From an uncultured Bacilli bacterium (GTDB lineage Bacteria > Bacillota_I > Bacilli_A > RF39 > UBA660), in assembly GCA_949425575.1 (NCBI GenBank), contig CASPVX010000002.1:10309-74308 (forward strand): DNA of 64,000 nt. Reading direction: 5' to 3'. Position 1 is the stretch's first letter. Each line of letters begins with the position of its first letter. This document shows positions 1-64,000 of this stretch, one piece after another. The notes below the pieces were generated by a model, which ran no database searches, had not been told where the DNA came from, and saw nothing but the letters and a program-made list of their open reading frames with translations. A program made the position numbers and the translations under genes.

Positions 1-1
1 T

Positions 2-1063
2 GCTATAAGTGGTAAAAAAGCAAATGGTACAAAAATTCAGTTATATTCTTCAAATAAAAGTAATGCCCAAATATGGTATATAAAGTATTTGAAAGACGGA
101 TATTATTCTATATCTAGTGCAATGAATCCTAAAGTAGTATTAGATACAGAAAATTCAGGAATGACCAATGGAACTAAAATTCAATTATATAAAAACTCAG
201 GCAATGATAACCAGCAGTGGTTAATTAAAGATACAGGAGATGGATATGTTTCTCTTATATCTAAGGTAAATAGTTTATATGCCACAGTTGTTAGCGAAAA
301 ACCACAAAATGGTACAAAAGTAGAACTATATGCGGGTGACTTAAGTAAAAAACAAAAATTTAAATTAAATAAGTTTACAGAACAAAAAGTTTATACTGGT
401 ATTGATATTTCTTATCATCAGGAAAAAAATAAACCTAAAATAGATTGGACTAAAATAGCAAATTCAGATTTAGGTTTTGTAATCATTAGAGCAGGGTATG
501 GAGCAGACTTTTCTTATCAGGACGATGAATCTTTCGCATCATATGTAGCAGCATGTGAAAAATATAATATTCCATACGGACTATATTTATATTCTTATGC
601 TAAAGATATTGAAACACCTGATAAAACAGGTGCTAAAGATGAAGCAAACCATATGCTTAGATTATTAAAACAAATAGGTGTTAATAATTATAGACCTAAT
701 TTAGGAACGGAAGTATTTTTAGATGTTGAAGATAAGAGTACCGAGAGTGCAGGAAAAACTAAACTAACTAATGTAGCAGAATACTTTTGTTCTACTATTG
801 AATCAAAAGGATATAAATGTGGTATATATGCAAATAAAACTTGGTTTACTAACTTTATTGATCCGCAAAAATTATATCCAAAATATGATATATGGGTTGC
901 AGAGTATTTTAATAAGGTTCATCCTAGTTTCAATGATGCTAAGGGAAAAAGACCTAGCTATAATTTAACTCCATATAAATATTGGCAATTTGCCTCAGAT
1001 GGCATCGTAGATGGCATTAGTGGTAATGTGGATTTAGATTTAGGTTATGATATATTTGATTAA
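2..1063 (+). CDS. Ricin-B-lectin repeats fused to a GH25 muramidase (lysozyme); 5' end lies outside the window
   Basis: The frame is open from base 2. It has repeated NGTKIQLY..(S/G)N..Q(I/Q)W lectin-type motifs. The C-terminal half (GIDISYHQ..IDW..FVIIRAGYG..GLYLYSY..WVAEY) looks like a GH25 lysozyme. Confidence 0.75.
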   Translation, partial: AISGKKANGTKIQLYSSNKSNAQIWYIKYLKDGYYSISSAMNPKVVLDTENSGMTNGTKIQLYKNSGNDNQQWLIKDTGDGYVSLISKVNSLYATVVSEKPQNGTKVELYAGDLSKKQKFKLNKFTEQKVYTGIDISYHQEKNKPKIDWTKIANSDLGFVIIRAGYGADFSYQDDESFASYVAACEKYNIPYGLYLYSYAKDIETPDKTGAKDEANHMLRLLKQIGVNNYRPNLGTEVFLDVEDKSTESAGKTKLTNVAEYFCSTIESKGYKCGIYANKTWFTNFIDPQKLYPKYDIWVAEYFNKVHPSFNDAKGKRPSYNLTPYKYWQFASDGIVDGISGNVDLDLGYDIFD

Positions 1064-1133
1064 CAATATTAAATATTTTTATATAGACAAATAGCTTTGA
1101 TTATTTGTCTTTTTATTGTATAATTGTAGATAG

Positions 1134-1610
1134 GTGAATAGAATGAAAAAAGTTTTATTTATATCAAGTACAGGTGGACATCTTAATGAACTTTTACAAT
1201 TAAGCCCACTATTTGATAAATATGAATCATATTTAATAACTGAAAAAACAAAATCAAATATTAAATTAACAGAAAAATACAATGTCCCAGGTTTTTTATT
1301 ATATGGGACAAAAGATCATATAATATCGTATCCATTTAAGCTTTTGGCAAATTGTTTTATAAGCTTATATTATATGTTAAAAATAATGCCCGATGTGGTT
1401 GTTACAACAGGGGCACACACATGTGGTCCAATGTGTTGTTTGGCTAAGATTTTTAGAAAGAAAATAATTTATATTGAAACTTTTGCAAATCAATCAACAA
1501 AAACAGCTACAGGCAGACTTTTATATACTTTTGCTGATGTATTTATAGTTCAGTGGGAAGAAATGCTTAAAGAATATCCAAATGCCATTTATGGAGGTTG
1601 GATTTATTAG
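1134..1610 (+). CDS. Alg14-like membrane subunit of a split glycosyltransferase (PssD/Cps14F type)
   Basis: N-terminal KVLFISSTGGHLNELLQL motif and about 155 aa in length. It is followed immediately by the Alg13-like partner. The real start may be the ATG at 1143, downstream of an AGGTGA RBS. Confidence 0.7.
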   Translation: MNRMKKVLFISSTGGHLNELLQLSPLFDKYESYLITEKTKSNIKLTEKYNVPGFLLYGTKDHIISYPFKLLANCFISLYYMLKIMPDVVVTTGAHTCGPMCCLAKIFRKKIIYIETFANQSTKTATGRLLYTFADVFIVQWEEMLKEYPNAIYGGWIY

Positions 1611-1624
1611 TGAGGGTGATTTAA

Positions 1625-2104
1625 GTGATTTATGTAACATTAGGGACGCAAGATAAATCTTTTGATAGACTTTTAAAACAAATTCAAAATGAAATTGATA
1701 ATGGGACAATAACAGAAGAAGTTATTGTTCAAGCAGGTCATACAAAATTTGAAAGCAAAGATATGAAAATTTTTGATTTGATTTCATTAGATGATTTTAA
1801 TAAATATATGAATGAATGTAGCTTGTTAATTACTCATGGAGGGGTAGGGTCTATTGTAGATGGATTAAAAAATGGCAAAAAAGTTATTGCTGTTCCTAGA
1901 CTAAAAGAATTTGGCGAACATACAAATGATCACCAATTACAAATTGTTCAAAACTTTGGAGAAAAGAACTATATTTTACCACTAACTAACATGGATGATT
2001 TTCATGAAACTCTTCTTAAAGCAAAAACTTTTAAACCAAACAAATACAAATCAAATACTAAAAATTTTATAAAATTAATTCAAACATATATCGAAGAGGA
2101 GTGA
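1625..2104 (+). CDS. Alg13-like / GT28 C-terminal-domain catalytic subunit (PssE/Cps14G type)
   Basis: IYVTLGTQDKSFDRLL .. ITHGGVGS motifs and a GTG start. It is adjacent to the Alg14-like gene. Confidence 0.7.
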   Translation: MIYVTLGTQDKSFDRLLKQIQNEIDNGTITEEVIVQAGHTKFESKDMKIFDLISLDDFNKYMNECSLLITHGGVGSIVDGLKNGKKVIAVPRLKEFGEHTNDHQLQIVQNFGEKNYILPLTNMDDFHETLLKAKTFKPNKYKSNTKNFIKLIQTYIEEE

Positions 2105-2108
2105 AAAT

Positions 2109-3113
2109 ATGAATGAAAAAATAGATTTTGTTATAACTTGGGTTGATGGTAGTGATCCTAAGTGGCTTGAAGAAAAAAATAAATATTCTTCAAAAAAAGA
2201 AGACACTAGTGATACTATTAATAGGTATCGTGATATGGAAATTTTAAAATATTGGTTTAGATCTGTTGAAAAGTATACTCCTTGGGTTAATAAGGTACAT
2301 TTTGTAACTTGGGGTCATACACCAGATTGGCTTGATATAAATAATCCTAAGTTAAACGTAGTGAAACATGAAGATTTCATTCCAAAAAAGTATTTACCTG
2401 TTTTTAATTCAAATGCAATTGAAATGAATTTACATAGAATTGAGGGTTTAGCCGAAAAATTTGTTTATTTTAATGACGATATGTTTATTATGAGACCGTT
2501 AAATAGTGAATTTTTCTTTAAAAATGGATTACCTTGTGATTTATGGAGAGATAATATTCCATACTGTGATAAAGATACTGATCCATTATTTGAATACATT
2601 TTATTAAATGTAAAAATGTTAATTAGTAGAAATTTTAATAAAAAACAAGTGATAAAACAAAATTTTTCTAAATGTTTTAATTTAAAGTATGGAAAAAGAA
2701 ACATTAGATTTTTATTGCTTAATAAATGGCCTTATATGGCAGGATTTGATAATTTCCATGTAGCCGCACCTTTTTTAAAAAGTACATTTGAACAAGTGTG
2801 GGCTAAAGAATATGAAACTTTGGATCAAACATCGAGTTCAAAATTTAGAAGTGTTTATGATGTAAATCAATATATTTTTCAACTATGGCAAATCTATACT
2901 GGGAAATTTACACCTAAATCTATAAAAGAATCAGGAACTTTTTTTAATCTTTCTAACAACAATTCAGAACTTTTTGATTTTATAGATAATCAAAAAGGTG
3001 ATTTGATCTGTATTAATGATAGTGATTTAACTATCGATTATGATAAAGTTAAAAAAGACCTTATTTCTCATTTTGAAATGGTTCTACCAGAAAAGTCTTC
3101 CTTTGAAAAATAA
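2109..3113 (+). CDS. Stealth-family capsular/wall polysaccharide hexose-1-phosphate transferase
   Basis: CR1-like DFVITWVDGSDPKW, a CR2-like YWFRSVEKYTPWVNKVHFVTWGHTPDWL block, and CR3-like FVYFNDDMF. Confidence 0.75.
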   Translation: MNEKIDFVITWVDGSDPKWLEEKNKYSSKKEDTSDTINRYRDMEILKYWFRSVEKYTPWVNKVHFVTWGHTPDWLDINNPKLNVVKHEDFIPKKYLPVFNSNAIEMNLHRIEGLAEKFVYFNDDMFIMRPLNSEFFFKNGLPCDLWRDNIPYCDKDTDPLFEYILLNVKMLISRNFNKKQVIKQNFSKCFNLKYGKRNIRFLLLNKWPYMAGFDNFHVAAPFLKSTFEQVWAKEYETLDQTSSSKFRSVYDVNQYIFQLWQIYTGKFTPKSIKESGTFFNLSNNNSELFDFIDNQKGDLICINDSDLTIDYDKVKKDLISHFEMVLPEKSSFEK

Positions 3114-3136
3114 AACATTTTAAGAGGTGAAATTTA

Positions 3137-4651
3137 ATGCGTACTAAAAATTCTATATATAATGCAATTTTTTCTACACTTGCTAGTTTAGTAGGAATGG
3201 TATTAGGATTTGTAACCCAAAAAATATTTTTAATGTGTTTAGGGTTAGAATATTCAGGCGCTAATGGCCTTTTTACTAATATTATGTCTATGCTTGCAAT
3301 AGTGGAAATGGGTGTTGGAAGCGCGATTGTTTATAATTTATATAAACCAATTGCTAATGATGATACTGAAAAAATAAAAACTCTTATGCGTTTTTATAAA
3401 AAATGTTATAACATCATAGCAGCAACCATATTAGTTTTTGGTATTATTTTAACTCCTTTTGTACCAATTTTTGTTGGAGAAAATAGTATTCCAGAAAGTA
3501 TGATATTGCTTTATTTTTTAGCGCTATTTGATACTATTCTTTCATATTTAATTTCTTATAAGCGTTCAATATTAATCGCACATCAAAAAAACTATATCAT
3601 TAATATAGTGCATATGATTTATTTAATATTATTAAATGTATGTGAAATAGCTATTTTGTTTGCCTTTAAAAATTATATATTATATTTAATTTTAAGAATT
3701 GTATTTAGATTTTTAGAAAATTTAGTTATTACACTAATTGCTAATAAAAAATACCCATATATTAAAGATAAAAATTATGTTGTGTTAGATAAAGAGACTA
3801 GAAAAAATCTATTTACTAATGTTAAGGGATTATTCTACCACAAAATCGGTGGATTTATTGTTGGGGGAACATCATATATAGTAATCTCAATGATTTTAGG
3901 ACTTAAATATGCAGGTATTTATAATAATTATTTTTTAATATTTAATTCTGTATCTATTTTATTATCACAAATATTTTTCTCTATAGTAGCAAGTGTTGGT
4001 AATTTATTAGTAGAAGAAAAAACAGAAAAGTGTCATGAAGTTTATAAAAAACTAACTGTATTTAATTTCTGGATTTATGCACTTTGTTCAGTCGGATTGT
4101 TTGCTGCATTGCAACCATTTGTCACATGGTGGATTGGATCAGAGTACTTACTTCCTATGTATGCTATTTTCTGTTTCGCACTTTATTTCTATTTACAAGG
4201 AATGCGAAAAACAATTAATGCCTTTAAAGAAGCAGCAGGTATTTTTTACCAGGATAGAAGAATACCAATTGTTGAATCAGTTGTTAATTTAGTTAGTGCG
4301 ATATTCTTTGTAAAATTAATAGGTATAGCAGGCGTTTTTGTTGCTGGTATTATCAGCTCACTAGTTTTATTTGCGTATAGTTATCCAAAATATGTCTATA
4401 AACCATTATTTAATAAAAAATGGAAAGTTTTCTATATAGAGCAAATTAAATTGTTTTTCTTAATGTTAATTATGTTAGGCACTACTTACTTATTAATGAA
4501 TTTAATAGTATTACAAAATCCATTATTACAATTTATAGTTAATGGTATAATTGTGTTAATAGTAGTAAATCTATTATTCTATATTGTATTTAGAAAAACA
4601 GAAGAATTTAAATATTTTAAATATCTTATTAACAAAATAATTCATAGATAA
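3137..4651 (+). CDS. wzx: Wzx-type polysaccharide flippase (MOP superfamily)
   Basis: 504-aa polytopic membrane protein with about 12-14 hydrophobic segments, located inside the glycosyltransferase cluster. The N-terminal N..FS...S.V pattern is typical of Wzx. Confidence 0.65.
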   Translation: MRTKNSIYNAIFSTLASLVGMVLGFVTQKIFLMCLGLEYSGANGLFTNIMSMLAIVEMGVGSAIVYNLYKPIANDDTEKIKTLMRFYKKCYNIIAATILVFGIILTPFVPIFVGENSIPESMILLYFLALFDTILSYLISYKRSILIAHQKNYIINIVHMIYLILLNVCEIAILFAFKNYILYLILRIVFRFLENLVITLIANKKYPYIKDKNYVVLDKETRKNLFTNVKGLFYHKIGGFIVGGTSYIVISMILGLKYAGIYNNYFLIFNSVSILLSQIFFSIVASVGNLLVEEKTEKCHEVYKKLTVFNFWIYALCSVGLFAALQPFVTWWIGSEYLLPMYAIFCFALYFYLQGMRKTINAFKEAAGIFYQDRRIPIVESVVNLVSAIFFVKLIGIAGVFVAGIISSLVLFAYSYPKYVYKPLFNKKWKVFYIEQIKLFFLMLIMLGTTYLLMNLIVLQNPLLQFIVNGIIVLIVVNLLFYIVFRKTEEFKYFKYLINKIIHR

Positions 4652-4661
4652 AGGTGATTAT

Positions 4662-5651
4662 ATGAAACGTGTATCAATTATTATTCCAGTTTATAATGGC
4701 GAAAAGTATATCGAAAGATGTTTAAATTCTTTAATTAACCAAAGTTATAAAGATATAGAGATAATAGCTATTAACGATGGGTCTACAGACTCTACACTTG
4801 AAAAACTCAAAAAATATAAACAAATAGAAATCATTGATAAAGAAAATACAGGTGTCTCTAATTCTAGAAATTTAGGAATAGATAAAATGACTGGAGATTA
4901 CGTTTTCTTTTGTGATGCAGATGATTGGCTTGATGAGAAAGCTATTGAGGGTGCTGTTAAAAATATTAAAGGATTTGATGCCCTAAGATTTAGTCATTAT
5001 GTTGCTACTGATAATAAAGTTGATAAAAAGAGTAATGAAGATGATGTTTTTTCTGATATTGATACAGTAATTGAAGACAGTAATATATTAATTACAAGTT
5101 TACTTACAAATAAAACTGAAGGTCATTTATGGAATTATTTGTTTGATGCTAAAATTATTAAAGAAAACAATATAAGATTTAATGAAAAACTATTTTATCA
5201 GGAAGACGTTGTTTTTCTATTAGAATATTTTATACATACTGAAAGAGTAAAACTTTTAAAAGAAGCTTATTATTACTACTATAAAAATTTAGATAGTGTT
5301 ACTAATAATTTTGAAGGGGCAATAAAAAACCTTTCTTCAATTTATATGATTAGAAACCTGTTAATTAGTATACTTAAAAAAAGTAGTAATAAAGATTATC
5401 AAGATATAATTGATCAAAGATTTTTAAATTTACTTTTAATGTATTTTAATGAATATCAAATAAAACAACCAATTAAACAGTATTTTAGGTTTTTAGAAAA
5501 TGTTTCTGATGCAAATAGGGAATACTTTGCAGAATTACTTAAAACAAATCTTAATAAAAAATGGAAAATATTTATAAGTTTATTAAGTAAAAAAAGAAAA
5601 TATTTATTTTATATTTATGTAAAATTATATCGTTTGACGAAAGGAAAGTAG
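4662..5651 (+). CDS. Family 2 glycosyltransferase
   Basis: VSIIIPVYNGEKYI..CL.S...Q.Y..IEIIAINDGSTD .. CDADDW, which are GT2 N-terminal signatures. Confidence 0.8.
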   Translation: MKRVSIIIPVYNGEKYIERCLNSLINQSYKDIEIIAINDGSTDSTLEKLKKYKQIEIIDKENTGVSNSRNLGIDKMTGDYVFFCDADDWLDEKAIEGAVKNIKGFDALRFSHYVATDNKVDKKSNEDDVFSDIDTVIEDSNILITSLLTNKTEGHLWNYLFDAKIIKENNIRFNEKLFYQEDVVFLLEYFIHTERVKLLKEAYYYYYKNLDSVTNNFEGAIKNLSSIYMIRNLLISILKKSSNKDYQDIIDQRFLNLLLMYFNEYQIKQPIKQYFRFLENVSDANREYFAELLKTNLNKKWKIFISLLSKKRKYLFYIYVKLYRLTKGK

Positions 5652-5652
5652 A

Positions 5653-6606
5653 ATGGTTAAGATAAGTGTAATTGTACCAGTATACAATGTTGAGAAGTAT
5701 TTACCAAAATGTTTAGATAGTTTAGTCAATCAAACAATTAATGATTATGAAGTTATTATAATTAATGATGGATCACCAGATAATTCTCAAGAAATAATAG
5801 ATAAATATGCAAAAGAATTTCCGAATATTATAAAACCATTTATTAAAGAAAATGGGGGACAAGCAAGTGCCAGAAACTATGCTTTAAAAAAAGCTTCAGG
5901 TGAATATATAATGTACGTTGATTCAGATGATTGGATAGCTGAAAACGCACTTGAAAAATTATATGAAAAGGCAATGGACGATAATTCTGATATTGTTGTA
6001 TGCTCTGCTTATAAAGTTTTAAATGATGATTATTCTTTAATGGAAAGTTTTGACACTATAAAAGATCCAATTAAAAGTTATATTTTAAACAGGCCATCTG
6101 CTTGGTGTAAATTAATAAAAAAAGAAGTTCTAAAAAATAAAGAATTATATTTTTTAGAAAATCATTATTATGAAGATATTGCTGTAGTTCCAGCATATTG
6201 TCTTTATACAAAAAACATTTCGTTTTTGAATATACCTTTGTATTATTATTTAATAAGAGAGGGCTCTACAATGAATCAACTTAAATATACAAAATCTTTG
6301 GAAGATATTTTTGATTCATTAGATTATTTAGAATCATTGTTTAAAAGTAAAAATTGTTTATCAGTATACAAAGAAGAATTAGAGTTTATATATATAGAAA
6401 ACTTACTTCATGCAGCAACTTTGAGGTTTTTACCTTATAAAGAAGGCGAAAAAAGTATTTTAAAAATAATAAAAATTATGAAAGAAAAATTTCCAAACTG
6501 GAAGAAAAATAAATATTATAAACAAGAAAAATTAAAATATAAGATTGTGTGCTCATTAATATATAATGGTAATTATATGCTTGTTAAAAAAATATTAAAA
6601 ATATAA
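5653..6606 (+). CDS. Family 2 glycosyltransferase
   Basis: ISVIVPVYNVEKYL..CLDSL.NQT..DYEVIIINDGSPD .. VDSDDW. Confidence 0.8.
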   Translation: MVKISVIVPVYNVEKYLPKCLDSLVNQTINDYEVIIINDGSPDNSQEIIDKYAKEFPNIIKPFIKENGGQASARNYALKKASGEYIMYVDSDDWIAENALEKLYEKAMDDNSDIVVCSAYKVLNDDYSLMESFDTIKDPIKSYILNRPSAWCKLIKKEVLKNKELYFLENHYYEDIAVVPAYCLYTKNISFLNIPLYYYLIREGSTMNQLKYTKSLEDIFDSLDYLESLFKSKNCLSVYKEELEFIYIENLLHAATLRFLPYKEGEKSILKIIKIMKEKFPNWKKNKYYKQEKLKYKIVCSLIYNGNYMLVKKILKI

Positions 6607-6623
6607 TAAAGGATTTGGGTATT

Positions 6624-7787
6624 ATGAAAAAGAAAAATTTATTAATTGTTGTAGATGAAAAACAAATGGGGGGCGTTTCAATTTTATTAGAAGATATGCT
6701 TAATCTTGATGTTTTTGGTGCATATACAACAGATATATTAGTATTACATAATAATGGAACAAGATTAAAAAACATTCCTAAAAACATAAATATAATATAT
6801 GGTAGTAAATATTTCAAAACCATCGATTTACCATTAAAAGAGATCATTAAAAGTAAAAAAATTGGTTTACTTTTATCAAAAATTAGACTGATTTTTGAAA
6901 TGAAAACAGGATTAATTAAAAAGCGAATAAAAAAAGAGAGAAAGAAGATTCTTAATAAAAAATATGATTTAGAAATTGCTTTCAAAGATGGTTTTACAGC
7001 GCTATTTACTATTTTTGGAGATAGTGATAAAAAAATTCATTGGCTTCACTATGAGTATAAAAATATTAATCCAAATAGACGTTATGACAAAATTTTTCAA
7101 CAAACTATACCTAAATTTGATAAAATAATTGCTGTTTCTAATGGTGTAAAAAAAGAATTTATGAAAATTTATGATGTAGAGAATATTGAGATTATTCCGA
7201 ATTTGATTAATTCTGAAAAAATAGTAAAAATGTCAAAAGAAAAAGCAGTAATACCTACATATAAAGATAAATTAAATATTGTTTTAGTGGGTAGAATTCA
7301 TGAGGTAAAAGGATATGATAGACTTTTAAAAGTTGTAGAAAGACTTCGTGAAATTAATTTGGGAGATAAATTATCTATAAACATTATAGGTGATGGACCA
7401 TTATTAGAAAGCATGAAACAAATAAATGATGAAAAAAAATTAAATGTTAATTTTTGGGGTGAAATGGACAACCCATATAAAGAAATAAAAAATTGTGATT
7501 TATTCATGTTACCATCTTACTACGAAGCATTTGGATTAGTTGTTTTAGAAGCCTTTATTTTAAAAACGCCTGTTTTAGCAACAAAGACAGCAGCTACTTC
7601 TAGTTTGATTGATAATGAAAACAATGGCTTAATTGTAGAAAATACTGAAGATGGTCTATATGAAGGATTAAAATATCTATTAGAAGATAATAATAAAATT
7701 GAAAAGTACAGAGAAAATTTGAAACATTATAAATATGATATAACCGATAAAATAAAACGAATAAAAGAAGTATTAGAGGAGTGGTAG
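6624..7787 (+). CDS. GT4 (GT-B fold) glycosyltransferase
   Basis: C-terminal GR....KG .. LPSYYEAFGLVVLEA motif. The ATG at 6624 follows an AAAGGA RBS; the ORF track starts at a TTG at 6615. Confidence 0.75.
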   Translation: MKKKNLLIVVDEKQMGGVSILLEDMLNLDVFGAYTTDILVLHNNGTRLKNIPKNINIIYGSKYFKTIDLPLKEIIKSKKIGLLLSKIRLIFEMKTGLIKKRIKKERKKILNKKYDLEIAFKDGFTALFTIFGDSDKKIHWLHYEYKNINPNRRYDKIFQQTIPKFDKIIAVSNGVKKEFMKIYDVENIEIIPNLINSEKIVKMSKEKAVIPTYKDKLNIVLVGRIHEVKGYDRLLKVVERLREINLGDKLSINIIGDGPLLESMKQINDEKKLNVNFWGEMDNPYKEIKNCDLFMLPSYYEAFGLVVLEAFILKTPVLATKTAATSSLIDNENNGLIVENTEDGLYEGLKYLLEDNNKIEKYRENLKHYKYDITDKIKRIKEVLEEW

Positions 7788-7788
7788 T

Positions 7789-9258
7789 ATGAAAAGAATA
7801 TTTGATCAACGTTTTATAAAGAAAATTTTATTAATATTTTTAGCAATTCAGCCAGTATTGGATTGTTACTTATTATATACAGATGAAATAATAGGATTTT
7901 TCCATTTTTCTCCAACAACTATAATAAGATTATTAATTATTGGAATATTATTTGTGTTGTTATTCTTTAATAAAGATAATAAAAGTACAAGAAAAACAAT
8001 TTATATATATGGAAGCTTGCTGCTTGTATATTTGATAACACATCACTTTGTAGCAGCAGGAATTGATAATAGTGGTTATAGTACATTCCAATACAGTATT
8101 GTAACAGAAGCATTTTATATAATTAGAATGTTGCTTCCATTATCTATTATTTATATAACTTATACATTAAAACCGTCTAAAGAAGAGGTTATTAAACTAT
8201 TTTTAGCAGTTAGTGCTATTGTATCAATTGTGATTGTAGGATCTAATTTGATTCAATGTTCTTTGGCATCTTATGGAGGAGGAGTAATTAAAGGAAACTT
8301 TTTTGATTGGTTTTTAGATGATAGTTTAGCTAAAAATGAATTAGCAAGTAAAGGTTGGTTTAATTCAGCAAATCAAATAAGTGGTCTTATGTACATATTG
8401 CTTCCGATGTGTATCTATTCTTTATTCAATAAATTTTCAATTCCAAGAACTATAATAACTTTCTTAACTGTATTATCAATGATAATGCTTGGTACAAGAG
8501 TTGCATCATATGGTTGGTTTTTAATTTTTATAATGATGTTTGTTTTTTACTTGTTCTTTATATTTGTTATGAAAAAGAATTCTTTTTCAATTAAAAGTTT
8601 TATTTCATTAATTTCGATTTTTGTTGTTTCTTTGATTATAATGCCTAATGGGCCGCTTGTTAATGTTTCATCATCATATACTGATGAAGATGATAAAAAA
8701 CTTACAGAAATGAAAGAAGATGAAAATATTTCAACTAAAGAACTGTTGGGTTATATTGGCATGAATGAAATATACTATGAAGAAATATATGTATATGAAG
8801 ATCATGAAAAATTTTGGGAATATGTAGTAGAAGATGTTCCAGCAACAAAAAGAGTTGGTAATAGAAACTCACAACAACTAATTACAGATGATGTTTCTGC
8901 AACTTATGAAACACCAATTAGAAGCCTTGTTGGACTTGGATATAGTAGATTTATAAATGCATATTTATATTTAGAAAAAGACTTTATTGTTCAGTACCAT
9001 ACAATTGGAATATTAGGAATTATATTATTCTTATTACCATATATAGCAATTGCTTTATATTCGTTTGTTAGATTTATAAAATATAAAAAATTAAGTTTAT
9101 TTAATTTGACACTATTAGCTATGCTTGTGTTACCACTTTGTATATCTTATTTTAGTGGGCATATAGTAGATGAACTTATAATTACATTATATTTAGGATT
9201 TATTGCTGGATATTTAGTTCATTCTTCTAGAAAGGGAGCCTTAAATGAAGAAAGTTAG
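7789..9258 (+). CDS. Wzy/O-antigen-ligase-like polytopic membrane protein (putative polymerase)
   Basis: 489 aa with at least 10 hydrophobic segments and one large loop. The call rests on its position in the glycan locus and on topology only. Confidence 0.45.
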   Translation: MKRIFDQRFIKKILLIFLAIQPVLDCYLLYTDEIIGFFHFSPTTIIRLLIIGILFVLLFFNKDNKSTRKTIYIYGSLLLVYLITHHFVAAGIDNSGYSTFQYSIVTEAFYIIRMLLPLSIIYITYTLKPSKEEVIKLFLAVSAIVSIVIVGSNLIQCSLASYGGGVIKGNFFDWFLDDSLAKNELASKGWFNSANQISGLMYILLPMCIYSLFNKFSIPRTIITFLTVLSMIMLGTRVASYGWFLIFIMMFVFYLFFIFVMKKNSFSIKSFISLISIFVVSLIIMPNGPLVNVSSSYTDEDDKKLTEMKEDENISTKELLGYIGMNEIYYEEIYVYEDHEKFWEYVVEDVPATKRVGNRNSQQLITDDVSATYETPIRSLVGLGYSRFINAYLYLEKDFIVQYHTIGILGIILFLLPYIAIALYSFVRFIKYKKLSLFNLTLLAMLVLPLCISYFSGHIVDELIITLYLGFIAGYLVHSSRKGALNEES

Positions 9259-10255
9259 TGTAATTGTACCAGCATATAATGCTGAAAAACACATTGCTAA
9301 TACAATAGAATCTTTATTAAAACAAACTATTGATGATTTTGAAATTATTTTAGTAAATGACGGATCATCTGATAATACAATAAACATTTTAAAAAAATAT
9401 GAAGAAAAATATGATCAAATAGTTGTAATTGATCAAAAAAATTCAGGACCAGGTGGAGCTAGAAATGCAGGTATAAAAGTCGCTAGTGGGGAGTATATTG
9501 GCTTTTTAGATAGTGATGATACTCAAGATAAAACAATGTACGAAAATATGTACAATAAAGCAAAAGAAAAAAATTATGATATGGTGGTATGCGATACAAC
9601 AACAGTGTATCCTAATAAAAAAGTTTTAGTGGAATCTGGAATAACAAAATCTACTAATGATAAAAATCAAATTAAAAAAGATATGATTTATTCTTATGCG
9701 GTAATATGGAATAAAATTATTAAAAGTGAAATAGTTAAAAAGAATTTATTTTCAAAAAAATTGTGGTATGAAGATGTAGAATTTTTATATAAACTTTTTC
9801 CAAAAGTAAATTCAATTGGAGTTATAAATAAAAGTTATTGTAATTATATTCAAACAGAAGATTCAATAACATATACATATAATCATAAAATATATGATTT
9901 AATTACAGTTTTAGATCAAATTATAGAATACTATAAAAAAGAAAACTTATATGATGAATTTAAAAATGAATTAGAGTATTCGTATGTAAGATATTTATAT
10001 GGTACATTTATAAGAAGAATAGCTAAAACAAAAAATAAAAAAGAGTATAAAAAAGCTGTTGAATTAGCAATCAAAAAGGTTAGAGATAACTTTCCTGATT
10101 ATAAGAAAAATATATATTTAAACAAAAAAGGCGCTAAAAATATATATTTAAAACACTTTAATAAATTAATCGCTAAAATCGTATTTATGTTTGAAAGAAA
10201 TAAAATGAATTATGAAATTCAAAATAAAATAGAAAACATTCTTAAAGAAAAATAG
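9245..10255 (+). CDS. Family 2 glycosyltransferase
   Basis: VSVIVPAYNAEKHI......L.QT..DFEIILVNDGSSD .. LDSDD. It overlaps the upstream gene by 14 nt. Confidence 0.8.
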   Translation: MKKVSVIVPAYNAEKHIANTIESLLKQTIDDFEIILVNDGSSDNTINILKKYEEKYDQIVVIDQKNSGPGGARNAGIKVASGEYIGFLDSDDTQDKTMYENMYNKAKEKNYDMVVCDTTTVYPNKKVLVESGITKSTNDKNQIKKDMIYSYAVIWNKIIKSEIVKKNLFSKKLWYEDVEFLYKLFPKVNSIGVINKSYCNYIQTEDSITYTYNHKIYDLITVLDQIIEYYKKENLYDEFKNELEYSYVRYLYGTFIRRIAKTKNKKEYKKAVELAIKKVRDNFPDYKKNIYLNKKGAKNIYLKHFNKLIAKIVFMFERNKMNYEIQNKIENILKEK

Positions 10256-10271
10256 AAAAGAGGAAATTTTA

Positions 10272-11765
10272 ATGAAAATAAATAAGTTATTTAAAAATAA
10301 ATTAACACTTTATACATTAACAATTTTTCTCTTTTTTCTTACCATTAGTTTACTTATGCCATATGGAGGCGATGATTGGAATAATTTACTTGCTGGTAAT
10401 GCCTCTTTTATACAAATTATAGATTCTGCAATAGCTAATTATCAGACTTTTGAAGGACGTTTTTTTAGTAGAATTGCTGTTAGTTTACTAGTGCCAAATC
10501 AGTTTATTTGGGCTGTTTTACATTCAGCTATTATTGCATCAATATTTTATATTATTGTAAAAATTATTAATCCAAAAAACAAAATTATAATTCCTATCTT
10601 AGTATTTATATTATTGTTTCTAGATTCAGAAATGTTTGCGCAAATTTATGTATGGAAAACAGGCAGCATTACTTATTTGTTTCCTATGATTTATTTTTTT
10701 GTAATTTTATTTTATAAAAAAGATATTTTTAATGATAATTTAAAAAAAGATAAATGGTGGGCATACATTTTATTTCCAATTTTAGCATTAGTATTTTGTA
10801 TGTTTGTAGAAAATGTTTCTGTTGCAATTATTATGCTATTTATACTAATAATTGTTTATTCATTCATGAAACATAAGTTTATAGATAAGCTATCAATATT
10901 ATGTTTAATTTTTAGTATAATTGGTTTATTTTTAATGTTATCTGCACCTGGGACATCTTTAAGATTAGATACAACTGGATTTGCAGATTTAAATGTTTTT
11001 GAAAAAATAATTTATAATATTTCTAACTTTATCAACTACACTTATATCCATAATGGTATTTTACTAATGTTATTTTCTATTGTTTTATGTTCATTTATTT
11101 TTACTAAAGTAAGTAACAAATTTTTAAAAATATTTTTGTATCTTTTTGTACTAGTTATTCCATTTTTTACTTTAATAGCTAGTTTATTAACATTCATTAT
11201 GCAGCATGATATTAGAATTATTTGGCGCTTCTTAGATCCATCTTTATGGTATATAAAAATTTATTGGATTTTATATACAGTTTTACTTATTTATTATTTT
11301 ATAAACCATTTACTTAAAACTAAAGATAGTAGAGTAGCATTTTTTCTAATACTTGCTATTTCCAATACAGGAGCTATGTTTATATCGCCAATTTGGGGAG
11401 GTAGAACATCATTTTTTACAGTATTGATGTTATACATTGTTATACTATTAATTTTTGATCAATTTAAAATAAAAAATGAAAAAATATTAAGTTATATTTT
11501 AAATATTTGTATTTGCTTATTTATGGTTGGATTTATCTTTTATTCTTGTTATTGTAATTATATTGATAAATTAAGAAAACAGTATATTGATTATCAATTA
11601 AATAATAATTATAAAGTAGTAGAAGTTATATTAATGCCAAAAAGATATACTTGGAATGCTAGTCCATGGGGAACTGGGTGGCTTCCATATACATTTAAAA
11701 AGGTAATGGGCATTCCTGATAATGTTGAAATAAAATTAATTGATAAAAAGGATGCAAGGAGTTGA
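10272..11765 (+). CDS. Polytopic membrane protein, GT-C-like (paralog 1)
   Basis: 497 aa and highly hydrophobic. It has a PYGGDDW motif after the first TM, then EGRFF and FVENVS motifs, all shared with the next gene. Confidence 0.45.
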   Translation: MKINKLFKNKLTLYTLTIFLFFLTISLLMPYGGDDWNNLLAGNASFIQIIDSAIANYQTFEGRFFSRIAVSLLVPNQFIWAVLHSAIIASIFYIIVKIINPKNKIIIPILVFILLFLDSEMFAQIYVWKTGSITYLFPMIYFFVILFYKKDIFNDNLKKDKWWAYILFPILALVFCMFVENVSVAIIMLFILIIVYSFMKHKFIDKLSILCLIFSIIGLFLMLSAPGTSLRLDTTGFADLNVFEKIIYNISNFINYTYIHNGILLMLFSIVLCSFIFTKVSNKFLKIFLYLFVLVIPFFTLIASLLTFIMQHDIRIIWRFLDPSLWYIKIYWILYTVLLIYYFINHLLKTKDSRVAFFLILAISNTGAMFISPIWGGRTSFFTVLMLYIVILLIFDQFKIKNEKILSYILNICICLFMVGFIFYSCYCNYIDKLRKQYIDYQLNNNYKVVEVILMPKRYTWNASPWGTGWLPYTFKKVMGIPDNVEIKLIDKKDARS

Positions 11766-11769
11766 TTAT

Positions 11770-13212
11770 ATGAAAAAAATATATGATTTTTCAAAAAAGA
11801 ATATAGGATATATTTTAGTTTTTCTTTTTTCCTGTTTATTTGGTTTTTTAATACCTTATACTCATGATGATTGGTTTTGGGGTACCTCATGGGGACTTCA
11901 GCATCTTTTAGATAATTTTGACAATGTAAATGGAAGATATTTTGGAAATTATTTAGCATTTGCTTTAACAAGAAGTAGAGTAATAAGAGCATTATTGTAT
12001 GGAATTGTTTTTACACTTATTACATTTTTAATAAATAAAATTGTTTCTGATAAAAAGAAATATACAACAATTATTTTAATACTTCTATTAACTCTTGAAT
12101 TACCAGTTTTTATTCAAACAGTTTCTTGGACTGCTGGTTTTGTTAATTATGTAGTTCCAATGATTGGTGTTTTGGCATTTATTTATTTAAATAAAAATAT
12201 TTTTAATGATAAAGAAACATTTTATAAATATACATTCATTATAATGTTGCCACTTGGAATTTTTAATAGTTTGTTTATGGAAAATATTTCAATTTATAAT
12301 ATAATTTTTGTAATTGGATTAATTGTATATTATTTGGTAAAAACAAAAAAAATACATAAGGAACATATTTTATATTTACTTGGTTGTATAATAGGAACAG
12401 CTATTATGTTTTCTAATAGTGCTTACGGATTTATTAGTAATGGCGCTGATACATTTGGTAATAGATCAATTGATAGTGGTAATTTTATTGTTTCTTTTGC
12501 ACATAAATATTTACATATCTTTTCGCCAGATTTAATATTTAATAATTATATTTTAGTAGTAGTTTTATCACTTGTTTTGTTTAAAATATTACATTCATTA
12601 AAAGAAAAAAGTTTATTTAGCAAATTAATTCAAGGATATGTTATTTTTTATAGTGTTTATGCTACTGTGTTAAACTTTATCAATATAGGAGGCCCTTACT
12701 TTAGATATATAAATTATTTAAATGGTATTTTAACTTTTATTTATTTTATTATTATTGGGTTAATTATAATTTTGTATATGCCAAAAGAAAAAAGAACAAT
12801 GTTATTAATGGTGTATATAAGTATAATTCTTGTTATTATGCCACTATTTGTAGTTAATCCAGTACAAAGTAGATGTATGTTCCCACCATATGTCTTATTA
12901 ATGCTATTAGTGGTTTTATTTGTTAAAGAGGCAAAGATAGAAAATAGGTATATATTAATTTGTTTATATATAATTTTATCTATTTTAGTTATTTTTAGAT
13001 TATATGTTTATACTCATGCTTATGTAGTTGATATTAATAGAATAAATTATATAAAATTGCATGACAGCGAGCCAGAAATCACAATTTCGGAGTTACCACA
13101 TAAAGAGCATTTCTTTATTTCTACACCAGCTAATAGTGATTATGCTCCAAAGTTTAAAGAATTTTATCACATTAAAAATAGTCAAAACGTTATATTTAAA
13201 CCTTGTGAATAA
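11770..13212 (+). CDS. Polytopic membrane protein, GT-C-like (paralog 2)
   Basis: PYTHDDW, NGRYF and FMENIS motifs sit at positions equivalent to those in paralog 1. The ATG at 11770 lies 8 nt after an AAGGAG RBS; the ORF track's start at 11740 is probably too long. Confidence 0.45.
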   Translation: MKKIYDFSKKNIGYILVFLFSCLFGFLIPYTHDDWFWGTSWGLQHLLDNFDNVNGRYFGNYLAFALTRSRVIRALLYGIVFTLITFLINKIVSDKKKYTTIILILLLTLELPVFIQTVSWTAGFVNYVVPMIGVLAFIYLNKNIFNDKETFYKYTFIIMLPLGIFNSLFMENISIYNIIFVIGLIVYYLVKTKKIHKEHILYLLGCIIGTAIMFSNSAYGFISNGADTFGNRSIDSGNFIVSFAHKYLHIFSPDLIFNNYILVVVLSLVLFKILHSLKEKSLFSKLIQGYVIFYSVYATVLNFINIGGPYFRYINYLNGILTFIYFIIIGLIIILYMPKEKRTMLLMVYISIILVIMPLFVVNPVQSRCMFPPYVLLMLLVVLFVKEAKIENRYILICLYIILSILVIFRLYVYTHAYVVDINRINYIKLHDSEPEITISELPHKEHFFISTPANSDYAPKFKEFYHIKNSQNVIFKPCE

Positions 13213-13248
13213 TAACACGATTTCACATAAAAGAAATAGTCATTATGA

Positions 13249-13300
13249 TTGACATTTAATCATTAGGGCTATATACTAGTATTATTGATTATAATTAGAA
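13249..13300 (+). promoter_or_regulatory. Sigma-A-type promoter (TTGACA-17 nt-TATACT) followed by an AT palindrome-like box (possible PerR/Fur-family operator) upstream of rbr
   Basis: TTGACA at 13249-13254 and TATACT at 13272-13277 with a 17-nt spacer. The downstream ATTATTGATTATAAT contains one perfect half-site (ATTATAA) of the B. subtilis PerR box TTATAATNATTATAA. Confidence 0.45.
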
Positions 13301-13313
13301 AGAAGGATGATTT

Positions 13314-13868
13314 ATGGAACTAAAAGGTTCAAAAACAGAAAGTAATTTAATGGCAGCTTTCGCAGGAGAAAGTCAAGCTAGAAACAAATACACATACTTT
13401 GCAAGTACTGCAAAAAAAGAAGGATATGAACAAATAGCTGCTATATTTGAAGAAACAGCTAACAATGAAAAAGAACATGCTAAAATGTGGTTAAAACTTC
13501 TATTTGGTGGAGATATGAAAGATTCATTAAAAGTTGATACTAAAGAAGCTTTAAAACTAGCTGCTGAAGGTGAAAACTATGAATGGACAGATATGTACGC
13601 TGAGTTTGCTAAAACAGCAAAAGAAGAAGGCTTTGATCATATTGCTTATCTTTTTGAAGAAGTTGGAAAAATCGAAAAAGCTCATGAAGAAAGATATTTA
13701 AAACTTTTAGAAGGTGTAAGAACTGAAACAGTATTTCAAAAAGAAGCTCCAAAAATGTGGATATGCCGTAATTGTGGTCATGTACACTATGGTGAAAAAG
13801 CTCCAGAAGTATGTCCAGTATGTGCACATCCAAAAGCATATTTTGAATTAAGAAGTGAAAACTATTAA
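13314..13868 (+). CDS. rbr: Rubrerythrin
   Basis: Ferritin-like di-iron E..H motifs ([16 protein letters not shown]) plus a C-terminal rubredoxin-like CRNCG..CPVC. Confidence 0.9.
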
Positions 13869-13891
13869 AAAGGTAAATTTTACCTTTTTTT
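13869..13891 (+). terminator. Rho-independent terminator after rbr
   Basis: AAAGGTA-aattt-TACCTTT stem followed by a T-run. Confidence 0.7.
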
Positions 13892-13974
13892 CTTTCCAAA
13901 AAATGGGGCAAATATTTATAAATTTAAAATTCATAATAATATTGTAGTCTGATTTTTTTTATAGGAGTGATTAA

Positions 13975-14949
13975 GTGTTTAAAAAAACTTTAATTACGTT
14001 TCTTTTAATATTTAGTATTCCCATAAATGTATTAGCTTATTCAGATCGTATAATTGCATCAGGCGAAAACATTGGAATTACTTTAAACACAAACGGAGTT
14101 TTAATTGCGGGAACATATAATGTTGGAAATAAAGCTCCAGCAAATGAAGCTGGCCTTAAAAGTGGTGATTTAATTACTAAAATAAATGGTAAACAAGTTT
14201 CTAAAATTGATGAATTAGCTACTGAAATCGATAATGCAAATTCAAAAGAAGTAGAAGTAAATTATACAAGAGATAATAAAAACCATACAACAACATTGAA
14301 ACTTATAAAAGATGAAGATGTTTTAAAAACAGGTCTTTATGTAAAAGATAGTGTAACTGGAATAGGAACACTTACATTTATAGATCCAGAAACAAAATTA
14401 TTTGGTGCTTTAGGTCATGAAATAACTAATACTGTTACCGGAAAAGTATTAGAAATAAAGGACGGAAAGATATTTGATTCGACTGTTACAGGAATAGTCC
14501 CTAGCAAAGATGGTACTGCAGGCGAAAAGAAAGCACAAACTGATTCAGATGATATCAGAGGTTCAGTAGGCGAAAATACATCACAAGGAATATTTGGTAA
14601 ATATTCAAATCCAATAGATCAATCTAAAACATATAAAGTTGCTACTAAAAATGATATAAAGAAAGGCGATGCAAAAATACTAACTGTTTTGAGTGGACAA
14701 ACAGTTTCAGAATATAGTATAGATATTATTGAAATAAGTAATGAAACCTCAAAAACTAAAAATTTTGTATTTAAAATAACAGATGATAATTTACTTAAAA
14801 AAACAGGAGGAATAGTTCAAGGAATGAGTGGTTCTCCAATTATACAAGGTGATTACATCGTTGGAGCTGTTACACATGTCGTAGTTGATGATCCAGAAAA
14901 GGGATATGGAATATTTATCACTAATATGTTAGAAGAGGCAGAAAATTAG
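13975..14949 (+). CDS. spoIVB: SpoIVB sporulation signalling serine peptidase (S55)
   Basis: Signal/TM segment, a PDZ-like block (GLKSGDLITKINGKQV) and the catalytic region GALGHEI..GIVQGMSGSPI. GTG start after a GGAG RBS. Confidence 0.85.
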   Translation: MFKKTLITFLLIFSIPINVLAYSDRIIASGENIGITLNTNGVLIAGTYNVGNKAPANEAGLKSGDLITKINGKQVSKIDELATEIDNANSKEVEVNYTRDNKNHTTTLKLIKDEDVLKTGLYVKDSVTGIGTLTFIDPETKLFGALGHEITNTVTGKVLEIKDGKIFDSTVTGIVPSKDGTAGEKKAQTDSDDIRGSVGENTSQGIFGKYSNPIDQSKTYKVATKNDIKKGDAKILTVLSGQTVSEYSIDIIEISNETSKTKNFVFKITDDNLLKKTGGIVQGMSGSPIIQGDYIVGAVTHVVVDDPEKGYGIFITNMLEEAEN

Positions 14950-14968
14950 GAGCAAATGCTCCTTTTTT
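14948..14968 (+). terminator. Rho-independent terminator after spoIVB
   Basis: AGGAGC-aaat-GCTCCT followed by TTTTT. Confidence 0.75.
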
Positions 14969-15035
14969 AATTAAAAATTCATATTTTAAATTAAAACAAT
15001 ATATGATATACTGTTATAAGTAAAGGATGTGTTTT

Positions 15036-15677
15036 ATGATAATAATAGATTTTATTTTACATTGTAACGAGTATATAGGGCAGTTTATTCAAAATTATGG
15101 AGCTTTTGTTTATGTAATATTATTTTTAATTATTTTTTGTGAAACAGGACTTGTTTTTCTGCCATTTTTACCTGGAGATTCTTTAATTTTTGCTGCTGGA
15201 GCATTTGCTGCAATAGGAGAGATGAATATCTTCTTATTGTTAACTATTTTAATAGTGGCAGCTATTTTAGGAGATACAATTAATTATGAAATTGGTAAGA
15301 AGTTTGGAAACACTATTTTAAAAAGTAATAAGTTTAAAATGATCAAACAAGAAAACGTTGATAAGGCTAATGCATTAATTAATAAATATGGTGGTGCTGC
15401 CGTATTTATTGCTAGATTTATGCCAATTGTAAGAACAATGGTACCATTTTTAGTTGGTATGGGTAAGTTAGAATATAAAAAGTTTATTAAATTTAATGCA
15501 ATAGGTGGTATTGTTTGGGTAACATTATTTTTAATGATTGGTTATTTCTTTGGAAATATTCCTGCTGTTAAAGAACACTTTACTTTAATATTACTATCAA
15601 TTATATTTATATCTTTGTTGCCAATGATTATTGGGTTTATAAATTCGTATACTAAAAAGAAAAAAAATAACAAATAA
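15036..15677 (+). CDS. DedA/VTT-domain membrane protein
   Basis: LPGDSL..AAG and FIARFMPIVRT motifs. The ATG at 15036 follows an AAGGA RBS. Confidence 0.8.
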   Translation: MIIIDFILHCNEYIGQFIQNYGAFVYVILFLIIFCETGLVFLPFLPGDSLIFAAGAFAAIGEMNIFLLLTILIVAAILGDTINYEIGKKFGNTILKSNKFKMIKQENVDKANALINKYGGAAVFIARFMPIVRTMVPFLVGMGKLEYKKFIKFNAIGGIVWVTLFLMIGYFFGNIPAVKEHFTLILLSIIFISLLPMIIGFINSYTKKKKNNK

Positions 15678-15729
15678 GTTATTTTTTTCATTTCTATTAT
15701 GATATAATTATTTTTAGGTAGGTGAGTAC

Positions 15730-16302
15730 ATGAAAGTTATTGTTAATAATATTGATAAATTAAATGATGCTTTTGAAATGATTGTAAGTGGAGCAGATGG
15801 AATAGGTGTTTCAATTGACAAAGAGAAAAAGTTAGATATGGAAAAAGCTAATGACTTGGTTTTTTATTTACCTCCAATATCTACTAGTGTGTTAGTTACT
15901 AAGTCAGTTGCGCCAATAAGTATTACATCTGATGCTAATAATATAGGTGTTAATACAATTTTGTTTGAAGGGGATATTCTTGAGGATGATATAAAACTTA
16001 TAAGAGAAAAATTACCTTATATTAAAGTTATTAAAAAAATAATTGTTAGTGATAAAGATTCTATAAAGGTAGCTGAAAGGTATAAAAAAAGTGTTGATGC
16101 TATTTTACTTGAAACTGATATTATGAGTAATGATAATTTACTTTTATGTAAAAAAATTATTGATGAATGTGATTATGTTTTGTTTAAAGCAGAGGTTACT
16201 AAAGATTGTTTTGCAGTAGTTAAAGAACTAAATCCTTATGGTATTGTAATTGATTATAATAATCAAGAAAAAATAAAAGAATTTATCGAGGCTATAGGTT
16301 AA
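15730..16302 (+). CDS. Hypothetical protein, degenerate TrpF-like (phosphoribosylanthranilate-isomerase-like) TIM-barrel pattern
   Basis: Its length and spacing (MKV....I..L.DA......GADGIG......K....E.A..LV..LPP..) are collinear with TrpF, but the usual KICG and GGTG motifs are absent. Confidence 0.3.
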   Translation: MKVIVNNIDKLNDAFEMIVSGADGIGVSIDKEKKLDMEKANDLVFYLPPISTSVLVTKSVAPISITSDANNIGVNTILFEGDILEDDIKLIREKLPYIKVIKKIIVSDKDSIKVAERYKKSVDAILLETDIMSNDNLLLCKKIIDECDYVLFKAEVTKDCFAVVKELNPYGIVIDYNNQEKIKEFIEAIG

Positions 16303-16306
16303 AACT

Positions 16307-17356
16307 ATGACTAAAAGAGTAATTGGGCTTGATATAATAAGAGCACTTGCTGTTTTCTTTGTAATATCAGTTCATTTTTTCTTGCATTCAGGATTTTATG
16401 AAGTTCCTACTTATGGTAAAACATTAATTATTGCGCATATGGTAAGATGGTTATTTTTTACTTGTGTACCATTATTCTTACTTTTAACTGGTTACTTACA
16501 ATGGAAAAAAGAACCTAATAAAAAATATTATAAATCTATAATTCATATTTTGCTTATATATATATTTATTTCAATTTTTTGTTTATTTTTTAGAAAAATA
16601 TACATGGATGATCAATCAAGCATTTTACAGTTAATTTTAGGGATATTTCAATTTAAAACATGTGGGTATTCCTGGTATATTAATATGTATATTGGACTTT
16701 TTCTATTAATTCCTTTTTTGAATATTTTATATCATAATTTACAAAGTAAAAAACAAAAACAGTTATTGATTTTAACTTTATTATTTTTAACAAGCGTTAG
16801 TACACTTGGAAGTGGTTTTGTAATAAATAATAATTCGTTAAATTTATTGCCAGATTGGTGGAAGGGGATTTACCCAATAACATACTATTATCTAGGAGTA
16901 TATATTAGAGAGTATCAACCAAGCATTAAAACATTAAAGAATATAGGTCTTATTTTACTATTTTTAATACTCCAAACGATAATTTCTTATTTTTCTTCTT
17001 ATGGAGAAGCATTTAAACCATATTTATGGAATAATGGTGGCTTTTATTATTTATTATGTGTTATAACCTCTGTATTAGTTTTCTTGTTATTTTACAAGCG
17101 TGATATTAAAAATAAGTTGATTGTATCAATTATTACTAGTATATCAATTCTGTCATTAGATATATATTTATTTTCTTATGCTGTCGATTTACTAATTTAT
17201 CCATTCTTTAATTTAGAAGTTGGTTATGGTCATGTATTAATGTTATTTTTTGTAATTGTTCCTATAATTTTTACAATTTCATGGTCTTTAGGATTTATAA
17301 GAGAATTAATATTTAAATTATTTAAAAAAATTAAAACAAAGATAAAAAACAATTAA
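16307..17356 (+). CDS. Acyltransferase family 3 membrane protein (O-acetyltransferase membrane module)
   Basis: GLDIIRALAVFFVISVHFF N-terminal motif and about 10 TM segments. Confidence 0.75.
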   Translation: MTKRVIGLDIIRALAVFFVISVHFFLHSGFYEVPTYGKTLIIAHMVRWLFFTCVPLFLLLTGYLQWKKEPNKKYYKSIIHILLIYIFISIFCLFFRKIYMDDQSSILQLILGIFQFKTCGYSWYINMYIGLFLLIPFLNILYHNLQSKKQKQLLILTLLFLTSVSTLGSGFVINNNSLNLLPDWWKGIYPITYYYLGVYIREYQPSIKTLKNIGLILLFLILQTIISYFSSYGEAFKPYLWNNGGFYYLLCVITSVLVFLLFYKRDIKNKLIVSIITSISILSLDIYLFSYAVDLLIYPFFNLEVGYGHVLMLFFVIVPIIFTISWSLGFIRELIFKLFKKIKTKIKNN

Positions 17357-17373
17357 TAAAGAGCGGTGGTAAA

Positions 17374-18045
17374 ATGAAAATATTTAATAAATATTTTAAA
17401 CAACTTGTAGTGATTTTATTATTTATTTTTCTAATATTAATAGGTTTAATTTTTACATCTGAAGATAAAACATATATGGAAACACGTCATAAAAAGGTTG
17501 TAGTTATTGGTGATTCTAGAATGGAACTTATAGACAATGGAAAAGATTATTCTAAACAAATACCAAATAATATAACTTTTATCGCAAAAAGTGGTATGAA
17601 AAATGAATGGTTTAATGATTTCGTTTTAATGAGACTTACAGATTTACTTAAAAACCCTGAATATAAATATGACGTAATTATCAATTTAGGTGTTAATGAT
17701 ATTTGTTTTGGAGATGAAACAAAAAGTATTAGTGAATATACTAACAGTATTAGACTTTTAGCAAAACTATTTAATAATACAAATTTTTATGTTTTATCAG
17801 TGAATCCAGTAAATGAAAATTTAATATTTGATTATTTTGATGTCAATCCATTACCAAACAAGAAGATTCAGGTGTATAATACAAAATTAATAAATTTTAT
17901 CAAAAAGGAGAAGTTGCAAAATTTAAATTATTGTAATGCTTTTGATAAAATAAAATATACTACAAAAGATGGGCTTCATTACACTGAGCAAACAAATGAA
18001 AAAATTATTAGTTATATATTAAATGATTGTATAAAAAAACATTAA
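17374..18045 (+). CDS. SGNH/GDSL-type hydrolase/acyl-transfer domain protein with an N-terminal anchor
   Basis: VVVIGDSRM (block I), GVNDI (block III) and DGLHYT (block V), with a single N-terminal TM. Confidence 0.65.
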   Translation: MKIFNKYFKQLVVILLFIFLILIGLIFTSEDKTYMETRHKKVVVIGDSRMELIDNGKDYSKQIPNNITFIAKSGMKNEWFNDFVLMRLTDLLKNPEYKYDVIINLGVNDICFGDETKSISEYTNSIRLLAKLFNNTNFYVLSVNPVNENLIFDYFDVNPLPNKKIQVYNTKLINFIKKEKLQNLNYCNAFDKIKYTTKDGLHYTEQTNEKIISYILNDCIKKH

Positions 18046-18066
18046 CCAATGAGTTAATGTTTTTAT
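18036..18066. terminator. Bidirectional hairpin terminator
   Basis: AACATTAAC-caatga-GTTAATGTT flanked by an A-run and a T-run. It lies between convergent ORFs. Confidence 0.65.
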
Positions 18067-18152
18067 TATGCCCAGACAATCATTCCTATAAAGAACGCTA
18101 TCATAACTATAAGCATAAGCCAAACAACTGCTTTTTGTAATTTAGGATTCAT
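18066..18152 (-). CDS. Unannotated 28-aa hydrophobic peptide (MNPKLQKAVVWLMLIVMIAFFIGMIVWA)
   Basis: Strong RBS (GAGGTGA) 5 nt upstream of the ATG, one TM helix, and it ends at the bidirectional terminator. It is below the ORF-track size cutoff. Confidence 0.4.
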   Translation of the reverse strand: MNPKLQKAVVWLMLIVMIAFFIGMIVWA

Positions 18153-18239
18153 AATATCACCTCTATCAGTATTATAATATATTTTTAATAATTTTGGAAT
18201 ATTTTTTAAAATTTATAATATTATTAACTGAGGGATAAT

Positions 18240-18860
18240 ATGAAAAAAATAATAAACAAAGCAAAAAATGTACTAAAAATTAATAAAAAGTTATTCGTTT
18301 TTCTATTGGTTTTATCAATTGTAGGTATAGTATCAGGAACTATGCTTTCTCTTATGTTAAATGCTGATGATCAAAAATTGGTAACAGAGTATTTAAATAA
18401 TTTTTTTAATAATACAGATAAAGTAGATACTACAAACACTTTAATTAATACTTTAATTATGACGTTAGGTTTTAGTTTACTAATTTATTTATTAGGTATT
18501 TCAGTAATTGGTTTTGTAGTTATATTATTTATGCTATTTGGAAAGGCATTTGTCTTAGGCTTTTCATTAGGATCAATAATCACTACATATAAATTTAAGG
18601 GGATAGTATATGCTTTAATTTATGTATTCCCACATCATATTATTAATCTTATATTATTTATAATTTTATCAGGTATGGCATTAATTATGTCCTTTAAAAT
18701 AATAAATAATATGACGAAAGAGAAAAAAATAGATTTTAGTGGCATAAAAAAATATAATTATGTGTTATTAATAACTTTGGGTATACTAATTCTCACAACT
18801 TTATATGAGGTTTATGCAATGCCTAATATTCTGAACTTATTTTTAAATATACTAAAATGA
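18240..18860 (+). CDS. spoIIM: Stage II sporulation protein M
   Basis: About 205 aa with 5 TM segments. The architecture (N-terminal basic stretch, then TM, then the ..YVFPHHIINL.. block) is typical of SpoIIM/DUF95. Confidence 0.6.
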   Translation: MKKIINKAKNVLKINKKLFVFLLVLSIVGIVSGTMLSLMLNADDQKLVTEYLNNFFNNTDKVDTTNTLINTLIMTLGFSLLIYLLGISVIGFVVILFMLFGKAFVLGFSLGSIITTYKFKGIVYALIYVFPHHIINLILFIILSGMALIMSFKIINNMTKEKKIDFSGIKKYNYVLLITLGILILTTLYEVYAMPNILNLFLNILK

Positions 18861-18914
18861 TAGATTTTCTATCGTTTTTTTGATAAAATATTTATTAAGC
18901 AAGGATGATTAGAA

Positions 18915-19928
18915 ATGAAAACAGTAGTAGTTGGAATAAGTGGTGGAGTAGATAGTGCTGTTGCAGCTACACTACTTAAAAAAGAAGGTTATAAGGTTAT
19001 AGGTTTAACTATGATTCTTAATGATGATTTTGATTATAGTGATGCTAAAAAAGTATGTGATGAACTAGAAATAGAATTTCATTTGCTTGATTTAAGAGAG
19101 AAATTTAAAAAAATTATTAAAGATAGATTTTTAGAGGATTATCAAAAAGGAATAACACCTAATCCATGCGTTTTATGTAATAAATATATTAAATTCGGAC
19201 TTATGTATGATGAACTTTTGAAGTATGGTGCAGACTATATTGCTACAGGACATTATGCCTTGATAAAAGATGGAAAATTATATAAAGCAAGTGATAAAAA
19301 TAAAGATCAAAGTTATTTTATTTATAATTTGAAAAAGGAACAATTACCTAAAATTTTATTTCCTCTTTATAACTATACTAAAGCCGATGTTAGAAAAATT
19401 GCATTAGAATATAAATTACCAACTGCTACAAAAAAAGAATCTACTGATGTTTGTTTTATAGGTAAAAATGGTTTTAAAGAGTATCTTAAAGAAAATGCAA
19501 AAGGTGTGCCAGGAAATATAGTAAATATCGAAACTAATGAAATAATTGGTACACATAACGGACTTATGTATTATACTCTAGGTCAGAGAAGAGGGCTAAA
19601 TATCGGAGGTACCAAAGATAGATTATTTGTAGCTAAAAAGGACATAAACAAAAACATTTTATATGTTGCAATAGGAGATGAAAATAACTATTTAACAAGT
19701 ACTTCATGTATATTAGAAGATATTAACCTTTTATCAAAATTACCAGAAAAAGCTACTGCAAAATTTAGATATAGACAAGAAGATAATGAAGTGTTTTTGT
19801 CTAAATTAGAAGATGGAATTTTAGTAAAATATCCTAATGGTGTTAAGTCAGTGACACCAGGGCAAGCATGTGTTTTATATGATGGTGATGAGTGTATAGG
19901 TGGGGGCATTATAAAAACAGTAAATTAG
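18915..19928 (+). CDS. mnmA: tRNA 2-thiouridine(34) synthase MnmA
   Basis: PP-loop GISGGVDSAV, PNPCVLCN, ATGHYA, and GQACVLYDG at the C-terminus. Confidence 0.9.
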   Translation: MKTVVVGISGGVDSAVAATLLKKEGYKVIGLTMILNDDFDYSDAKKVCDELEIEFHLLDLREKFKKIIKDRFLEDYQKGITPNPCVLCNKYIKFGLMYDELLKYGADYIATGHYALIKDGKLYKASDKNKDQSYFIYNLKKEQLPKILFPLYNYTKADVRKIALEYKLPTATKKESTDVCFIGKNGFKEYLKENAKGVPGNIVNIETNEIIGTHNGLMYYTLGQRRGLNIGGTKDRLFVAKKDINKNILYVAIGDENNYLTSTSCILEDINLLSKLPEKATAKFRYRQEDNEVFLSKLEDGILVKYPNGVKSVTPGQACVLYDGDECIGGGIIKTVN

Positions 19929-19937
19929 AATGGAGTT

Positions 19938-20300
19938 GTGAGTATGAATTTATTGATTTGTTTAATTGGGCCTAGCTTATTAGGTATGATGTTTTTTGAA
20001 AAAATAAATAATAAAAAACTTGTGTTAAGAGAATATTTAATGTATTTTGGTTTCTTTATATTTGTTGTAAATGTTATTGGAACTGTTGCTTCTAGAATAT
20101 TATTCAATGTTGAAACTTCTATGGATTTTTTATTAACAAGTTATCCAATGTTGGCTGTAAAATATATTTTCATAAATACAATACTTGCATTTATTGTAGC
20201 TATTATAATGAGTTGTATTTTAAAAAATGTTGAAATTAAATTAGAAGTGAAAGAAAACAAAAATGAAAAAGTTTCTAAAAAAAATATTAAGAAAAAATAA
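19938..20300 (+). CDS. Small polytopic membrane protein; possibly the detached N-terminus of the following LtaS-like gene
   Basis: 3-4 hydrophobic segments. It overlaps the next ORF by 38 nt across an A8 tract. Confidence 0.4.
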   Translation: MSMNLLICLIGPSLLGMMFFEKINNKKLVLREYLMYFGFFIFVVNVIGTVASRILFNVETSMDFLLTSYPMLAVKYIFINTILAFIVAIIMSCILKNVEIKLEVKENKNEKVSKKNIKKK

Positions 20301-21798
20301 TTTGAAATATATTCCGTTAGTTATTTTTTCATTAATACTTTCTGTTTCAATATATATCAATAGAGAGTTTAATTCAGCAACATTTGAACAATTATTATAT
20401 ACATTAAATAGTGCTGAAGGTACTAGTATTTCAGCAATTTATGAAGGCATTATATTTACTATATTATTAACTATAATATGCACTTTGATCTTTAGTTTTA
20501 TATTTTATAAGGCAAAGAAAAAATATGTTTTAAAAACAAAAATAAAAAACAAAAGTTTCAATATTCAAATATATCCTTTTAATATTTTAAACAATCATTT
20601 TGTTATTAGTAATATTATAATTATAGTTATTATGCTTATTGCCACTAATAACAACATTGGTTTTTCAACTTATTTAAATGATCAATTAAATCCTTCTACA
20701 CTTTTTGATGAACATTATGTTGATCCAGGTAAAACCAAATTAACATTTCCAGAAGAAAAAAGGAACCTTATATATATTTTTGTAGAGTCACTTGAAAGTA
20801 CTAATCTAAGTTCAAAAAATGGTGGGACACAAAAGCAATCTTATATTCCAGAGTTAGAGGAAATAGCTTTAGAAAACATTAATTTTTCAAATGATAAAAA
20901 TTTGGGCGGCGCTCTTCCTGTAAATGGAACTGGGTGGACAGTTTCTGCTATGGTCGCACATACTGCAGGAATACCACTTAAAACAACGTTTGGTGCAAAT
21001 GACTATAAAGATAGGGGAAGTGGATTTTTACCAGGAGCTGTATCATTGGGCGATATTTTAAAAGAAAATGGATATCACAATTATTTGTTAATAGGATCAG
21101 ATGCAAAATTTGGAAATAGAAATGAATACTTTGAACAACACGGCGAGTATGAAATACACGATTATGAATATGCTAAAGAAATGGATTTAATACCAGAAGA
21201 TTATTTTGTTTGGTGGGGATATGAAGATAAAAAACTATTTGACTTTGCTAAAACAGAATTAACAGAAATTAGTAAAAATGATGAACCATTTAATTTTACA
21301 ATGCTAACAGCAGACACTCATTTTACAGATGGTTATGTAGATGAATCTTGCGAAGAGCCTTTTAATAATAAATATGCTAATTCATTTAATTGCTCTAGTT
21401 CAATGATTGGAAAATTTATTAGCTGGATTAAAAAACAGGATTTTTATGATAATACAACAATTGTTATAGCTGGAGATCATCTAACAATGCAGACAAACTT
21501 CTATAACAAAATATCTGATAAATTTTATGATAGAACAATTTATAATGCATTTATTAATGCAGACGCAAAAGCTACAAATACTAAAAATAGAACATTTTCA
21601 TCTATGGATCTATTTCCTACAACTTTAGCATCTTTAGGAGTTGAAATTAAAGGCAATAGATTAGGTCTTGGAACTAATTTGTTTTCTAATAAAAAGACAG
21701 TAATAGAGGAAATGGGTTATGATAAGTTTAGTGATGAAGTATCTAGAAAATCAGAATATTACAATAATAATATTTTAAATAAAACTGTAAAAAAGTAG
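20263..21798 (+). CDS. LTA-synthase / phosphoglycerol-transferase family (sulfatase-fold) membrane enzyme
   Basis: Three N-terminal TM segments followed by an extracellular sulfatase-like domain (IFVESLES..GWTVSAMVAHTAG..TADTHF..AGDHL). Confidence 0.75.
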   Translation: MKKFLKKILRKNNLKYIPLVIFSLILSVSIYINREFNSATFEQLLYTLNSAEGTSISAIYEGIIFTILLTIICTLIFSFIFYKAKKKYVLKTKIKNKSFNIQIYPFNILNNHFVISNIIIIVIMLIATNNNIGFSTYLNDQLNPSTLFDEHYVDPGKTKLTFPEEKRNLIYIFVESLESTNLSSKNGGTQKQSYIPELEEIALENINFSNDKNLGGALPVNGTGWTVSAMVAHTAGIPLKTTFGANDYKDRGSGFLPGAVSLGDILKENGYHNYLLIGSDAKFGNRNEYFEQHGEYEIHDYEYAKEMDLIPEDYFVWWGYEDKKLFDFAKTELTEISKNDEPFNFTMLTADTHFTDGYVDESCEEPFNNKYANSFNCSSSMIGKFISWIKKQDFYDNTTIVIAGDHLTMQTNFYNKISDKFYDRTIYNAFINADAKATNTKNRTFSSMDLFPTTLASLGVEIKGNRLGLGTNLFSNKKTVIEEMGYDKFSDEVSRKSEYYNNNILNKTVKK

Positions 21799-21812
21799 TT
21801 TACAGTTTTTTC
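21782..21812 (+). terminator. Rho-independent terminator
   Basis: AAACTGTAAA-aaagtag-TTTACAGTTT followed by a T-run; it overlaps the stop codon. Confidence 0.7.
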
Positions 21813-21884
21813 TTTACTTTACATTTTACTTGACATTTTTTGTAAGTGTGTTAAAATTAAAGAGTAGGAGGGTTGTGTACAATC

Positions 21885-22667
21885 ATGGAAAATTTAAATG
21901 ACATATTAAGAGAACTCGGAATTTCAAAAGTTAAATTAGCAAAATGTTTAGGGGTATCTAGACAAATGATATATAATTATTTAGAATTAGATGATTTAAA
22001 TAAATGGCCAAAGGATAAAAAAGTAATTTTACTTAATATTTTAGGTATTAAATCAGCTGATGAACTTAAAAAAATTAAAGTTGATACAGACTATATTATG
22101 GATGTTGAAACAAGAATCAATAGTTTATTTGAAAATACTAATAAAAGTGAGGTTACTGATTCTAATGCAATATTTAATGGTCTAGGAGAAAAACAAAAAG
22201 AATTATTACATAACATTGTAGATGAATTGAAAGAAAGATTAGATGATGATAAAGATGAAATGTCATATAATTCAATGATGTATTTATATCATTATTTACA
22301 AACTATGAAGAGTTCTAAAGAATTAAATTATATTTTAGCTTACGTGTCTAAAGCTGCAGGATTTACTAAACCAAATGAATTTGTTTATGATGATGAAGAA
22401 CAATTTGTATTTGAAAGTATTCAATTCTCAGCTATGAATTTATATAATAGTGGCGCTACTAGCAAAACTAAGATAGCAGAAACTCACAAACGTTTTGTTA
22501 ATCAAATAGAACAAAAAATGGAAGAAAAAATGAGTCGTACATTAGAACTTAATTCAGCTAAAATACAAGCGTTAAAAGAGTTAGGTTATACTGAAATTAA
22601 TGAAGATAATGTTGCTGAAATATTAGAAAAAATAGCTGAAATTCAATCTAGAAAAGTTGGAGAATAA
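21885..22667 (+). CDS. XRE-type HTH domain protein with a long acidic C-terminal region
   Basis: N-terminal LGISKVKLAKCLGVSRQMIYNY helix-turn-helix; the remainder has no recognisable motif. The ATG at 21885 lies downstream of an AGGAGG RBS. Confidence 0.6.
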   Translation: MENLNDILRELGISKVKLAKCLGVSRQMIYNYLELDDLNKWPKDKKVILLNILGIKSADELKKIKVDTDYIMDVETRINSLFENTNKSEVTDSNAIFNGLGEKQKELLHNIVDELKERLDDDKDEMSYNSMMYLYHYLQTMKSSKELNYILAYVSKAAGFTKPNEFVYDDEEQFVFESIQFSAMNLYNSGATSKTKIAETHKRFVNQIEQKMEEKMSRTLELNSAKIQALKELGYTEINEDNVAEILEKIAEIQSRKVGE

Positions 22668-22695
22668 AAACATTATAATATATATTATGTTAACT
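22668..22695. other. dif: Candidate dif site (XerC/XerD chromosome dimer resolution site)
   Basis: AAACATTATAA-TATATA-TTATGTTAACT. The right arm matches 10/11 to both E. coli (TTATGTTAAAT) and B. subtilis (TTATGTAAACT) dif, and the central hexamer is identical to B. subtilis dif. It lies at the point where gene orientation flips. Confidence 0.65.
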
Positions 22696-22714
22696 TCTTA
22701 ATTATAAAATTAAT

Positions 22715-22742
22715 AACTATCTATAATAATAGGTAGTTTTTT
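22715..22742 (+). terminator. Rho-independent terminator
   Basis: AACTATCTA-taataa-TAGGTAGTT followed by TTTTT. Confidence 0.6.
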
Positions 22743-23048
22743 ATTATATAAGGATGGTCCCTATTTGTTTTAAATGAATACTCCCCTAATAGTAGTTTTA
22801 ATTAGTGATAAATTAAATTTATATTTAATTATGATTTATTTTAAATTATTTTTTAATTTATATATCATTAATTATATACAAGTTTATTATATATAGTTTA
22901 TTATCTATAATATATAGGTGTTCTTATTTTTAATTGAGGTGAATAACTACCCATTAATTAATATCCCGATGGCTTAGAATTAACCCCCTATTCCCCTCTT
23001 TTTAGTTATCTATTAGAATAGGGGAAGTCAATTTGAAAAAAATCTGTT

Positions 23049-23663
23049 TTAATATTGTATTTTGTATTTTTGATTATAAGTAGGATGCCCTAATATTTTT
23101 AATATTTGATTTCCTATTTTTCTAGATGAAAAATAAAAAACAATCCCATCGCTTATAGAAAAAGTATTATCATTATTTTCATCATATTGATGTTTTGACA
23201 AATTTATCATTTCTTTGATATGTATCAATTTATTATATAGTGACTTTTTAATTATATTTTTCTGATAAAGATATTCAATATTTTTCCCTAACATCTTAGT
23301 ATTTTTGATAATACTAAGATTAGAATTTGCTTCTACTAGTAATTTTACCAAAGTTTCTATGTGTAATGCAGTATCAACAATGATATGCCTTCCCCTATCT
23401 CCACGAAAAATATCGTTTCTTCCATATTGTAAACTTCTAAATATACCTCTTTCCTTTCCAAATTTATTAAATGGATTGTTTGTTGGATTTAATGGTGTAG
23501 CATATCCACCTAAACCTAATAATGATTGATCATAAGTCCATACTAATTTGTGTTGTTCAATATTTTTAGGGTATTTTTTACATATAATGATTATTTGTTT
23601 TATAGTTTTTATTTCTTTTTGAGAGAAATTTTCATGTAAAATTTCTTCAAATTCAATTCGCAT
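23049..23663 (-). CDS. Orphan hypothetical protein
   Basis: 204-aa ORF with an AGGAGG RBS and no family motif that I recognise. The C-terminal half has an L...I..L.....I...L...L..IK...N...H periodicity loosely reminiscent of DUF4145/HEPN-like helices. Confidence 0.5.
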   Translation of the reverse strand: MRIEFEEILHENFSQKEIKTIKQIIIICKKYPKNIEQHKLVWTYDQSLLGLGGYATPLNPTNNPFNKFGKERGIFRSLQYGRNDIFRGDRGRHIIVDTALHIETLVKLLVEANSNLSIIKNTKMLGKNIEYLYQKNIIKKSLYNKLIHIKEMINLSKHQYDENNDNTFSISDGIVFYFSSRKIGNQILKILGHPTYNQKYKIQY

Positions 23664-23717
23664 ATATATTTTACCTCCTGTGTTAAACTATTATAACACA
23701 TGATATAAATACTGCAA

Positions 23718-24470
23718 TTACCTCATCAACAAATGACTAATATACATAAAAATTATACCAATTATAAAGAACATCATTGTTCTTTTTTTATTATCGTACT
23801 TAAGAGCTGTAGGAAGTAATTTAAGTGATCCAATATGAATCATAATACCAGCTATTAAAGAAAGTAATATACCCATAATTGTATTATTAATAATAGGCGC
23901 TAAAAACAAATAAGCAAGGATTGCTCCAAATGGTTCAGACATTCCTGAAACGAAAGTGTAAAGTAATGCTTTTTTTCGGCTTTTAGAAGCCTTGTAAACA
24001 GGAACTGAAATACTTATACCTTCTGGGATGTTATGAAGCGCTATTGCTACTGTAAGTGCAATTCCTAACTTTATATTTGTAGCTGAAGATAAAAAGGTGG
24101 CAACACCTTCAGGAATATTATGTAATATAATAGCTATCATAGAAAAAATACCTATTTTTAAAAGCGCTCCTCCCCTTTTTTCATCAAATTCTGGAACGCA
24201 TTTATCAATAATAAAGGAAACTAAAATTCCGATTAAAATAAAGAAAAATGTCATTATAAATGTGCAAGTTTTATCGCCATTATATAACATAGTAATACTT
24301 TCAGGAATAAGGTCAATGGCTGAAACACAAATCATAACTCCAGCTGCAAAACTAAGAGAATTTTTAAGTACTACTCCCCTTTTATCTTTTAAAAAAATAA
24401 ATATTGAACCTATCATAGTAGATAAACCAGCAATAAAAGAAAGAATAAATGCTATTTCTATGTTATTCAT
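23718..24470 (-). CDS. zupT: ZIP-family zinc transporter ZupT
   Basis: Duplicated HNIPEG motifs (LHNIPEGVA, LHNIPEGIS) and about 8 TM segments. Confidence 0.85.
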   Translation of the reverse strand: MNNIEIAFILSFIAGLSTMIGSIFIFLKDKRGVVLKNSLSFAAGVMICVSAIDLIPESITMLYNGDKTCTFIMTFFFILIGILVSFIIDKCVPEFDEKRGGALLKIGIFSMIAIILHNIPEGVATFLSSATNIKLGIALTVAIALHNIPEGISISVPVYKASKSRKKALLYTFVSGMSEPFGAILAYLFLAPIINNTIMGILLSLIAGIMIHIGSLKLLPTALKYDNKKRTMMFFIIGIIFMYISHLLMR

Positions 24471-24519
24471 GATCTCACCTATTTTAATTGTATGTTTTTG
24501 TGTATTAAAAAAGTATGAA

Positions 24520-25356
24520 TTAAATCATACTTATAAGTTCAATAATAAGACCTACAAAAACACCTATTCCATATAATAAACCGATTATTTTTATATTTTC
24601 CTTTATGTTTTTATTTACATCAAATAAAACAAGTAAAGCAACTCCACTACCAGTTAGGAGTCCCGAAATTGTAGGTGCTAATGAAATAACATCATTTAAA
24701 TATAATTCAGTTATTACTACACTTGCTGCACAATTAGGAATAAGACCAATTAAGCTTGCTATAAATGGTGTAAAAAAGTTGTTTTTAGATAATACATTTC
24801 TTAAATAATCCTCTCCTAAATAATGGAAAGCTGCATTTAAAATAAATGTAACTACAAATATAAACACTAATGTATTTAAAGTATGTTTAAATGCCGATAG
24901 AAATATTCCATGTTTACAATCACAGTGCTTTTGTTCACATATATGATAGTTTATTTTTTCAGTTTTTTTCCAAGTGACTAAATCAATTATAATACCAAAA
25001 ATAATTCCAACAATTAGTTTAATTCCTAAAATTTGTAAAATAGTTCCAATATTTTCTCCATGAGCAAGTAATATTGGTAACATTTCATCAGAAGTTGATA
25101 AATAAATAGCTATTAATGTTCCTAAAGTTATTATTCTAGTCGCATATAAATTAGTAGCTAGTACTGAGAAACCACATTGAGGAATTATTCCAAGTATTGA
25201 TCCTATAAATGGGCCTAATTTTCCAGACTTTTCTAACTTTTGTCTGCTTTTTTTATTTAATTTATGTTCTGTAAATTCAATAATTAAAAAAGCTACAAAC
25301 AAAAATGGTACTAATTTTAAGCTATCGATAATTGTATCTAAAATTACATCATACAT
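24520..25356 (-). CDS. 10-TM putative metal exporter (ArsP_2 / putative manganese transporter family)
   Basis: The N-terminal MYDVILDTIIDSLKLVPFLF...E..EHK pattern and a central HxCxxKHCDCKH Cys/His cluster recall this family. Confidence 0.45.
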   Translation of the reverse strand: MYDVILDTIIDSLKLVPFLFVAFLIIEFTEHKLNKKSRQKLEKSGKLGPFIGSILGIIPQCGFSVLATNLYATRIITLGTLIAIYLSTSDEMLPILLAHGENIGTILQILGIKLIVGIIFGIIIDLVTWKKTEKINYHICEQKHCDCKHGIFLSAFKHTLNTLVFIFVVTFILNAAFHYLGEDYLRNVLSKNNFFTPFIASLIGLIPNCAASVVITELYLNDVISLAPTISGLLTGSGVALLVLFDVNKNIKENIKIIGLLYGIGVFVGLIIELISMI

Positions 25357-25369
25357 TTTGAATCACCTT

Positions 25370-26059
25370 TTATCTTCTTAATTTTTTTAATTCTTCTTTA
25401 ATTTCTTTATCTACTCTATATGAATCGCAGATTTTACTTATTGATTTATTAAAGGTAAAATCATTTAAACTATTATTTAATAAAAAATCATAGGTAGTTT
25501 TTTGAAATTTAATAAAACAAATAGAAATAAGCCATGCATTTGCCATTTGAACATAGTATTCTTCGCTTTTCACATTATCGCATATTCTAAGAATTTTAGC
25601 AATATACTCCTCATTTATATAGTAATTTAATAGTAATACTAATCCAAATCTTATAGTCCATGGGTTTGTACTATTTATATATTTTAAAACACTATCGAAA
25701 GGGATTTTTTTAAATACTTTTAAATTAGAACATGTAATATCATTTGTTGCCCAATTATCATTATAAGGTAAAAATTCATCAATTAGTTTAAATAATTCAT
25801 TCTCTGGTATTTTTAAATACCCTAATATTAAACCATGTATAGTTTTTTCTTCATAATAATTATGATTTGTATATTTTATAAAACCCTTATAATTATTTTT
25901 ACTGATTTCTTTAGCTATTTTTTTTAAATCAGGAACTCTTATACCAATTAAATTATCACTTTTTAATAATTTACCATGAAATTCTTTATATTTTAAATCC
26001 TTAGATTCAATAAGATTTTTTAAAAATAATTCATAGTCCTTTTTATTTTCAAAATTCAT
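25370..26059 (-). CDS. DNA alkylation repair (AlkD-like HEAT-repeat) protein
   Basis: About 230 aa. The pattern of helical repeats, including the W..RF.LVLLL..Y block, matches my recollection of the family. Confidence 0.45.
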   Translation of the reverse strand: MNFENKKDYELFLKNLIESKDLKYKEFHGKLLKSDNLIGIRVPDLKKIAKEISKNNYKGFIKYTNHNYYEEKTIHGLILGYLKIPENELFKLIDEFLPYNDNWATNDITCSNLKVFKKIPFDSVLKYINSTNPWTIRFGLVLLLNYYINEEYIAKILRICDNVKSEEYYVQMANAWLISICFIKFQKTTYDFLLNNSLNDFTFNKSISKICDSYRVDKEIKEELKKLRR

Positions 26060-26065
26060 AATTCC

Positions 26066-27001
26066 CTACTTTCCATGAGGATGAAAATCTTCATAATTTT
26101 GTTTTAATTGTTTATTTGATATATGTGTATATATTTGTGTTGAAGATATATCACTATGACCTAAAAGTTCTTGAATACTTCTTAAATCTGCCCCATTTTG
26201 AAGGAGATGACTTGCAAAAGAATGCCTTAACACATGAGGTGAAAGTTCCGTTTTTATGCCTTTTTCTAATGCGATTTTTTTAAGTATTTTGAAAAATCCC
26301 TGTCTTGTCATACCTTTTCCATGATTGTTTAGGAAAAGCAAATCGCAAGGGTCTTTTTTAAGTAATTCACTTCTAATATTTAAATAACTAATAAGTGCGT
26401 TTTTAGCATAATCCCCTATTGGAATAATTCTTTCTTTGCTTCCTTTACCAAATACCCTTACATAGTCCATATCTAAATCAATATCATTTATTTTTAAAGA
26501 AATAAGTTCACTAACCCTAAGACCACTACTATACATAAGCTCTAACATAGCTTTATTTCTTACATCAAAATTAGTTGTAACTAAAATATCAAGTAGTTTA
26601 TCTACTTCTTCTATACTTAGTACTTTTGGAAGTCTTTTATCTTGTTTTGGCATTATTATAACCTCAGAGGGATCGTTTTTGACTTTTTTCTCTAAAAGTA
26701 AATATTTATAAAATGCTTTAATAGAACTAATATGTCTTGAAATTGAAGATGAATTCATTTCATTCATTGATAAGTTTTTTATATATTCTTCAATATCTTT
26801 TTTAGTCTTATTTATAAGTAAATTCTCACTATCGGTTTCTTTATTTTTCATAAAAAATGAATAGTAATCTAATAAATCTTCACTATAAGAAACACATGTA
26901 TTTTTGCTATAGTTTTTTTCAGTCATTAAAAATGATAAAAATTCATCAATCATTCTAGTCGCACCATTATTATATTTTTCCTTTACTCTCTTATCTTCCA
27001 T
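26066..27001 (-). CDS. xerD: Tyrosine recombinase XerD
   Basis: RAMLELMYSSGLRVSEL, HVLRHSFASHLL, and LGHSDISSTQIYTH with an ..FHP C-terminus, collinear with B. subtilis RipX. Confidence 0.85.
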   Translation of the reverse strand: MEDKRVKEKYNNGATRMIDEFLSFLMTEKNYSKNTCVSYSEDLLDYYSFFMKNKETDSENLLINKTKKDIEEYIKNLSMNEMNSSSISRHISSIKAFYKYLLLEKKVKNDPSEVIIMPKQDKRLPKVLSIEEVDKLLDILVTTNFDVRNKAMLELMYSSGLRVSELISLKINDIDLDMDYVRVFGKGSKERIIPIGDYAKNALISYLNIRSELLKKDPCDLLFLNNHGKGMTRQGFFKILKKIALEKGIKTELSPHVLRHSFASHLLQNGADLRSIQELLGHSDISSTQIYTHISNKQLKQNYEDFHPHGK

Positions 27002-27080
27002 GCGTACTCACCACTATTAATTATAACACAAACTATAGTTTTTTTGCCTTAACTCTGATAAAATAGATATGGTGATGTAA

Positions 27081-28289
27081 ATGGAACCACTTGCTTTAAA
27101 ATTAAGACCTAAAACACTAGATGATGTATTAGGTCAGGAACATTTAATTGGAAATGGTAAAGTTATTCGTAATCTAGTTAAAAATAAACATTTATTTTCT
27201 ATGATTTTACATGGTCATTGTGGCATTGGAAAAACAACAATTGCTTATGCCATAGTAAATGAATTAGGTTCAGATTATGTATTTTTAAATGCAGCTTTAA
27301 ATAACAAAAGGGATTTTGATGAAGCGATTTATGAGGCTAACTTAAAAGGAAGTTTAATAATTATTATGGATGAATTTCATCGTTTAAACAAAGATAAACA
27401 AGATCTTCTTTTGCCACATTTAGAAAGTGGATTAATTACTTTAATTGGACTTACTACTGCTAATCCATATCATTCTGTTAATCCAGCTATTAGAAGTAGA
27501 TGTCAAATATTTGAATTAAAACCGCTTACTGATGAAAATATTAAAAAAGGATTAAAAAAAGCGACTAAAGAATTAGAAAAAATAAAAATTGATGATGAAT
27601 GTTTAGATTTTATAATAAGGCTTGCTGCTGGAGATTTAAGATATGCTTATAATTTATTAGAAGTAGCTTATTATTCCAGTAAAAACTTTAAAATTACTTT
27701 AGATTCTATAAAAGAAATAAGTAATAAACCAAACTTAGTTTATGATAAAAATGATGATGGATACTATGATTGTATAAGCGCTCTTCAAAAGTCAATTAGA
27801 GGGAGTGATGTAAATGCTTCACTACATTATTTAGCAAGATTAATTGAAGCTGGAGATTTAGATATTATTTATAGAAGACTTTCTGTGATAGCTTACGAGG
27901 ATATTGGGCTTGCTAATCCATCTATTGGTCCTAAAATAGATGCATGTATTAACGCTTGCGAAAGATTAGGTCTTCCAGAAGCCAGGATTCCACTTTCTGT
28001 AGTTGTTGTTGAAATGGCTTTATCTCCTAAATCTAATAGTGCACACATTGCTTTAGATAGTGCTATTAGTGATATTCATAAAGGCAAGGTTGGAAAAGTC
28101 CCAAATCATTTAAAAACAAGCTCGAAAGACTATTTGTATCCGCATAATTTTAAAGGTAGCTATGTTAAACAGCAATATCTTCCAGATGAGCTTGTTAATG
28201 TAAAATACTATATTCCAAGAGAAACAAGTAAATTCGAACAAAGCTTAAAAAGCGTATATGATAAGATAAATGAAAAAAATAGAGAGTGA
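27081..28289 (+). CDS. rarA: Replication-associated recombination protein A (RarA/MgsA AAA+ ATPase)
   Basis: PL..KLRPKTLDDVLGQEHL, a Walker A-like GHCGIGKTT, MDEFHR, and the C-terminal MgsA block ISALQKSIRGSD..A..YLARL. Confidence 0.85.
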   Translation: MEPLALKLRPKTLDDVLGQEHLIGNGKVIRNLVKNKHLFSMILHGHCGIGKTTIAYAIVNELGSDYVFLNAALNNKRDFDEAIYEANLKGSLIIIMDEFHRLNKDKQDLLLPHLESGLITLIGLTTANPYHSVNPAIRSRCQIFELKPLTDENIKKGLKKATKELEKIKIDDECLDFIIRLAAGDLRYAYNLLEVAYYSSKNFKITLDSIKEISNKPNLVYDKNDDGYYDCISALQKSIRGSDVNASLHYLARLIEAGDLDIIYRRLSVIAYEDIGLANPSIGPKIDACINACERLGLPEARIPLSVVVVEMALSPKSNSAHIALDSAISDIHKGKVGKVPNHLKTSSKDYLYPHNFKGSYVKQQYLPDELVNVKYYIPRETSKFEQSLKSVYDKINEKNRE

Positions 28290-28292
28290 TCT

Positions 28293-29210
28293 CTATTTTT
28301 CTAATATAAACATTTCTAACGTATTATTTTTATTTATTTCGCCACTTTTTATTCCCATATCCATATCAGCTAAATCATTTAAATATTTAAGTAATATTTC
28401 ACTTGAATATTTATTTGCTTTTTCAAGTGCTAATTTTACTCTATATGGATGAATTTTTAATATATCAGCAATATCTTTTTCACTATAACCCTTAGACCTT
28501 AATGTTTTACTTTGATAAATTATTCTAAATTGATTAGCAAGCATTATAATTATTTTTATAGGTTCTTCCCCTCTTTTAATTAGTTCATAATATATTTCTA
28601 AAGCGTTTTTTTTATCATCCGTAACTATGTAGTCGATTAGTTTAAAAACGTCTGTATCAACAGTTTTATGCGTTAATTTAAGTATATCTCCATCTGTTAT
28701 AGTTAAATCATTATCTTTATATAAAATTATCTTATTTATTTCATTGGTTAATGTATCTAAATTACTTCCTACTCTATTTATAAGCAATGATATTGTTCCT
28801 TGTGAAATACTATAATCGGAAAGCATATTTTTAACTATAGATTTAGGATCTGTTTCATTAAATTCTTTAACAGTCCCATTTTTTCTAATTAATTTTGTTA
28901 TTTTTTTTCTTTCATCTGGCTTTTCTGAATTTAGTATAAATATAATTTGGGTATTAGGATTAGGATTATTTAAATATTCCTCAATTATTTCATCTGCTTT
29001 TACACTACCTGAAAATATATTTGAATTATCACAAATAATTATTTTATTTTCTTCAAACAAAGACATAGTTAATGCATCATTTAAAACTACGCCTATTTCA
29101 TCTTCTTCTAAATCATATCTTGAAACATTTAAACCATTATTATCTTTCAATATTTTATCTATTTCTTTTTTTATACCAAAAGCATTAGTTCCATAAAATA
29201 AATATAGCAT
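28293..29210 (-). CDS. holA: DNA polymerase III delta subunit
   Basis: The N-terminal YLFYG motif, about 305 aa in length, and the helical C-terminal domain pattern (PYRVKLALE) are typical of HolA. Confidence 0.7.
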   Translation of the reverse strand: MLYLFYGTNAFGIKKEIDKILKDNNGLNVSRYDLEEDEIGVVLNDALTMSLFEENKIIICDNSNIFSGSVKADEIIEEYLNNPNPNTQIIFILNSEKPDERKKITKLIRKNGTVKEFNETDPKSIVKNMLSDYSISQGTISLLINRVGSNLDTLTNEINKIILYKDNDLTITDGDILKLTHKTVDTDVFKLIDYIVTDDKKNALEIYYELIKRGEEPIKIIIMLANQFRIIYQSKTLRSKGYSEKDIADILKIHPYRVKLALEKANKYSSEILLKYLNDLADMDMGIKSGEINKNNTLEMFILEK

Positions 29211-29270
29211 ATTACCACCTTTTTAATTGTATCAAATTATTAATATTAAATCTATATTTATGAAAGCTTT

Positions 29271-29304
29271 AAAAACAAAAAGAGATGACAAGATAGTCAT
29301 TTCT
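29271..29304 (-). terminator. Rho-independent terminator after uppP
   Basis: On the minus strand: AGAAATGAC-tatctt-GTCATCTCT followed by TTTTTGTTTTT. Confidence 0.7.
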
Positions 29305-29308
29305 TTTT

Positions 29309-30109
29309 TTATAAAAATATAATTGTTAATATTCCAACTGCTAAGCAGTAGTATACAAAATAAATTAATTTACCATTAAGCATAATATTTTTAAACCATT
29401 TAGTAGCATAGTAAGTTAAAATAAATGCAGCAAGCATTCCTACTAAATAACAAGTAAGTAAGCTTAAATCAATACCTGATTCAGCAATGTCTTTAACTCC
29501 TAAAAGCATAGTTGCAAGTGAAATTGGAATATATAACATAAATGAAAATTTAAATGCAGCTTCTCTTGTTAATCCGGAAAACATTCCGCCAACTATTGTA
29601 GCTCCACTTCTGCTTATTCCTGGAAGAAGTGCGACTACTTGAAATAAACCTATTTTTAATGCGTCTTTCATTGTCATTTTATTTTCGGTTTTTTTACCTT
29701 TCATTTTTCTAATTATAAATAGGAAAATAGCTGTTACAAGTAAAGCAATTCCTATATATTTAGGGTTTGACATATATTTTTCGATTATATCATTAAATAA
29801 AAGTCCCATTACTCCTGCTGGAATAGTCGCACATATAATGAACATCCCATATCTAAAATTATGATAGTATTTTTTTTCACTTGTTTTGATATATGCGAAG
29901 AAATCTTTTGCAATTTCTAGAATATCTTTCCAAAATAAAACAATGATTGCTATTAAACTTCCAAAATTAGCAAATATCGCAAAATTTAAATCGTCTAGGG
30001 CATCTAAATGAAATAGGTTTTGAAAAATTACTAAATGTCCACTAGATGAAATTGGAATAGGTTCTGTAAATCCTTGAATAACTCCTAACAATAAATACCA
30101 AAAAATCAT
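29309..30109 (-). CDS. uppP: Undecaprenyl-diphosphate phosphatase
   Basis: GFTEPIPISSSGH and PGISRSGATI motifs. The ATG at 30109 follows an AAAGGTGA RBS. Confidence 0.9.
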   Translation of the reverse strand: MIFWYLLLGVIQGFTEPIPISSSGHLVIFQNLFHLDALDDLNFAIFANFGSLIAIIVLFWKDILEIAKDFFAYIKTSEKKYYHNFRYGMFIICATIPAGVMGLLFNDIIEKYMSNPKYIGIALLVTAIFLFIIRKMKGKKTENKMTMKDALKIGLFQVVALLPGISRSGATIVGGMFSGLTREAAFKFSFMLYIPISLATMLLGVKDIAESGIDLSLLTCYLVGMLAAFILTYYATKWFKNIMLNGKLIYFVYYCLAVGILTIIFL

Positions 30110-30188
30110 AAAAATCACCTTTCTAATCAATACTAATAAAGTATTATTCTTATACTTAAAACATTATAACATTAACAAAAGAAAAAAA

Positions 30189-30743
30189 CTAGTTAATATT
30201 ATTTTTTATTAAATTATAAATATCGTTCCAATCATTAGTACACATATAGTTACTGTCTTTTATATTAAATCCGATTACAAAAGAATTGCTTTTATTTAAA
30301 ACATCCATACACTGCTTTTCTGAATCATCAATAAAAAAATCTATTTTGTTTTTAGCGCAAATATGGCCTTTTTCGTTTCCATCCATAATTAAATTATTTA
30401 TAGGGAAATTATTTTTAATTAACCAGTTCTTAGTGTCCTCATAACCAAAACGAGCTGAGTTTCTTGCTGTTATATAAATAATTTCAAAGCCTTCATTATA
30501 AAGTTTATTAATAACTTTAGATGCGTTTTCTATAGCAGGTGCATCTTTTAGTGCTTCATCAAAGTACTTAGTTTTAAATACTATTTTTTCTTCTTTAGTC
30601 CAATCAAATTTATGAAAATATCTCGATTCTGGATGGATAATCCCATTTCCTCTTAATACTTCTCTATCGTATTTTATAAGTAATGGTTCTATAGTTTCTT
30701 CACTTTTACAAATTGTATCATCGATATCTATGCCGATTTTCAT
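30189..30743 (-). CDS. HAD-superfamily 5'(3')-deoxyribonucleotidase-like hydrolase
   Basis: HAD motif I in MKIGIDIDDTI, ..ITAR.., and a distal IDD motif. Confidence 0.55.
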   Translation of the reverse strand: MKIGIDIDDTICKSEETIEPLLIKYDREVLRGNGIIHPESRYFHKFDWTKEEKIVFKTKYFDEALKDAPAIENASKVINKLYNEGFEIIYITARNSARFGYEDTKNWLIKNNFPINNLIMDGNEKGHICAKNKIDFFIDDSEKQCMDVLNKSNSFVIGFNIKDSNYMCTNDWNDIYNLIKNNIN

Positions 30744-30759
30744 AGAAGGCCTCCTTTAT

Positions 30760-32145
30760 TTAATTATGTACTGTATGATGAATTACTGGTGTATTTTCAT
30801 TTAATACACTAAAAGTATAACCATTTCGAAGACCATAGTCAATAATTTTGGGAAGCGCTTTTAAAGAGCCTGTATTTATATCTATATCATGCATCAATAC
30901 AATATTACCTTCATTTGTTAATGAAGAAATAACATTATGATATATTTTTTCACTATTTTTAGTGCCACCTGCATCTCCAGATGAAACATTCCAATCAAAA
31001 TAAACAAATCCATGATTATATGCATCTTTGGTAAGTCTAGACATTATTTTTTTATTATAATGTCTACTTATGCTATTGCTACTACCTCCAGGGAAACGCA
31101 GTATTTTAGACTGCTTTCCTGTAATTTCGAATACTTTTTGTTTTATTAGATCAATATCATTCCAGAAAGCATCATCATTTTTATATATTTTTTCATAATT
31201 ATGACTATATGAGTGTAATCCTATAACATGTCCTTCATCATTAGTTCTTTTCACGATGTGTCTTAAAGCATCTATTTTAGGACCTATTACAAAAAAAGTT
31301 GCTTTTACATTTTTTTCTTTTAAAACATCCAATACCTTAGATGTTAAATACATACTAGGTCCATCATCAAATGTTAAATAAATTGTTTTTTTATGAAAAT
31401 TTCCAACAGTTACTTTTTTATATTTAATGCTTTCATTATTTGATTTATCTTTTACTGAATATTTTACAGTGTAAGTGCCCTCCTTACTTGTGTTGACGTT
31501 TCCATCTATTTTTATATTTTTACTTAAATCCCCATCACAATTGTCACTGGCTTTATAATTGCCTTCATAATAAGGTGAATATATATTAACTTTTTCTTCT
31601 TCCTGAATGTCTATATTGGGGCCTAATACATCTTTATAAATAAGTTTTCTAGTGACTATTTTTTCGTTTCCAGAAGAATCTTTGACACTATAAATAATTT
31701 TGTTTCTACTTCTTTTTATAATTACTCTATCTGTGATTATACCATCGTAATTATCTGTAGCAACAAAACCTTCTTCTTTATAGTTTTTGTTTGGACAGAC
31801 ATATGTGTTTTTTTCTCCCTTTAAAATGATTTCTGGTTTTTCTGTATCGACCACTTTAACTTTTCTTATTCTTTCATATGTTTTATTTTTATATTCCAAT
31901 AAGTATTTTATTTTGTATTCTCCTGTTTTATTTATATCGACACTGTTAAAAACTGTAACATGATTATTAAGATCTTTGAAAAGTTTTTTAGCTTTAAATC
32001 CTGGCTCCTCATAATTAGTTCCAACTTCTATTTCAATATTTTTTTTATTAATAGAAAATGAAGGTATATACATTTTATATATTAAAAAAAATGTTAAAGT
32101 TAATATGATTAAAACATAAATTTTTCTTTTCATTTTCTTCACCAA
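30760..32145 (-). CDS. Membrane-anchored polysaccharide deacetylase (NodB/CE4) with three Ig-like (DUF5011-type) repeats
   Basis: N-terminal TM, repeated ..Y.EPG/Y.EEGF.A.DN.DG.. modules, and NodB motifs LTFDDGP, HSYSH, RFPGGS, LMHD. Confidence 0.8.
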   Translation of the reverse strand: MVKKMKRKIYVLIILTLTFFLIYKMYIPSFSINKKNIEIEVGTNYEEPGFKAKKLFKDLNNHVTVFNSVDINKTGEYKIKYLLEYKNKTYERIRKVKVVDTEKPEIILKGEKNTYVCPNKNYKEEGFVATDNYDGIITDRVIIKRSRNKIIYSVKDSSGNEKIVTRKLIYKDVLGPNIDIQEEEKVNIYSPYYEGNYKASDNCDGDLSKNIKIDGNVNTSKEGTYTVKYSVKDKSNNESIKYKKVTVGNFHKKTIYLTFDDGPSMYLTSKVLDVLKEKNVKATFFVIGPKIDALRHIVKRTNDEGHVIGLHSYSHNYEKIYKNDDAFWNDIDLIKQKVFEITGKQSKILRFPGGSSNSISRHYNKKIMSRLTKDAYNHGFVYFDWNVSSGDAGGTKNSEKIYHNVISSLTNEGNIVLMHDIDINTGSLKALPKIIDYGLRNGYTFSVLNENTPVIHHTVHN

Positions 32146-32174
32146 TATAAGTATATATTTTTATTTAAAAAAAA

Positions 32175-32804
32175 CTACTGTTTAACAGTAGTTTCTTCTA
32201 ATGAATATTTACAACCGCAGTAATCTTGTCTATATAAATTAAAAAACTTTGCAAGTTCATTACTTCTTTTATAGCCCTCTTTTTTCTTAAAGTCTGAATA
32301 TAAATATTTAATGCCATATTCTTTTTCCAATATGCCCCCTATTTTATTTAAAATTTCTGAATTTTTATGGGGACTTACAGATAAAGTGGTCGAAAAGAAA
32401 TCGAAATTATTCTCTTTAGCATATTTGGCAGTTTTATCTAATCTTATATGAAAACATTTATTACATCTCACTCCACCTTCAGGTTCATTTTCAAGACCTT
32501 TTACATCGAATTCATCTTCTAAATAACCGAGCTCAACAAATTTAACATTCTCATTTATTTTTTTTAATAGTTCTTTTTGAGTATTTAATCTTTTAGTATA
32601 TTCGCTTTCAGGATAAATATTTGGATTATAATAAAAAATTGTAATATCGAAAAATGGAAGTAATCTTTCGATAACTGAACTAGAACAGACACCGCAGCAT
32701 GCATGTAATAAAAGTTTTGGTTTTTCTTTTTCTAAATTTTCAATAATTTCTTCCATTATTTTATTGTAATTAGTTTTCATAAAATCATTATTTCCCTTCT
32801 TCAA
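32175..32804 (-). CDS. queH: Epoxyqueuosine reductase QueH
   Basis: LLLHACCGVCSS, a CNKC-containing block, and a C-terminal YRQDYCGC motif (DUF208). Confidence 0.8.
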   Translation of the reverse strand: MKKGNNDFMKTNYNKIMEEIIENLEKEKPKLLLHACCGVCSSSVIERLLPFFDITIFYYNPNIYPESEYTKRLNTQKELLKKINENVKFVELGYLEDEFDVKGLENEPEGGVRCNKCFHIRLDKTAKYAKENNFDFFSTTLSVSPHKNSEILNKIGGILEKEYGIKYLYSDFKKKEGYKRSNELAKFFNLYRQDYCGCKYSLEETTVKQ

Positions 32805-32818
32805 ATGATTATATCACA

Positions 32819-33445
32819 TTAATCTTTTAATTTGACCCCTAATACTGTAATTAATTCATGGGCTTGAAATCTATCAATTATTATCCCTTTTATAGAAAAG
32901 CTATCTATCATTATATTTTGAATATTAGAGGTAGATAGATCTACATCTTTTAAACTTGTTCTGAAAATTTCCGCTGAACTTAAGTTTACTTCATTTAATT
33001 CTATATTTTGTATTTCGGTTTCATAAAAAGTCATTTCAGTAGCATCTACATTATCAAAAACAATGTTTTTCATTTTTGCGTTTGTAAAATTAATATAGTT
33101 TGCTTTTGAGGAAACAAAAGCAACATCTTTTAAATGAGCATTAATAAAGGAAGTTCCAACTAAACGACAATTTATAAACTTAACCCTTTGAACAAACTTT
33201 TTGTCAAAAATTTTATTTGATAAGTCGCAATTTTCAAATACTACATCGATTAAATCAATATTTTTTAATTTTATATTCTCAAAATTGACGTTTTCAAAAA
33301 TAACACTGTCAAATGTAGCATCTTCAATGTTAAAAATACCATCAATAGGTCCTTTAAAAATAGAATCATTATAATAGTGTTCTTTATTTGCTTTTACAAA
33401 ATCATTTAAAACAGCGTTTTCTATTTTTGGATTAACTAATTTCAT
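32819..33445 (-). CDS. Pentapeptide-repeat protein
   Basis: Tandem A(D/N)LXX-type pentads throughout (FENVNFENIKLKNIDLIDVVFENCDLSN...). Confidence 0.8.
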   Translation of the reverse strand: MKLVNPKIENAVLNDFVKANKEHYYNDSIFKGPIDGIFNIEDATFDSVIFENVNFENIKLKNIDLIDVVFENCDLSNKIFDKKFVQRVKFINCRLVGTSFINAHLKDVAFVSSKANYINFTNAKMKNIVFDNVDATEMTFYETEIQNIELNEVNLSSAEIFRTSLKDVDLSTSNIQNIMIDSFSIKGIIIDRFQAHELITVLGVKLKD

Positions 33446-33510
33446 ACTACCACCAATTTCATTATACTATTTTTTAATAAAAAGAAAAATCCCAATTAAG
33501 GGATTTTGCA

Positions 33511-33666
33511 TTATATCATTTCTTCTAACTTATCTTCTGCCATACGTTTTGTATTGTGCATGGCTTTTTTCATAGCACACATCATTGGCTTATTATATCT
33601 CTGGTAAGCTAAAGTAGCAGCACTACCAACGGCCAATAAAGAGATTGTTCTCATTACTTCTTTCAT
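33511..33666 (-). CDS. Unannotated 51-aa small protein (MKEVMRTISLLAVGSAATLAYQRYNKP...)
   Basis: AGGTGA RBS 7 nt upstream of the ATG. The stop is followed by the hairpin AAATCCC-ttaatt-GGGATTT plus a T-run (33486-33507). It is below the ORF-track size cutoff. Confidence 0.5.
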   Translation of the reverse strand: MKEVMRTISLLAVGSAATLAYQRYNKPMMCAMKKAMHNTKRMAEDKLEEMI

Positions 33667-33730
33667 TATATTATCACCTGCTCGCTAGAATCATGATAGT
33701 ATGTATTAAACATACATTAATATGTTTTCC

Positions 33731-35938
33731 CTATTTATTAAATCTATACATTAATTTTTGAAGTAAATTAGAATTTCTTTGATATTCATTGTCATTATAA
33801 GTACTTTTAGCAAAAACATTTGGTTCTCCTATTAAAATTAATTTTCTTTTGGCTCTTGTAACTGCAGTATAAATTAATTTTTTATAAAGCATTCTATAAT
33901 ATGATCTACTTATTGGTAAAATTACCATTTCAAATTCACTTCCTTGACTTTTATGAATACTTATTATAAAACCATGTTTTATCTTAATAAAATCTTTTGG
34001 CGTATATTTAACTGTATTTCCATCAAAATCAACATAAATTTCGTTTTTACCACTCTTACTAGTATTACCATACTTAATATATTTAATAACTCCTATATCG
34101 CCATTAAAAACATTTTCATCTGGCATATTAACTAATTGCAAAATTTTATCATTTTCTCTAAATGTAACATCTCCATATTTTATTTCACGTTTAGTTTCAT
34201 CTTTTGGATTAAATATATCTTGCAATTCCATATTTAATAAATCGATCCCATTTTCTCCTTTATACATAGGTGCGAGAACTTGAACTCGTTTATAGTCATA
34301 ACCTTTATTAACTACTTGATTACATAAGTTTCTTAAATTTTGTTTTATGCTTTCAGAAGAACATTTTAAAAAGGTATAGTCGCTTTTTGTTTCTAAAAAT
34401 GTTTCACTAAGTTCACTATCTTTTATTTCATAAGCTAGTGTTGTAATATAAGAATCTTCTTCTTGTCTATATAATTGGTCTAAGTGAATAGTATCAATAA
34501 CGTCACTACCTATTAAATCTTTTAAAATTTGTCCTGGACCAACACTTGGTAATTGGTTATAATCTCCTACTAGTATAATTTGTGTATTAAATTCAAGTCC
34601 ATTTAAAAGCGAATTAAATAAACAAATGTCAATCATACTTACTTCATCAATAATAACAAGTTCTACTTTTGATTTTTTCTTTTCATTAACCATAAACTCG
34701 CCTGTTTCTTTATTCCATTTTAAGAAACGATGAATAGTAGACGCAGGTAAAAGTGTTGATTCACTTATTCTTTTGCTAGCTCGGCCTGTTGGCGCTAAAA
34801 GAGCACACTTCTCTACTAACGTATCATAATCATAGCGATTAAGTTTACTATAAGCTTCTACAATAGCTTTAATAATTGTTGTTTTTCCAGTCCCAGGACC
34901 TCCAGTAATTATTAAAATATTACTTTCTAAGGCTTTAGTTATAGCTAATCTTTGTTTTTCATTATAGTTTTTTTCATTTTCTTTTTCTAATTGTTCAATT
35001 ATTTTATCTATATCTTTATATTGGTGACCATTTCTATTTGTAAGAAAGTGAAGCTTATTAATAATATTTTCTTCTGCATCCCATATTTCTTTTAAATAGT
35101 AACCTTCTTCATATTTTATAATTTCATTTGATTCTATTAATTCTTCTAAACATTCATCATCGTCTAATTTAATGTTTAAATTGTTAAAAAGACCGTTATA
35201 AATCATATCTTTAGTTAAAAAGGTATCTCCTGTTTGATAAATAATTGTTTGGATTAAATAAATGATTGCCGCTTTAATTCGCCTTTTATCATTTTTTTCG
35301 TAGCCTAAAATAGACGCTGCTGCATCTATTTTGGAAAAAGAAACTTCATTAACTTCTTTTATTATTCTGTAGATATCTTCATCTAAGATTTGCTGGGTTT
35401 TACTTCCGTAGGTATTATATATAATTAGTGAGTCTTTCGTACTAAAACCTAGTTCATTTAGTTTAACAATAACATTATGACTTTCATCATATCTAAGTAA
35501 AATACTATATATTTTCTCTGCTTTTTTTTGCGGAAGTTTTGGCACCAACATTAAACACGATTTATCTTTGATTATTTTATCTAATGCATCATTTCCTAAT
35601 ACTTCTACAATTGTTTTAGCCATTTTTTCTCCAACTCCTGGAAATAAATCACTAGATAAAAATTCTATAATGCTTTCAGTATCAGTTGGTTTTACTCTTT
35701 CATATGCGCTTACTTGAAATTGAAAGCCATATCTTGGATGATTAACGTCTTCTCCATAGAGAATATACGTATCATCTTCATTTAAATCATGAAAATATCC
35801 AGTAAAAGTAATTGTTTTATTTATATAATCTTTAAGGTTTTCTTTATTTGTATCACGTACTTTAAAAAGTCCGATAATATAACCTTTATCAGACCTAAAT
35901 ATACTTTTTCGATAATTTCCTTTTATATAGTATTTCAT
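33731..35938 (-). CDS. recD2: RecD2-type ATP-dependent DNA helicase (RecD/TraA family, YrrC-like)
   Basis: HhH region, Walker A (ITGGPGTGKTT), Walker B (VIIDEVSM), GD.NQLPSVG, and SIHKSQGSEF..TAVTRAK. Confidence 0.9.
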   Translation of the reverse strand: MKYYIKGNYRKSIFRSDKGYIIGLFKVRDTNKENLKDYINKTITFTGYFHDLNEDDTYILYGEDVNHPRYGFQFQVSAYERVKPTDTESIIEFLSSDLFPGVGEKMAKTIVEVLGNDALDKIIKDKSCLMLVPKLPQKKAEKIYSILLRYDESHNVIVKLNELGFSTKDSLIIYNTYGSKTQQILDEDIYRIIKEVNEVSFSKIDAAASILGYEKNDKRRIKAAIIYLIQTIIYQTGDTFLTKDMIYNGLFNNLNIKLDDDECLEELIESNEIIKYEEGYYLKEIWDAEENIINKLHFLTNRNGHQYKDIDKIIEQLEKENEKNYNEKQRLAITKALESNILIITGGPGTGKTTIIKAIVEAYSKLNRYDYDTLVEKCALLAPTGRASKRISESTLLPASTIHRFLKWNKETGEFMVNEKKKSKVELVIIDEVSMIDICLFNSLLNGLEFNTQIILVGDYNQLPSVGPGQILKDLIGSDVIDTIHLDQLYRQEEDSYITTLAYEIKDSELSETFLETKSDYTFLKCSSESIKQNLRNLCNQVVNKGYDYKRVQVLAPMYKGENGIDLLNMELQDIFNPKDETKREIKYGDVTFRENDKILQLVNMPDENVFNGDIGVIKYIKYGNTSKSGKNEIYVDFDGNTVKYTPKDFIKIKHGFIISIHKSQGSEFEMVILPISRSYYRMLYKKLIYTAVTRAKRKLILIGEPNVFAKSTYNDNEYQRNSNLLQKLMYRFNK

Positions 35939-36052
35939 ACTATCACCATAATAATTATATTACGAACTAATGTTTTTGTAAAGGGAAACTTAAAATAACA
36001 TTTATATAATATGTATCTTTATTCACAAAAAAAGTATGTTTTTACATACTTT

Positions 36053-36919
36053 CTATATCATTGTTTTATCACTATGATTAGCCTTAGCTTCAGCTTTAGC
36101 ATCTGTTAGATCATCAACAAAGCCACTTTCAATAAGTGCGTCTTCCCAGGCTTTTAATTGATCTATATCATATTCATCATTTGGATCATAAGAAGCTCCA
36201 AATTTTTCATTAAATACTGATACAACAATAGGACCAGTAATATCTTTATTTTCTTCATCTACTTTAGTTTGTGTTAAATCATCTGCATAACCACCTTTTA
36301 CAAGTTGATCTTGCAGATCCATTAGATATCCTGCATCATATTCGGCATAAGGATCTAAAGATGTTCCTGATATTTCATTATATAAACTAACAATACTAGG
36401 GCCATCTTCTTTCTCAAATGCTTTATTACTTGTTTCAATTGCAGCAAAACCACCAACTAATACAGTTGCTAAAGAAACTGCCATTACAGCATTTTTGATT
36501 TTAGCAGGTCTAGAAATTTTTCTTTTAACTTTACTTAATTCTTCTTTTAAATTGTTGGAGTTTTTCCATAAATGAGAACCTGTTTCTAAAGTTTCATGTG
36601 CTGCTTCAATAGCTTCTCTTAACTTAGGTTCAGCTTCACCTAATTTTAAAGTTTTTCTAAGTTTTGAATCATTAACTTTTTTATATACTTCTTCTGCCTC
36701 ATAAATTGTAGCTTCTAAATCTGCCTGTCTATTAGGTTTTCCTGGCGTATAAGGTGTTGTGAAATCATTTCCATATAAAATAGATGGATCTATTGTTTCT
36801 TTTCTATGTTTAGCTCTCAATACTTTTTTTGTTGGAGTATCGCTTACAGCACCAGCTCTTGAAAGCTGTTCTAAAGCATCATATTCACTCCAAAATTTCC
36901 CTTTACTTCCATATGTCAT
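36053..36919 (-). CDS. Hypothetical single-pass membrane protein with two tandem ~50-aa C-terminal repeats
   Basis: The ATG at 36919 follows an AGGTGA RBS. The TM is AVMAVSLATVLVGGFAAI. The repeats are GPSIVSLYNEISGTSLDPYAEYD..L.D.L..GGYADDLT and GPIVVSVFNEKFGASYDPNDEYD..L.A.EDALIESGFVDDLT. Confidence 0.6.
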   Translation of the reverse strand: MTYGSKGKFWSEYDALEQLSRAGAVSDTPTKKVLRAKHRKETIDPSILYGNDFTTPYTPGKPNRQADLEATIYEAEEVYKKVNDSKLRKTLKLGEAEPKLREAIEAAHETLETGSHLWKNSNNLKEELSKVKRKISRPAKIKNAVMAVSLATVLVGGFAAIETSNKAFEKEDGPSIVSLYNEISGTSLDPYAEYDAGYLMDLQDQLVKGGYADDLTQTKVDEENKDITGPIVVSVFNEKFGASYDPNDEYDIDQLKAWEDALIESGFVDDLTDAKAEAKANHSDKTMI

Positions 36920-36941
36920 ACTATCACCTATTTTAAATATA

Positions 36942-38213
36942 TCAAATATGTATACTTTCGTCAATAAATACACCATTTATATATGGGTAATTTACATCTG
37001 TAAGTTTTATTTTTATAGTTTCATTTAATGGAACTTTATCGGTTTTGACTAATAAATAATTACCAGTGTGCCCAATTACATGATTATCTTTTATTACTTC
37101 TGGTAAAAAAATAACTTCCTTATTTATAAACTTATTCATATATTCTATTTCTAGTTTTTTAGATAATTCTAATAATTTTTTTACTCTTTCTTTTTTGATT
37201 TCGTTTGAAATCTGATTTGGCATTTTATCGGCTACTGTACCTTTTCTATTTGAATAAGGAAATACGTGTAATTTACTAAACTTAATTTTTTTAATAGTTT
37301 CCATTGTTTCTTCATATAATTCTTCTGTTTCGCCAGGAAATCCAGTAATTACATCTGTTGTAATAGAAATATTAGGTCTTATTTTTCTTATTTTTTCTAT
37401 TTTTTCTATGAAATATTCTTTATCATATTTTCTATTCATTAGTTTTAATATTCTGTTTGATCCTGATTGAAGTGGAATGTGCATATGGTCTACTAGAATT
37501 TCACTATTTTTTAAAACATCTAAAAACTTATCATTTAATTCTGTTATTTCTATTGATGAAATTCTAAGTCTTTCTAATCCCTGTATTTTAACTAGATCAG
37601 TTAATAGGTCTGAAAAATCATATTCACCATCTTGATAATGACCAGTATGAATACCAGTTAAAACAATTTCTCTATGGCCTGTTTTTATTAAATTTTTAGT
37701 TTCGCTTATAACTTCATCATGTGGTTTACTTCTTACGTTTCCTCTAACATAAGGAATTATACAATAAGAACAATAATTATTACAGCCATCTTCTATTTTA
37801 ATATACGCTCTTGTCAAATTAAAATTATTAAGTTTCATACATTCAAATGGTTCATTATCTAATGAACTAACATCTATTATCATTTTATTTTTATATTCTT
37901 CTATATAAGAAACAATTTTTGATTTATTTTTATTTCCAATAGCAATATCGATACCTAATGATTCTAAATCGGTTCCTTTATTTTGGACTAAACACCCTGT
38001 AGCTACGATAATTGCATTTGGAAATTCTCTTTTTAATCTTCTAATTAGTTTAGCTGATTTATTATCAGCAGTATTAGTTACAGTACATGTGTTTATTATA
38101 CAGATATTAGGTGTTTCTGATTTTGTATATCCTGCTTTTTCTAATAATTCTTCCATTACTGTACTTTCATAAGTGTTTACCTTACATCCTAAGGTGTATA
38201 TTTTAAAGGTCAT
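36942..38213 (-). CDS. mtaB: tRNA t6A37 methylthiotransferase MtaB (radical SAM MTTase)
   Basis: N-terminal TLGCKVN, the radical-SAM motif CNNYCSYCIIP, and a C-terminal TRAM-like region. Confidence 0.85.
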   Translation of the reverse strand: MTFKIYTLGCKVNTYESTVMEELLEKAGYTKSETPNICIINTCTVTNTADNKSAKLIRRLKREFPNAIIVATGCLVQNKGTDLESLGIDIAIGNKNKSKIVSYIEEYKNKMIIDVSSLDNEPFECMKLNNFNLTRAYIKIEDGCNNYCSYCIIPYVRGNVRSKPHDEVISETKNLIKTGHREIVLTGIHTGHYQDGEYDFSDLLTDLVKIQGLERLRISSIEITELNDKFLDVLKNSEILVDHMHIPLQSGSNRILKLMNRKYDKEYFIEKIEKIRKIRPNISITTDVITGFPGETEELYEETMETIKKIKFSKLHVFPYSNRKGTVADKMPNQISNEIKKERVKKLLELSKKLEIEYMNKFINKEVIFLPEVIKDNHVIGHTGNYLLVKTDKVPLNETIKIKLTDVNYPYINGVFIDESIHI

Positions 38214-38277
38214 AATACTAACCTCCTTTGCATTAATATTACATTTTTACTTAAAGCATGTCAAATTAAAACAACTA

Positions 38278-39015
38278 TTATAAGTTGTTTCTAAATTCTT
38301 TTAAAGTTTGTAAAAAATCTGAGTTTTGTTTTTGTTCTTCATCTTGTGAAATAGCTGTATAAGCTTCTTCCATTTTAAATGATTCTTCTATCTCTTTTGG
38401 ATCTTGTCTTCCGAAAATTGGAGATATAATTTCAGAGGTATTAAATTTTGAACTTTTACCTGAGTAAGGTTTTCTTTCTTCGATGCTTGCTGTTTTAATG
38501 TTTGGTTTTAAATTTTCTAATGCCTCTAAATAATTTTCCTTTTTTTCTTCCTTAACTGGTTCTTCTGTAAATAATTCTGTACTTATTACACTTTTAATAA
38601 GATCTTTTGTTTCTATCTCTTTAGTTTCTTCTACTATTGGTTCTTTTTTCTCTTCTTTAATTTCCATACCTTTGACTTGTTTAATTAGTTCTTGATAACT
38701 AATAATTGCATTTTCTTCTTGTTCTCTTTCAAAAGTATCAACAACCTTTTCTGGCTCTTTTTGAAGATCAGCATTCATTTGATTAAACACTTTTTCAAGC
38801 TCTTCTCTCGCTTTTTTTTGTTCTTCAGTAAGTTCAGTAGGTTTTACTTCTTCTATTTCACTCACTTCTTCAAAACGTTCATTTTCGGCTATTGGTTTAA
38901 CACGATTTTTCTTATTATATATATATATAATTACGCCTGCTACAGCAAGTGCTAGAACTAAAACCACTCCAAACATTATAATATACTTATCTTGTATTTC
39001 AAATAAAACGTACAT
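38278..39015 (-). CDS. Hypothetical N-terminally anchored Glu/Lys-rich protein
   Basis: The ATG at 39015 follows a GGAGTG RBS. It has one TM, then a low-complexity E/K-rich region, and a short conserved-looking SEIISPIFGR motif near the C-terminus. Confidence 0.5.
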   Translation of the reverse strand: MYVLFEIQDKYIIMFGVVLVLALAVAGVIIYIYNKKNRVKPIAENERFEEVSEIEEVKPTELTEEQKKAREELEKVFNQMNADLQKEPEKVVDTFEREQEENAIISYQELIKQVKGMEIKEEKKEPIVEETKEIETKDLIKSVISTELFTEEPVKEEKKENYLEALENLKPNIKTASIEERKPYSGKSSKFNTSEIISPIFGRQDPKEIEESFKMEEAYTAISQDEEQKQNSDFLQTLKEFRNNL

Positions 39016-39211
39016 AAAATCACTCCACAATTCTTTTTATTTTTAATGCTAATGCTTGGCACTAAGTAAAATCACATAACTTAGTTTATCACAGAAAAAA
39101 ATTTTTTTAAAGACATTTTTAGATAAAAATTATTTAAATTTTTTAGTATCATAAAATATCAATATTTTTTCTTCCATATATTGACAAAAGCTTGGCCAAC
39201 ATATGTTTTGA

Positions 39212-39760
39212 TTAATTGGTTTTTAAATATTTTTTAAATTTTTTTGTCATTGTTTTTTTATTATTTTCTATTAAATAAGATGCATTTTCTTCTTTTAATT
39301 CTTTATTTTTTATTATTTGATTAGCATTTTCTTTAGCTTTATTATAATCTTTATCTATAGATGCAGCTAAAGAATTATCTTCTTCTACAATATATAATGT
39401 TTCATTTTTTAAATATACAATATCTGTTACTTTTCCATCTTTGATAATACTAACTGAATACTTTCCATCGCCATAATGATTTCCTGCTGTTACAATACCG
39501 TTATTATTAATTATATATTTTGAAACGCCTTCATCATTAAGTATTTTAATGATATTATTAGTATCTTTTTCTTTTTCAATTTTTTTAAATATTTTATTTG
39601 CATTTTTATTAGTGTAGATTTTTACTAACTGAATCCCATCATTTTTAAAAGTGCTTATACTTTCTTTTTCTTTTGTAGAATATAAAAAGAAAATTATTAT
39701 AAGTAGTATAAAGATAATCGCAAAAATTATATAATTTATATTTTGTTTTAAAAATTTCAT
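39212..39760 (-). CDS. Hypothetical N-terminally anchored protein
   Basis: 182 aa with a single N-terminal TM and no recognisable motif. Confidence 0.5.
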   Translation of the reverse strand: MKFLKQNINYIIFAIIFILLIIIFFLYSTKEKESISTFKNDGIQLVKIYTNKNANKIFKKIEKEKDTNNIIKILNDEGVSKYIINNNGIVTAGNHYGDGKYSVSIIKDGKVTDIVYLKNETLYIVEEDNSLAASIDKDYNKAKENANQIIKNKELKEENASYLIENNKKTMTKKFKKYLKTN

Positions 39761-39805
39761 ATTATCACCAATTTAATTATATCAAAAAAACACTTAAATA
39801 AGTGT

Positions 39806-40030
39806 TTATAAATTATCAAATTTTACTAAAATTACATCTTTTCCAATTTTTTCTATTGATGACCATTTTATTTCATGTTTTTTTCCAATTAAAAAGAAAA
39901 ACTTTCTATTTTGAACAAAAAGTGTTGTTACTTTTCCATTCTCATCTACTTCGGCATCAATAATTGTGCCTATTTTTTTGCCATCAAATGTATTAATGAT
40001 ATCTTTTTCTTGCATTGAGGATAAAAACAT
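39806..40030 (-). CDS. ylmC: YlmC/YmxH-family sporulation protein (PRC-barrel)
   Basis: 74 aa with the pattern L..MQEKDIIN..DGKKIG.I.D.E.D..G.V, located immediately downstream of sigG as in Bacillus. Confidence 0.8.
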   Translation of the reverse strand: MFLSSMQEKDIINTFDGKKIGTIIDAEVDENGKVTTLFVQNRKFFFLIGKKHEIKWSSIEKIGKDVILVKFDNL

Positions 40031-40062
40031 ACTTGCCCTCCTATCATTTAATTATATGATTT

Positions 40063-40839
40063 TTAAGATATCATTTTCCTAATGTTTTCTAAGCCACTTT
40101 TTTCAAGCCTCGAAATTTGTGCTTGACTAATACCAATTTCTTCAGCTAATTCCATTTGTGTTTTTCCTATCATATATCTTTGAGTTAAAATGTATTTTTC
40201 TTTTTCTTTAAGTTTTTTCATAGCTTCTTTTAATGATATTTTAGTTTCATTATCATATATACTACCATCATTACTTTCTAATTGATCTTCTAGATAAATC
40301 ACATCACCACCGTCGTTATAAATTGGCTCAAACATACTAATAGTATCTTTTAAAGCATTTAATGCAGTGGCAATTTCATATTCGCTTAATTCTAATGCTT
40401 TGCCAATTTCTTCTATAGATGGTTCTTTCCCATTTTTATTTATAAAACTTTCTTTAAATTTTAAAACTTTATATGCTGTATCTTTTATACTTCTAGCTAT
40501 TCTAACACTGTTATTATCTCTTAAATATCTTTTTACTTCTCCTAAAATCATTGGAACTGCATAAGTACTAAATCTTACATCATGAGATAAATCAAAATTT
40601 TCGATAGCTTTTATTAATCCAATACATCCAACCTGAAATAAATCATCCATATTGTCAGTACGGTTATTATATCTTTTTAAAATTGATAAAACTAGCTTTA
40701 GGTTTCCATTTATTAATTCTTCTTTGGCTTCACTATCCCCTTCTTGGTATTTTTTTAGAAGTGTTTTTGTTTCTTCTGGAGTTAAAACTTTAATATTCGC
40801 AGTATTCACGCCACAAATTTCTACTTTATGACGTGCCAT
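40063..40839 (-). CDS. sigG: Forespore sporulation sigma factor SigG
   Basis: KVEICGVNT N-terminus, DDLFQVGCIGLIKAIENFD, FSTYAVPMILGEVKRYLRD, and ISQAQISRLEK. It is collinear with B. subtilis SigG. Confidence 0.9.
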   Translation of the reverse strand: MARHKVEICGVNTANIKVLTPEETKTLLKKYQEGDSEAKEELINGNLKLVLSILKRYNNRTDNMDDLFQVGCIGLIKAIENFDLSHDVRFSTYAVPMILGEVKRYLRDNNSVRIARSIKDTAYKVLKFKESFINKNGKEPSIEEIGKALELSEYEIATALNALKDTISMFEPIYNDGGDVIYLEDQLESNDGSIYDNETKISLKEAMKKLKEKEKYILTQRYMIGKTQMELAEEIGISQAQISRLEKSGLENIRKMIS

Positions 40840-40860
40840 TATTAATTCTCCTTTCTGTTT

Positions 40861-40891
40861 TAATAATGGGAACTAAAATATTTTTTTATAC
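40861..40891 (-). promoter_or_regulatory. Candidate forespore-type (sigma-F/sigma-G) promoter of sigG
   Basis: On the minus strand: GTATA - 18 nt - CATTATTA. This resembles the G(T/C)ATA / CATnnTA forespore promoter consensus and lies directly after the upstream terminator hairpin. Confidence 0.4.
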
Positions 40892-40892
40892 A

Positions 40893-40917
40893 AAAAAACC
40901 ACTAATTTGTGGTTTCT
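40893..40917 (-). terminator. Rho-independent terminator upstream of the sigG promoter
   Basis: On the minus strand: AAACCAC-aaatta-GTGGTTT followed by TTTTT. Confidence 0.7.
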
Positions 40918-41573
40918 GTTATAAATTCTTTAATTTTATTTAATGATGATTCAAACAATTTAATATTATATGGTTCAGTAATTAATAAGTATGTATAGAA
41001 CTCTTTTATTAAGTCAAAATTAATAATATTTTCTTTAATATAACTTTCAAGTATAGAAGATTCTATTTGTTTAATTTTATCAATATATGTTTCATATATT
41101 ATAAGTTCTTCATCATCTAATTTATCTTCTCTACCTTCAGCATGTTTTATTATACTAGCAATTGCCATTACAACAGATTCTAATGTAAAATAATTTGAAG
41201 AAACTAAGTTATCTAATAAAACGTTATATGATTTACCTAATATTTCAATTATTTCTTCACTTGTTTTATCCGCAAAAATACTCACGCTTTTTGGATCGTC
41301 AATAATAATACTATTTATATCAAGATCTGCTTTAATAAAATCAGTTTCTATTATTTCATGATTCATTTCAAGTTCTTCAATTTTGATTTTTTCGTATATT
41401 ACTTTTTTAGTTTTCGATACTGTAACAACAAAATCATTTGTATCTTCTTCGATCATATATGCATTTCTGACCATTGGATAAGCTAAACACATTTTGCCTT
41501 CATAAATCATAAATAATGATGCGGTAGCGTGTTTTGGAATCGCTTTATCAATATTAAGGTCTTCTTTTTTCAT
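40902..41573 (-). CDS. Hypothetical acidic protein
   Basis: The ATG at 41573 follows a GGTGA RBS. No recognisable motif. Confidence 0.5.
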   Translation of the reverse strand: MKKEDLNIDKAIPKHATASLFMIYEGKMCLAYPMVRNAYMIEEDTNDFVVTVSKTKKVIYEKIKIEELEMNHEIIETDFIKADLDINSIIIDDPKSVSIFADKTSEEIIEILGKSYNVLLDNLVSSNYFTLESVVMAIASIIKHAEGREDKLDDEELIIYETYIDKIKQIESSILESYIKENIINFDLIKEFYTYLLITEPYNIKLFESSLNKIKEFITETTN

Positions 41574-41641
41574 CAAAATCACCACATATAATTTACCACA
41601 AAATTGTTTTTTTTTCAATTTTAATAAGAAAAAAAGACATT

Positions 41642-42250
41642 TTATGCCTTTTTTTCATTAAGTAAACTGTATATTAGTAGGATGGATGCTGATAAACTAA
41701 CACCTGCAATAACATCACTAGCAAAATGAACACCTAAATAAATTCTTGTAATTGGTATTAAAATTATTAATAAGCAAAGAACTGTTCCCATTAATATTTT
41801 CTTTTTTTTAGACATTTTAGATTGTAACAAATAGTATAAAAACATACCATAAAATGCAAAGGAAAACATTGCATGAGCACTTGGAAAACTATAACCGATT
41901 TCAGTTATCATCATAATATCTTCTGGCCTTGGACGAGCAATAATAATTTTGACTATTTGATTTATTAAAACTACTAAAAACGCTATTAACAAAATGGTAT
42001 TTCTTTTCTTTTTGTTTTTAATAAAAAGTAAGCATAATACAAGTGCTAGACAAACAAATTCTACTCCTGATAAAGATGTTATTATTTTAAATAAGAATGT
42101 TGTAAATGGTGTATTAATTGTTTGTGACAAATCATATGCATACATATCAAATCTATTTATATATTCTTTGTTTATGCTAAATGCAATAAAAAAGAAAATA
42201 GTTAAAAATACTATAATTCCAGCAATTTTAATTATTTTATTTTTGTTCAT
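41642..42250 (-). CDS. PAP2-family membrane phosphatase
   Basis: KIIIARPRP, SFPSAH and RIYLGVHFASDV, the three PAP2 motifs. The likely start is MNKNKI at 42250. Confidence 0.8.
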   Translation of the reverse strand: MNKNKIIKIAGIIVFLTIFFFIAFSINKEYINRFDMYAYDLSQTINTPFTTFLFKIITSLSGVEFVCLALVLCLLFIKNKKKRNTILLIAFLVVLINQIVKIIIARPRPEDIMMITEIGYSFPSAHAMFSFAFYGMFLYYLLQSKMSKKKKILMGTVLCLLIILIPITRIYLGVHFASDVIAGVSLSASILLIYSLLNEKKA

Positions 42251-43118
42251 TTTGATCCTCTTTTTCTGGTATTTTCTTGATGTGATTTCCAATAATGTCT
42301 GAAATGTCTGATATTGCTACAAATGATGATGTATCGGCATTTTCCACTATTTCTTTTAATCTTGGAACTTCTAATCTAGTTATAACGGTATATAAAATTG
42401 ATTTAGGTGCTTTAGATACTTTTCCTTCACCTTCCCAAATTGTAACTGTTCTTCCTAATTCTTTGAATATCGCATCAGAGATTTTTTCTTTTCGTTCAGT
42501 TATTATAATTGCAGCTTTTGCTTGATTAAATTCATCTGATACAATATCTATTAATTTATATGTTACTACATACATAAGAAGTGAGTATAACGCTCTATCT
42601 GGTCCAAATACAAATATAGCTGAACCATATACAAATATATTAAAGAAGAAGATCATTTGGCCTACTGAAAGTGATGATTTTTTACTAATAACTATAGCTA
42701 CCACTTCAGTACCATCAAGGCAAGCTCCTCCTCTAATTACAAGCCCAACACCTATTCCTAGTAAAAGGCCTCCATAAACTGTTGCAAGTAAAATATCATC
42801 TGTAACCTCTTCTACTGGTTCAAAAACTTCAAGTAAAACGGTAAATACTATAATTGCATACACTGCTTTAACAACGAATCTTTTACCCATGCTCTTATAA
42901 GCTAATATAAAAAACGGAATGTTTAAAATTATAATAAATACACTAACTGGTAATTTAAATAGTTTATTTAAAATAATAGAAATACCAGTAAGACCTCCAT
43001 CAATTATTGAGTTTGGGATTAAAAATATTTCAAGTGCTGCTGCAGCTAGCACTGCACCTATCGTAATTAAAAAAAACGATGGAACTTGTTTAATTATTTT
43101 CATTAATTTTGCTTCCAT
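42237..43118 (-). CDS. YitT-family membrane protein (DUF2179 C-terminal domain)
   Basis: IIDGGLTGISII and GGACLDGTEV motifs, with a C-terminal DUF2179-like ..TVTIWEGEG.. Confidence 0.75.
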   Translation of the reverse strand: MEAKLMKIIKQVPSFFLITIGAVLAAAALEIFLIPNSIIDGGLTGISIILNKLFKLPVSVFIIILNIPFFILAYKSMGKRFVVKAVYAIIVFTVLLEVFEPVEEVTDDILLATVYGGLLLGIGVGLVIRGGACLDGTEVVAIVISKKSSLSVGQMIFFFNIFVYGSAIFVFGPDRALYSLLMYVVTYKLIDIVSDEFNQAKAAIIITERKEKISDAIFKELGRTVTIWEGEGKVSKAPKSILYTVITRLEVPRLKEIVENADTSSFVAISDISDIIGNHIKKIPEKEDQNEQK

Positions 43119-43179
43119 TTTATCACCTGTTTCAATTATATCAAAAAGATTTTTAATTCAAAAGTAAAAAAGTCCATTT

Positions 43180-44280
43180 TTAGGACTCTTTTACGCTATT
43201 TTTCATAATTTCAAGATTATTTTTTAATCTTTCATTATTGGGGTCATAATCTAAAGCTTTTTTTACATAATAAATAGCTTCTGCTTTTCTATCAGTATTA
43301 AAAAGGGAGAGGGATAATATGTCATAGACAGTTCCATCATAGCAAAATGGTTCATTTATATAATTTTTATATGGTTTTTCAAGAGCTAAGGCTATCTCAA
43401 TATTTTTAATTGCTTCTTGATAATTTCCATTTTCATATTCTAATAATGCACTTTCTACAAATGGTTCTCTTAAATAAGGAGTTTCTTTTTTAGCAAGTTC
43501 TAACCACATTTTTGATTCTCTCATTCTATTTAAAGCTTTATATGATCTAGCAATAAAGCGCATAGAAGCAGATCTTTCATCTTTCCATACAGCATTTGGC
43601 ATTTCTAAGTATTTAATAAGTGTATCGATACATTCTTGATATCTTTTATAATACATATATTCTCTACCTAAATAATGCATATTACGATCATCGTCTGGAT
43701 CTTCTTCTACGGACATTTCAAGTAGCGGAAGATATGATCCTCTAGATTTAGAAGAATCGGGATAATGTTTAATAGTAAACTCATCTGTTATTACTGTTAT
43801 TTCATTCCCCTCATATGATAATACTTCATGTACTGGATGAACCCATTTATATCCTTTTTTTACATGGATTTTATCAGCATAAAAGTTTACTGCAGGATTT
43901 CCATATTTATCAAAACTCCAAATATAGTTATATCTAAGTCTAGTTAAAGTCGGATTCCAAATAGACTCTAATTTCTTTCTCCATCCTTTTTCTAAAACTT
44001 CATCAATATCTATACAAAGGCAAATATCTGCATCGTCAGGAACCATATTTAATGATTCATTACGAGCAGTATCAAATCTAAATGGTTTTATATTACCTTT
44101 TTTGACTATTGCTCCTTGTTTTTTTAATTTTTCAATAGTTTTATCTGTTGAACCAGTATCTAATACATAAACTGCATCTGCTTCATTAACACTATTCATC
44201 CACCTATCAACAAATTTTTCCTCATTTTTAGAAATAGCATAAACGTAAACCTTATATTTATTTTTTTCTTTATTAAGCAC
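43180..44280 (-). CDS. Glycosyltransferase (GT2-like N-terminal domain) with C-terminal TPR repeats
   Basis: [14 protein letters not shown]...[10 protein letters not shown] plus a CIDIDE (DxD) motif, with TPR-like helical repeats at the C-terminus. The start overlaps the collagen-like gene's stop by 8 nt. Confidence 0.65.
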
Positions 44281-45502
44281 TTATTTTAGTTACAGTTAAA
44301 CTTGCGTTTGTTCCAGAGCCTAAAGTAACACCAACGGCTATTAAGGCACTAAGAGCCATATCTATGTTTGTTCCTGCTGGTAAGGTTACGATTACACTGC
44401 CACTATAAATAGATTCTACACCAACAGCTAATAATCTAGAAATAACTGCCCCTGGTATATTTGTTCCATTTTGTCTAATAGCTAAAGTAAGTGTTGTTCC
44501 AATAGCTGCTGAAGCATTTAAATACCAATCAATTTTATAAGTCCCTGCTTGAGTAAGGGTTAATGTGTTAGCAGTGGCTGTTGTAATGTTATTTTCAGGC
44601 ATAACAGTTGGTAGTGCTACTTGACTAGTCCCACCCAAAGTTAAATTGATTGTTTGCGGAGCATCACTATATCTACCGCCATAGGCTGCCAAACCTGCAT
44701 TAGGTCCTGTTGGTCCTGTAGCCCCAGTTGGACCGGTTAATCCTTGTATCCCTGATGCACCGGTTGGTCCAGTCGGACCAGTAGGACCTTGAATACCTTG
44801 TGGACCTGTTGGGCCAATTGTTCCAGGAATCCCTTGTATTCCTTGTGGACCAGTAGCTCCAGTAGGCCCTGTCGCACCAATTTCACCAGTTAAACCTTGA
44901 GGTCCAATTGGGCCAGTTGGTCCAGTGACTCCTTGCAATCCCTGAGGCCCTGTCGCACCTGTAGGTCCTGGTACTGTACTAGCCGCACCTGTAGCACCGG
45001 TTGGTCCAGTGGCACCAGTAGGACCTGTTACACCTGCAGCTCCAGTACTACCAGTTGCCCCTGTTGGCCCCTGAATACCTTGTGGGCCAGTTGCGCCAAT
45101 TGGTCCAGTCGGACCGATTGTTCCGGGAATCCCTTGTGTTCCTTGCGGACCAGTAGCTCCAGTAGGGCCTGTTGGTCCTATAGGCCCTGTAGGACCTTGA
45201 ATACCTTGTGGACCTGTGGCTCCCTGGAGTCCTTGCAAACCCCTTGGCCCTTGTGCTCCTGTAGCTCCTGTTGCACCTCTTGGAATCGAAAACTCTAAAA
45301 TAGCATTTTGATTATCTCCAATATTTACAACACTCGCATTTGTTCCAGGTTCTGTAGTATTAGTATCTGCTATAGTGATAGTCGCTGGACCTGCAGGACC
45401 TGTTGGCCCAGTTGGTCCAATTGCAGGACCACAACAGCAAGAAACCGTTTTACATTTTTGATCACGAGCAATTTTTTGCATTGCTTTTTCGTAATTATTC
45501 AT
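44273..45502 (-). CDS. BclA-like collagen triple-helix-repeat spore-surface protein with a C-terminal C1q/TNF-like domain
   Basis: About 63 G-X-Y triplets, mostly [12 protein letters not shown]. The C-terminal ~140 aa is a beta-rich, Thr/Ala/Gly-rich domain as in BclA. The ATG at 45502 lies 6 nt after a GGAGG RBS. Confidence 0.85.
44699..45277 (-). repeat. Collagen-like GXY coding repeat tract, a locally GC-rich island
   Basis: 33 + 30 uninterrupted GXY triplets separated by STVP. The block ATGPQG(I/T)[12 protein letters not shown] occurs twice. Confidence 0.9.
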
Positions 45503-45563
45503 TTCTACCTCCATTCTAATAAATTATATGCAGGAAGTAGATTTACAGCAAAAACAAAAGCAC

Positions 45564-45596
45564 AAAAAAATAAAAAAATATCCATTTTGGATATCA
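45564..45596 (-). terminator. Rho-independent terminator after sigE
   Basis: On the minus strand: ATATCCA-aaa-TGGATAT followed by TTTTTTTATTTTTTT. It overlaps the sigE stop. Confidence 0.75.
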
Positions 45597-46286
45597 GTTG
45601 AAATCTGTCATATTTTTAAGCCTATTTATTACTTTCTTTTCTATTCTGGAAATATAGGATTGACTTATGCCTAATAATTTCGCCACATCTTTTTGCGTTA
45701 ATTCTTCAGTATTAAAAAGGCCATATCTTAAAATCATTATTTGTTTATCTCTAGGACTAAGTTTATTTATTTCTTGGTATAATAAACTTTTTTCTATTTC
45801 TTTTTCTAACCCTTTCGTTACTATATCTGGTTCAGTACCTAAAACATCTTCTAAGTGTAATTCATTACCTTCAGAATCATAGCTTAAATTATCTTCAAAA
45901 CTTATTTCTCCCCTTCTTTTTTTATTTTTTCTTAAAAACATAAGTATTTCATTATCTATACACCTTGAAGCATATGTTGCCAGTTTAATATTTTTATCTA
46001 GTTTATATGTATTAACACCTTTAATTAAGCCTACACTGCCAATACTAACTAAATCTTCTAAATCAATGCCTGTATTTTCATATTTTTTAGACAAAAACAC
46101 TACTAATCTTAAATTGTGTTCGATCAGCTTATCTTTGGCATATTTATCCCCCTCCATTGATTTTAATACATATTTAGTTTCTTCTTCTTTAGAAAGAGGT
46201 CCTGGTAACTTATCAGTACTTCCGATAAAAAAAACGCCTTCTTTTTTAAAAAACACTTCTAATATTTTGTTTAATAGTTTTATCAT
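45594..46286 (-). CDS. sigE: Mother-cell sporulation sigma factor SigE (pro-sigma-E)
   Basis: Pro-sequence, then ..LP.PLSKEEE.., HNLRLVV...KK.ENTGI..EDL.SIG..GLIK, LATYASRCI.NEILM, and ISQSYISRIEK. It lies immediately downstream of spoIIGA (TAA-A-ATG junction). Confidence 0.9.
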   Translation of the reverse strand: MIKLLNKILEVFFKKEGVFFIGSTDKLPGPLSKEEETKYVLKSMEGDKYAKDKLIEHNLRLVVFLSKKYENTGIDLEDLVSIGSVGLIKGVNTYKLDKNIKLATYASRCIDNEILMFLRKNKKRRGEISFEDNLSYDSEGNELHLEDVLGTEPDIVTKGLEKEIEKSLLYQEINKLSPRDKQIMILRYGLFNTEELTQKDVAKLLGISQSYISRIEKKVINRLKNMTDFN

Positions 46287-46287
46287 T

Positions 46288-47004
46288 TTATTCCCCCATT
46301 TTTGCATTTAGTAAAACATTTGCACCATCTATTTCAAAATTATTACTAAAACCAAGCATCACATCCTTATATTCTTTGTCATTAACAACAACTTTATCTG
46401 TTTTTACACATTCCAAAAGTCCATAATTTCCAATTGTATTATAAGGTATATAAATTTTTTTTGATTTGAAATTATTATTAAGATTGGTAATTATAACAGG
46501 GATTTTTTTATAAGTTAGTGTATTACCACTATCTAAAAAACCAATTAAATCTATTGACTTTCCTTCAATATAAACCATTACCTTAAAAAATAATTCTTCT
46601 TTTGTTTTTAATAATTTAGCTTGTCTTATATAAATATATATAATTATTGGTGATAATATGAATAAAAAAACAATTGAATTATAGAAATTTTCTATTTTAA
46701 ATAGATAAAAAACACCCCCTAACATAATATTAATAAAATAAAACGTAATTAAATTAATAAAAGTATATTTTAAATTCTTATAATTGAAAGCAAATAATAC
46801 AATAAGAATACTAAAATAAATTTTTAAAATTATTCTTTGGATCTCACTTATATTTAAAAACAAAATAATTACTGATACACTTCCTATAAAACTGGAAAGA
46901 ATTACATTAAAGAGTTTTATTTTTCTTTTTAAAATCGCTGATGTTGCATATATTATTAAGAAATTAATCCAAAAGTCTAAAATAAATATACTTTCAATAT
47001 ACAT
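46288..47004 (-). CDS. spoIIGA: Sigma-E processing peptidase SpoIIGA
   Basis: Five N-terminal TM segments plus a C-terminal aspartic-protease-like GFLDSGN motif, located upstream of sigE. Confidence 0.85.
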   Translation of the reverse strand: MYIESIFILDFWINFLIIYATSAILKRKIKLFNVILSSFIGSVSVIILFLNISEIQRIILKIYFSILIVLFAFNYKNLKYTFINLITFYFINIMLGGVFYLFKIENFYNSIVFLFILSPIIIYIYIRQAKLLKTKEELFFKVMVYIEGKSIDLIGFLDSGNTLTYKKIPVIITNLNNNFKSKKIYIPYNTIGNYGLLECVKTDKVVVNDKEYKDVMLGFSNNFEIDGANVLLNAKMGE

Positions 47005-47064
47005 AAAATCACCATTTTTATTTTAAAATAAATTACGAAAATAAAATGTCAGAAAAAAGATGCA

Positions 47065-47712
47065 TTAAGCATCTTTAGAGTTTTCATATATTTTATCTAA
47101 TCTAGAATCTGGATATTTTTCATCAATTATTTTTTCAACTTTATTTTGTGGTTCTACGCCTTCTTTTCGTTCTTCTTGTCTAAGGCTAGCTACAAGAGAA
47201 ATTACACAATTAAAGATCATAAAGATTACCATAATTCTTGTTATAATATTTCCTATTTTAATTGGAATTTTTTCTATTGTTTTTGATAAAAATGGGTAGA
47301 CGATTTTAATGAAAACAACACCTAAGCATCCCCAATAGAACATATATAAAGCACTTGTTCTTCCACCAATATTCAACGGTTTATTACTATAGTCCCAAGA
47401 AATTGTTCCAAATAACATTTCTTGAAAATAAGAACATAAAAATTCGAACAATCCGCCAAGTATTGCAGCTAAAAAGAAAATAACTATTATATTTTTTCTT
47501 TTATATAAAAATACTGTAAAAAGCACCGCACCTAATCCATAAACAGGATTAAAAGGGCCATATATTAATCCTTTTCTTGATACTAATTCGCCATCGTTTT
47601 GTATAAAATGTAGCGTCATTTCCATAACACAACCAAATATACATCCGAATATAAAAATCCAAAATATTTTTTTAAAGCACATGCCCTTAGCAAACACTTC
47701 TTTTTCTTCCAT
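47065..47712 (-). CDS. Polytopic membrane protein (putative ABC-transporter type IV / PF06541-like)
   Basis: The pattern ..VSRKGLIYGPFNPVYGLGAV.. resembles the conserved G.L.GP..P.YG.G block of that family. Confidence 0.4.
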   Translation of the reverse strand: MEEKEVFAKGMCFKKIFWIFIFGCIFGCVMEMTLHFIQNDGELVSRKGLIYGPFNPVYGLGAVLFTVFLYKRKNIIVIFFLAAILGGLFEFLCSYFQEMLFGTISWDYSNKPLNIGGRTSALYMFYWGCLGVVFIKIVYPFLSKTIEKIPIKIGNIITRIMVIFMIFNCVISLVASLRQEERKEGVEPQNKVEKIIDEKYPDSRLDKIYENSKDA

Positions 47713-47811
47713 AACATCACCACTTCTTAAAATTATGAAAAAATTATCTATCTTCCATAATTTTATGCCAATAGTATATGCTTTTTAATATATAAAGTCA
47801 AATTAAAAAGA

Positions 47812-49497
47812 CTAGATTTCTCTAATCTCTTTTAATATTGTTTCTATTTCAATTTCTTTATTAATTTTACCGTCACGAGTTTTAAATTCAACTATATTTT
47901 CGTTTGCTCTTTTACCAACAGTTATTTTTATAGGTAAACCGATTAGATCCATATCTTTGAATTTAACGCCTGGTCTTTCATTTCTATCATCTAATAATGT
48001 ATCTATTCCTTGTTCCCAAAGCATGTTATATAAATTATGCGCTAATTCATTTTGAATTTCATCTTTTGGATTAATTAACACAATTCCAACTGTATATGGG
48101 GCAATTTCTTTTGGCCAGATAATTCCATTATCATCATTATGTTGTTCTACAACGGCAGCCATACATCTAGCTGTTCCAATACCATAACTTCCCATAACAA
48201 CAGGTACACTTTCGTTTTCTTCATTTAAATATGTAAGTCCTAATGATTCTGAATATTTAGTACCTAGATTAAATAAATTTCCAACTTCGATTCCTTTTTT
48301 AAAATATATCTTTCCTCCACATTTTGGACATGTGTTACCTTCTTCAATATTAACAATATCAGCAACTTTATAAATATCGAAATCATCTAAATTAACATTT
48401 ATATAATGCTTATCAGTAATGTTAGCTCCTACAATAAAATTACTCATATTATTTACTTCATTATCAATAACAATTTTTGCTTTTACTCCAACAGGTCCTA
48501 ATGAACCAAATGATGCATCTGTAACTTTTTTAAGATCATCTTCAGTAGCCATTTCAACACTTGTAGCACTAAATAATTTTCCTAATTTTGTATCATTTAA
48601 TTCTTTGTTTCCTTTTACTAAAGCAAATACAATTTCGCCATCTATATTACAAACTAAAGTTTTAACGCATCTATCTGTAGAAACATTTAAAAAGCTTGCA
48701 AGTTCATCAATTGTATGAACGTTTGGAGTATCAATTAATTCCATTTGCTTTTTTTCTTCTTCATTTTTAATATTGCTGGTTTTTACTTCAGCAATTTCAA
48801 TATTTGAAGAAAAATCACAGCTATCACAAAGAACTAATGTATCTTCTCCAATTTCAGTAACTGCTTGATACTCTTCTGATAATAGGCCACCCATCGCACC
48901 AGTATCAGCTTTAACAACTCGATAATCAATATCCATTCTATCAAAAATATTGTTATATGCATCATACATTTTTTTATAAGAAGCATTTGCACTTTCTAAA
49001 TCTGCATCAAAACTATAGGCATCTTTCATTGTGAATTCACGGGTTCTAATAAGCCCATATCTTGGTCTTGCTTCATCTCTGAATTTATTTTGAAATTGAT
49101 ATATATTAAATGGCAAATCACGGTAAGATTTTATTTTCATACTTGCAGCTTCAACAAATAATTCTTCATGTGTTGGTCCTAAAACATAATCTCTATCTGC
49201 ACGGTCTTTAAGTGAAAACATGTCATTACCAAAATTATCTCGTCTACCAGATTTTATAAAAACGTCTTCTGGAATAAGGGCAGGCATTGTAAGTTCACTT
49301 GCACCTGCTTTATTCATCTCATCTCTAATTATATTTTCTATTTTTGTTTTTACTCTATATCCTAATGGCATAAACATATATACTCCAGCACTGCTCTTTT
49401 TTATCATGCCTGATTTAACTAGCAAATTAGAACTAGTACTGTCTTCACCTTTTGCATCTTCCCTTAGTGTGTAAAAAAAGTCTTTACTTAATTTCAT
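47812..49497 (-). CDS. proS: Proline--tRNA ligase (bacterial type with an editing insertion)
   Basis: FRDEARPRYGLIRTREF (motif 2), an INS domain region, GSYGIGT.R, and a C-terminal anticodon-binding domain. Confidence 0.92.
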   Translation of the reverse strand: MKLSKDFFYTLREDAKGEDSTSSNLLVKSGMIKKSSAGVYMFMPLGYRVKTKIENIIRDEMNKAGASELTMPALIPEDVFIKSGRRDNFGNDMFSLKDRADRDYVLGPTHEELFVEAASMKIKSYRDLPFNIYQFQNKFRDEARPRYGLIRTREFTMKDAYSFDADLESANASYKKMYDAYNNIFDRMDIDYRVVKADTGAMGGLLSEEYQAVTEIGEDTLVLCDSCDFSSNIEIAEVKTSNIKNEEEKKQMELIDTPNVHTIDELASFLNVSTDRCVKTLVCNIDGEIVFALVKGNKELNDTKLGKLFSATSVEMATEDDLKKVTDASFGSLGPVGVKAKIVIDNEVNNMSNFIVGANITDKHYINVNLDDFDIYKVADIVNIEEGNTCPKCGGKIYFKKGIEVGNLFNLGTKYSESLGLTYLNEENESVPVVMGSYGIGTARCMAAVVEQHNDDNGIIWPKEIAPYTVGIVLINPKDEIQNELAHNLYNMLWEQGIDTLLDDRNERPGVKFKDMDLIGLPIKITVGKRANENIVEFKTRDGKINKEIEIETILKEIREI

Positions 49498-49563
49498 AAT
49501 TAATCACCTCTTATCATTATATCATATTTATAATAAAAGTCAGTATATTCTACTGACTATTTT

Positions 49564-51015
49564 TTAATTATTTACTCTTTGTTTTACCATTGGTGTACTA
49601 TTATTTATTTGCATAAATACATACCCATTATTTTTACCATACTTAATAATATCCCTAAGAGCATTAGCTGTATATGATTTAATATCGTGCATTAAAACCA
49701 TATTACATCTGTTTTTAGATAATTGATTTACTGTATTTTGATAAACACATTCTTTAGTTCTAATACTGGAACATTTTCCAGCATCTTCAGAACTTATATT
49801 CCAATCATAGTACTTGTATCCTTTTTTAACAACCTCATTGGTAAGTGTTGTCATTAATCCTTGTTGATATTTTTTACTTACAGTATTACTGCTTCCTCCT
49901 GGAAATCTAATAAATTTAGAATCATACCCAGTTATTCTTTTAACTCTGCTGGAAACAGCATTTAAATCCTCAAAATATGCTTCCTTAGAAGAATAAAGGT
50001 TAGAATAATTGTGAGAAGCCGTATGAAGCCCTACTGTATGTCCTTCTTCATACTCTCTTTTTATTAAATAATCGGGTCCTTTATTAGTAACGAAGAAGGT
50101 TGCTTTTACATTTTCTTCTTTTAAAATATTTAATATCTGGTTGGTAACCGCCTCATTAGGGCCATCATCAAAAGTTAAATATATAGCGCCTTTTATACCA
50201 CATCCAGAGGTATTTATTGTTTGTTTTTGGACTATTACTTCTCTAGTAACTACTTGCTTATTCCCTGCCTTATCAGAAACACTATAAGTTATTTTATATG
50301 CTCCTGGAGCTGAAGTATCTACTTTTCCTGTGACTTTAACTTTATTTGTTAAATTTCCATCACAATTATCATTAGCACTAAAGCCAGCATCATTATATTT
50401 ACTATTTAACCATAGATATGTTTTTGAAAAACCTTTTAGCTTTATTTCGGGTTTAGTTTCATCAGCGTATACTAGTTTTCTTATTTTTTTGGTCTTATTT
50501 CCAGATGAGTCTTTGACAACATAAATTATTTCATTTTCGTTTTCTATAATTTCTGGTTTTAAGTTTTTATCAAAATTATCTGTTATTTCAAACCCCTCTT
50601 CTTTATATTTTTGATTAGGACAAACTAAAACTTCTTCGTTTCCTTTTAATTTTATTATTGGACTTTCATCATCTATAACATTTACTGTTCTTGTTACTTT
50701 TGTTTCAAATATAAAATTTTTAGAAATATAAGTTACTGTGTATGTGCCTGGTTTAGAATAATTTACTTTACCTACGATAACAACATCTTTGGTAATATCA
50801 CCACCAATTATTTTAGAAGTATATCCTGGTTCAGTATATTTATCTGGATATTTTAAAGTTATTTCATTACTACCTTTTAGTTTTAATTTAGGTGTCATAA
50901 TTAAGCATACTAAAAGAAATAAAAAACAGATTATCATAATAAATATAAAAATGATTTTAGTTTTTGATATTTTTTTTATTTGATTAATTAATTTAAGTTC
51001 TTCTCTATTATTCAT
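49564..51015 (-). CDS. Membrane-anchored polysaccharide deacetylase (NodB/CE4) with three Ig-like repeats; paralog of 30760-32145
   Basis: Same architecture as its paralog: TM, three Y.EPG/Y.EEGF/Y.D.GF..DN.DG modules, and LTFDDGP, HTASH, RFPGGS, LMHD. Confidence 0.8.
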   Translation of the reverse strand: MNNREELKLINQIKKISKTKIIFIFIMIICFLFLLVCLIMTPKLKLKGSNEITLKYPDKYTEPGYTSKIIGGDITKDVVIVGKVNYSKPGTYTVTYISKNFIFETKVTRTVNVIDDESPIIKLKGNEEVLVCPNQKYKEEGFEITDNFDKNLKPEIIENENEIIYVVKDSSGNKTKKIRKLVYADETKPEIKLKGFSKTYLWLNSKYNDAGFSANDNCDGNLTNKVKVTGKVDTSAPGAYKITYSVSDKAGNKQVVTREVIVQKQTINTSGCGIKGAIYLTFDDGPNEAVTNQILNILKEENVKATFFVTNKGPDYLIKREYEEGHTVGLHTASHNYSNLYSSKEAYFEDLNAVSSRVKRITGYDSKFIRFPGGSSNTVSKKYQQGLMTTLTNEVVKKGYKYYDWNISSEDAGKCSSIRTKECVYQNTVNQLSKNRCNMVLMHDIKSYTANALRDIIKYGKNNGYVFMQINNSTPMVKQRVNN

Positions 51016-51066
51016 ACAACATCACTTGAGATCATTATACCATATTTAAAATAAAGAAAAAACGAT

Positions 51067-52659
51067 TTAATTATCGTTTTTCTTAGTTAGTATTAATCTT
51101 TTTTGCTTTTTTCTTAGAAGTTCTTTTTCTTTTTCAATTAATCTTTGATGTCTAGCAATAGTTCTAGATTCTAAATAGTTTATACGGTCCATTGCATCTA
51201 TAAGATCTGGATCTGTCTTTAACTCATCTCCATATTTATTTTGAAGTTCAAATTTAAGCATATCTATTTGATATAAATTATCAAATGTCATATTTTTAAA
51301 AGTACTAGTTGTTCTTATATGATAGACTAAATCCATATAATTTAACCTTTGAAAATGAGCATCAGTGACTCCAATTAATTTTCGCGCACCTATTAAACTA
51401 TTGTTTAATAAATAGGCTTTATATAAATTTCTAACCATTCTTCTTTTAAAAATCATAAAAGGCATTAGTCCAATTTTAAAACGATTATCTACTTTTAAAA
51501 TATCTAATAAAGTCTTTTTTTCATTATAGCTTTTTTCTATTTTTTTCTCTTTTTCTTTAATGTCTTCATCAGTAATTTTAGAAATCATAATGGCTTCTCT
51601 TTCAGTAATTTCTGCTTTTGTTTCTTGTTTATTTTCTTTTTCCTTTTTATTTTCCTTTTCTTTGTTTACTTCTTCATTTTCTTGTATTTTTTCTGGTTCT
51701 ACAGTAGTATCTTCTTTACTACTGATATCTGCCTGGCATTTTTGCTCATCTACTTGTTCTATTTTTTCTGTTTTTACTTTTAAAATATTTTTATCTTTAG
51801 GTTTTATTTCTTCTTTAATTTCCTCTTGAAATTTTATTATGGGTACGATATTTTCTATTTTAGTTTCTACTGTAGATTTTTCATTTGATAAAAAAGAATC
51901 TTCTTTATTTTCGAAACTATTTTCTATGTGTTTTTCTTCATAAGTAACATTACTAAATTCTTCAGAATCTATTTTATCTTGATAAAACTCTTTTTCTATA
52001 TTTAAATTTTTAGTTTCTATATTTTCTATTTTTTCATCATTTGTTTTATTTAAACCTAAATCATTATTTTCCTTTTCTTTTATTTCTTCTTTTGTTTCTT
52101 TACAAATAGGACCTGGAATAATAACCTTTTCTTCTTTGTTTTTTCTTATAACTTTTATTTTTTTCTCTTTATATTTGTATTTTTCCATTTCTTTTAGAAA
52201 AACTGTAGTTTTAGTATTTTTAAAGCTTTCATCATTAACTTTTGTAATAATATCTCCAGCTTCTAACCCAGCTTTATCTGCAACACTATTTTCAAAAACT
52301 TCCTTAATTATTATATTGAAGTTCTCATCATTGTATATTTTAATTCCTAATGCTTCCCAGAAGTCTTCATTAGAAAAGTTTTTTACTAATATTTTTTCTT
52401 CTTTTTTTATTTCTAAATTATCTTCTTTATTAAAAACTGATTGCTTCTCTGTTTTTTCGTTTGATGAATTACTACTAAATAAAACTGAACTATTAACTTT
52501 ATTGGTCCCACCAGTACTTTCAGTTGTATCTTCGTTTTCAACTTGTTTTTTATTTTTAGTAAAACTAAATCCAATAAGACCTAAAATAATAATCCCTAAA
52601 TTTTTTAAACCATTTATTATTTGTTTTAACACCTTTTTTAGCACATTAATCATCTTCAT
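51067..52659 (-). CDS. Membrane-anchored PDZ-domain protein with a long Glu/Lys-rich spacer
   Basis: TM (GIIILGLIGFSF), PDZ-like VADKAGLEAGDIITKVND, and about 200 aa of E/K/N low complexity. The ~180-aa C-terminal domain is unrecognised. Confidence 0.6.
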   Translation of the reverse strand: MKMINVLKKVLKQIINGLKNLGIIILGLIGFSFTKNKKQVENEDTTESTGGTNKVNSSVLFSSNSSNEKTEKQSVFNKEDNLEIKKEEKILVKNFSNEDFWEALGIKIYNDENFNIIIKEVFENSVADKAGLEAGDIITKVNDESFKNTKTTVFLKEMEKYKYKEKKIKVIRKNKEEKVIIPGPICKETKEEIKEKENNDLGLNKTNDEKIENIETKNLNIEKEFYQDKIDSEEFSNVTYEEKHIENSFENKEDSFLSNEKSTVETKIENIVPIIKFQEEIKEEIKPKDKNILKVKTEKIEQVDEQKCQADISSKEDTTVEPEKIQENEEVNKEKENKKEKENKQETKAEITEREAIMISKITDEDIKEKEKKIEKSYNEKKTLLDILKVDNRFKIGLMPFMIFKRRMVRNLYKAYLLNNSLIGARKLIGVTDAHFQRLNYMDLVYHIRTTSTFKNMTFDNLYQIDMLKFELQNKYGDELKTDPDLIDAMDRINYLESRTIARHQRLIEKEKELLRKKQKRLILTKKNDN

Positions 52660-53353
52660 TTCTTGTTAAAATTAATTTCTTAGCAGCCCGAAAGCTATGA
52701 TTTTCTTCTACCTCTTCATTTAATTTACCTCTAAGCTTTTTTAGTTCTTCTTGCAAAACTATGCAGTATGATGACTGTATAGGAGATAAATTTCTTTCTA
52801 AATGATGAATCATATTTCTAACACTTTTTTCATTTTGTTTTTTTCTGTTAATTTTAAAAACTTTTCTTAAATATTCAAGGGCTTCATCTTTACATTTTTG
52901 TTCTACAATTTTAGGTTTCTGCATTCTATAGTATAGAGATTTTTCATATGCAAGTCCATTACTTGTATCATAAACCCAAACAGATCCATCTTCCATAGTT
53001 TTTTCAACGAAACAATGATAAGAATATTCTTTACCAATTTCACCGTTTTTAAATTGCTTTATATAAAATGGATTGTATTTTAAATTATCTATTGCAGCTG
53101 TCACAACTTTAAAATTATCATCAGGAAAACATAAAGTAAGCAGTGCAGCTCTATTATAGCATTTACCTTCAGTCAAACTTCTTTCTAAAAGTAATATCGA
53201 TAGTGGAACTCCGCCACAACGAATTTTTTTTGCTCTCTCTATAACGCTTCCCTCATAATTTCTTATAAGTCCTTTTTCCGCACCATAACTAAATAAAATA
53301 AATGACTTTAGTTCAAATAACTTCCATCTAATTTTTTCAAAAATTGTAACCAT
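52646..53353 (-). CDS. Hypothetical protein with a Cys...His...Asp pattern suggestive of a transglutaminase/papain-like fold
   Basis: EGKCYNRAALL (Cys), then YSYHCFVE (His), then VWVYDTSNG (Asp), in the order and spacing of transglutaminase-like cysteine proteases. It overlaps the PDZ gene by 14 nt. Confidence 0.3.
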   Translation of the reverse strand: MVTIFEKIRWKLFELKSFILFSYGAEKGLIRNYEGSVIERAKKIRCGGVPLSILLLERSLTEGKCYNRAALLTLCFPDDNFKVVTAAIDNLKYNPFYIKQFKNGEIGKEYSYHCFVEKTMEDGSVWVYDTSNGLAYEKSLYYRMQKPKIVEQKCKDEALEYLRKVFKINRKKQNEKSVRNMIHHLERNLSPIQSSYCIVLQEELKKLRGKLNEEVEENHSFRAAKKLILTRNEDD

Positions 53354-53583
53354 AAACTTCTCCTTTTTAAACTTAAGTTATAATATCATATTTTGAAAAG
53401 AATGCAAATTAAAAAGCAATAATTAAGAACTTAAAATCCAAGTAATTATCGCTTTTTTTATTTCGTAATATTCTTCTTTTTCAAATTGCATATTGGCTAT
53501 ACAATATTTTTTACTAGAAATATGATCACAATAATTAAATATGAATCAATCATCATTAAAGTTAGTCTTTCATTTCTTGGCAT

Positions 53584-54093
53584 TTAACTTTTCTCACGAG
53601 TTAGAAAAAGCCCTATAATAGATGTGATAAAAATAACTGGGGCAACTCTAATAAACAACCATTCAAAAGAGTGAAAAGATACCCCTAAAAAGGCGGTTTC
53701 ATGATCATTATAATCCCACTTTAAATATGGACTATTTAATAAAATTAAGGCTAAAAAACCTATTATTATCATTACGCATAACAAGATTAATAAAAAGCGA
53801 ACCATTTTCCTTCTTGCATTTCTTCTTTGTGATAATTGTAAATTTATTATCTCTAATTGTTCAGAAACTACTTGTAAATAATTTGCTTTAGATTCAGCAA
53901 CATTTTCTCCAAGCAATATACTTACTGGTGTTTCAAAAACCTCTGATATTGCAATTATCATTTCTGAATCAGGAACTGATAATCCTTGCTCCCATTTAGA
54001 AATCGTTTGTCTTACTACATTTAGTTTAATAGCAAGTTCTTCTTGTGATAAACCTTTTGATTTTCTTATTGACTTAATATTTTCTTTTAACAC
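53584..54093 (-). CDS. Membrane-tethered XRE-family HTH regulator
   Basis: IRKSKGLSQEELAIKLNVVRQTISKWEQG helix-turn-helix with two C-terminal TM segments. The GTG at 54093 lies 8 nt after an AAAGGAG RBS. Confidence 0.75.
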   Translation of the reverse strand: MLKENIKSIRKSKGLSQEELAIKLNVVRQTISKWEQGLSVPDSEMIIAISEVFETPVSILLGENVAESKANYLQVVSEQLEIINLQLSQRRNARRKMVRFLLILLCVMIIIGFLALILLNSPYLKWDYNDHETAFLGVSFHSFEWLFIRVAPVIFITSIIGLFLTREKS

Positions 54094-54239
54094 ACTAGAA
54101 CAACTCCTTTCCCTATTAATCATTATATAAATAATATACTGTTGCTACAAGCAATGATTATTAACACTCCTATAATAATTTAATAAATAGTACTTAATAT
54201 GCCTATTAATAGTTTTATTTTATAATTTCTTAAAATTAA

Positions 54240-54266
54240 AAAGGTTAACCGAAATTAACCTTTCAT
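54240..54266 (-). terminator. Rho-independent terminator downstream of the tRNA
   Basis: On the minus strand: AAAGGTTAA-tttcgg-TTAACCTTT followed by TTAATTTT. Confidence 0.6.
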
Positions 54267-54301
54267 ATATTTAAAGTCGATTAGTTTGACTAATTTCCCT
54301 A

Positions 54302-56121
<1,820 letters not shown>

Positions 56122-56130
56122 GGAGGGATT

Positions 56131-56490
56131 ATGAAAACGATATTTTTACCAAGTTTTTGTGAAGGTGCAATTGAAGGAATTGATTTTTTATTAACTGAAT
56201 ATAACGAAATAATATGTAAAAATAGTTATGATAGAGAGGAATTAGAAAGGGCTCGTGCAAAATTTATTGCTTCATTAGAAGAAAATAAGTTCATTCGCAA
56301 TATAGAAGGCAAAGAAGAAATTTTTAGATTAAAAGGTTTTAAATGGGCTATTGAATTATATGGGAAATTATTTATTTCTAGAGATATAGAAAATGATGCA
56401 AAATTTATAGATACAATAGAACGAATAAATAAAGCTCTATATGAAAATTTAAAAGGTCATAATGATGAACACAAAAAAGCGACTAGATAG
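56131..56490 (+). CDS. Hypothetical 119-aa protein
   Basis: GGAGGG RBS, located 9 nt after the pyrG stop. No recognisable motif. Confidence 0.5.
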   Translation: MKTIFLPSFCEGAIEGIDFLLTEYNEIICKNSYDREELERARAKFIASLEENKFIRNIEGKEEIFRLKGFKWAIELYGKLFISRDIENDAKFIDTIERINKALYENLKGHNDEHKKATR

Positions 56491-56498
56491 TCGCTCTT

Positions 56499-56789
56499 TT
56501 ATTTTAACCATTTTAAAAGCTCATCTTTAGGTATATAACCTACTGTAACTTTGTGTTCCATTCCATTTTTGAAATGAATTAGTGTAGGAACACTCATAAC
56601 TCCGTATTTTTTAGCAAGTTCTGGATTTTCATCAATATCGATTTTAACAACTTGAATCTCATCCTTAATTTCTTCTAAAACTGGTCCCATCATTTTACAA
56701 GGCCCACACCAAGTTGCATAAAAATCAACTAATGCCTCTCCTTTAATTAAATCATAAAAATTTTCACTGTCTCCATGTATAATTTCCAT
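56499..56789 (-). CDS. trxA: Thioredoxin
   Basis: WCGPCK active site, 96 aa. Confidence 0.92.
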   Translation of the reverse strand: MEIIHGDSENFYDLIKGEALVDFYATWCGPCKMMGPVLEEIKDEIQVVKIDIDENPELAKKYGVMSVPTLIHFKNGMEHKVTVGYIPKDELLKWLK

Positions 56790-56801
56790 AATATTTTCCT
56801 C

Positions 56802-57446
56802 CTACTCTTTAATTTTTCCTTTTTCTATTAATTTATTTACATTTTCTTCATTTATTAAATTATATTTTACAAGTATTTTTATTATTTCTGCATTTGTATT
56901 TTTATCATTAGCAAGCTCTCCTACTTCTTTTGTTAGTTCTGTTGCTCCCTCAGCTACTTTTGAAAGTATTAAAGTATGATCTAAAATAAATGGCTTCATT
57001 TTAGACTCATTAATAAAGCTAACATTACTAAAGAATGGAAATGACATAATATATAGAACAATAAATATAATAATATAATTTCTTATAAAACCTACAAAAG
57101 CACCTAATACTTTAGAAGCAAATCCCAAAATAATTGTTGCATTTAATATTTTTTCAAAAATAGTTGTTGCGTATAATAATATTTTAACAATAATACCTAA
57201 TATTAACACTAAAAGTGTAAAGGCTATCATCTGATACATGACAACATTTAAAGCTGTTAATCCATTAAAATCAAAAAACGGAAAAATAGACATAAGTAAA
57301 TTTGCTACTGGAACTTTTAATATAAATGCTAATATTAAAACAATAAATGATCCAAGCATACTTACTAAACTTTTTGTAAAGCCATTTTTAAAGCCTATTA
57401 AAGCACCAAATAATAAAAATATTAAGATTACAATATCTAAAACCAT
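56802..57446 (-). CDS. cvpA: CvpA-family membrane protein
   Basis: N-terminal DIVILIFLLFGALIGFKNGF motif and 4 TM segments. It is divergent from rnhC, as in Bacillus. Confidence 0.7.
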   Translation of the reverse strand: MVLDIVILIFLLFGALIGFKNGFTKSLVSMLGSFIVLILAFILKVPVANLLMSIFPFFDFNGLTALNVVMYQMIAFTLLVLILGIIVKILLYATTIFEKILNATIILGFASKVLGAFVGFIRNYIIIFIVLYIMSFPFFSNVSFINESKMKPFILDHTLILSKVAEGATELTKEVGELANDKNTNAEIIKILVKYNLINEENVNKLIEKGKIKE

Positions 57447-57543
57447 ATCTTTCCTCCAATTTTATTATATTACTTTTTATGACAAAAAGAAAGAAATTTT
57501 TCTTTTTAAAGATAAAATATGATAAAATGGAAATGGTGATATT

Positions 57544-58515
57544 ATGAAAAAAAATCCAACTAAAACAATTACGCTTAAAGTAAGTGATAATACTAAAGAA
57601 AAAATGGTTGAATATTTTGAAGATAAAAAAAGAATGAAAACACCGGCTTATGCTGTTTTTCAAGCAGATGAGGCTGATACAGTTGTTACTTTATATGAAT
57701 CTGGGAAAGTTGTTTTCCAAGGAATAAGCGCTGACATAGACGCTAGTATGTGGTCACAAATGGAAAAACATTTAAATCCTGATAAGAAATTAGAATTAAA
57801 GAAATCTGATAATGAGAAGTTAAAAAAAGAAAAAACAGTTAATCCTGCTTTATATAATTGTGATGCTATTGGTTCTGATGAAGTTGGAACCGGAGACTAT
57901 TTTGGACCACTTGTAGTAAGTGCTGCCTTTGTTAAAAAAGAAGACATTCCTTTTTTAGAAAACTTAGGTGTTAAAGATTCTAAAAAAATGACTGATGAAA
58001 AAATAATACAAATCGTTCCAGAAATAATTAAAAAAATTCCATATTATAGTATTTGTTTATCTAATAAAGAGTACAATCAAGAGTATGGCGAAAATATGAA
58101 TATGAATAAGATTAAAGCTGTATTACATAATAAAGTTTTACTTAATTTAGCCTCTACTCATAAATATGAAAAAATAATTGTTGATGAATTTGCTAAACCT
58201 TATGTTTATTATAATTATTTAAAAGATGTTTCAAATGTTCAAAGAGGAATTACCTTTACAACTAAAGGTGAAGATGCTTCTTTAGCTGTAGCTTGTGCTT
58301 CATTAATCAGTAGATTTATATTTATCAAAAAATTTAATGAGCTTTCTAAAGAACTAGGTATTATTTTACCTAAAGGTGCTGGAACTAAAGTAGATGAAAT
58401 TGGCGCTAGTATTGTAAAACAATATGGTTTTGACAAATTAAATGAAATAGCTAAAGTGAGTTTTAAAAACACTGAAAAAATAAAAGATTTATTAAATGAA
58501 AAACCTACTAATTAG
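57544..58515 (+). CDS. rnhC: Ribonuclease HIII
   Basis: N-terminal TBP-like domain and the catalytic IGSDEVGTGDYFGPLVV and ..DSKK.. motifs. Confidence 0.88.
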   Translation: MKKNPTKTITLKVSDNTKEKMVEYFEDKKRMKTPAYAVFQADEADTVVTLYESGKVVFQGISADIDASMWSQMEKHLNPDKKLELKKSDNEKLKKEKTVNPALYNCDAIGSDEVGTGDYFGPLVVSAAFVKKEDIPFLENLGVKDSKKMTDEKIIQIVPEIIKKIPYYSICLSNKEYNQEYGENMNMNKIKAVLHNKVLLNLASTHKYEKIIVDEFAKPYVYYNYLKDVSNVQRGITFTTKGEDASLAVACASLISRFIFIKKFNELSKELGIILPKGAGTKVDEIGASIVKQYGFDKLNEIAKVSFKNTEKIKDLLNEKPTN

Positions 58516-58528
58516 TAGGTTTTTTTGT
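58494..58528. terminator. Bidirectional palindromic terminator shared by two convergent, overlapping genes
   Basis: Perfect palindrome AAACCTACTAATTAGTAGGTTT (58501-58522) flanked by an A-run and a T-run. Confidence 0.7.
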
Positions 58529-59563
58529 GAACTTAACTATAGTATTATCTTCTGGATAATGATGATCATAGAAAACAGGTTCTTCTCCCATTCTATCCAT
58601 TGACATAGCTTCTTCTATAATTTTTTTTATGTATGAGCTATTATTTTTAAGAGCTAAAAGAATCATTTTTTCATCAAAGTCAGTTACATCACCAAATTCT
58701 TCACTCACAATTCTTTTAATTCTATGTTTCGCTATTTTTAAAAGTATTTTTTTCAGTAATGTAGGTTCCTCCACATAGTATAGATAATCATCTATAGGTT
58801 TATAACCAGATGCTTTTTTCAAACTATCTATACTAACTCCAAATAAATTTATAGAATCTTCTAAATTGCAATTGTTAATAATAGCCTTAAGTATAGCTAC
58901 ATCTATGCTATTTTCTCCATAACAATTTGCTGGTTCATCGCCTACTCTCATAAAATACTCGTTGAAGTCAATATATATTGATTTCATAACCTTATCTTTT
59001 GTATTTTTAGTCATTGTTATCACTTCACTTTCTACTTTATTTTTTTTATCATACTCTTTTGCATCTTCTATCCTCATGGCATTCCAAATAACATTATGAA
59101 CTGTTTCACTTTGGAAATCTAATGCTAAAAATAGCATATCTGCATTAAAGGGGCTTCTTTGAGAAAATTCATTTGCTATTAATTCTTCTACTCTTCTTTT
59201 TATACTTTCCTTAACTGGTGAATCTGAAGAAATTTCACCATCTATTTTATGAAAGAAAGATGCCATTTTTAAACTGTCTATTTCTATTCCAAATACTTCA
59301 ATAACGCTGCTTAAATCAGAATTATTTAAAATAGCAAGTAATATTGCTAAATCTATATTATCTTGTTTTTTTACTATTTGATTGCTACATAATAATTTTT
59401 CATAATACAATGGTGCATCATTAATTACTGCTCTTGCATCTTCAGAATAGCGTTTTTCTCTTTTAGTTCTTTTATATACTTCAATTCCCTTTACAGCCGC
59501 AATAATGGACAAAAAGGAAACTGCTACAATAACAGTAGCTTCATACAAAAGTAATAAACCCAT
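58508..59563 (-). CDS. Hypothetical N-terminally anchored protein made of two ~140-aa tandem repeats
   Basis: The block IDLAILLAILNNSDLSSVIEVFGIEIDSLKMAS aligns with IDVAILKAIINNCNLEDSINLFGVSIDSLKKAS, and downstream blocks are also collinear. Confidence 0.6.
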   Translation of the reverse strand: MGLLLLYEATVIVAVSFLSIIAAVKGIEVYKRTKREKRYSEDARAVINDAPLYYEKLLCSNQIVKKQDNIDLAILLAILNNSDLSSVIEVFGIEIDSLKMASFFHKIDGEISSDSPVKESIKRRVEELIANEFSQRSPFNADMLFLALDFQSETVHNVIWNAMRIEDAKEYDKKNKVESEVITMTKNTKDKVMKSIYIDFNEYFMRVGDEPANCYGENSIDVAILKAIINNCNLEDSINLFGVSIDSLKKASGYKPIDDYLYYVEEPTLLKKILLKIAKHRIKRIVSEEFGDVTDFDEKMILLALKNNSSYIKKIIEEAMSMDRMGEEPVFYDHHYPEDNTIVKFTKKPTN

Positions 59564-59631
59564 GCCTATCAGCTCCTTAATAATTAGGTCTTATAATATA
59601 TTATTTTAACGTTTTAGTCAAATTTAGGCAC

Positions 59632-59806
59632 AAAAAAAGTCCAAAAGAGAAACCGTAACGATCAAAAACCTGATCTCCCAGGTGGGCATCACATTACAAA
59701 TTTTAGGATTCTCTATTAATAATAGAGCATTCAACACCATTTGTAAATTAGACTCCCAATCGTTATACTTAGTAGGTTTTTCAGAATTGGTATTCTTCTT
59801 TTAGAC
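59632..59806 (-). ncRNA. Candidate stand-alone rod-shaped sRNA (~175 nt), possibly 6S-like
   Basis: An extended -10 promoter (TGGTATAAT, 59813-59821) places the TSS near 59806. The first 18 nt (GTCTAAAAGAAGAATACC) pair with GGTTTCTCTTTTGGAC at the 3' end, which is directly followed by T7. Internal helices are AAAAACCT/AGGTTTTT, TTACAAAT/ATTTGTAA and an apical CTCTATTA/TAATAGAG. There is no ORF. Confidence 0.5.
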
Positions 59807-59863
59807 AATTATATTATACCACAAATTCACTAAAAATATAACTGCTTTACACTAGTTTTTAAC

Positions 59864-60667
59864 CTAATTTTTATACTCATCTAAAAAGCTATGATTTTCT
59901 CTATCTTTTTGGTAAGAAATTATCGTATTAAGGTTTACATTAGATGTTGAGGTAAAAATTGCTTTAGCTGCATCTTTATTATATTTTTCTAATTCTTTTA
60001 TTAGTTTTTTCATTTCACTTCTTTTTCCGCTTTGTTTTTTTGTCACAGAGCAAGCACAATCTATAAATTCTAAGTTATTATAATTTTTAAAATTAATTAT
60101 ATCGGCTTCTCTTACTAAATAAAGTGGTCTTATTAATTCAATATTTTCAAAATTATCACTTTTTAATTTAGGCATCATACTTGAATATGAACCATTATAT
60201 ATTAAATTAAGAAGTATTGTTTCGACAACGTCATCAAAATGATGTCCAAGGGCTATTTTATTACAACCAAGTTTACTAGCATAATCATATAAATAACCTC
60301 TTCTCATTTTGGCACATAAATAGCAAGGACTATCAGCAGTATCTGCTATTTTAAATACTGGTGTTTTAAATATTTTTGCATCAATATTTAATAGTTTTAA
60401 ATTTTCTTTTATTTTATTTAACGTTTCTTTAGTATAACCTGGATCCATAATTATAAATTCTAAATCTATTTTATATACGCCGTGTCTTTGTAATTCTTGC
60501 ATACATTTAGCTAGCAAAAATGAATCTTTACCTCCACTCATGCATACAGCTATTTTATCGTCTGCATCTATTAATTTATAATCTTTTATAGCTTTTATAA
60601 ACTTACTCCATATTTTTTTGCGGTACGTTTTAATTATACTTTTTTCTACTATACGATATTTTTCCAT
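59864..60667 (-). CDS. ttcA: TtcA-family PP-loop ATPase (tRNA 2-thiocytidine-type sulfurtransferase)
   Basis: CMSGGKDS PP-loop, SPCYLCAKMRRG, and a second Cys cluster in DCACS. Confidence 0.7.
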   Translation of the reverse strand: MEKYRIVEKSIIKTYRKKIWSKFIKAIKDYKLIDADDKIAVCMSGGKDSFLLAKCMQELQRHGVYKIDLEFIIMDPGYTKETLNKIKENLKLLNIDAKIFKTPVFKIADTADSPCYLCAKMRRGYLYDYASKLGCNKIALGHHFDDVVETILLNLIYNGSYSSMMPKLKSDNFENIELIRPLYLVREADIINFKNYNNLEFIDCACSVTKKQSGKRSEMKKLIKELEKYNKDAAKAIFTSTSNVNLNTIISYQKDRENHSFLDEYKN

Positions 60668-60822
60668 ACATCTTCGCCTCTTTTGATATTATACATTATT
60701 TTAAAATAAAAAGAAAATTATTTTAAGTTTTCGATTTTTGTTAAATTAGTGTATTTACTAATTATATCTATTTTCTATACATAGTTTTAATCCTTACGTA
60801 TATTCTTCGGCATATAAAAAAA

Positions 60823-60850
60823 TTGACTTATTATTTATAAAATGTATAAT
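60823..60850 (+). promoter_or_regulatory. Sigma-A promoter: TTGACT - 16 nt - (TG)TATAAT
   Basis: TTGACT at 60823-60828 and TGTATAAT at 60843-60850. Confidence 0.6.
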
Positions 60851-60876
60851 AATTCATGCAGAAAAGAGGCGTTTTT

Positions 60877-61530
60877 ATGACTTTAGTAAAGAAAGAAGAT
60901 GTAAAACAAAAAGACCCTTCAGCATATCATCATGGATATCATACTGGATTTATAGATGCCGCAAAAGTATTGGTGGTAGTATTTGAAAATGGTGAGTTTT
61001 ATTATTATAGTGCGGTTGATTTTGGATTGACAAAAGTTCCTGTACAAATAGAAACCATTTCTTTTATTTGTCCTGAAATTTATAAAGTTAGAGATCCTTA
61101 TTTTATTGTTTGTGAAAATTATTATTTACTTGAAACTTTGAATATAGATCATGGTAATGGAGTTTCATTAGGTACGCCTATAGCTTGCCTGTCTCATGAT
61201 GCCTCTAAATATTATGATCCTAGGTGTAAAAACATATATAATGCTAACAATCAAGAAAATGAAAAATTTCAATTGCTTATCCATGTTAACCCTACTATAA
61301 ATAAACTTTATGAATTTATATGTTCATTTGGAATAACTTATTATATTTCTCCTGATGTTGAACAAGCAAGCGTGTTTGAATGCCGTAAATTTATGGAAAA
61401 AAATGCTAAAGCGCTAAATAATTTACATGAATCACTCAAAAGAACCTCTGAGGCAATTGAAAATGAAAATCATTTTACAGGCCCCCAATTAACACTTAAA
61501 CGTGGTCTAGGAATTACAACAATGTATTGA
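60877..61530 (+). CDS. Hypothetical protein
   Basis: The ATG at 60877 follows an AAGAGG RBS, downstream of the predicted promoter. No recognisable motif. The gene is followed by the hairpin AAGTCATT-tcat-AATGGCTT plus a T-run. Confidence 0.5.
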   Translation: MTLVKKEDVKQKDPSAYHHGYHTGFIDAAKVLVVVFENGEFYYYSAVDFGLTKVPVQIETISFICPEIYKVRDPYFIVCENYYLLETLNIDHGNGVSLGTPIACLSHDASKYYDPRCKNIYNANNQENEKFQLLIHVNPTINKLYEFICSFGITYYISPDVEQASVFECRKFMEKNAKALNNLHESLKRTSEAIENENHFTGPQLTLKRGLGITTMY

Positions 61531-61686
61531 TAAATATTTTATAAAAGTCATTTCATAATGGCTTTTTTTATACACAAAAAAGAGGGTTATCCCCCCTATT
61601 ACAATTATTGATTTGCATTCTATTTGATCATAGAAATATTTTCCTACTTTATCACGAATGTCAGATTTTTTTGTTAAATAATTTTT

Positions 61687-63405
61687 TTATTTTAATTTTA
61701 TATTAAGTTCATCTAATTGCTTTTCGCTTACTTTATTAGGTGCTTCTGACATTAAACAAGAAGCACTTGTTGTTTTTGGAAATGCAATTACATCTCTTAT
61801 ATTTTCAGTTCCACATAAAAGCATTGTAAGTCTTTCAAGACCTAGTGCGAGTCCTCCATGAGGTGGAGCCCCAAATGTTAAGGCGTTTAATAAAAACCCA
61901 AATTGTTTATTGGCGTCTTCCAAACTAAACCCTAATGCTTCTAAGACTTTTTCTTGAACTTCTGGTTTATGAATACGAATGCTTCCGCCACCTATTTCAT
62001 AACCATTTAAAACTATATCATAAGCTCTAGCTAATGCATTTTTCTTATCGTTTAATGAATTTACATCTTGTGGGTGTGTAAATGGATGATGACAGGCAAT
62101 ATATCTACCAGCTTCCTCAGAATACTCAAACATTGGAAAATCAGTTACCCAAAGCAAATTAAACTTATTTGCATCTATTAAATTTAAATCTCTGCCCAAT
62201 TTTAGTCTTAAAGCCCCTAGAGAATCTTTAACTATTTTTTCTTCTCCAGCAACTATCAAAATTAGGTCATTTTTTTCTAAAGATAAAATCATTTCTAATT
62301 TTTCTTTTATTTCTTCTGTTATAAATTTAGCAATACTTCCAGTTATTTCCTCATCATATTTTAAGAATGCTAGCGCATTTGCTTTATAAATTTTAACAAA
62401 TTCCTGAAGTTTGTCTATATCTTTTCTAGAATAGGCATCTGCGGCATTTTTAACTACTAGACAGTTAATTATACCATTTGCTTCTATAACGCTTTTAAAT
62501 ACGCTAAAATCAGTATTTAAGAAAGCATCTGTAATGTTCATAATTGGCATATCGAATCTTGTATCTGGTTTATCGCTACCATACATATCCATTGCTTTTC
62601 TGTATGTCATTCTTGGAAATGGTCTAGTAAGCTCTATTCCTTTTACATCTTTAAATATTTTAGAAATTAATCCTTCTGTTAAATTCATAACGTCTTCTTC
62701 GTTTACAAAACTCATCTCTAAGTCTATTTGTGTAAATTCTGGTTGTCTATCAGCTCTTAAGTCCTCATCTCTAAAACATCTAGCAATTTGATAATATCTT
62801 TCAAGTCCACTCATCATAAGTAATTGTTTAAATAATTGTGGAGATTGAGGAAGTGCATAAAACGAACCTTTATTTACTCTAGATGGAACTAAATAATCTC
62901 TAGCTCCTTCTGGTGTTGATTTACATAAAATAGGTGTTTCTATTTCTAGAAAATCATTTTCATTTAAATATGCTCTAGTACTTTGCATAATTTTATGTTT
63001 AGTCATTAAGTTATTTTTTAAATTTTCTTTTCTTAAGTCTAAATATCTATATTTAAGTCTTGTATCTTCTAACGCTGTTGTATTATTTAAATCAAATGGT
63101 AAATCTTTTGATTCATTTAACACTTCTAATTCGCTAACTTCTATTTCAATTTCTCCTGTTTGTAAATTAGGGTTTGCCGTTTCTCTTTTTAAGACTTTTC
63201 CTTTTACTTTAATCACTGATTCATTTTTAAGACTAGAAGCCTTATCATATAGTTTTTCATTAAAAACTAATTGAATTATTCCAGATCTATCTCTTAAATC
63301 AATAAAAATTAAACTACCTAAGTCTCTTTTTTTATTTACCCATCCATATAAAACAACTTCTTCGTCTAAGTTTTTTATATTAATATTTGTATTATTAATT
63401 TTCAT
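61687..63405 (-). CDS. aspS: Aspartate--tRNA ligase
   Basis: An OB-fold N-terminus, FRDEDLRADRQPEFTQID (motif 2), GGGSIR, and GLALGLERL (motif 3). Confidence 0.95.
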   Translation of the reverse strand: MKINNTNINIKNLDEEVVLYGWVNKKRDLGSLIFIDLRDRSGIIQLVFNEKLYDKASSLKNESVIKVKGKVLKRETANPNLQTGEIEIEVSELEVLNESKDLPFDLNNTTALEDTRLKYRYLDLRKENLKNNLMTKHKIMQSTRAYLNENDFLEIETPILCKSTPEGARDYLVPSRVNKGSFYALPQSPQLFKQLLMMSGLERYYQIARCFRDEDLRADRQPEFTQIDLEMSFVNEEDVMNLTEGLISKIFKDVKGIELTRPFPRMTYRKAMDMYGSDKPDTRFDMPIMNITDAFLNTDFSVFKSVIEANGIINCLVVKNAADAYSRKDIDKLQEFVKIYKANALAFLKYDEEITGSIAKFITEEIKEKLEMILSLEKNDLILIVAGEEKIVKDSLGALRLKLGRDLNLIDANKFNLLWVTDFPMFEYSEEAGRYIACHHPFTHPQDVNSLNDKKNALARAYDIVLNGYEIGGGSIRIHKPEVQEKVLEALGFSLEDANKQFGFLLNALTFGAPPHGGLALGLERLTMLLCGTENIRDVIAFPKTTSASCLMSEAPNKVSEKQLDELNIKLK

Positions 63406-64000
63406 TATATCCCTCTAACTTCTTATCTAAAAAATCTATCATTTCATTTAAAGAAATTTTAAATCCTTCTTTTGTTTTATTATCTTTTATAGTTACATAT
63501 TCATTTTTAATTTCATCTTCGCCTATAATTATAATAAATTTAGCGTCTAATTTATCGGCTCTAGAAAAGTTGTTTTTCATATTTCTTGATGTATAATCCA
63601 TATCAACATCAAAACCATTTAATCTTAAAGTATTAACTAAGCTGATTAAATAATCTTTTTCATTTTCACTAGTAGCAAATGCATAAATATCTAAAGTTTT
63701 TTCTTCTCTTAAATCGATTTCTTTTTCTTTTAATGCTAAAAATAGTCTATCAACACCTACTGCAAATCCAACACCAGGAACACTTGGGCCTCCTAGATTT
63801 TGAATCAAATTATTATATCTTCCACCTGCACCTAATACATTTTGGCTTCCCTTAATATCTGCTTCTACTTCAAAAACAGTATTAGTATAATAATCTAGTC
63901 CTCTTACTATTCTAGGGTTAACATCAAAATCAATATTCATATCGCTTAAATACTTTTGAACAAGTTCAAAATGCTTTTTACTTTCTTCTGTTAAATAATC
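63395..64000 (-). CDS. hisS: Histidine--tRNA ligase, C-terminal part (5' end lies beyond the window)
   Basis: The frame is open to base 64000. Motifs: VRGLDYYT, GAGGRYNNL and GFAVGVDRL, plus an anticodon-binding domain. It overlaps the aspS start by 11 nt. Confidence 0.9.
   Translation of the reverse strand, partial: DYLTEESKKHFELVQKYLSDMNIDFDVNPRIVRGLDYYTNTVFEVEADIKGSQNVLGAGGRYNNLIQNLGGPSVPGVGFAVGVDRLFLALKEKEIDLREEKTLDIYAFATSENEKDYLISLVNTLRLNGFDVDMDYTSRNMKNNFSRADKLDAKFIIIIGEDEIKNEYVTIKDNKTKEGFKISLNEMIDFLDKKLEGYNEN

Follow-up and report, generated by a model that had tools for sequence, protein, structure and literature searches.

A probable chromosomal dif site in an uncultured low-GC Bacilli bacterium is a natural recombination target of filamentous phages that lack a recombinase gene

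Our analysis showed that a dif-like site of an uncultured Bacilli bacterium is used in nature for recombination by recombinase-less filamentous phages. The site is the 28-mer AAACATTATAATATATATTATGTTAACT, found at positions 22668-22695 on the + strand of the 64-kb window (the whole stretch of DNA analysed here), and it is very probably the chromosomal dif of this organism, lying where the replichores converge in the terminus region of a genome of about 25% G+C and at least 1.27 Mb. With the phage insertions, what had been an argument from sequence similarity becomes evidence of recombination at the site. A preliminary description of this DNA had already proposed the 28-mer as a candidate dif, and that reading is now supported by a core sequence shared across species, by phages inserted in the site and by a gene order common to related genomes.

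Direct reading of the + strand bears out the Xer-type 11-6-11 layout reported in the preliminary description, AAACATTATAA-TATATA-TTATGTTAACT. The left arm (22668-22678), which corresponds by homology to the XerC/CodV side, has a canonical inner TATAA; the central region (22679-22684) is identical to that of B. subtilis dif; and the right arm (22685-22695) lies, again by homology, on the XerD/RipX side. Six of 11 positions in the arms are complementary, so that the site is partly palindromic around its 6-bp central region. When recounted, the match to B. subtilis dif came to the same 21/28 as before, made up of 6/6 in the central region, 10/11 in the right arm and 5/11 in the left, and the match to E. 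coli dif again came to 19/28, with 10/11 in the right arm. On both strands of the window the 28-mer is the best match to B. subtilis dif. Its uniqueness, proposed earlier as a check, holds within the window, where there is one copy, and the 28-mer is also single-copy in every related contig examined. The 22-nt core formed by the inner left arm, central region and right arm (TATAATATATATTATGTTAACT) likewise has a single match in the window with up to three mismatches allowed, for a chance expectation of 0.07 in dinucleotide-preserving shuffles. Neither a second dif-like site nor a canonical left arm with a partner occurs in the 64 kb.

A scan of this core against GTDB species representatives recovered at least 120 stretches with one match in each. 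The core is thus identical in at least 120 species, and the right arm TTATGTTAACT is unchanged in all of these representatives as well as in the phage attP described below; the alignment with dif sites of related genomes that had been suggested earlier therefore gives an identical core, with an outer left arm that differs from the consensus. The matches listed are mostly low-GC Bacilli, Izemoplasmatales and metagenome-assembled genomes labelled Mollicutes, and also include cultured Bacillus, Metabacillus and Heyndrickxia and several other phyla. Sixty-five of the loci among the matches listed had at least 1.5 kb on either side and were oriented by the site to compare their 3-kb flanks. GC skew was higher to the left of the core than to the right in 63 of these 65 loci, with a sign pattern of +/- in 51 and -/+ in 2. 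The shared core and this drop in skew, among the matches listed, show the core to be the widespread Firmicutes-type dif, which generally marks convergence points. Firmicutes-type dif has previously been described as conserved across phyla and located near skew shift points (Kono et al., 2011; PMC3025954).

The evidence for recombination at the site came from looking up the proteins of the window in public assemblies, which revealed two alleles within the same species. The empty allele is that of the window (also loci L002, L007, L009 and others), and the occupied allele (L008, L017 and L149) carries between the helix-turn-helix (HTH) gene that precedes dif and a gene for a 204-aa protein a 6236-bp element that is absent from the window. 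The complete prophage lies at 12406-18697 of L008 and is also present in L017 and L149, with attL in L011 and L012 and attR in L001, L020 and L024; the samples that contain it are SRR29764151, SRR29764153, SRR29764162 and SRR29764163. Written as left arm/central region/right arm, the empty site is AAACATTATAA/TATATA/TTATGTTAACT, attL is AAACATTATAA/TATATC/TTATGTTAACT and attR is AACCGTCGCGA/TATATA/TTATGTTAACT. The inferred attP would be AACCGTCGCGA-TATATC-TTATGTTAACT-TCTTAA, with AACCGTCGCGATATATCTTATGTTAACTTCTTAAATTT as its predicted junction. It is identical to dif at 22 of 23 bp over the central region, the right arm and six flanking bases; its XerD arm is perfect, and its left arm matches the host arm at 5/11 positions and the consensus at 2/11 by our own count. 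Since the phage C at central position 6 is found in attL and the host A in attR, the crossover must lie within 6 bp where the left arm meets the central region, from position 11 of the arm to position 5/6 of the centre. These junctions exclude an exchange on the right-arm side alone, and they fit a top-strand exchange at the border of the left arm and the central region, after which replication or another exchange would resolve the junction.

The element carries genes for a rolling-circle Rep (PF23343, REP_ORF2-G2P; phrog_3419, E = 1.6e-23), for a P-loop protein of Zot-like type (phrog_197), for a coat-like protein of 60 aa (phrog_2186) and for an HTH repressor that resembles RstR, together with several small or membrane-type ORFs. 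No recombinase or integrase gene was found among the genes called in the 6236 bp when these were compared with Pfam, NCBIfam and/or PHROGs. Because an element without a recombinase, bearing a dif-like attP, is inserted in dif, we infer that its integration is carried out by the Xer recombinases of the host. The nearest deposited relatives of the Rep protein belong to small faecal Inoviridae and to Ralstonia inoviruses. A second phage occupies the same dif position within this species, in another sample (L152, 4164-7337; ENA ERZ14650979 NODE_1989); its Rep and Zot-like proteins are 66% and 60% identical to those of the first, and its attL cannot be told apart from dif. Beside the dif of another species there is a third relative (L128, 247-5143), and related Rep or Zot-like genes occur within a few kb of dif in loci of other species and on metagenome contigs (L128, L056, L124, L129 and L167). 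The exact attP, which would mark a free form of the phage, was absent from the viral and metagenome contigs searched, and IMG/VR held no close relatives of the Rep or Zot-like proteins. A dif-like site was also absent from three Rep-matching genomes, namely the circular inoviruses bajarodino virus 41 and 17 and one unverified linear phage scaffold.

This combination of features is the signature of integrative mobile elements exploiting Xer (IMEX; for a review see PMC5357621). The same reasoning is reported to have identified dif in Legionellales (PMC9765430). Like the VGJphi-type phages of Vibrio (PMC5357621), the prophage described here is a small filamentous genome without a recombinase, has a dif-like attP and an RstR-like repressor, and is inserted in dif with the central mismatch on the XerD side and the crossover on the left-arm side. 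The IMEX of that review have Proteobacteria as hosts, whereas the host here is a low-GC member of the Bacilli. The attP also differs from those of TLCphi and the GGI, whose XerD arms are degenerate: it is their mirror image, with a degenerate left arm and a perfect XerD arm.

Gene orientation converges exactly at the site. Among ORFs of at least 100 aa, with antisense overlaps excluded, all 23 to the left of the site (89-22667) are on the + strand, and 30 of the 31 to its right (23049-54123) are on the - strand, the only exception being rarA (27081-28289, +), as the ORF list and Pfam annotations show; the convergent pattern noted in the preliminary description, uniformly + on the left and - on the right as far as 54.1 kb save for rarA, thus stands on both sides. 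A related strain has the identical 28-mer on a contig of 1,267,149 bp (ENA ERZ28758397 contig_11845), at about 811 kb. A replication terminus at this point is strongly suggested by three things: co-oriented genes run strictly toward the site over more than 22 kb on one side and 31 kb on the other, its sequence is that of a dif, and in other genomes it behaves as one.

Base composition within the window follows the genes. GC skew of the + strand is about +0.2 up to 22-23 kb and about -0.2 beyond, and coding-strand skew is 0.23 in the left + genes, 0.21 in the right - genes and 0.21 in five + genes on the right, which would lie on the lagging strand; because these last genes share the same coding-strand skew, the flip adds nothing to what gene orientation already tells us. 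The two putative leading-strand blocks have equal total coding-strand skew but differ strongly in GC3 skew (0.24 on the left vs 0.04 on the right); the left one, in which genes for glycosyltransferases and the cell envelope abound, may differ in origin or codon usage. No replication-specific skew could be extracted separately from coding skew in the window, GC3 and AT3 being inconsistent between the two arms, and intergenic skew is probably dominated by G-rich ribosome-binding sites. KOPS-like G-rich octamers are nearly missing from the window (GGGNAGGG once, GAGAAGGG not at all). The word GAAGAAG points toward the site, with counts of 3:0 to its left and 3:24 to its right, but as a purine-rich word of the coding strand it is confounded. 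The polarity of translocase-orienting octamers, put forward in the preliminary description as a further check, was followed within the window, where the known motifs are absent or confounded and yield no usable polarity.

Several other features of the window deserve mention. The strict minus-strand block ends at 54.1-54.4 kb, where a tRNA gene is located (54305-54375, -), and a 6S RNA gene follows at 59634-59810 (-, 63.7 bits). A peak in G+C content (0.34-0.39 vs 0.25) at 44273-45514 (-) corresponds to a gene for a collagen-triple-helix-repeat protein with a BclA C-terminal domain, adjoined by a TPR/glycosyltransferase gene (43180-44280). Together with genes for SpoIIM (18240-18860) and a SpoIVB-type peptidase (13975-14949), the collagen/BclA gene hints at a spore-former with a small genome.

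The XerD-type recombinase that the preliminary description had placed 3.4 kb from the site is encoded at 26066-27001 (-) and passes the cut-off of the NCBIfam XerD equivalog (TIGR02225, 355.7 bits vs 329.6); it falls below those of the XerC model (331.1 vs 335.15) and the XerS model (128.5 vs 267), and carries the Pfam Phage_integrase and SAM-like N domains. It is the one Xer paralogue in the 64-kb window, where neither an XerC/CodV-type partner nor an FtsK/SpoIIIE gene was found. The gene order mnmA-HTH-dif...ZIP-XerD-rarA-holA is common to related species, and the XerD gene lies about 2-4 kb from dif in several of them (L048, L051, L054, L058 and L066). By homology with CodV/RipX-dif of B. 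subtilis and XerCD-dif of E. coli, the XerD-type enzyme would bind the right arm TTATGTTAACT, and the weaker left arm AAACATTATAA would be bound by a partner protomer. This would be an XerC/CodV-type paralogue whose gene lies beyond the window; that the XerD-type enzyme itself supplies both protomers is less likely. Two sister sites would then come together in a synapse, and strand exchanges at either border of TATATA, one after the other, would convert the chromosome dimer to monomers. Binding, catalysis, the order of strand exchange, any dependence on FtsK/SpoIIIE and the role in dimer resolution are all predicted here by analogy with these two systems.

The resemblance to the B. subtilis system (dif with CodV (XerC) and RipX (XerD)) extends to the 28-bp 11-6-11 site, the central TATATA, the right arm at 10/11, the probable location of dif where the replichores converge and the presence of an XerD-type enzyme. 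The differences lie in the left arm (5/11, with its outer half off the Firmicutes consensus), in the XerD gene, which is 3.4 kb from dif in a linkage kept in relatives, and in the partner recombinase, for which there is no gene in the window. With E. coli dif and XerCD/FtsK the site shares its architecture and the right arm at 10/11, but overall identity is 19/28 and KOPS-like octamers are wanting in this A+T-rich window, as the counts given above show. Linkage between the recombinase gene and its site, at 3.4 kb in this case, is also a feature of XerS/difSL and XerH/difH. Membership of the single-recombinase XerS/difSL class was nevertheless rejected, since the XerS score is below its cut-off and the site is a 28-bp XerCD-type dif rather than a 31-bp difSL.

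The left arm is the unusual part of the site. Its outer portion, AAACAT, departs from the ACTTCC consensus of the 119 other dif sites among the matches listed, at positions that are conserved in 104-112 of those 119; position 5, for example, is C in 112 of them, and a C at position 4 and an A at position 5 each occur in just one. The closest relatives have AAATCC, AATTCC or TTATCC as outer left arms, each followed by TATAA. A weak XerC-side arm is normal in dif-type sites. The arm AAACATTATAA is 100% conserved across the strains of the species examined, and in strain L150 the 28-mer is identical even though the flanks have diverged.

Two further alleles were encountered in this region. A 3.2-kb contig (L015, 3038-3065, -) has, after the HTH gene of the same species, an inverted dif with a canonical left arm and the central region TTGATA; its right flank has no match in the window or the other loci, and the best metagenome matches are about 70% identical. 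This TTGATA-type variant, ACTTCCTATAATTGATATTATGTTAACT, is common in gut and rumen metagenomes and in related gut bacteria (L160-L255). Since 13 of 54 GTDB loci and 12 of 69 metagenome contigs also have dif in the opposite orientation to the HTH gene, L015 is either ordinary variation, as a recombinant terminus allele, or a chimeric assembly. The other allele (L010, 11740-12707; JGI 3300006155) has an HTH gene that diverges after about 45 codons and is cut to 100 aa, with unrelated DNA downstream and, by eye, the 3' end of what looks like a tRNA gene at the end of the contig.

The HTH gene itself (21885-22667, +) encodes an XRE-type protein of 260 aa from an ATG at 21885, in an ORF that opens at 21873. 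It is preceded by a promoter (21830-21857, +; TTGACA, 16 nt, TAAAAT, with an upstream TG) that matches the consensus at 11 of 12 positions, and tandem TTTAC repeats in the promoter region (21800-21860) run into the -35 element, a layout kept across species. The TTTAC motif is found neither near dif nor enriched in the window, which points to autoregulation. The family has more than 4900 homologues, annotated just as HTH regulators or hypothetical proteins. In the homologues we placed relative to dif (44-100% identity), the 3' end of the gene faces the site in all 54 GTDB loci and in all 69 metagenome contigs that carry the gene, the latter with a TTGATA-type dif. The site lies 6-1595 nt downstream of the gene in the 54 GTDB loci (median about 330), and in the closest species it is inside the 3' untranslated region. 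Three family members chosen without reference to dif all had a dif, one of them with a different central region, 430-819 nt downstream. The genes on the far side of dif vary between loci, and no other neighbour is linked to dif as tightly as this family.

Only an N-terminal XRE-type HTH is recognisable in the 260-aa protein. Its AlphaFold model is of high confidence (pLDDT 84.9) and all-helical, with the HTH followed by long helices; there was no sequence match in the PDB and no Foldseek match at E <= 1e-3, the weak structural analogues being confined to the N-terminal HTH, which leaves the C-terminal two-thirds without a fold relative. The protein also has weak matches to phage repressor families. 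Genes linked to the sites at which their products act have precedents in xerS-difSL, xerH-difH, tus-TerB and rtp-TerI; the terminator protein genes tus and rtp adjoin TerB and TerI/II, respectively. By this token, and with its linkage to dif as the evidence, the HTH protein may serve dif or the terminus specifically in this clade, as an accessory or activator of Xer or by arresting forks or organising the terminus, and not simply be a regulator that happens to lie nearby, although we consider this rather unlikely. The likeness to tus and rtp, a gene of DNA-binding (HTH) type beside a terminus landmark, is positional only: neither in sequence nor in fold was the protein found to resemble Tus or RTP, and no repeated Ter-like motif was seen near dif.

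As the preliminary description had noted, the first base of the site directly follows a stop codon, which is the TAA of the HTH gene (22665-22667). It had further placed the site upstream of a terminator, and thus in transcribed DNA. RNA folding does predict a terminator-like hairpin with a 10-bp stem (AACTATCTAT/ATAGGTAGTT) and a T-run downstream of dif (22715-22745, +), but a consensus terminator scanner made no call on it, as it has fewer than three G-C pairs. The order stop codon, dif, hairpin and T-run can also be seen, by eye, around dif in the five closest relatives and in strain L150 (L047, L051, L054, L057, L112 and L150). Lying between a stop codon and a terminator-like hairpin, dif is probably transcribed.

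Other explanations of the site can be weighed against these data. In A+T-rich DNA partial matches are plentiful (15 sites in the window reach 18/28 to B. subtilis dif) and skew within the window is inseparable from gene orientation, so that the 28-mer might be a chance A+T-rich near-palindrome of a 25% G+C genome that happens to fall where two operon blocks meet locally, and not at the terminus. This idea is effectively refuted by the low chance expectation of the 22-mer even at three mismatches, by the conservation of the core across species and strains, by the precise insertion of phages in the site and by the length of the opposed gene blocks that converge on it. A role confined to that of a dif-mimicking phage attB, used through the phage Rep (an HUH-type protein) or another phage function and without any part in dimer resolution, is extremely unlikely. 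It would account for the fact that the direct evidence of recombination consists of phage junctions and that the element encodes such a Rep, but not for the presence of the core in at least 120 species, mostly without a prophage nearby and at skew switches, nor for the unchanged site in strains where it is empty. Moreover, what is duplicated corresponds exactly to the central region plus the XerD arm plus 6 further bp, a pattern known from other elements that exploit Xer (PMC5357621), and an XerD equivalog is genetically linked to the site.

We also rejected the possibility that the site is a secondary or hybrid dif-like remnant of an older element that included the HTH gene, the true dif lying elsewhere, and consider it very unlikely. 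The atypical outer left arm, the weak resemblance of the HTH protein to phage repressors and the canonical left arm of the oppositely oriented site after the same gene in L015 could all be taken in its favour. Against this, the HTH gene is conserved next to dif on the chromosome in the 54 GTDB loci and 69 metagenome contigs, and hence no cargo, and the window has neither a second dif-like site nor a canonical left arm with a partner. The five closest species share the layout in which dif follows the stop codon, with left arms of their own (AAATCC, AATTCC and TTATCC, plus TATAA), and the frequency of inverted dif sites noted above makes L015 ordinary variation or a chimeric assembly.

The identification of the 28-mer as dif is, as such, routine annotation and ordinary biology. 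It provides a probable anchor for the terminus in an uncultured genome of about 1.27 Mb and helps to orient the replichores in metagenome-assembled genomes of this group. The tightly linked HTH family offers a testable candidate for a terminus- or Xer-associated factor in bacteria without known ones. The empty and occupied alleles are evidence from nature, at the level of single bases, for the exploitation of Xer by filamentous phages in a low-GC lineage of Bacilli. In the literature that we searched, this strategy of dif-integrating phages was documented only for Proteobacteria, and it is extended here to this group of hosts. An attP with a perfect XerD arm and an unrecognisable XerC arm raises the question of how the first strand exchange is licensed.

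Follow-up and report, generated by a model that had tools for sequence, protein, structure and literature searches.

The question raised by this locus is why sigE and sigG are separated by five other genes, and whether the gap records the arrival of foreign DNA or an inherited gene order. The locus lies in a stretch of 64,000 nucleotides from an uncultured Bacilli bacterium, here called the window. All genes concerned, as well as the transcription signals described below, are on the minus strand. In the direction of transcription come spoIIGA, sigE, a BclA-like collagen gene, a GT2-TPR glycosyltransferase gene (GT), a YitT-family gene, a PAP2 gene, an acidic orphan, and sigG. The gene spoIIGA (46288-47004), coding for the pro-sigma-E processing protease, was recognized by Pfam PF03419 Peptidase_U4 (124.6 bits, E 6e-36), with TIGR02854 as its best NCBIfam match. 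Its 3' end is overlapped by sigE (45594-46307), which encodes pro-sigma-E (best NCBIfam match NF006158 SigE, 317.6 bits, E 4.6e-95). The sigG gene (40063-40839) matches NCBIfam NF006071 SigG with 372.4 bits at a cut-off of 372 and is followed by ylmC/ymxH (39806-40030). Bacillus subtilis shows the same overlap of spoIIGA and sigE, the same position of sigG downstream on the same strand behind its own forespore-type promoter, and the same ylmC/ymxH after sigG. It differs from the window in the gap. Instead of the canonical spacing, with sigG about 100-200 bp downstream of sigE, 4,754 bp (40840-45593) and five genes lie between the two sigma genes in the window. An earlier sequence-only reading had described this separation of about 4.7 kb and had named the genes correctly, as the Pfam and NCBIfam matches confirm. 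It had explained the gap as the insertion of a spore-surface glycoprotein module into a conserved cluster, and this explanation fared less well.

Most probably, the interval is cargo that is specific to the lineage and was inherited, sitting in a chromosomal region that is fluid across this family of small-genome gut Bacilli; it would be neither a recent island nor a single functional module. Within the genus, 17 further intervals are contained in a single contig, and in every one of them 1.4-5.7 kb separates sigE from sigG. GT-TPR, YitT, and PAP2, or subsets of them, are found in between in nearly all genomes of the genus whose contigs span the gap. Thus, the situation that the sequence-only reading had itself set against an insertion, the same genes between sigE and sigG throughout the clade, is largely the one observed. 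The genus forms one clade on the tree of spoIIGA and sigE (support 100), and the cargo is confined to it. When the GT genes of the genus were constrained to one clade, the likelihood was better than that of the free tree (p-AU 0.75), and the division of the genus into two groups in the unconstrained GT tree was rejected by the AU test as a search artefact. In other genera of the family, where the positions of sigE and sigG were paired by hand, contiguity is not the rule that had been presumed for this lineage: among the matches listed, 35 genomes were informative, with the two genes adjacent in 8, separated by cargo of 1-5 kb in 17, and dispersed in 10. The cargo of these genera is unrelated and includes ABC/FtsX, PP-loop, PGI-like, LRR, and G5 proteins.

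The ancestral state, with sigE next to sigG, is still seen in three other families of the class and in the 8 genomes of other genera, and compared with it cargo has come in between the two genes. To this extent the idea of an insertion stands, whereas a recent or foreign origin is not supported. The ancestor of the genus would have acquired GT-TPR, YitT, and PAP2 between sigE and sigG in a single event. The species would then have diverged, a bclA-like gene being gained or absent behind sigE and the slot before sigG coming to hold an orphan. As far as sequence comparison can tell, the locus is an ordinary lineage-specific gene order. The adjacency of sigE and sigG should not be assumed in uncultured small-genome Bacilli of animal guts, in which a gap at this place is no sign of an island. 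A more far-reaching proposal is that the short spacer between sigE and sigG is a recurrent landing site receiving unrelated cargo in different genera, and that the capture of GT at this site in the present genus allowed bclA-like genes to be gained, lost, or swapped immediately after sigE, at a fixed, sporulation-timed address. This proposal is considered unlikely.

The sequence-only reading had also treated the five genes as one module. They probably form at least two units, bclA-GT and YitT-PAP2-orphan, since a strong terminator splits them and, in the wider set of loci considered below, only bclA and GT travel together, the other cargo genes not accompanying the pair. This intrinsic terminator after GT (43164-43194; 12-pair stem, -15.6 kcal/mol, z -6.2) is the strongest in the interval and had escaped the earlier reading. 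Behind sigE, where a strong terminator had been claimed, a terminator-like hairpin with a long U-tract (U7AU7) is indeed present (45564-45595, hairpin 45595-45577), but it is weak, with 8 A/U-rich pairs, -6.7 kcal/mol, and z -2.26. A third intrinsic terminator precedes sigG (40887-40917; hairpin 40917-40894, then a U-run; -11.6 kcal/mol, z -3.9). At 28 nt upstream of the bclA start lies CATATAATT (45522-45530), which agrees with the mother-cell (sigma-E/K type) -10 element CATAnnnTA except at the last base; no AC -35 element occurs at the right spacing from it. Across bclA-like genes, CATAnnnTA was found at -28 to -31 in 13 of 39 cases compared with 6.9% of controls (p 3e-6), although the -10 element alone cannot tell sigma-E from sigma-K. 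The first unit, bclA-GT, would have a mother-cell-type -10 of the sigma-K or sigma-E class before it and the strong terminator after it, and it may be expressed in the mother cell. The second unit, YitT-PAP2-orphan, would be a tightly packed membrane-protein unit without demonstrated link to sporulation.

The third unit would be sigG itself. A candidate forespore-type (sigma-F/G-like) promoter was located at 40861-40891, comprising GTATA (40891-40887), a spacer of 18 nt, and CATTATTA (40868-40861). By eye, TG[T/A]ATA - 17-18 nt - CA[T/A]TAT[A/G] was recognized at the corresponding position before sigG in the majority of loci, both within the genus and in other genera. The sequence-only reading had proposed that sigG stands as its own unit, and the succession of terminator and promoter candidate, conserved across the family, agrees with this; sigG would be expressed independently of spoIIG. 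The loss of read-through from sigE into sigG, to which regulatory consequences had been attributed, matters little, because this read-through is dispensable in B. subtilis. The picture of sigma-G control is left unchanged by this locus. In B. subtilis, a large hairpin blocks translation of the read-through transcript (PMC5942855). This hairpin is without counterpart in the window, where a terminator lies immediately before the sigG promoter instead.

A functional capture has also been considered, in which GT, with YitT and PAP2, became a downstream extension of spoIIG, so that the onset of sporulation activates envelope or glycosylation functions, and selection maintains the co-expression and with it the position of the cargo throughout the genus. 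One subclade fits this description: sigE and GT are separated by 18-56 bp, the genes as far as sigG all run in one direction with little space between them, and the closed genome G009 showed no terminator-like site anywhere from spoIIGA through to sigG. In several sister species, GT begins 18-52 bp behind sigE without a detected terminator, and co-transcription with spoIIG may take place there. In addition, the gene order has been kept while sigE diverged to 77-83% identity. However, the terminator scan misses A/U-rich hairpins, and in the window hairpins follow both sigE and GT. In loci that lack bclA, GT is usually preceded by a CATAnnnTA and a ribosome-binding site of its own in the short spacer behind sigE, which argues for separate mother-cell transcription. 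In three species of the genus, GT is gone from the interval and YitT is kept. A capture of this kind is distinctly unlikely, and inherited cargo remains the preferred reading.

Less probable still is a recent horizontal island of five genes that brought in an exosporium or appendage module, split the spoIIGA-sigE-sigG operon, and rewired the control of sigG. The adjacency in three other families does indicate that an insertion happened at some time. No YitT ortholog turned up at E <= 1e-40 when 30 genomes from 26 other genera of the same family were searched, the G+C content reaches a peak of 0.56 in the bclA region, and the interval contains three terminator-like hairpins. Against this, the cargo occurs throughout the genus in step with the host tree, contiguity is a minority state in the family, the genes belong to at least two units of which only bclA-GT co-occurs elsewhere, and the read-through supposedly lost can be dispensed with in B. 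subtilis. The composition is host-like as well. The GC3 z-scores of the five genes range from 0.0 to +1.4, and GC3 and synonymous codon use are those of the host in four of the five; the collagen gene has a GC3 of 0.176 versus a genome mean of 0.139 (sd 0.03). The overall 46.5% G+C of this gene reflects an excess restricted to codon positions 1 and 2, in Gly, Pro, Thr, and Ala codons. The compositional comparison that the sequence-only reading had called for thus gave no foreign signal. Integrase or other mobility genes, repeats, and tRNA genes are absent from the flanks of the interval. With host-like composition, no mobility genes, and a core cargo present throughout the genus, the interval does not have the properties of a genomic island; only bclA and the orphan are patchy. 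As for a chimeric contig, in which a faulty join at the collagen repeat would have brought the five genes next to the sigma genes, contigs of four related MAGs are broken by such repeats, but a chimera has next to no probability and the arrangement is not an assembly artefact, because the identical gene order occurs in four independent assemblies from other samples and 73-95% of the sampled words of the stretch were found in 19 public DNA-type runs from many studies.

The BclA-like collagen gene extends as an open reading frame over 44273-45514. The likely true start is the ATG at 45502, ahead of which a GGAGG ribosome-binding site is located at 45512-45508. The protein of 409 aa comprises a Cys-rich N-terminus, a short GPT run, a beta module of about 40 aa, a Gly-X-Y stretch, and a BclA_C (C1q/TNF-like) head. 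About 64 Gly-X-Y triplets are present, including 18 GPT and 12 GAT. Pfam Collagen was matched with 101 bits (E 2.6e-29) and BclA_C with 68 bits (E 9e-19, cut-off 38), and this succession of Gly-X-Y repeats and BclA_C domain constitutes a BclA-like architecture. The position immediately after sigE is occupied by a bclA-like gene in some species of the genus and not in others; the absence is uncertain in some of them because most genomes are fragmented MAGs, in which collagen repeats often break contigs. BclA_C was tried as a genus-wide marker of the collagen gene and abandoned, being above cut-off in just 8 of 41 genomes, and Pfam Collagen (32 of 41) was used in its place.

The glycosyltransferase gene (43180-44280, 366 aa) starts within the end of bclA, with an overlap of 8 nt. 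Its product contains an N-terminal GT-A (GT2) domain (Pfam Glycos_transf_2, residues 16-104) and C-terminal TPR repeats (TPR_2, residues 319-349). No NCBIfam model matched it, and a search of solved structures returned only generic TPR proteins. The same GT-A and TPR architecture is found in SgtA of Clostridioides difficile, an enzyme encoded beside bclA3 that adds beta-O-GlcNAc to Thr of collagen-repeat peptides (PMC7157674). The SgtA sequence was located via a published primer, and BLASTP aligned residues 16-355 of 366 with residues 9-348 of 358 (27% identity over 351 aa, E 4e-23); IDIDE aligns to LDADD of SgtA, a DxD-type motif. From this alignment, GT is a full-length homologue of SgtA, and bclA-GT a new example of a known pair of glycoprotein and glycosyltransferase. 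At 27% identity, the donor sugar and the acceptor specificity may differ. Of 80 loci in other genomes, from diverse gut Bacillota, most (roughly 65, as read by eye from the locus map) have a collagen open reading frame directly upstream of the GT homologue on the same strand. A phage origin of GT was considered and rejected: homologues 25-48% identical occur in jumbo phages infecting unrelated hosts and in a single faecal contig without annotation, and the region of the window is without prophage signs.

The likeness to C. difficile sgtA-bclA3 (CD3350-CD3349) concerns an adjacent, co-directional gene pair, a glycosyltransferase of about 360 aa that is homologous end to end, and a substrate-like partner protein rich in GPT and GAT triplets with a globular C-terminal domain, whose collagen region aligns to that of BclA3. 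A candidate mother-cell-type promoter element may be a further likeness, the bclA genes of C. difficile being sigma-K-dependent (PMC3789822). The differences lie in the order, which is sgtA then bclA3 in C. difficile and bclA then GT in the window; in the sequences, which show low identity; in the collagen protein, which has about 590 aa in C. difficile; in the C-terminal domain, which matches Pfam BclA_C in the window; and in the host, an uncultured small-genome member of the Bacilli. In Bacillus anthracis and B. cereus, BclA and the fibrils of BclA type at the tips of endospore appendages (L-BclA, F-BclA) have a heavily O-glycosylated collagen region, and the F-BclA locus includes a nearby glycosyltransferase gene (PMC12357932). 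The collagen-like stalk and the C1q/TNF-like BclA_C head are shared with the Bacillus proteins, whereas the rhamnose-anthrose glycans of Bacillus depend on different enzymes. In the part of the stretch that was read, 36-50 kb, ena, exsF, and bxpB were not encountered.

The collagen-like protein presumably trimerises via its BclA_C head. Its Thr residues in GPT and GAT triplets are presumably O-glycosylated by the SgtA-like enzyme, probably with HexNAc, the TPR domain of the enzyme docking the substrate, and the product would then form a nap or fibril on the outermost layer of the spore. The pair, experimentally known only from C. difficile, recurs as a unit of two genes across many uncultured spore-formers of the gut and has a recognisable, putative mother-cell promoter element. 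It could serve as a simple marker for predicting spore-surface glycoproteins where transmission depends on spores.

The remaining cargo begins with a YitT-family membrane protein with DUF2179 (42237-43118; Pfam PF02588, E 1e-69, and PF10035), which is 56-70% identical in this interval across the genus. A sigma-70-type promoter before it (43144-43117) was discarded, because its -10 box runs into the ribosome-binding site and start codon of YitT. TTGAAT - 15 nt - TATAAT is a possible weak alternative. The PAP2 lipid-phosphate phosphatase (41642-42292; Pfam PF01569, E 4e-21) is a membrane protein of pI 9.9 and matches the undecaprenyl-diphosphatase SepP weakly, under the model cut-off. As an unlikely extension of the landing-site proposal, YitT and PAP2 might share the pathway of bclA-GT, e.g., in the handling of lipid-linked sugars for the spore surface. 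The slot directly before sigG holds a species-group orphan here, an acidic protein (pI 4.6) whose open reading frame covers 40902-41618 (238 aa) and, from its homologues, 40902-41573 (223 aa). It has no Pfam or NCBIfam match, and none of the 24 other species in the first sample of the genus contains it. A search of 5.8 billion proteins yielded just 10 homologues, each with an identity of 68% or more. An AlphaFold2 model based on this 10-sequence alignment (mean pLDDT 60, below 50 in the N-terminal half) predicts a C-terminal helical bundle.

Every gene between 39.8 and 47.0 kb lies on the minus strand, and the gene identities come from Pfam and NCBIfam searches. The genes spoIIGA (46288-47004, Peptidase_U4) and sigE (45594-46307, top NCBIfam match SigE) are followed by a BclA-like collagen gene (44273-45514, Collagen and BclA_C), a family-2 glycosyltransferase with TPR repeats at its C-terminus (GT2-TPR, here GT; 43180-44280), a YitT/DUF2179 membrane protein (42237-43118), a PAP2 lipid-phosphate phosphatase (41642-42292) and an orphan ORF without a family in Pfam or NCBIfam (40902-41618). 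Then come sigG (40063-40839, SigG model, score at the cut-off) and ylmC/ymxH of the YlmC/YmxH sporulation family (39806-40030). The five genes that the sequence-only reading had placed between sigE and sigG are thus confirmed, with 4,754 bp from the sigE stop to the sigG start. The bclA-like start is most likely 45502, five bases behind GGAGG, which corrects 45514, and the orphan protein, for which a longer ORF had been called, has 223 aa in all homologues and a pI of 4.6. A CmpB-type putative ABC-transporter membrane protein (PF06541, 47065-47712) separates proS from spoIIGA, unlike most relatives, in which proS directly precedes spoIIGA.

The same reading took contiguity of sigE and sigG as its premise, which fails for this lineage. 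Both genes were searched in 200 genomes of the order, from about 98 genera, and their positions were paired by hand. Among the matches listed, 35 genomes outside the genus had both on one contig: adjacent at 57-179 bp in 8, 1.0-4.7 kb apart on the same strand in 17, and at least 7.8 kb apart, reordered or convergent, in 10. In several nearly closed assemblies they lie on separate contigs. Interruption of the cluster is the usual condition in the family. In three other families of the class the two genes are about 100-130 bp apart, and adjacency is therefore taken as ancestral and broken many times in the family of the window. A sample of intervals from other genera, mostly of the 1-5 kb class, held unrelated cargo: ABC/FtsX, a PP-loop ATPase, a PGI-like protein, LRR (LRR_5), G5 and several large family-less proteins. 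No GT, YitT or PAP2 was found in these sampled intervals. A search of 30 genomes from 26 other genera gave no ortholog of this YitT at E <= 1e-40, with which acquisition at the base of the genus agrees. One genome (G188) has an inverted sigG converging on sigE, 1 kb away. In the spacers of relatives (L031-L069 and L150-L169), the stretch between the two genes looks like an insertion hot spot; that it is a recurrent landing site where spore-surface genes diversify seems improbable.

The interpretation given in the sequence-only reading holds in part. What lies between sigE and sigG is old cargo at the level of the genus, in a chromosome region that is fluid within the family. The window comes from a metagenome-assembled genome of 1.05 Mb and 27% G+C, and the stretch is present in many mouse-gut metagenomes. 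Across an initial sample of 24 further species of the genus, sigE and sigG were never adjacent, and the gap measured 1.4-5.7 kb in the 17 genus intervals with both genes on one contig. When ORFs were mapped onto the loci, most showed GT-TPR, YitT and PAP2 in this order, usually with a membrane ORF of roughly 180 aa just before sigG; three species lack GT and keep YitT. Accessory genes vary by species and include arylsulfotransferase, GGDEF, ABC/FtsX, VTT, flavin reductase and a PD-(D/E)XK transposase. In a spoIIGA+sigE tree the genus forms one clade (support 100), to which the GT-YitT-PAP2 cargo is confined, and a bclA-like gene directly behind sigE is found only in the subclade of the window and one unresolved species. 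Two closer relatives that the species set does not include, L070 and L181, show the gene order in full. A GT tree splitting the genus in two was discarded, the genus-together tree being 24.8 log-likelihood units better and not rejected (p-AU 0.75). As for composition, a G+C peak of 0.49-0.56 is limited to the collagen repeats. The collagen gene has a third-position G+C of 0.176, where the genome averages 0.139 (sd 0.030), so the peak reflects Gly/Pro/Thr/Ala codons and not foreign DNA; the other four cargo genes deviate by at most 1.5 sd in G+C, GC3 and synonymous codon choice. A recent insertion is thereby largely contradicted for three of the five genes by synteny across the genus and host-like composition. 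The five-gene order is reproduced in L181, orphan included, whereas only GT, YitT and PAP2 are genus-wide and bclA and the orphan vary. In one species (L039, genome G011, 2199-4730) the bclA-like gene behind sigE is oppositely oriented, with an arylsulfotransferase (ASST) gene standing where GT would be.

Three hairpin-plus-U sites lie inside the interval: a weak, A/U-rich one 3' of sigE (-6.7 kcal/mol, z -2.3), a strong one 3' of GT (-15.6 kcal/mol, z -6.2) and one 5' of sigG (-11.6 kcal/mol, z -3.9). An 8-nt overlap joins bclA to GT; the YitT, PAP2 and orphan genes are tightly packed, with overlaps or a 23-nt gap. From these hairpins and this packing the interval reads as three predicted units, bclA-GT, YitT-PAP2-orphan and sigG, which speaks against the five genes forming a single module.

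Upstream of sigG, a terminator is followed by GTATA, 18 nt and CATTATTA (40891-40861). Judged by eye, TG[T/A]ATA, 17-18 nt and CA[T/A]TAT[A/G] stand at the same site in the majority of loci, both within the genus and in other genera, irrespective of the upstream gene. On this basis sigG carries a conserved forespore-type promoter of its own, as it does in B. subtilis; in the window, as had been proposed, a terminator precedes it. The sequence-only reading also proposed that the insertion abolishes read-through from sigE into sigG and that this matters. That claim is weakened by the closed genome of a sister species, which has zero terminator-like sites between spoIIGA and sigG, so that carrying cargo does not by itself rule out read-through. 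For the species of the window, read-through would be unlikely because of the three hairpins. In 16 species of the genus, an ORF of about 150-180 aa and 16-21% G+C ends within the -35 element of the sigG promoter. The conserved ORF before sigG (e.g., L040-L047) encodes a multi-pass membrane protein with a weak Yip1 match; in the window this slot holds the acidic orphan, which is unrelated to it.

YitT and PAP2 are kept in the interval across the genus, and neither was found in the neighbourhood of GT in any of 80 GT loci read; they are therefore treated as an unrelated membrane unit. We know of no established function for YitT/DUF2179 proteins, and PAP2 weakly resembles undecaprenyl-diphosphate and phosphatidylglycerophosphate phosphatases (NCBIfam). 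That the two handle a lipid-linked sugar is speculation. A search of 5.8 billion proteins gave the orphan, whose predicted structure is of poor quality, only 10 homologues, each with an identity of 68% or more.

The informative part of the interval is bclA-GT, a new and distantly related example of the BclA3/SgtA-type pair. Uncultured gut Bacillota carry GT homologues in abundance (6,568 matches), the only name listed being 'glycosyltransferase family 2 protein [Bacilli bacterium]'. Most of the 80 loci, taken from species genomes (about 65, read off the map), have a collagen-like ORF directly upstream on the same strand, and the conserved unit is therefore bclA then GT; sigE is a neighbour only at the one locus from the genus of the window. 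The experimentally known counterpart of GT is C. difficile SgtA, of 358 aa with a GT-A domain and four TPR repeats, whose gene adjoins bclA3 (PMC7157674). With the sgtA-bclA3 locus recovered from a metagenome via a published primer, GT and SgtA could be aligned along the full length of GT (27% identity, E 4e-23), IDIDE standing opposite LDADD. The collagen protein, with 18 GPT and 12 GAT triplets, aligns with BclA3 in its repeats. Most genus genomes with GT also carry collagen genes somewhere in the genome, and these are absent from three of four species with a complete interval but no GT; given incomplete MAGs, this co-occurrence is suggestive only. Full-length GT-TPR homologues (32-41% identity) also occur in jumbo phages of Pseudomonas and one actinobacterial phage (OQ999401.1 and KF147891.1, among others).

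CATAnnnTA is the -10 element common to sigma-E and sigma-K promoters. Of 39 loci, 10 have it 28-31 nt before the bclA-like start and 13 have it within 70 nt, against 6.9% of control genes from the same loci (Fisher p 3e-6); with AC 15-18 nt upstream it precedes 8 of 39, against 1.4% of controls. In genus loci without bclA, it usually falls in the short spacer between sigE and GT, immediately ahead of the GT ribosome-binding site. The bclA genes of C. difficile depend on sigma-K (PMC3789822). The -10 candidate of the window, CATATAATT (45530-45522), is one base off CATAnnnTA and has no AC element at the right distance, so that mother-cell expression of bclA-GT may be suggested here only from relatives.

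A second collagen-like locus of the same genome lies outside the window (contig C12, 10882-11852), between def and an ftsW-like gene. Its short ORFs stand in tandem: a collagen ORF of 72 aa, which ends '...ASVTITPST', and a 165-aa ORF that starts 'IIINTNYLLNFTIPQGPTGP...' and carries the BclA_C head. The break falls inside a small beta module, which in the BclA of the window is uninterrupted. Division into two or three ORFs in this way is seen in other genomes too (L073, L074, L100), and such ORFs could be subunits complementing each other's strands, or decay.

Follow-up and report, generated by a model that had tools for sequence, protein, structure and literature searches.

The window, by which we mean the whole 64-kb stretch of DNA analysed, carries on its minus strand a small RNA gene that lies between a gene for a PP-loop ATPase and an open reading frame (ORF) of 351 aa. 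Farther upstream are the C-terminal part of hisS, aspS, and a 224-aa ORF on the other strand. Downstream of the 351-aa ORF are genes for RNase HIII, CvpA, thioredoxin, and CTP synthase. An earlier reading of the region from its letters alone (the sequence-only reading) had placed hisS and aspS upstream of the RNA and on the same strand, and Pfam matches confirm this arrangement. T-box leaders (RF00230) precede hisS-aspS in the related loci L005-L007, L009-L011, L013, L014, L019, L023, L026-L028, and L037, and L027 has a second T-box leader downstream of aspS. The window itself stops within hisS, and the corresponding upstream leader region lies outside it. The sole tRNA in the window is tRNA-Thr(GGT) at 54302-54375 on the minus strand, which adjoins the CTP synthase gene.

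The ATPase (267 aa; 59864-60667, minus strand) is encoded directly upstream of the RNA and resembles TtcA, the tRNA 2-thiocytidine-32 synthetase. Its score of 204 bits is under the equivalog cut-off of 272 bits. The 224-aa ORF (60856-61530, plus strand), which is located between aspS and the ttcA-like gene, is missing both from a contig of the same species (L162) and from the closest genome (L001); thus, it is a strain-variable insertion. The 351-aa ORF (58508-59563, minus strand) lies directly downstream of the RNA, and its predicted product has a hydrophobic N-terminus. L001 lacks this ORF, and L162 has one with a 211-aa product in its place. Neither the 224-aa nor the 351-aa ORF has a match in Pfam, NCBIfam, PADLOC, or PHROGs.

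Family assignment and orthologues

Bacteria use the small 6S RNA as a mimic of an open promoter that holds RNA polymerase in check. The sequence-only reading proposed a 6S-like RNA at this locus and suggested Infernal searches with the Rfam 6S model and all other Rfam models. We compared the whole window with all 4227 Rfam families at their gathering thresholds, which produced two matches only: one tRNA and one 6S RNA. The RF00013 (6S/SsrS) match covers 59634-59810 on the minus strand with 63.7 bits, compared with a gathering score of 46.4 (E = 2.8e-10), and is full-length (model positions 1-187 of 187). In a permissive rescan of 59450-59950, the best family other than RF00013 had E = 1.4, and no riboswitch or leader family scored. 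Thus, RF00013 is the only significant family in this region, and the 6S-like reading is borne out.

From the predicted start at G59806 to the end of the U7 tail at 59632, the RNA is 175 nt long. Both ends are predictions, and this length is within the range of ~150-200 nt that is typical of 6S RNAs. RNAfold assigns 59806-59632 a minimum free energy (MFE) of -44.4 kcal/mol (z = -3.66), a stability that was not reached by any of 200 dinucleotide-shuffled sequences.

Table 1. Positions of the 6S RNA gene and its elements in the window
Feature	Positions	Strand	Basis or remark
6S RNA transcript (ssrS/bsrA-type), ~175 nt	59632-59806	-	RF00013 match, MFE z = -3.66, covariation
Weak -35-like TTATAT, 17 nt upstream of -10 box	59836-59841	-	sequence reading
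Extended -10 promoter TGGTATAAT	59813-59821	-	read directly; kept in orthologues
Closing stem, 5' arm GUCUAAAAGAAGAAUACC	59789-59806	-	pairs with 59654-59639 in MFE fold
Helix P2, 5' arm AAAACC, closing-stem side of bubble	59775-59780	-	Rfam alignment
Central bubble, 5' strand UACUAAGUAUAACGAUU	59758-59774	-	unpaired in Rfam consensus
Alternative helix, 5' arm UAACGAUU, distal 5' bubble; resembles 'central bubble collapse helix'	59758-59765	-	MFE fold
GGG closing the bubble apically; partner CCC 59684-59686	59755-59757	-	pair counts in orthologues
Apical-arm helices, 5' strands (GUCUAA, UUACAAAU)	59739-59753	-	Rfam alignment
Terminal hairpin CUCUA(UU)-loop-(AA)UAGAG	59711-59727	-	Rfam alignment, MFE fold
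Apical-arm helices, 3' strands (AUUUGUAA, UGUGAU)	59688-59701	-	Rfam alignment
CCC of CCCACCU box, partner of GGG	59684-59686	-	invariant columns in structure-blind alignment, pair counts
Central bubble, 3' strand, hairpin ACCUGG-GAGA-UCAGGU	59668-59683	-	MFE fold, terminator scan
Helix P2, 3' arm GGUUUU	59665-59670	-	Rfam alignment
Alternative helix, 3' arm GAUCGUUA, just 3' of P2	59656-59663	-	MFE fold, per-sequence duplexes
Closing stem, 3' arm GGUUUCUCUUUUGGAC	59639-59654	-	sequence reading, MFE fold, covariation
U7 tail directly after closing stem; presumed intrinsic termination point	59632-59638	-	sequence reading

Orthologues were collected via the flanking aspS and ttcA-like genes. A scan of species-representative genomes anchored on AspS found no close relative; the best match was 72% identical and came from an uncultured Bacilli MAG, followed by matches from 'Tenericutes' and Erysipelotrichaceae MAGs. 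Identical proteins were found on metagenome contigs alone. A further 80 loci came from a metagenome scan for which the TtcA-like gene served as anchor. Rfam places 6S RNA downstream of aspS in four loci (L001, L005, L007, and L019), and a covariance model that combined five Rfam-confirmed sequences with the Rfam structure located 6S RNA in 11 genome loci and in 19 of the 80 metagenome loci, where it lies a few hundred bases downstream of the TtcA-like gene.

In the alignment fitted to this covariance model, 86.1% of cells are paired, versus 37-46% when the partners are slid, and both partners change in 31 of 42 pairs; none of 500 shuffles reaches these values. Because such an alignment leans towards the structure, the sequences were realigned with MAFFT alone. 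This structure-blind alignment (A4) holds 22 distinct orthologues with their flanks, and the Rfam structure was projected onto it. We used the Rfam consensus in place of an RNAalifold structure of the first five sequences, which was set aside; unlike the curated model, it pairs the 5' strand of the bubble (columns 35-41 with 62-68). Even with the structure-blind alignment, 74.0% of cells are paired versus 41-51% when slid, and 33 of the 44 curated pairs change on both sides, which was matched by none of 500 shuffles. This covariation indicates that the 6S structure is under selection. Compensatory changes, whose absence the sequence-only reading regarded as grounds for abandoning its proposal, are present among the 22 orthologues.

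Covariation extends over the entire rod. Both sides change in 12 of 13 pairs of the closing stem (helix 1) and in all eight pairs of helix 4 in the apical arm. The three pairs counted in the terminal hairpin all covary and are 100% paired, and pairs of P2 switch between A-U and U-A from one clade to another. Each of the three GGG:CCC pairs is G-C in 20 to 22 of the 22 orthologues, and the CCCACCU box is invariant or nearly so. Within the species, three contigs have an identical 271-bp region, and a fourth differs from them by a single substitution, C to U at 59743, so that a C-G pair of helix 4 becomes U-G.

These data bear on two alternative explanations. Given the low GC content (33%), A-U helices are easily found, and the resemblance to 6S RNA could have arisen by chance in AT-rich intergenic DNA. 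However, the E value applies to the whole window, no shuffled sequence folds as well, and conservation and covariation span lineages whose flanking proteins are only 51-81% identical. The probability of a chance resemblance is thus practically negligible. Alternatively, the region might encode a small protein. The sequence-only reading called the region free of ORFs, and indeed no ORF of at least 40 aa was found on the RNA strand in the gap. However, a 38-aa frame (59624-59740, minus strand) lies inside the RNA, and a 40-aa ORF is present in antisense orientation (59682-59804, plus strand). Only one orthologue retains the ATG of the 38-aa frame, stop codons break the frame in nearly all of 21, and the substitutions follow compensatory base-pairing rather than codons. 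A coding function is accordingly very hard to credit.

The gene order is also informative. Both the window and L001 have hisS, aspS, a 267-aa (ttcA-like) gene, and 6S RNA in this order, and 11 related loci have 6S RNA on the downstream side of aspS. Suzuma et al. 2002, as cited in PMC10578484, reported B. subtilis 6S-1 from the intergenic region between aspS and yrvM. On the strength of that citation, the statement in the sequence-only reading that bsrA lies downstream of hisS-aspS is correct. The RNA studied here shares this location with B. subtilis 6S-1, as well as the Rfam family and the rod architecture. Unlike in B. subtilis, the ttcA-like gene and the strain-variable ORF separate aspS from the RNA.

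The RNA is identified as a member of the 6S family by both sequence and structure, and the designation "candidate 6S-like" can be upgraded to "6S RNA." We are confident that 59632-59806 on the minus strand is the 6S RNA gene (ssrS) of an uncultured low-GC Bacilli bacterium and the positional orthologue of B. subtilis bsrA/6S-1. Judged from synteny and from predicted features of the bubble, the subtype is most probably 6S-1. The family is already known, and the gene is an ordinary, standard member of it.

Central bubble and alternative pairings

When the Rfam consensus is projected on the window sequence, it has 44 pairs, of which 40 are canonical. The projected structure proceeds from the closing stem through an internal loop to P2, the central bubble, the GGG:CCC pairs, two apical-arm helices, and the terminal hairpin. 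The MFE fold likewise has an apical hairpin and a long closing stem of 16 bp with two bulges. This is the stem that the sequence-only reading had drawn between the first 18 nt and 59639-59654. The inner helices that it had drawn (AAAACC/GGUUUU, UUACAAAU/AUUUGUAA, and CUCUA/UAGAG) all consist of Rfam 6S consensus pairs as aligned here.

Other details of that drawing need correction. An apical hairpin of 8 bp is impossible, as it would leave a loop of 1 nt; the MFE fold has 7 bp and a 3-nt loop, and the Rfam alignment has 5 bp and a 7-nt loop. The bubble had been estimated at about 27 and 22 nt, but the open bubble has 17 nt (59774-59758) over 13 nt (59683-59671). It is smaller because the GGG of the first GGGAG motif (59757-59755) pairs with the CCC at 59686-59684. 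Both GGGAG motifs assigned to the bubble do exist; however, the first is partly paired in this way, and the second (59679-59675) forms a hairpin loop and is unconserved.

This hairpin, ACCUGG-GAGA-UCAGGU, occupies the 3' strand of the bubble and in the window also takes in the first three nucleotides of the 3' arm of P2. The MFE fold also contains an alternative helix, in which UAACGAUU of the distal 5' bubble pairs with GAUCGUUA. For both elements, per-sequence analyses replaced the column-wise test because of indels. An equivalent hairpin is found next to CCCACCU in all 22 orthologues, with compensatory changes that yield variants such as CCUG/CAGG, CCUA/UAGG, CCUCU/AGAGG, and CUCGC/GCGAG. 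Equivalents of the alternative helix, evaluated as per-sequence duplexes, have a mean z of -1.87, with z < -1 in 18 of 22. In most orthologues they occupy the same place with different sequences (CGAUAA/UUAUCG, GAGAU/AUCUC, UGAUAU/AUAUCA). The column-wise count for this helix, in which indels of the MAFFT alignment interfere, is 58.6% paired versus 55.8% at a slide of -1.

The MFE fold thus corresponds to a 'collapsed' conformer in which P2 is open, the 3'-bubble hairpin is formed, and UAACGAUU is paired with GAUCGUUA. The Rfam open-bubble structure has a calculated energy of -27.5 kcal/mol, compared with -44.4 kcal/mol for the MFE fold. Because of this difference of 17 kcal/mol, the free RNA is predicted to prefer the collapsed conformer over the open bubble.

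Promoter, start site, and 3' end

The extended -10 promoter TGGTATAAT from which the sequence-only reading proposed a start near 59806 is present on the minus strand, and its geometry is preserved in all 22 orthologues. The first transcribed nucleotide is predicted to be G59806, 7 nt past the -10 box. The box occupies a fixed alignment column, matches TATAAT at five or more of six positions in 18 of 22 orthologues, and is preceded by TGn in 18 of 22. The spacer between the box and the first nucleotide of the closing stem, a purine, is exactly 6 nt in every orthologue. This constant distance to the purine that opens the stem supports G59806 as the primary 5' end.

The element TTATAT is located where the sequence-only reading placed a weak -35 box. 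It matches TTGACA at only two of six positions and shows no conservation in the structure-blind alignment of the 22 orthologues. It is probably dispensable, given the TG extension. A scan for the sigma-70 consensus did not list the promoter at 59821-59813, because its -35 element is weak, and instead listed internal and downstream look-alikes. The scan is uninformative at this promoter.

A further motif, TGTCAAGA(C/G)T, is conserved ~25 nt upstream of the -10 box in Erysipelotrichaceae-type orthologues (L005, L007, L019, L008, L013, L023, L006, L028, and L024; A4 columns 14-23). The window has GTGTAAAGCAG at the matching position (59850-59840). The motif could be a regulator site; TGTCAA is the reverse complement of TTGACA.

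At the other end of the RNA, seven U residues directly follow the 3' arm of the closing stem, as had been read. U-rich tails (at least five of eight) after the stem were counted in 13 of 22 orthologues; all close relatives of the window are among these 13. The terminator scan did not flag the closing stem with its U7 tail, and its 'terminator' call at 59683-59668 corresponds to the 3'-bubble hairpin. As an AU-rich stem that encloses the whole RNA, the closing stem would be an atypical intrinsic terminator. The same scan found no other hairpin and U-run between the 6S RNA and the next gene.

With its position ahead of the 351-aa gene, in the same orientation, and with a stem and U-run at its end, the RNA could in principle be a cis-acting leader of that gene, either a riboswitch or an attenuator. 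However, a separate promoter-like sequence, TTGACT-17-TATTAT (59621-59593), was found by the promoter scan between the U7 tail and the gene, and the Rfam rescan gave no score to any known leader family. Moreover, L001 has a convergent RNase HIII-sized ORF at this position, L162 encodes the 211-aa product, and the RNA is kept in both. Because the downstream gene differs among the window, L162, and L001 and the RNA does not disappear with it, a role as leader is exceedingly improbable. Chance resemblance, small ORFs, and a cis-acting leader are all rejected on the evidence from orthologues, ORFs, and downstream genes.

By analogy with established 6S RNAs, we infer that the gene yields a stand-alone transcript of ~175 nt. 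In B. subtilis, a 5' leader of 11 nt is removed from 6S-1 by RNase J1, and the 3' end is trimmed (PMC10578484). In contrast, the closing stem here begins at the predicted first nucleotide and is flanked immediately by U7 at its 3' end, and hence hardly any processing, if any, would be expected. In this lineage, the gene may even be a minimal promoter-to-terminator unit, in which the closing stem serves as the terminator hairpin and the primary transcript is already mature, with no processing of the RNase J1 or RNase E/G type. The free RNA would rest in the collapsed conformer, and RNA polymerase would have to capture or induce the open form. This extended proposal is speculative, and we consider it rather unlikely to be right in all its parts.

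pRNA template and comparison with known 6S RNAs

A 6S RNA imitates an open promoter and is bound by the housekeeping holoenzyme, and transcription of a product RNA (pRNA) from the 5' bubble strand leads to release of the enzyme (PMC8414754, PMC3299989). In B. subtilis 6S-1, pRNA synthesis starts at C40, near the 5' edge of the bubble (PMC8876501). The corresponding edge in our alignment, where P2 meets the bubble, has a near-invariant CCUAC. By analogy with C40, and with a GG hallmark at pRNA positions 4/5 (PMC8414754), the template start is probably C59772, the last C of CCUAC. This start gives the predicted pRNA 5'-GUAGGUUUUUCAG. The predicted 5'-GUAGGUUUUUC is G-initiated and has GG at positions 4/5. 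A conserved adenine beside the pRNA start has also been reported as a hallmark (PMC8414754). The nucleotide at this position (-1 of the template) is A in most orthologues and U in the window.

This deviating nucleotide is one reason to ask whether the RNA is instead a 6S-2-type homologue or a degenerate copy, which would bind RNA polymerase and be a poor pRNA template, or would have lost its function. The pRNA start is itself placed by analogy, and the data cover one 64-kb window, such that a second 6S gene could lie elsewhere. However, the position adjacent to aspS matches that of bsrA/6S-1, and the predicted start C would direct initiation with GTP, a 6S-1 property that B. subtilis polymerase requires for efficient pRNA synthesis (PMC3753640). 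In addition, purifying selection acts on every helix, with compensatory changes, and the gene is identical on several contigs of the same species. We therefore regard a 6S-2-type or degenerate RNA as improbable and favour assignment to the 6S-1 type.

As a 6S-1-type RNA, the ~175-nt transcript would fold into an open-promoter mimic and, within the sigma-A holoenzyme of RNA polymerase, fill the active-site cleft, such that housekeeping transcription would be damped when nutrients are scarce. When NTP concentrations rise, the polymerase would copy the 5' bubble strand, probably from C59772, to make the pRNA. Extension of the pRNA would unzip P2 (AAAACC/GGUUUU), after which the freed 3' strand of P2 could join the hairpin of the 3' bubble (ACCUGG/UCAGGU), and pairing could arise between the distal 5' bubble and GAUCGUUA. 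The bubble would then collapse and the polymerase would be released, as described for B. subtilis 6S-1. Both RNA polymerase binding and pRNA synthesis by this RNA are presumed from such analogies.

In B. subtilis 6S-1, the 3' bubble has a small hairpin from the outset, and the unwinding of P2 is followed by formation of a 'central bubble collapse helix' (PMC8876501). The RNA in the window is alike in that its 3'-bubble hairpin appears to be pre-formed and a potential collapse helix involves the distal 5' bubble. The predicted template C near the 5' edge of the bubble, and hence a G-initiated pRNA, is a further likeness. The two RNAs differ in that B. subtilis 6S-1 is ~190 nt long and much less AU-rich than the ~175-nt RNA described here. 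In the predicted pRNA, GG at positions 4/5 is followed by U5, whereas the B. subtilis 6S-1 pRNA has GG at 5/6 followed by an A-rich sequence.

The 6S RNA gene of lactic acid bacteria is comparable: it is single, of the 6S-1 type, and has a TATAAT promoter of its own, its 3' end is predicted to be a rho-independent terminator, and its pRNA template is conserved and shows the GG hallmark (PMC8414754). However, their 6S locus lies between rarA and uspA, unlike that in the window, and a cre site often overlaps the -35 element (PMC8414754), whereas none is evident here.

The 6S RNA of Escherichia coli (ssrS) shares the family, the mimicry of an open promoter, and pRNA-driven release. The E. coli RNA matures from a longer ssrS-ygfA transcript, and its pRNA starts with ATP, whereas GTP is predicted for the RNA in the window. 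The 3' bubble strand of the E. coli RNA is unstructured, and a 9-bp release hairpin forms only after pRNA synthesis (PMC8876501), unlike the situation predicted here. Another RNA polymerase-binding RNA with a rod shape, Ms1 of Actinobacteria, is related to 6S RNA in structure (PMC9130861). However, Ms1 binds the core enzyme and not the sigma-A holoenzyme, and it is confined to Actinobacteria; at the locus described here, only RF00013 scores.

The gene can be labelled ssrS/6S RNA, as any Rfam-based annotation pipeline would do, and beyond annotation this matters little. As a compact natural variant that is predicted to be leaderless and to have a built-in terminator, the RNA could suit in vitro work. 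The 22 diverse orthologues lend support to the curated 6S structure and to the hairpin in the 3' bubble; their support may extend to the bubble-collapse helix. The species, a gut or bioreactor bacterium, has been seen only in metagenomes; it belongs to an uncultured, AT-rich lineage of Bacilli that has retained, near aspS, a canonical RNA of the 6S-1 type as the presumed regulator of RNA polymerase.
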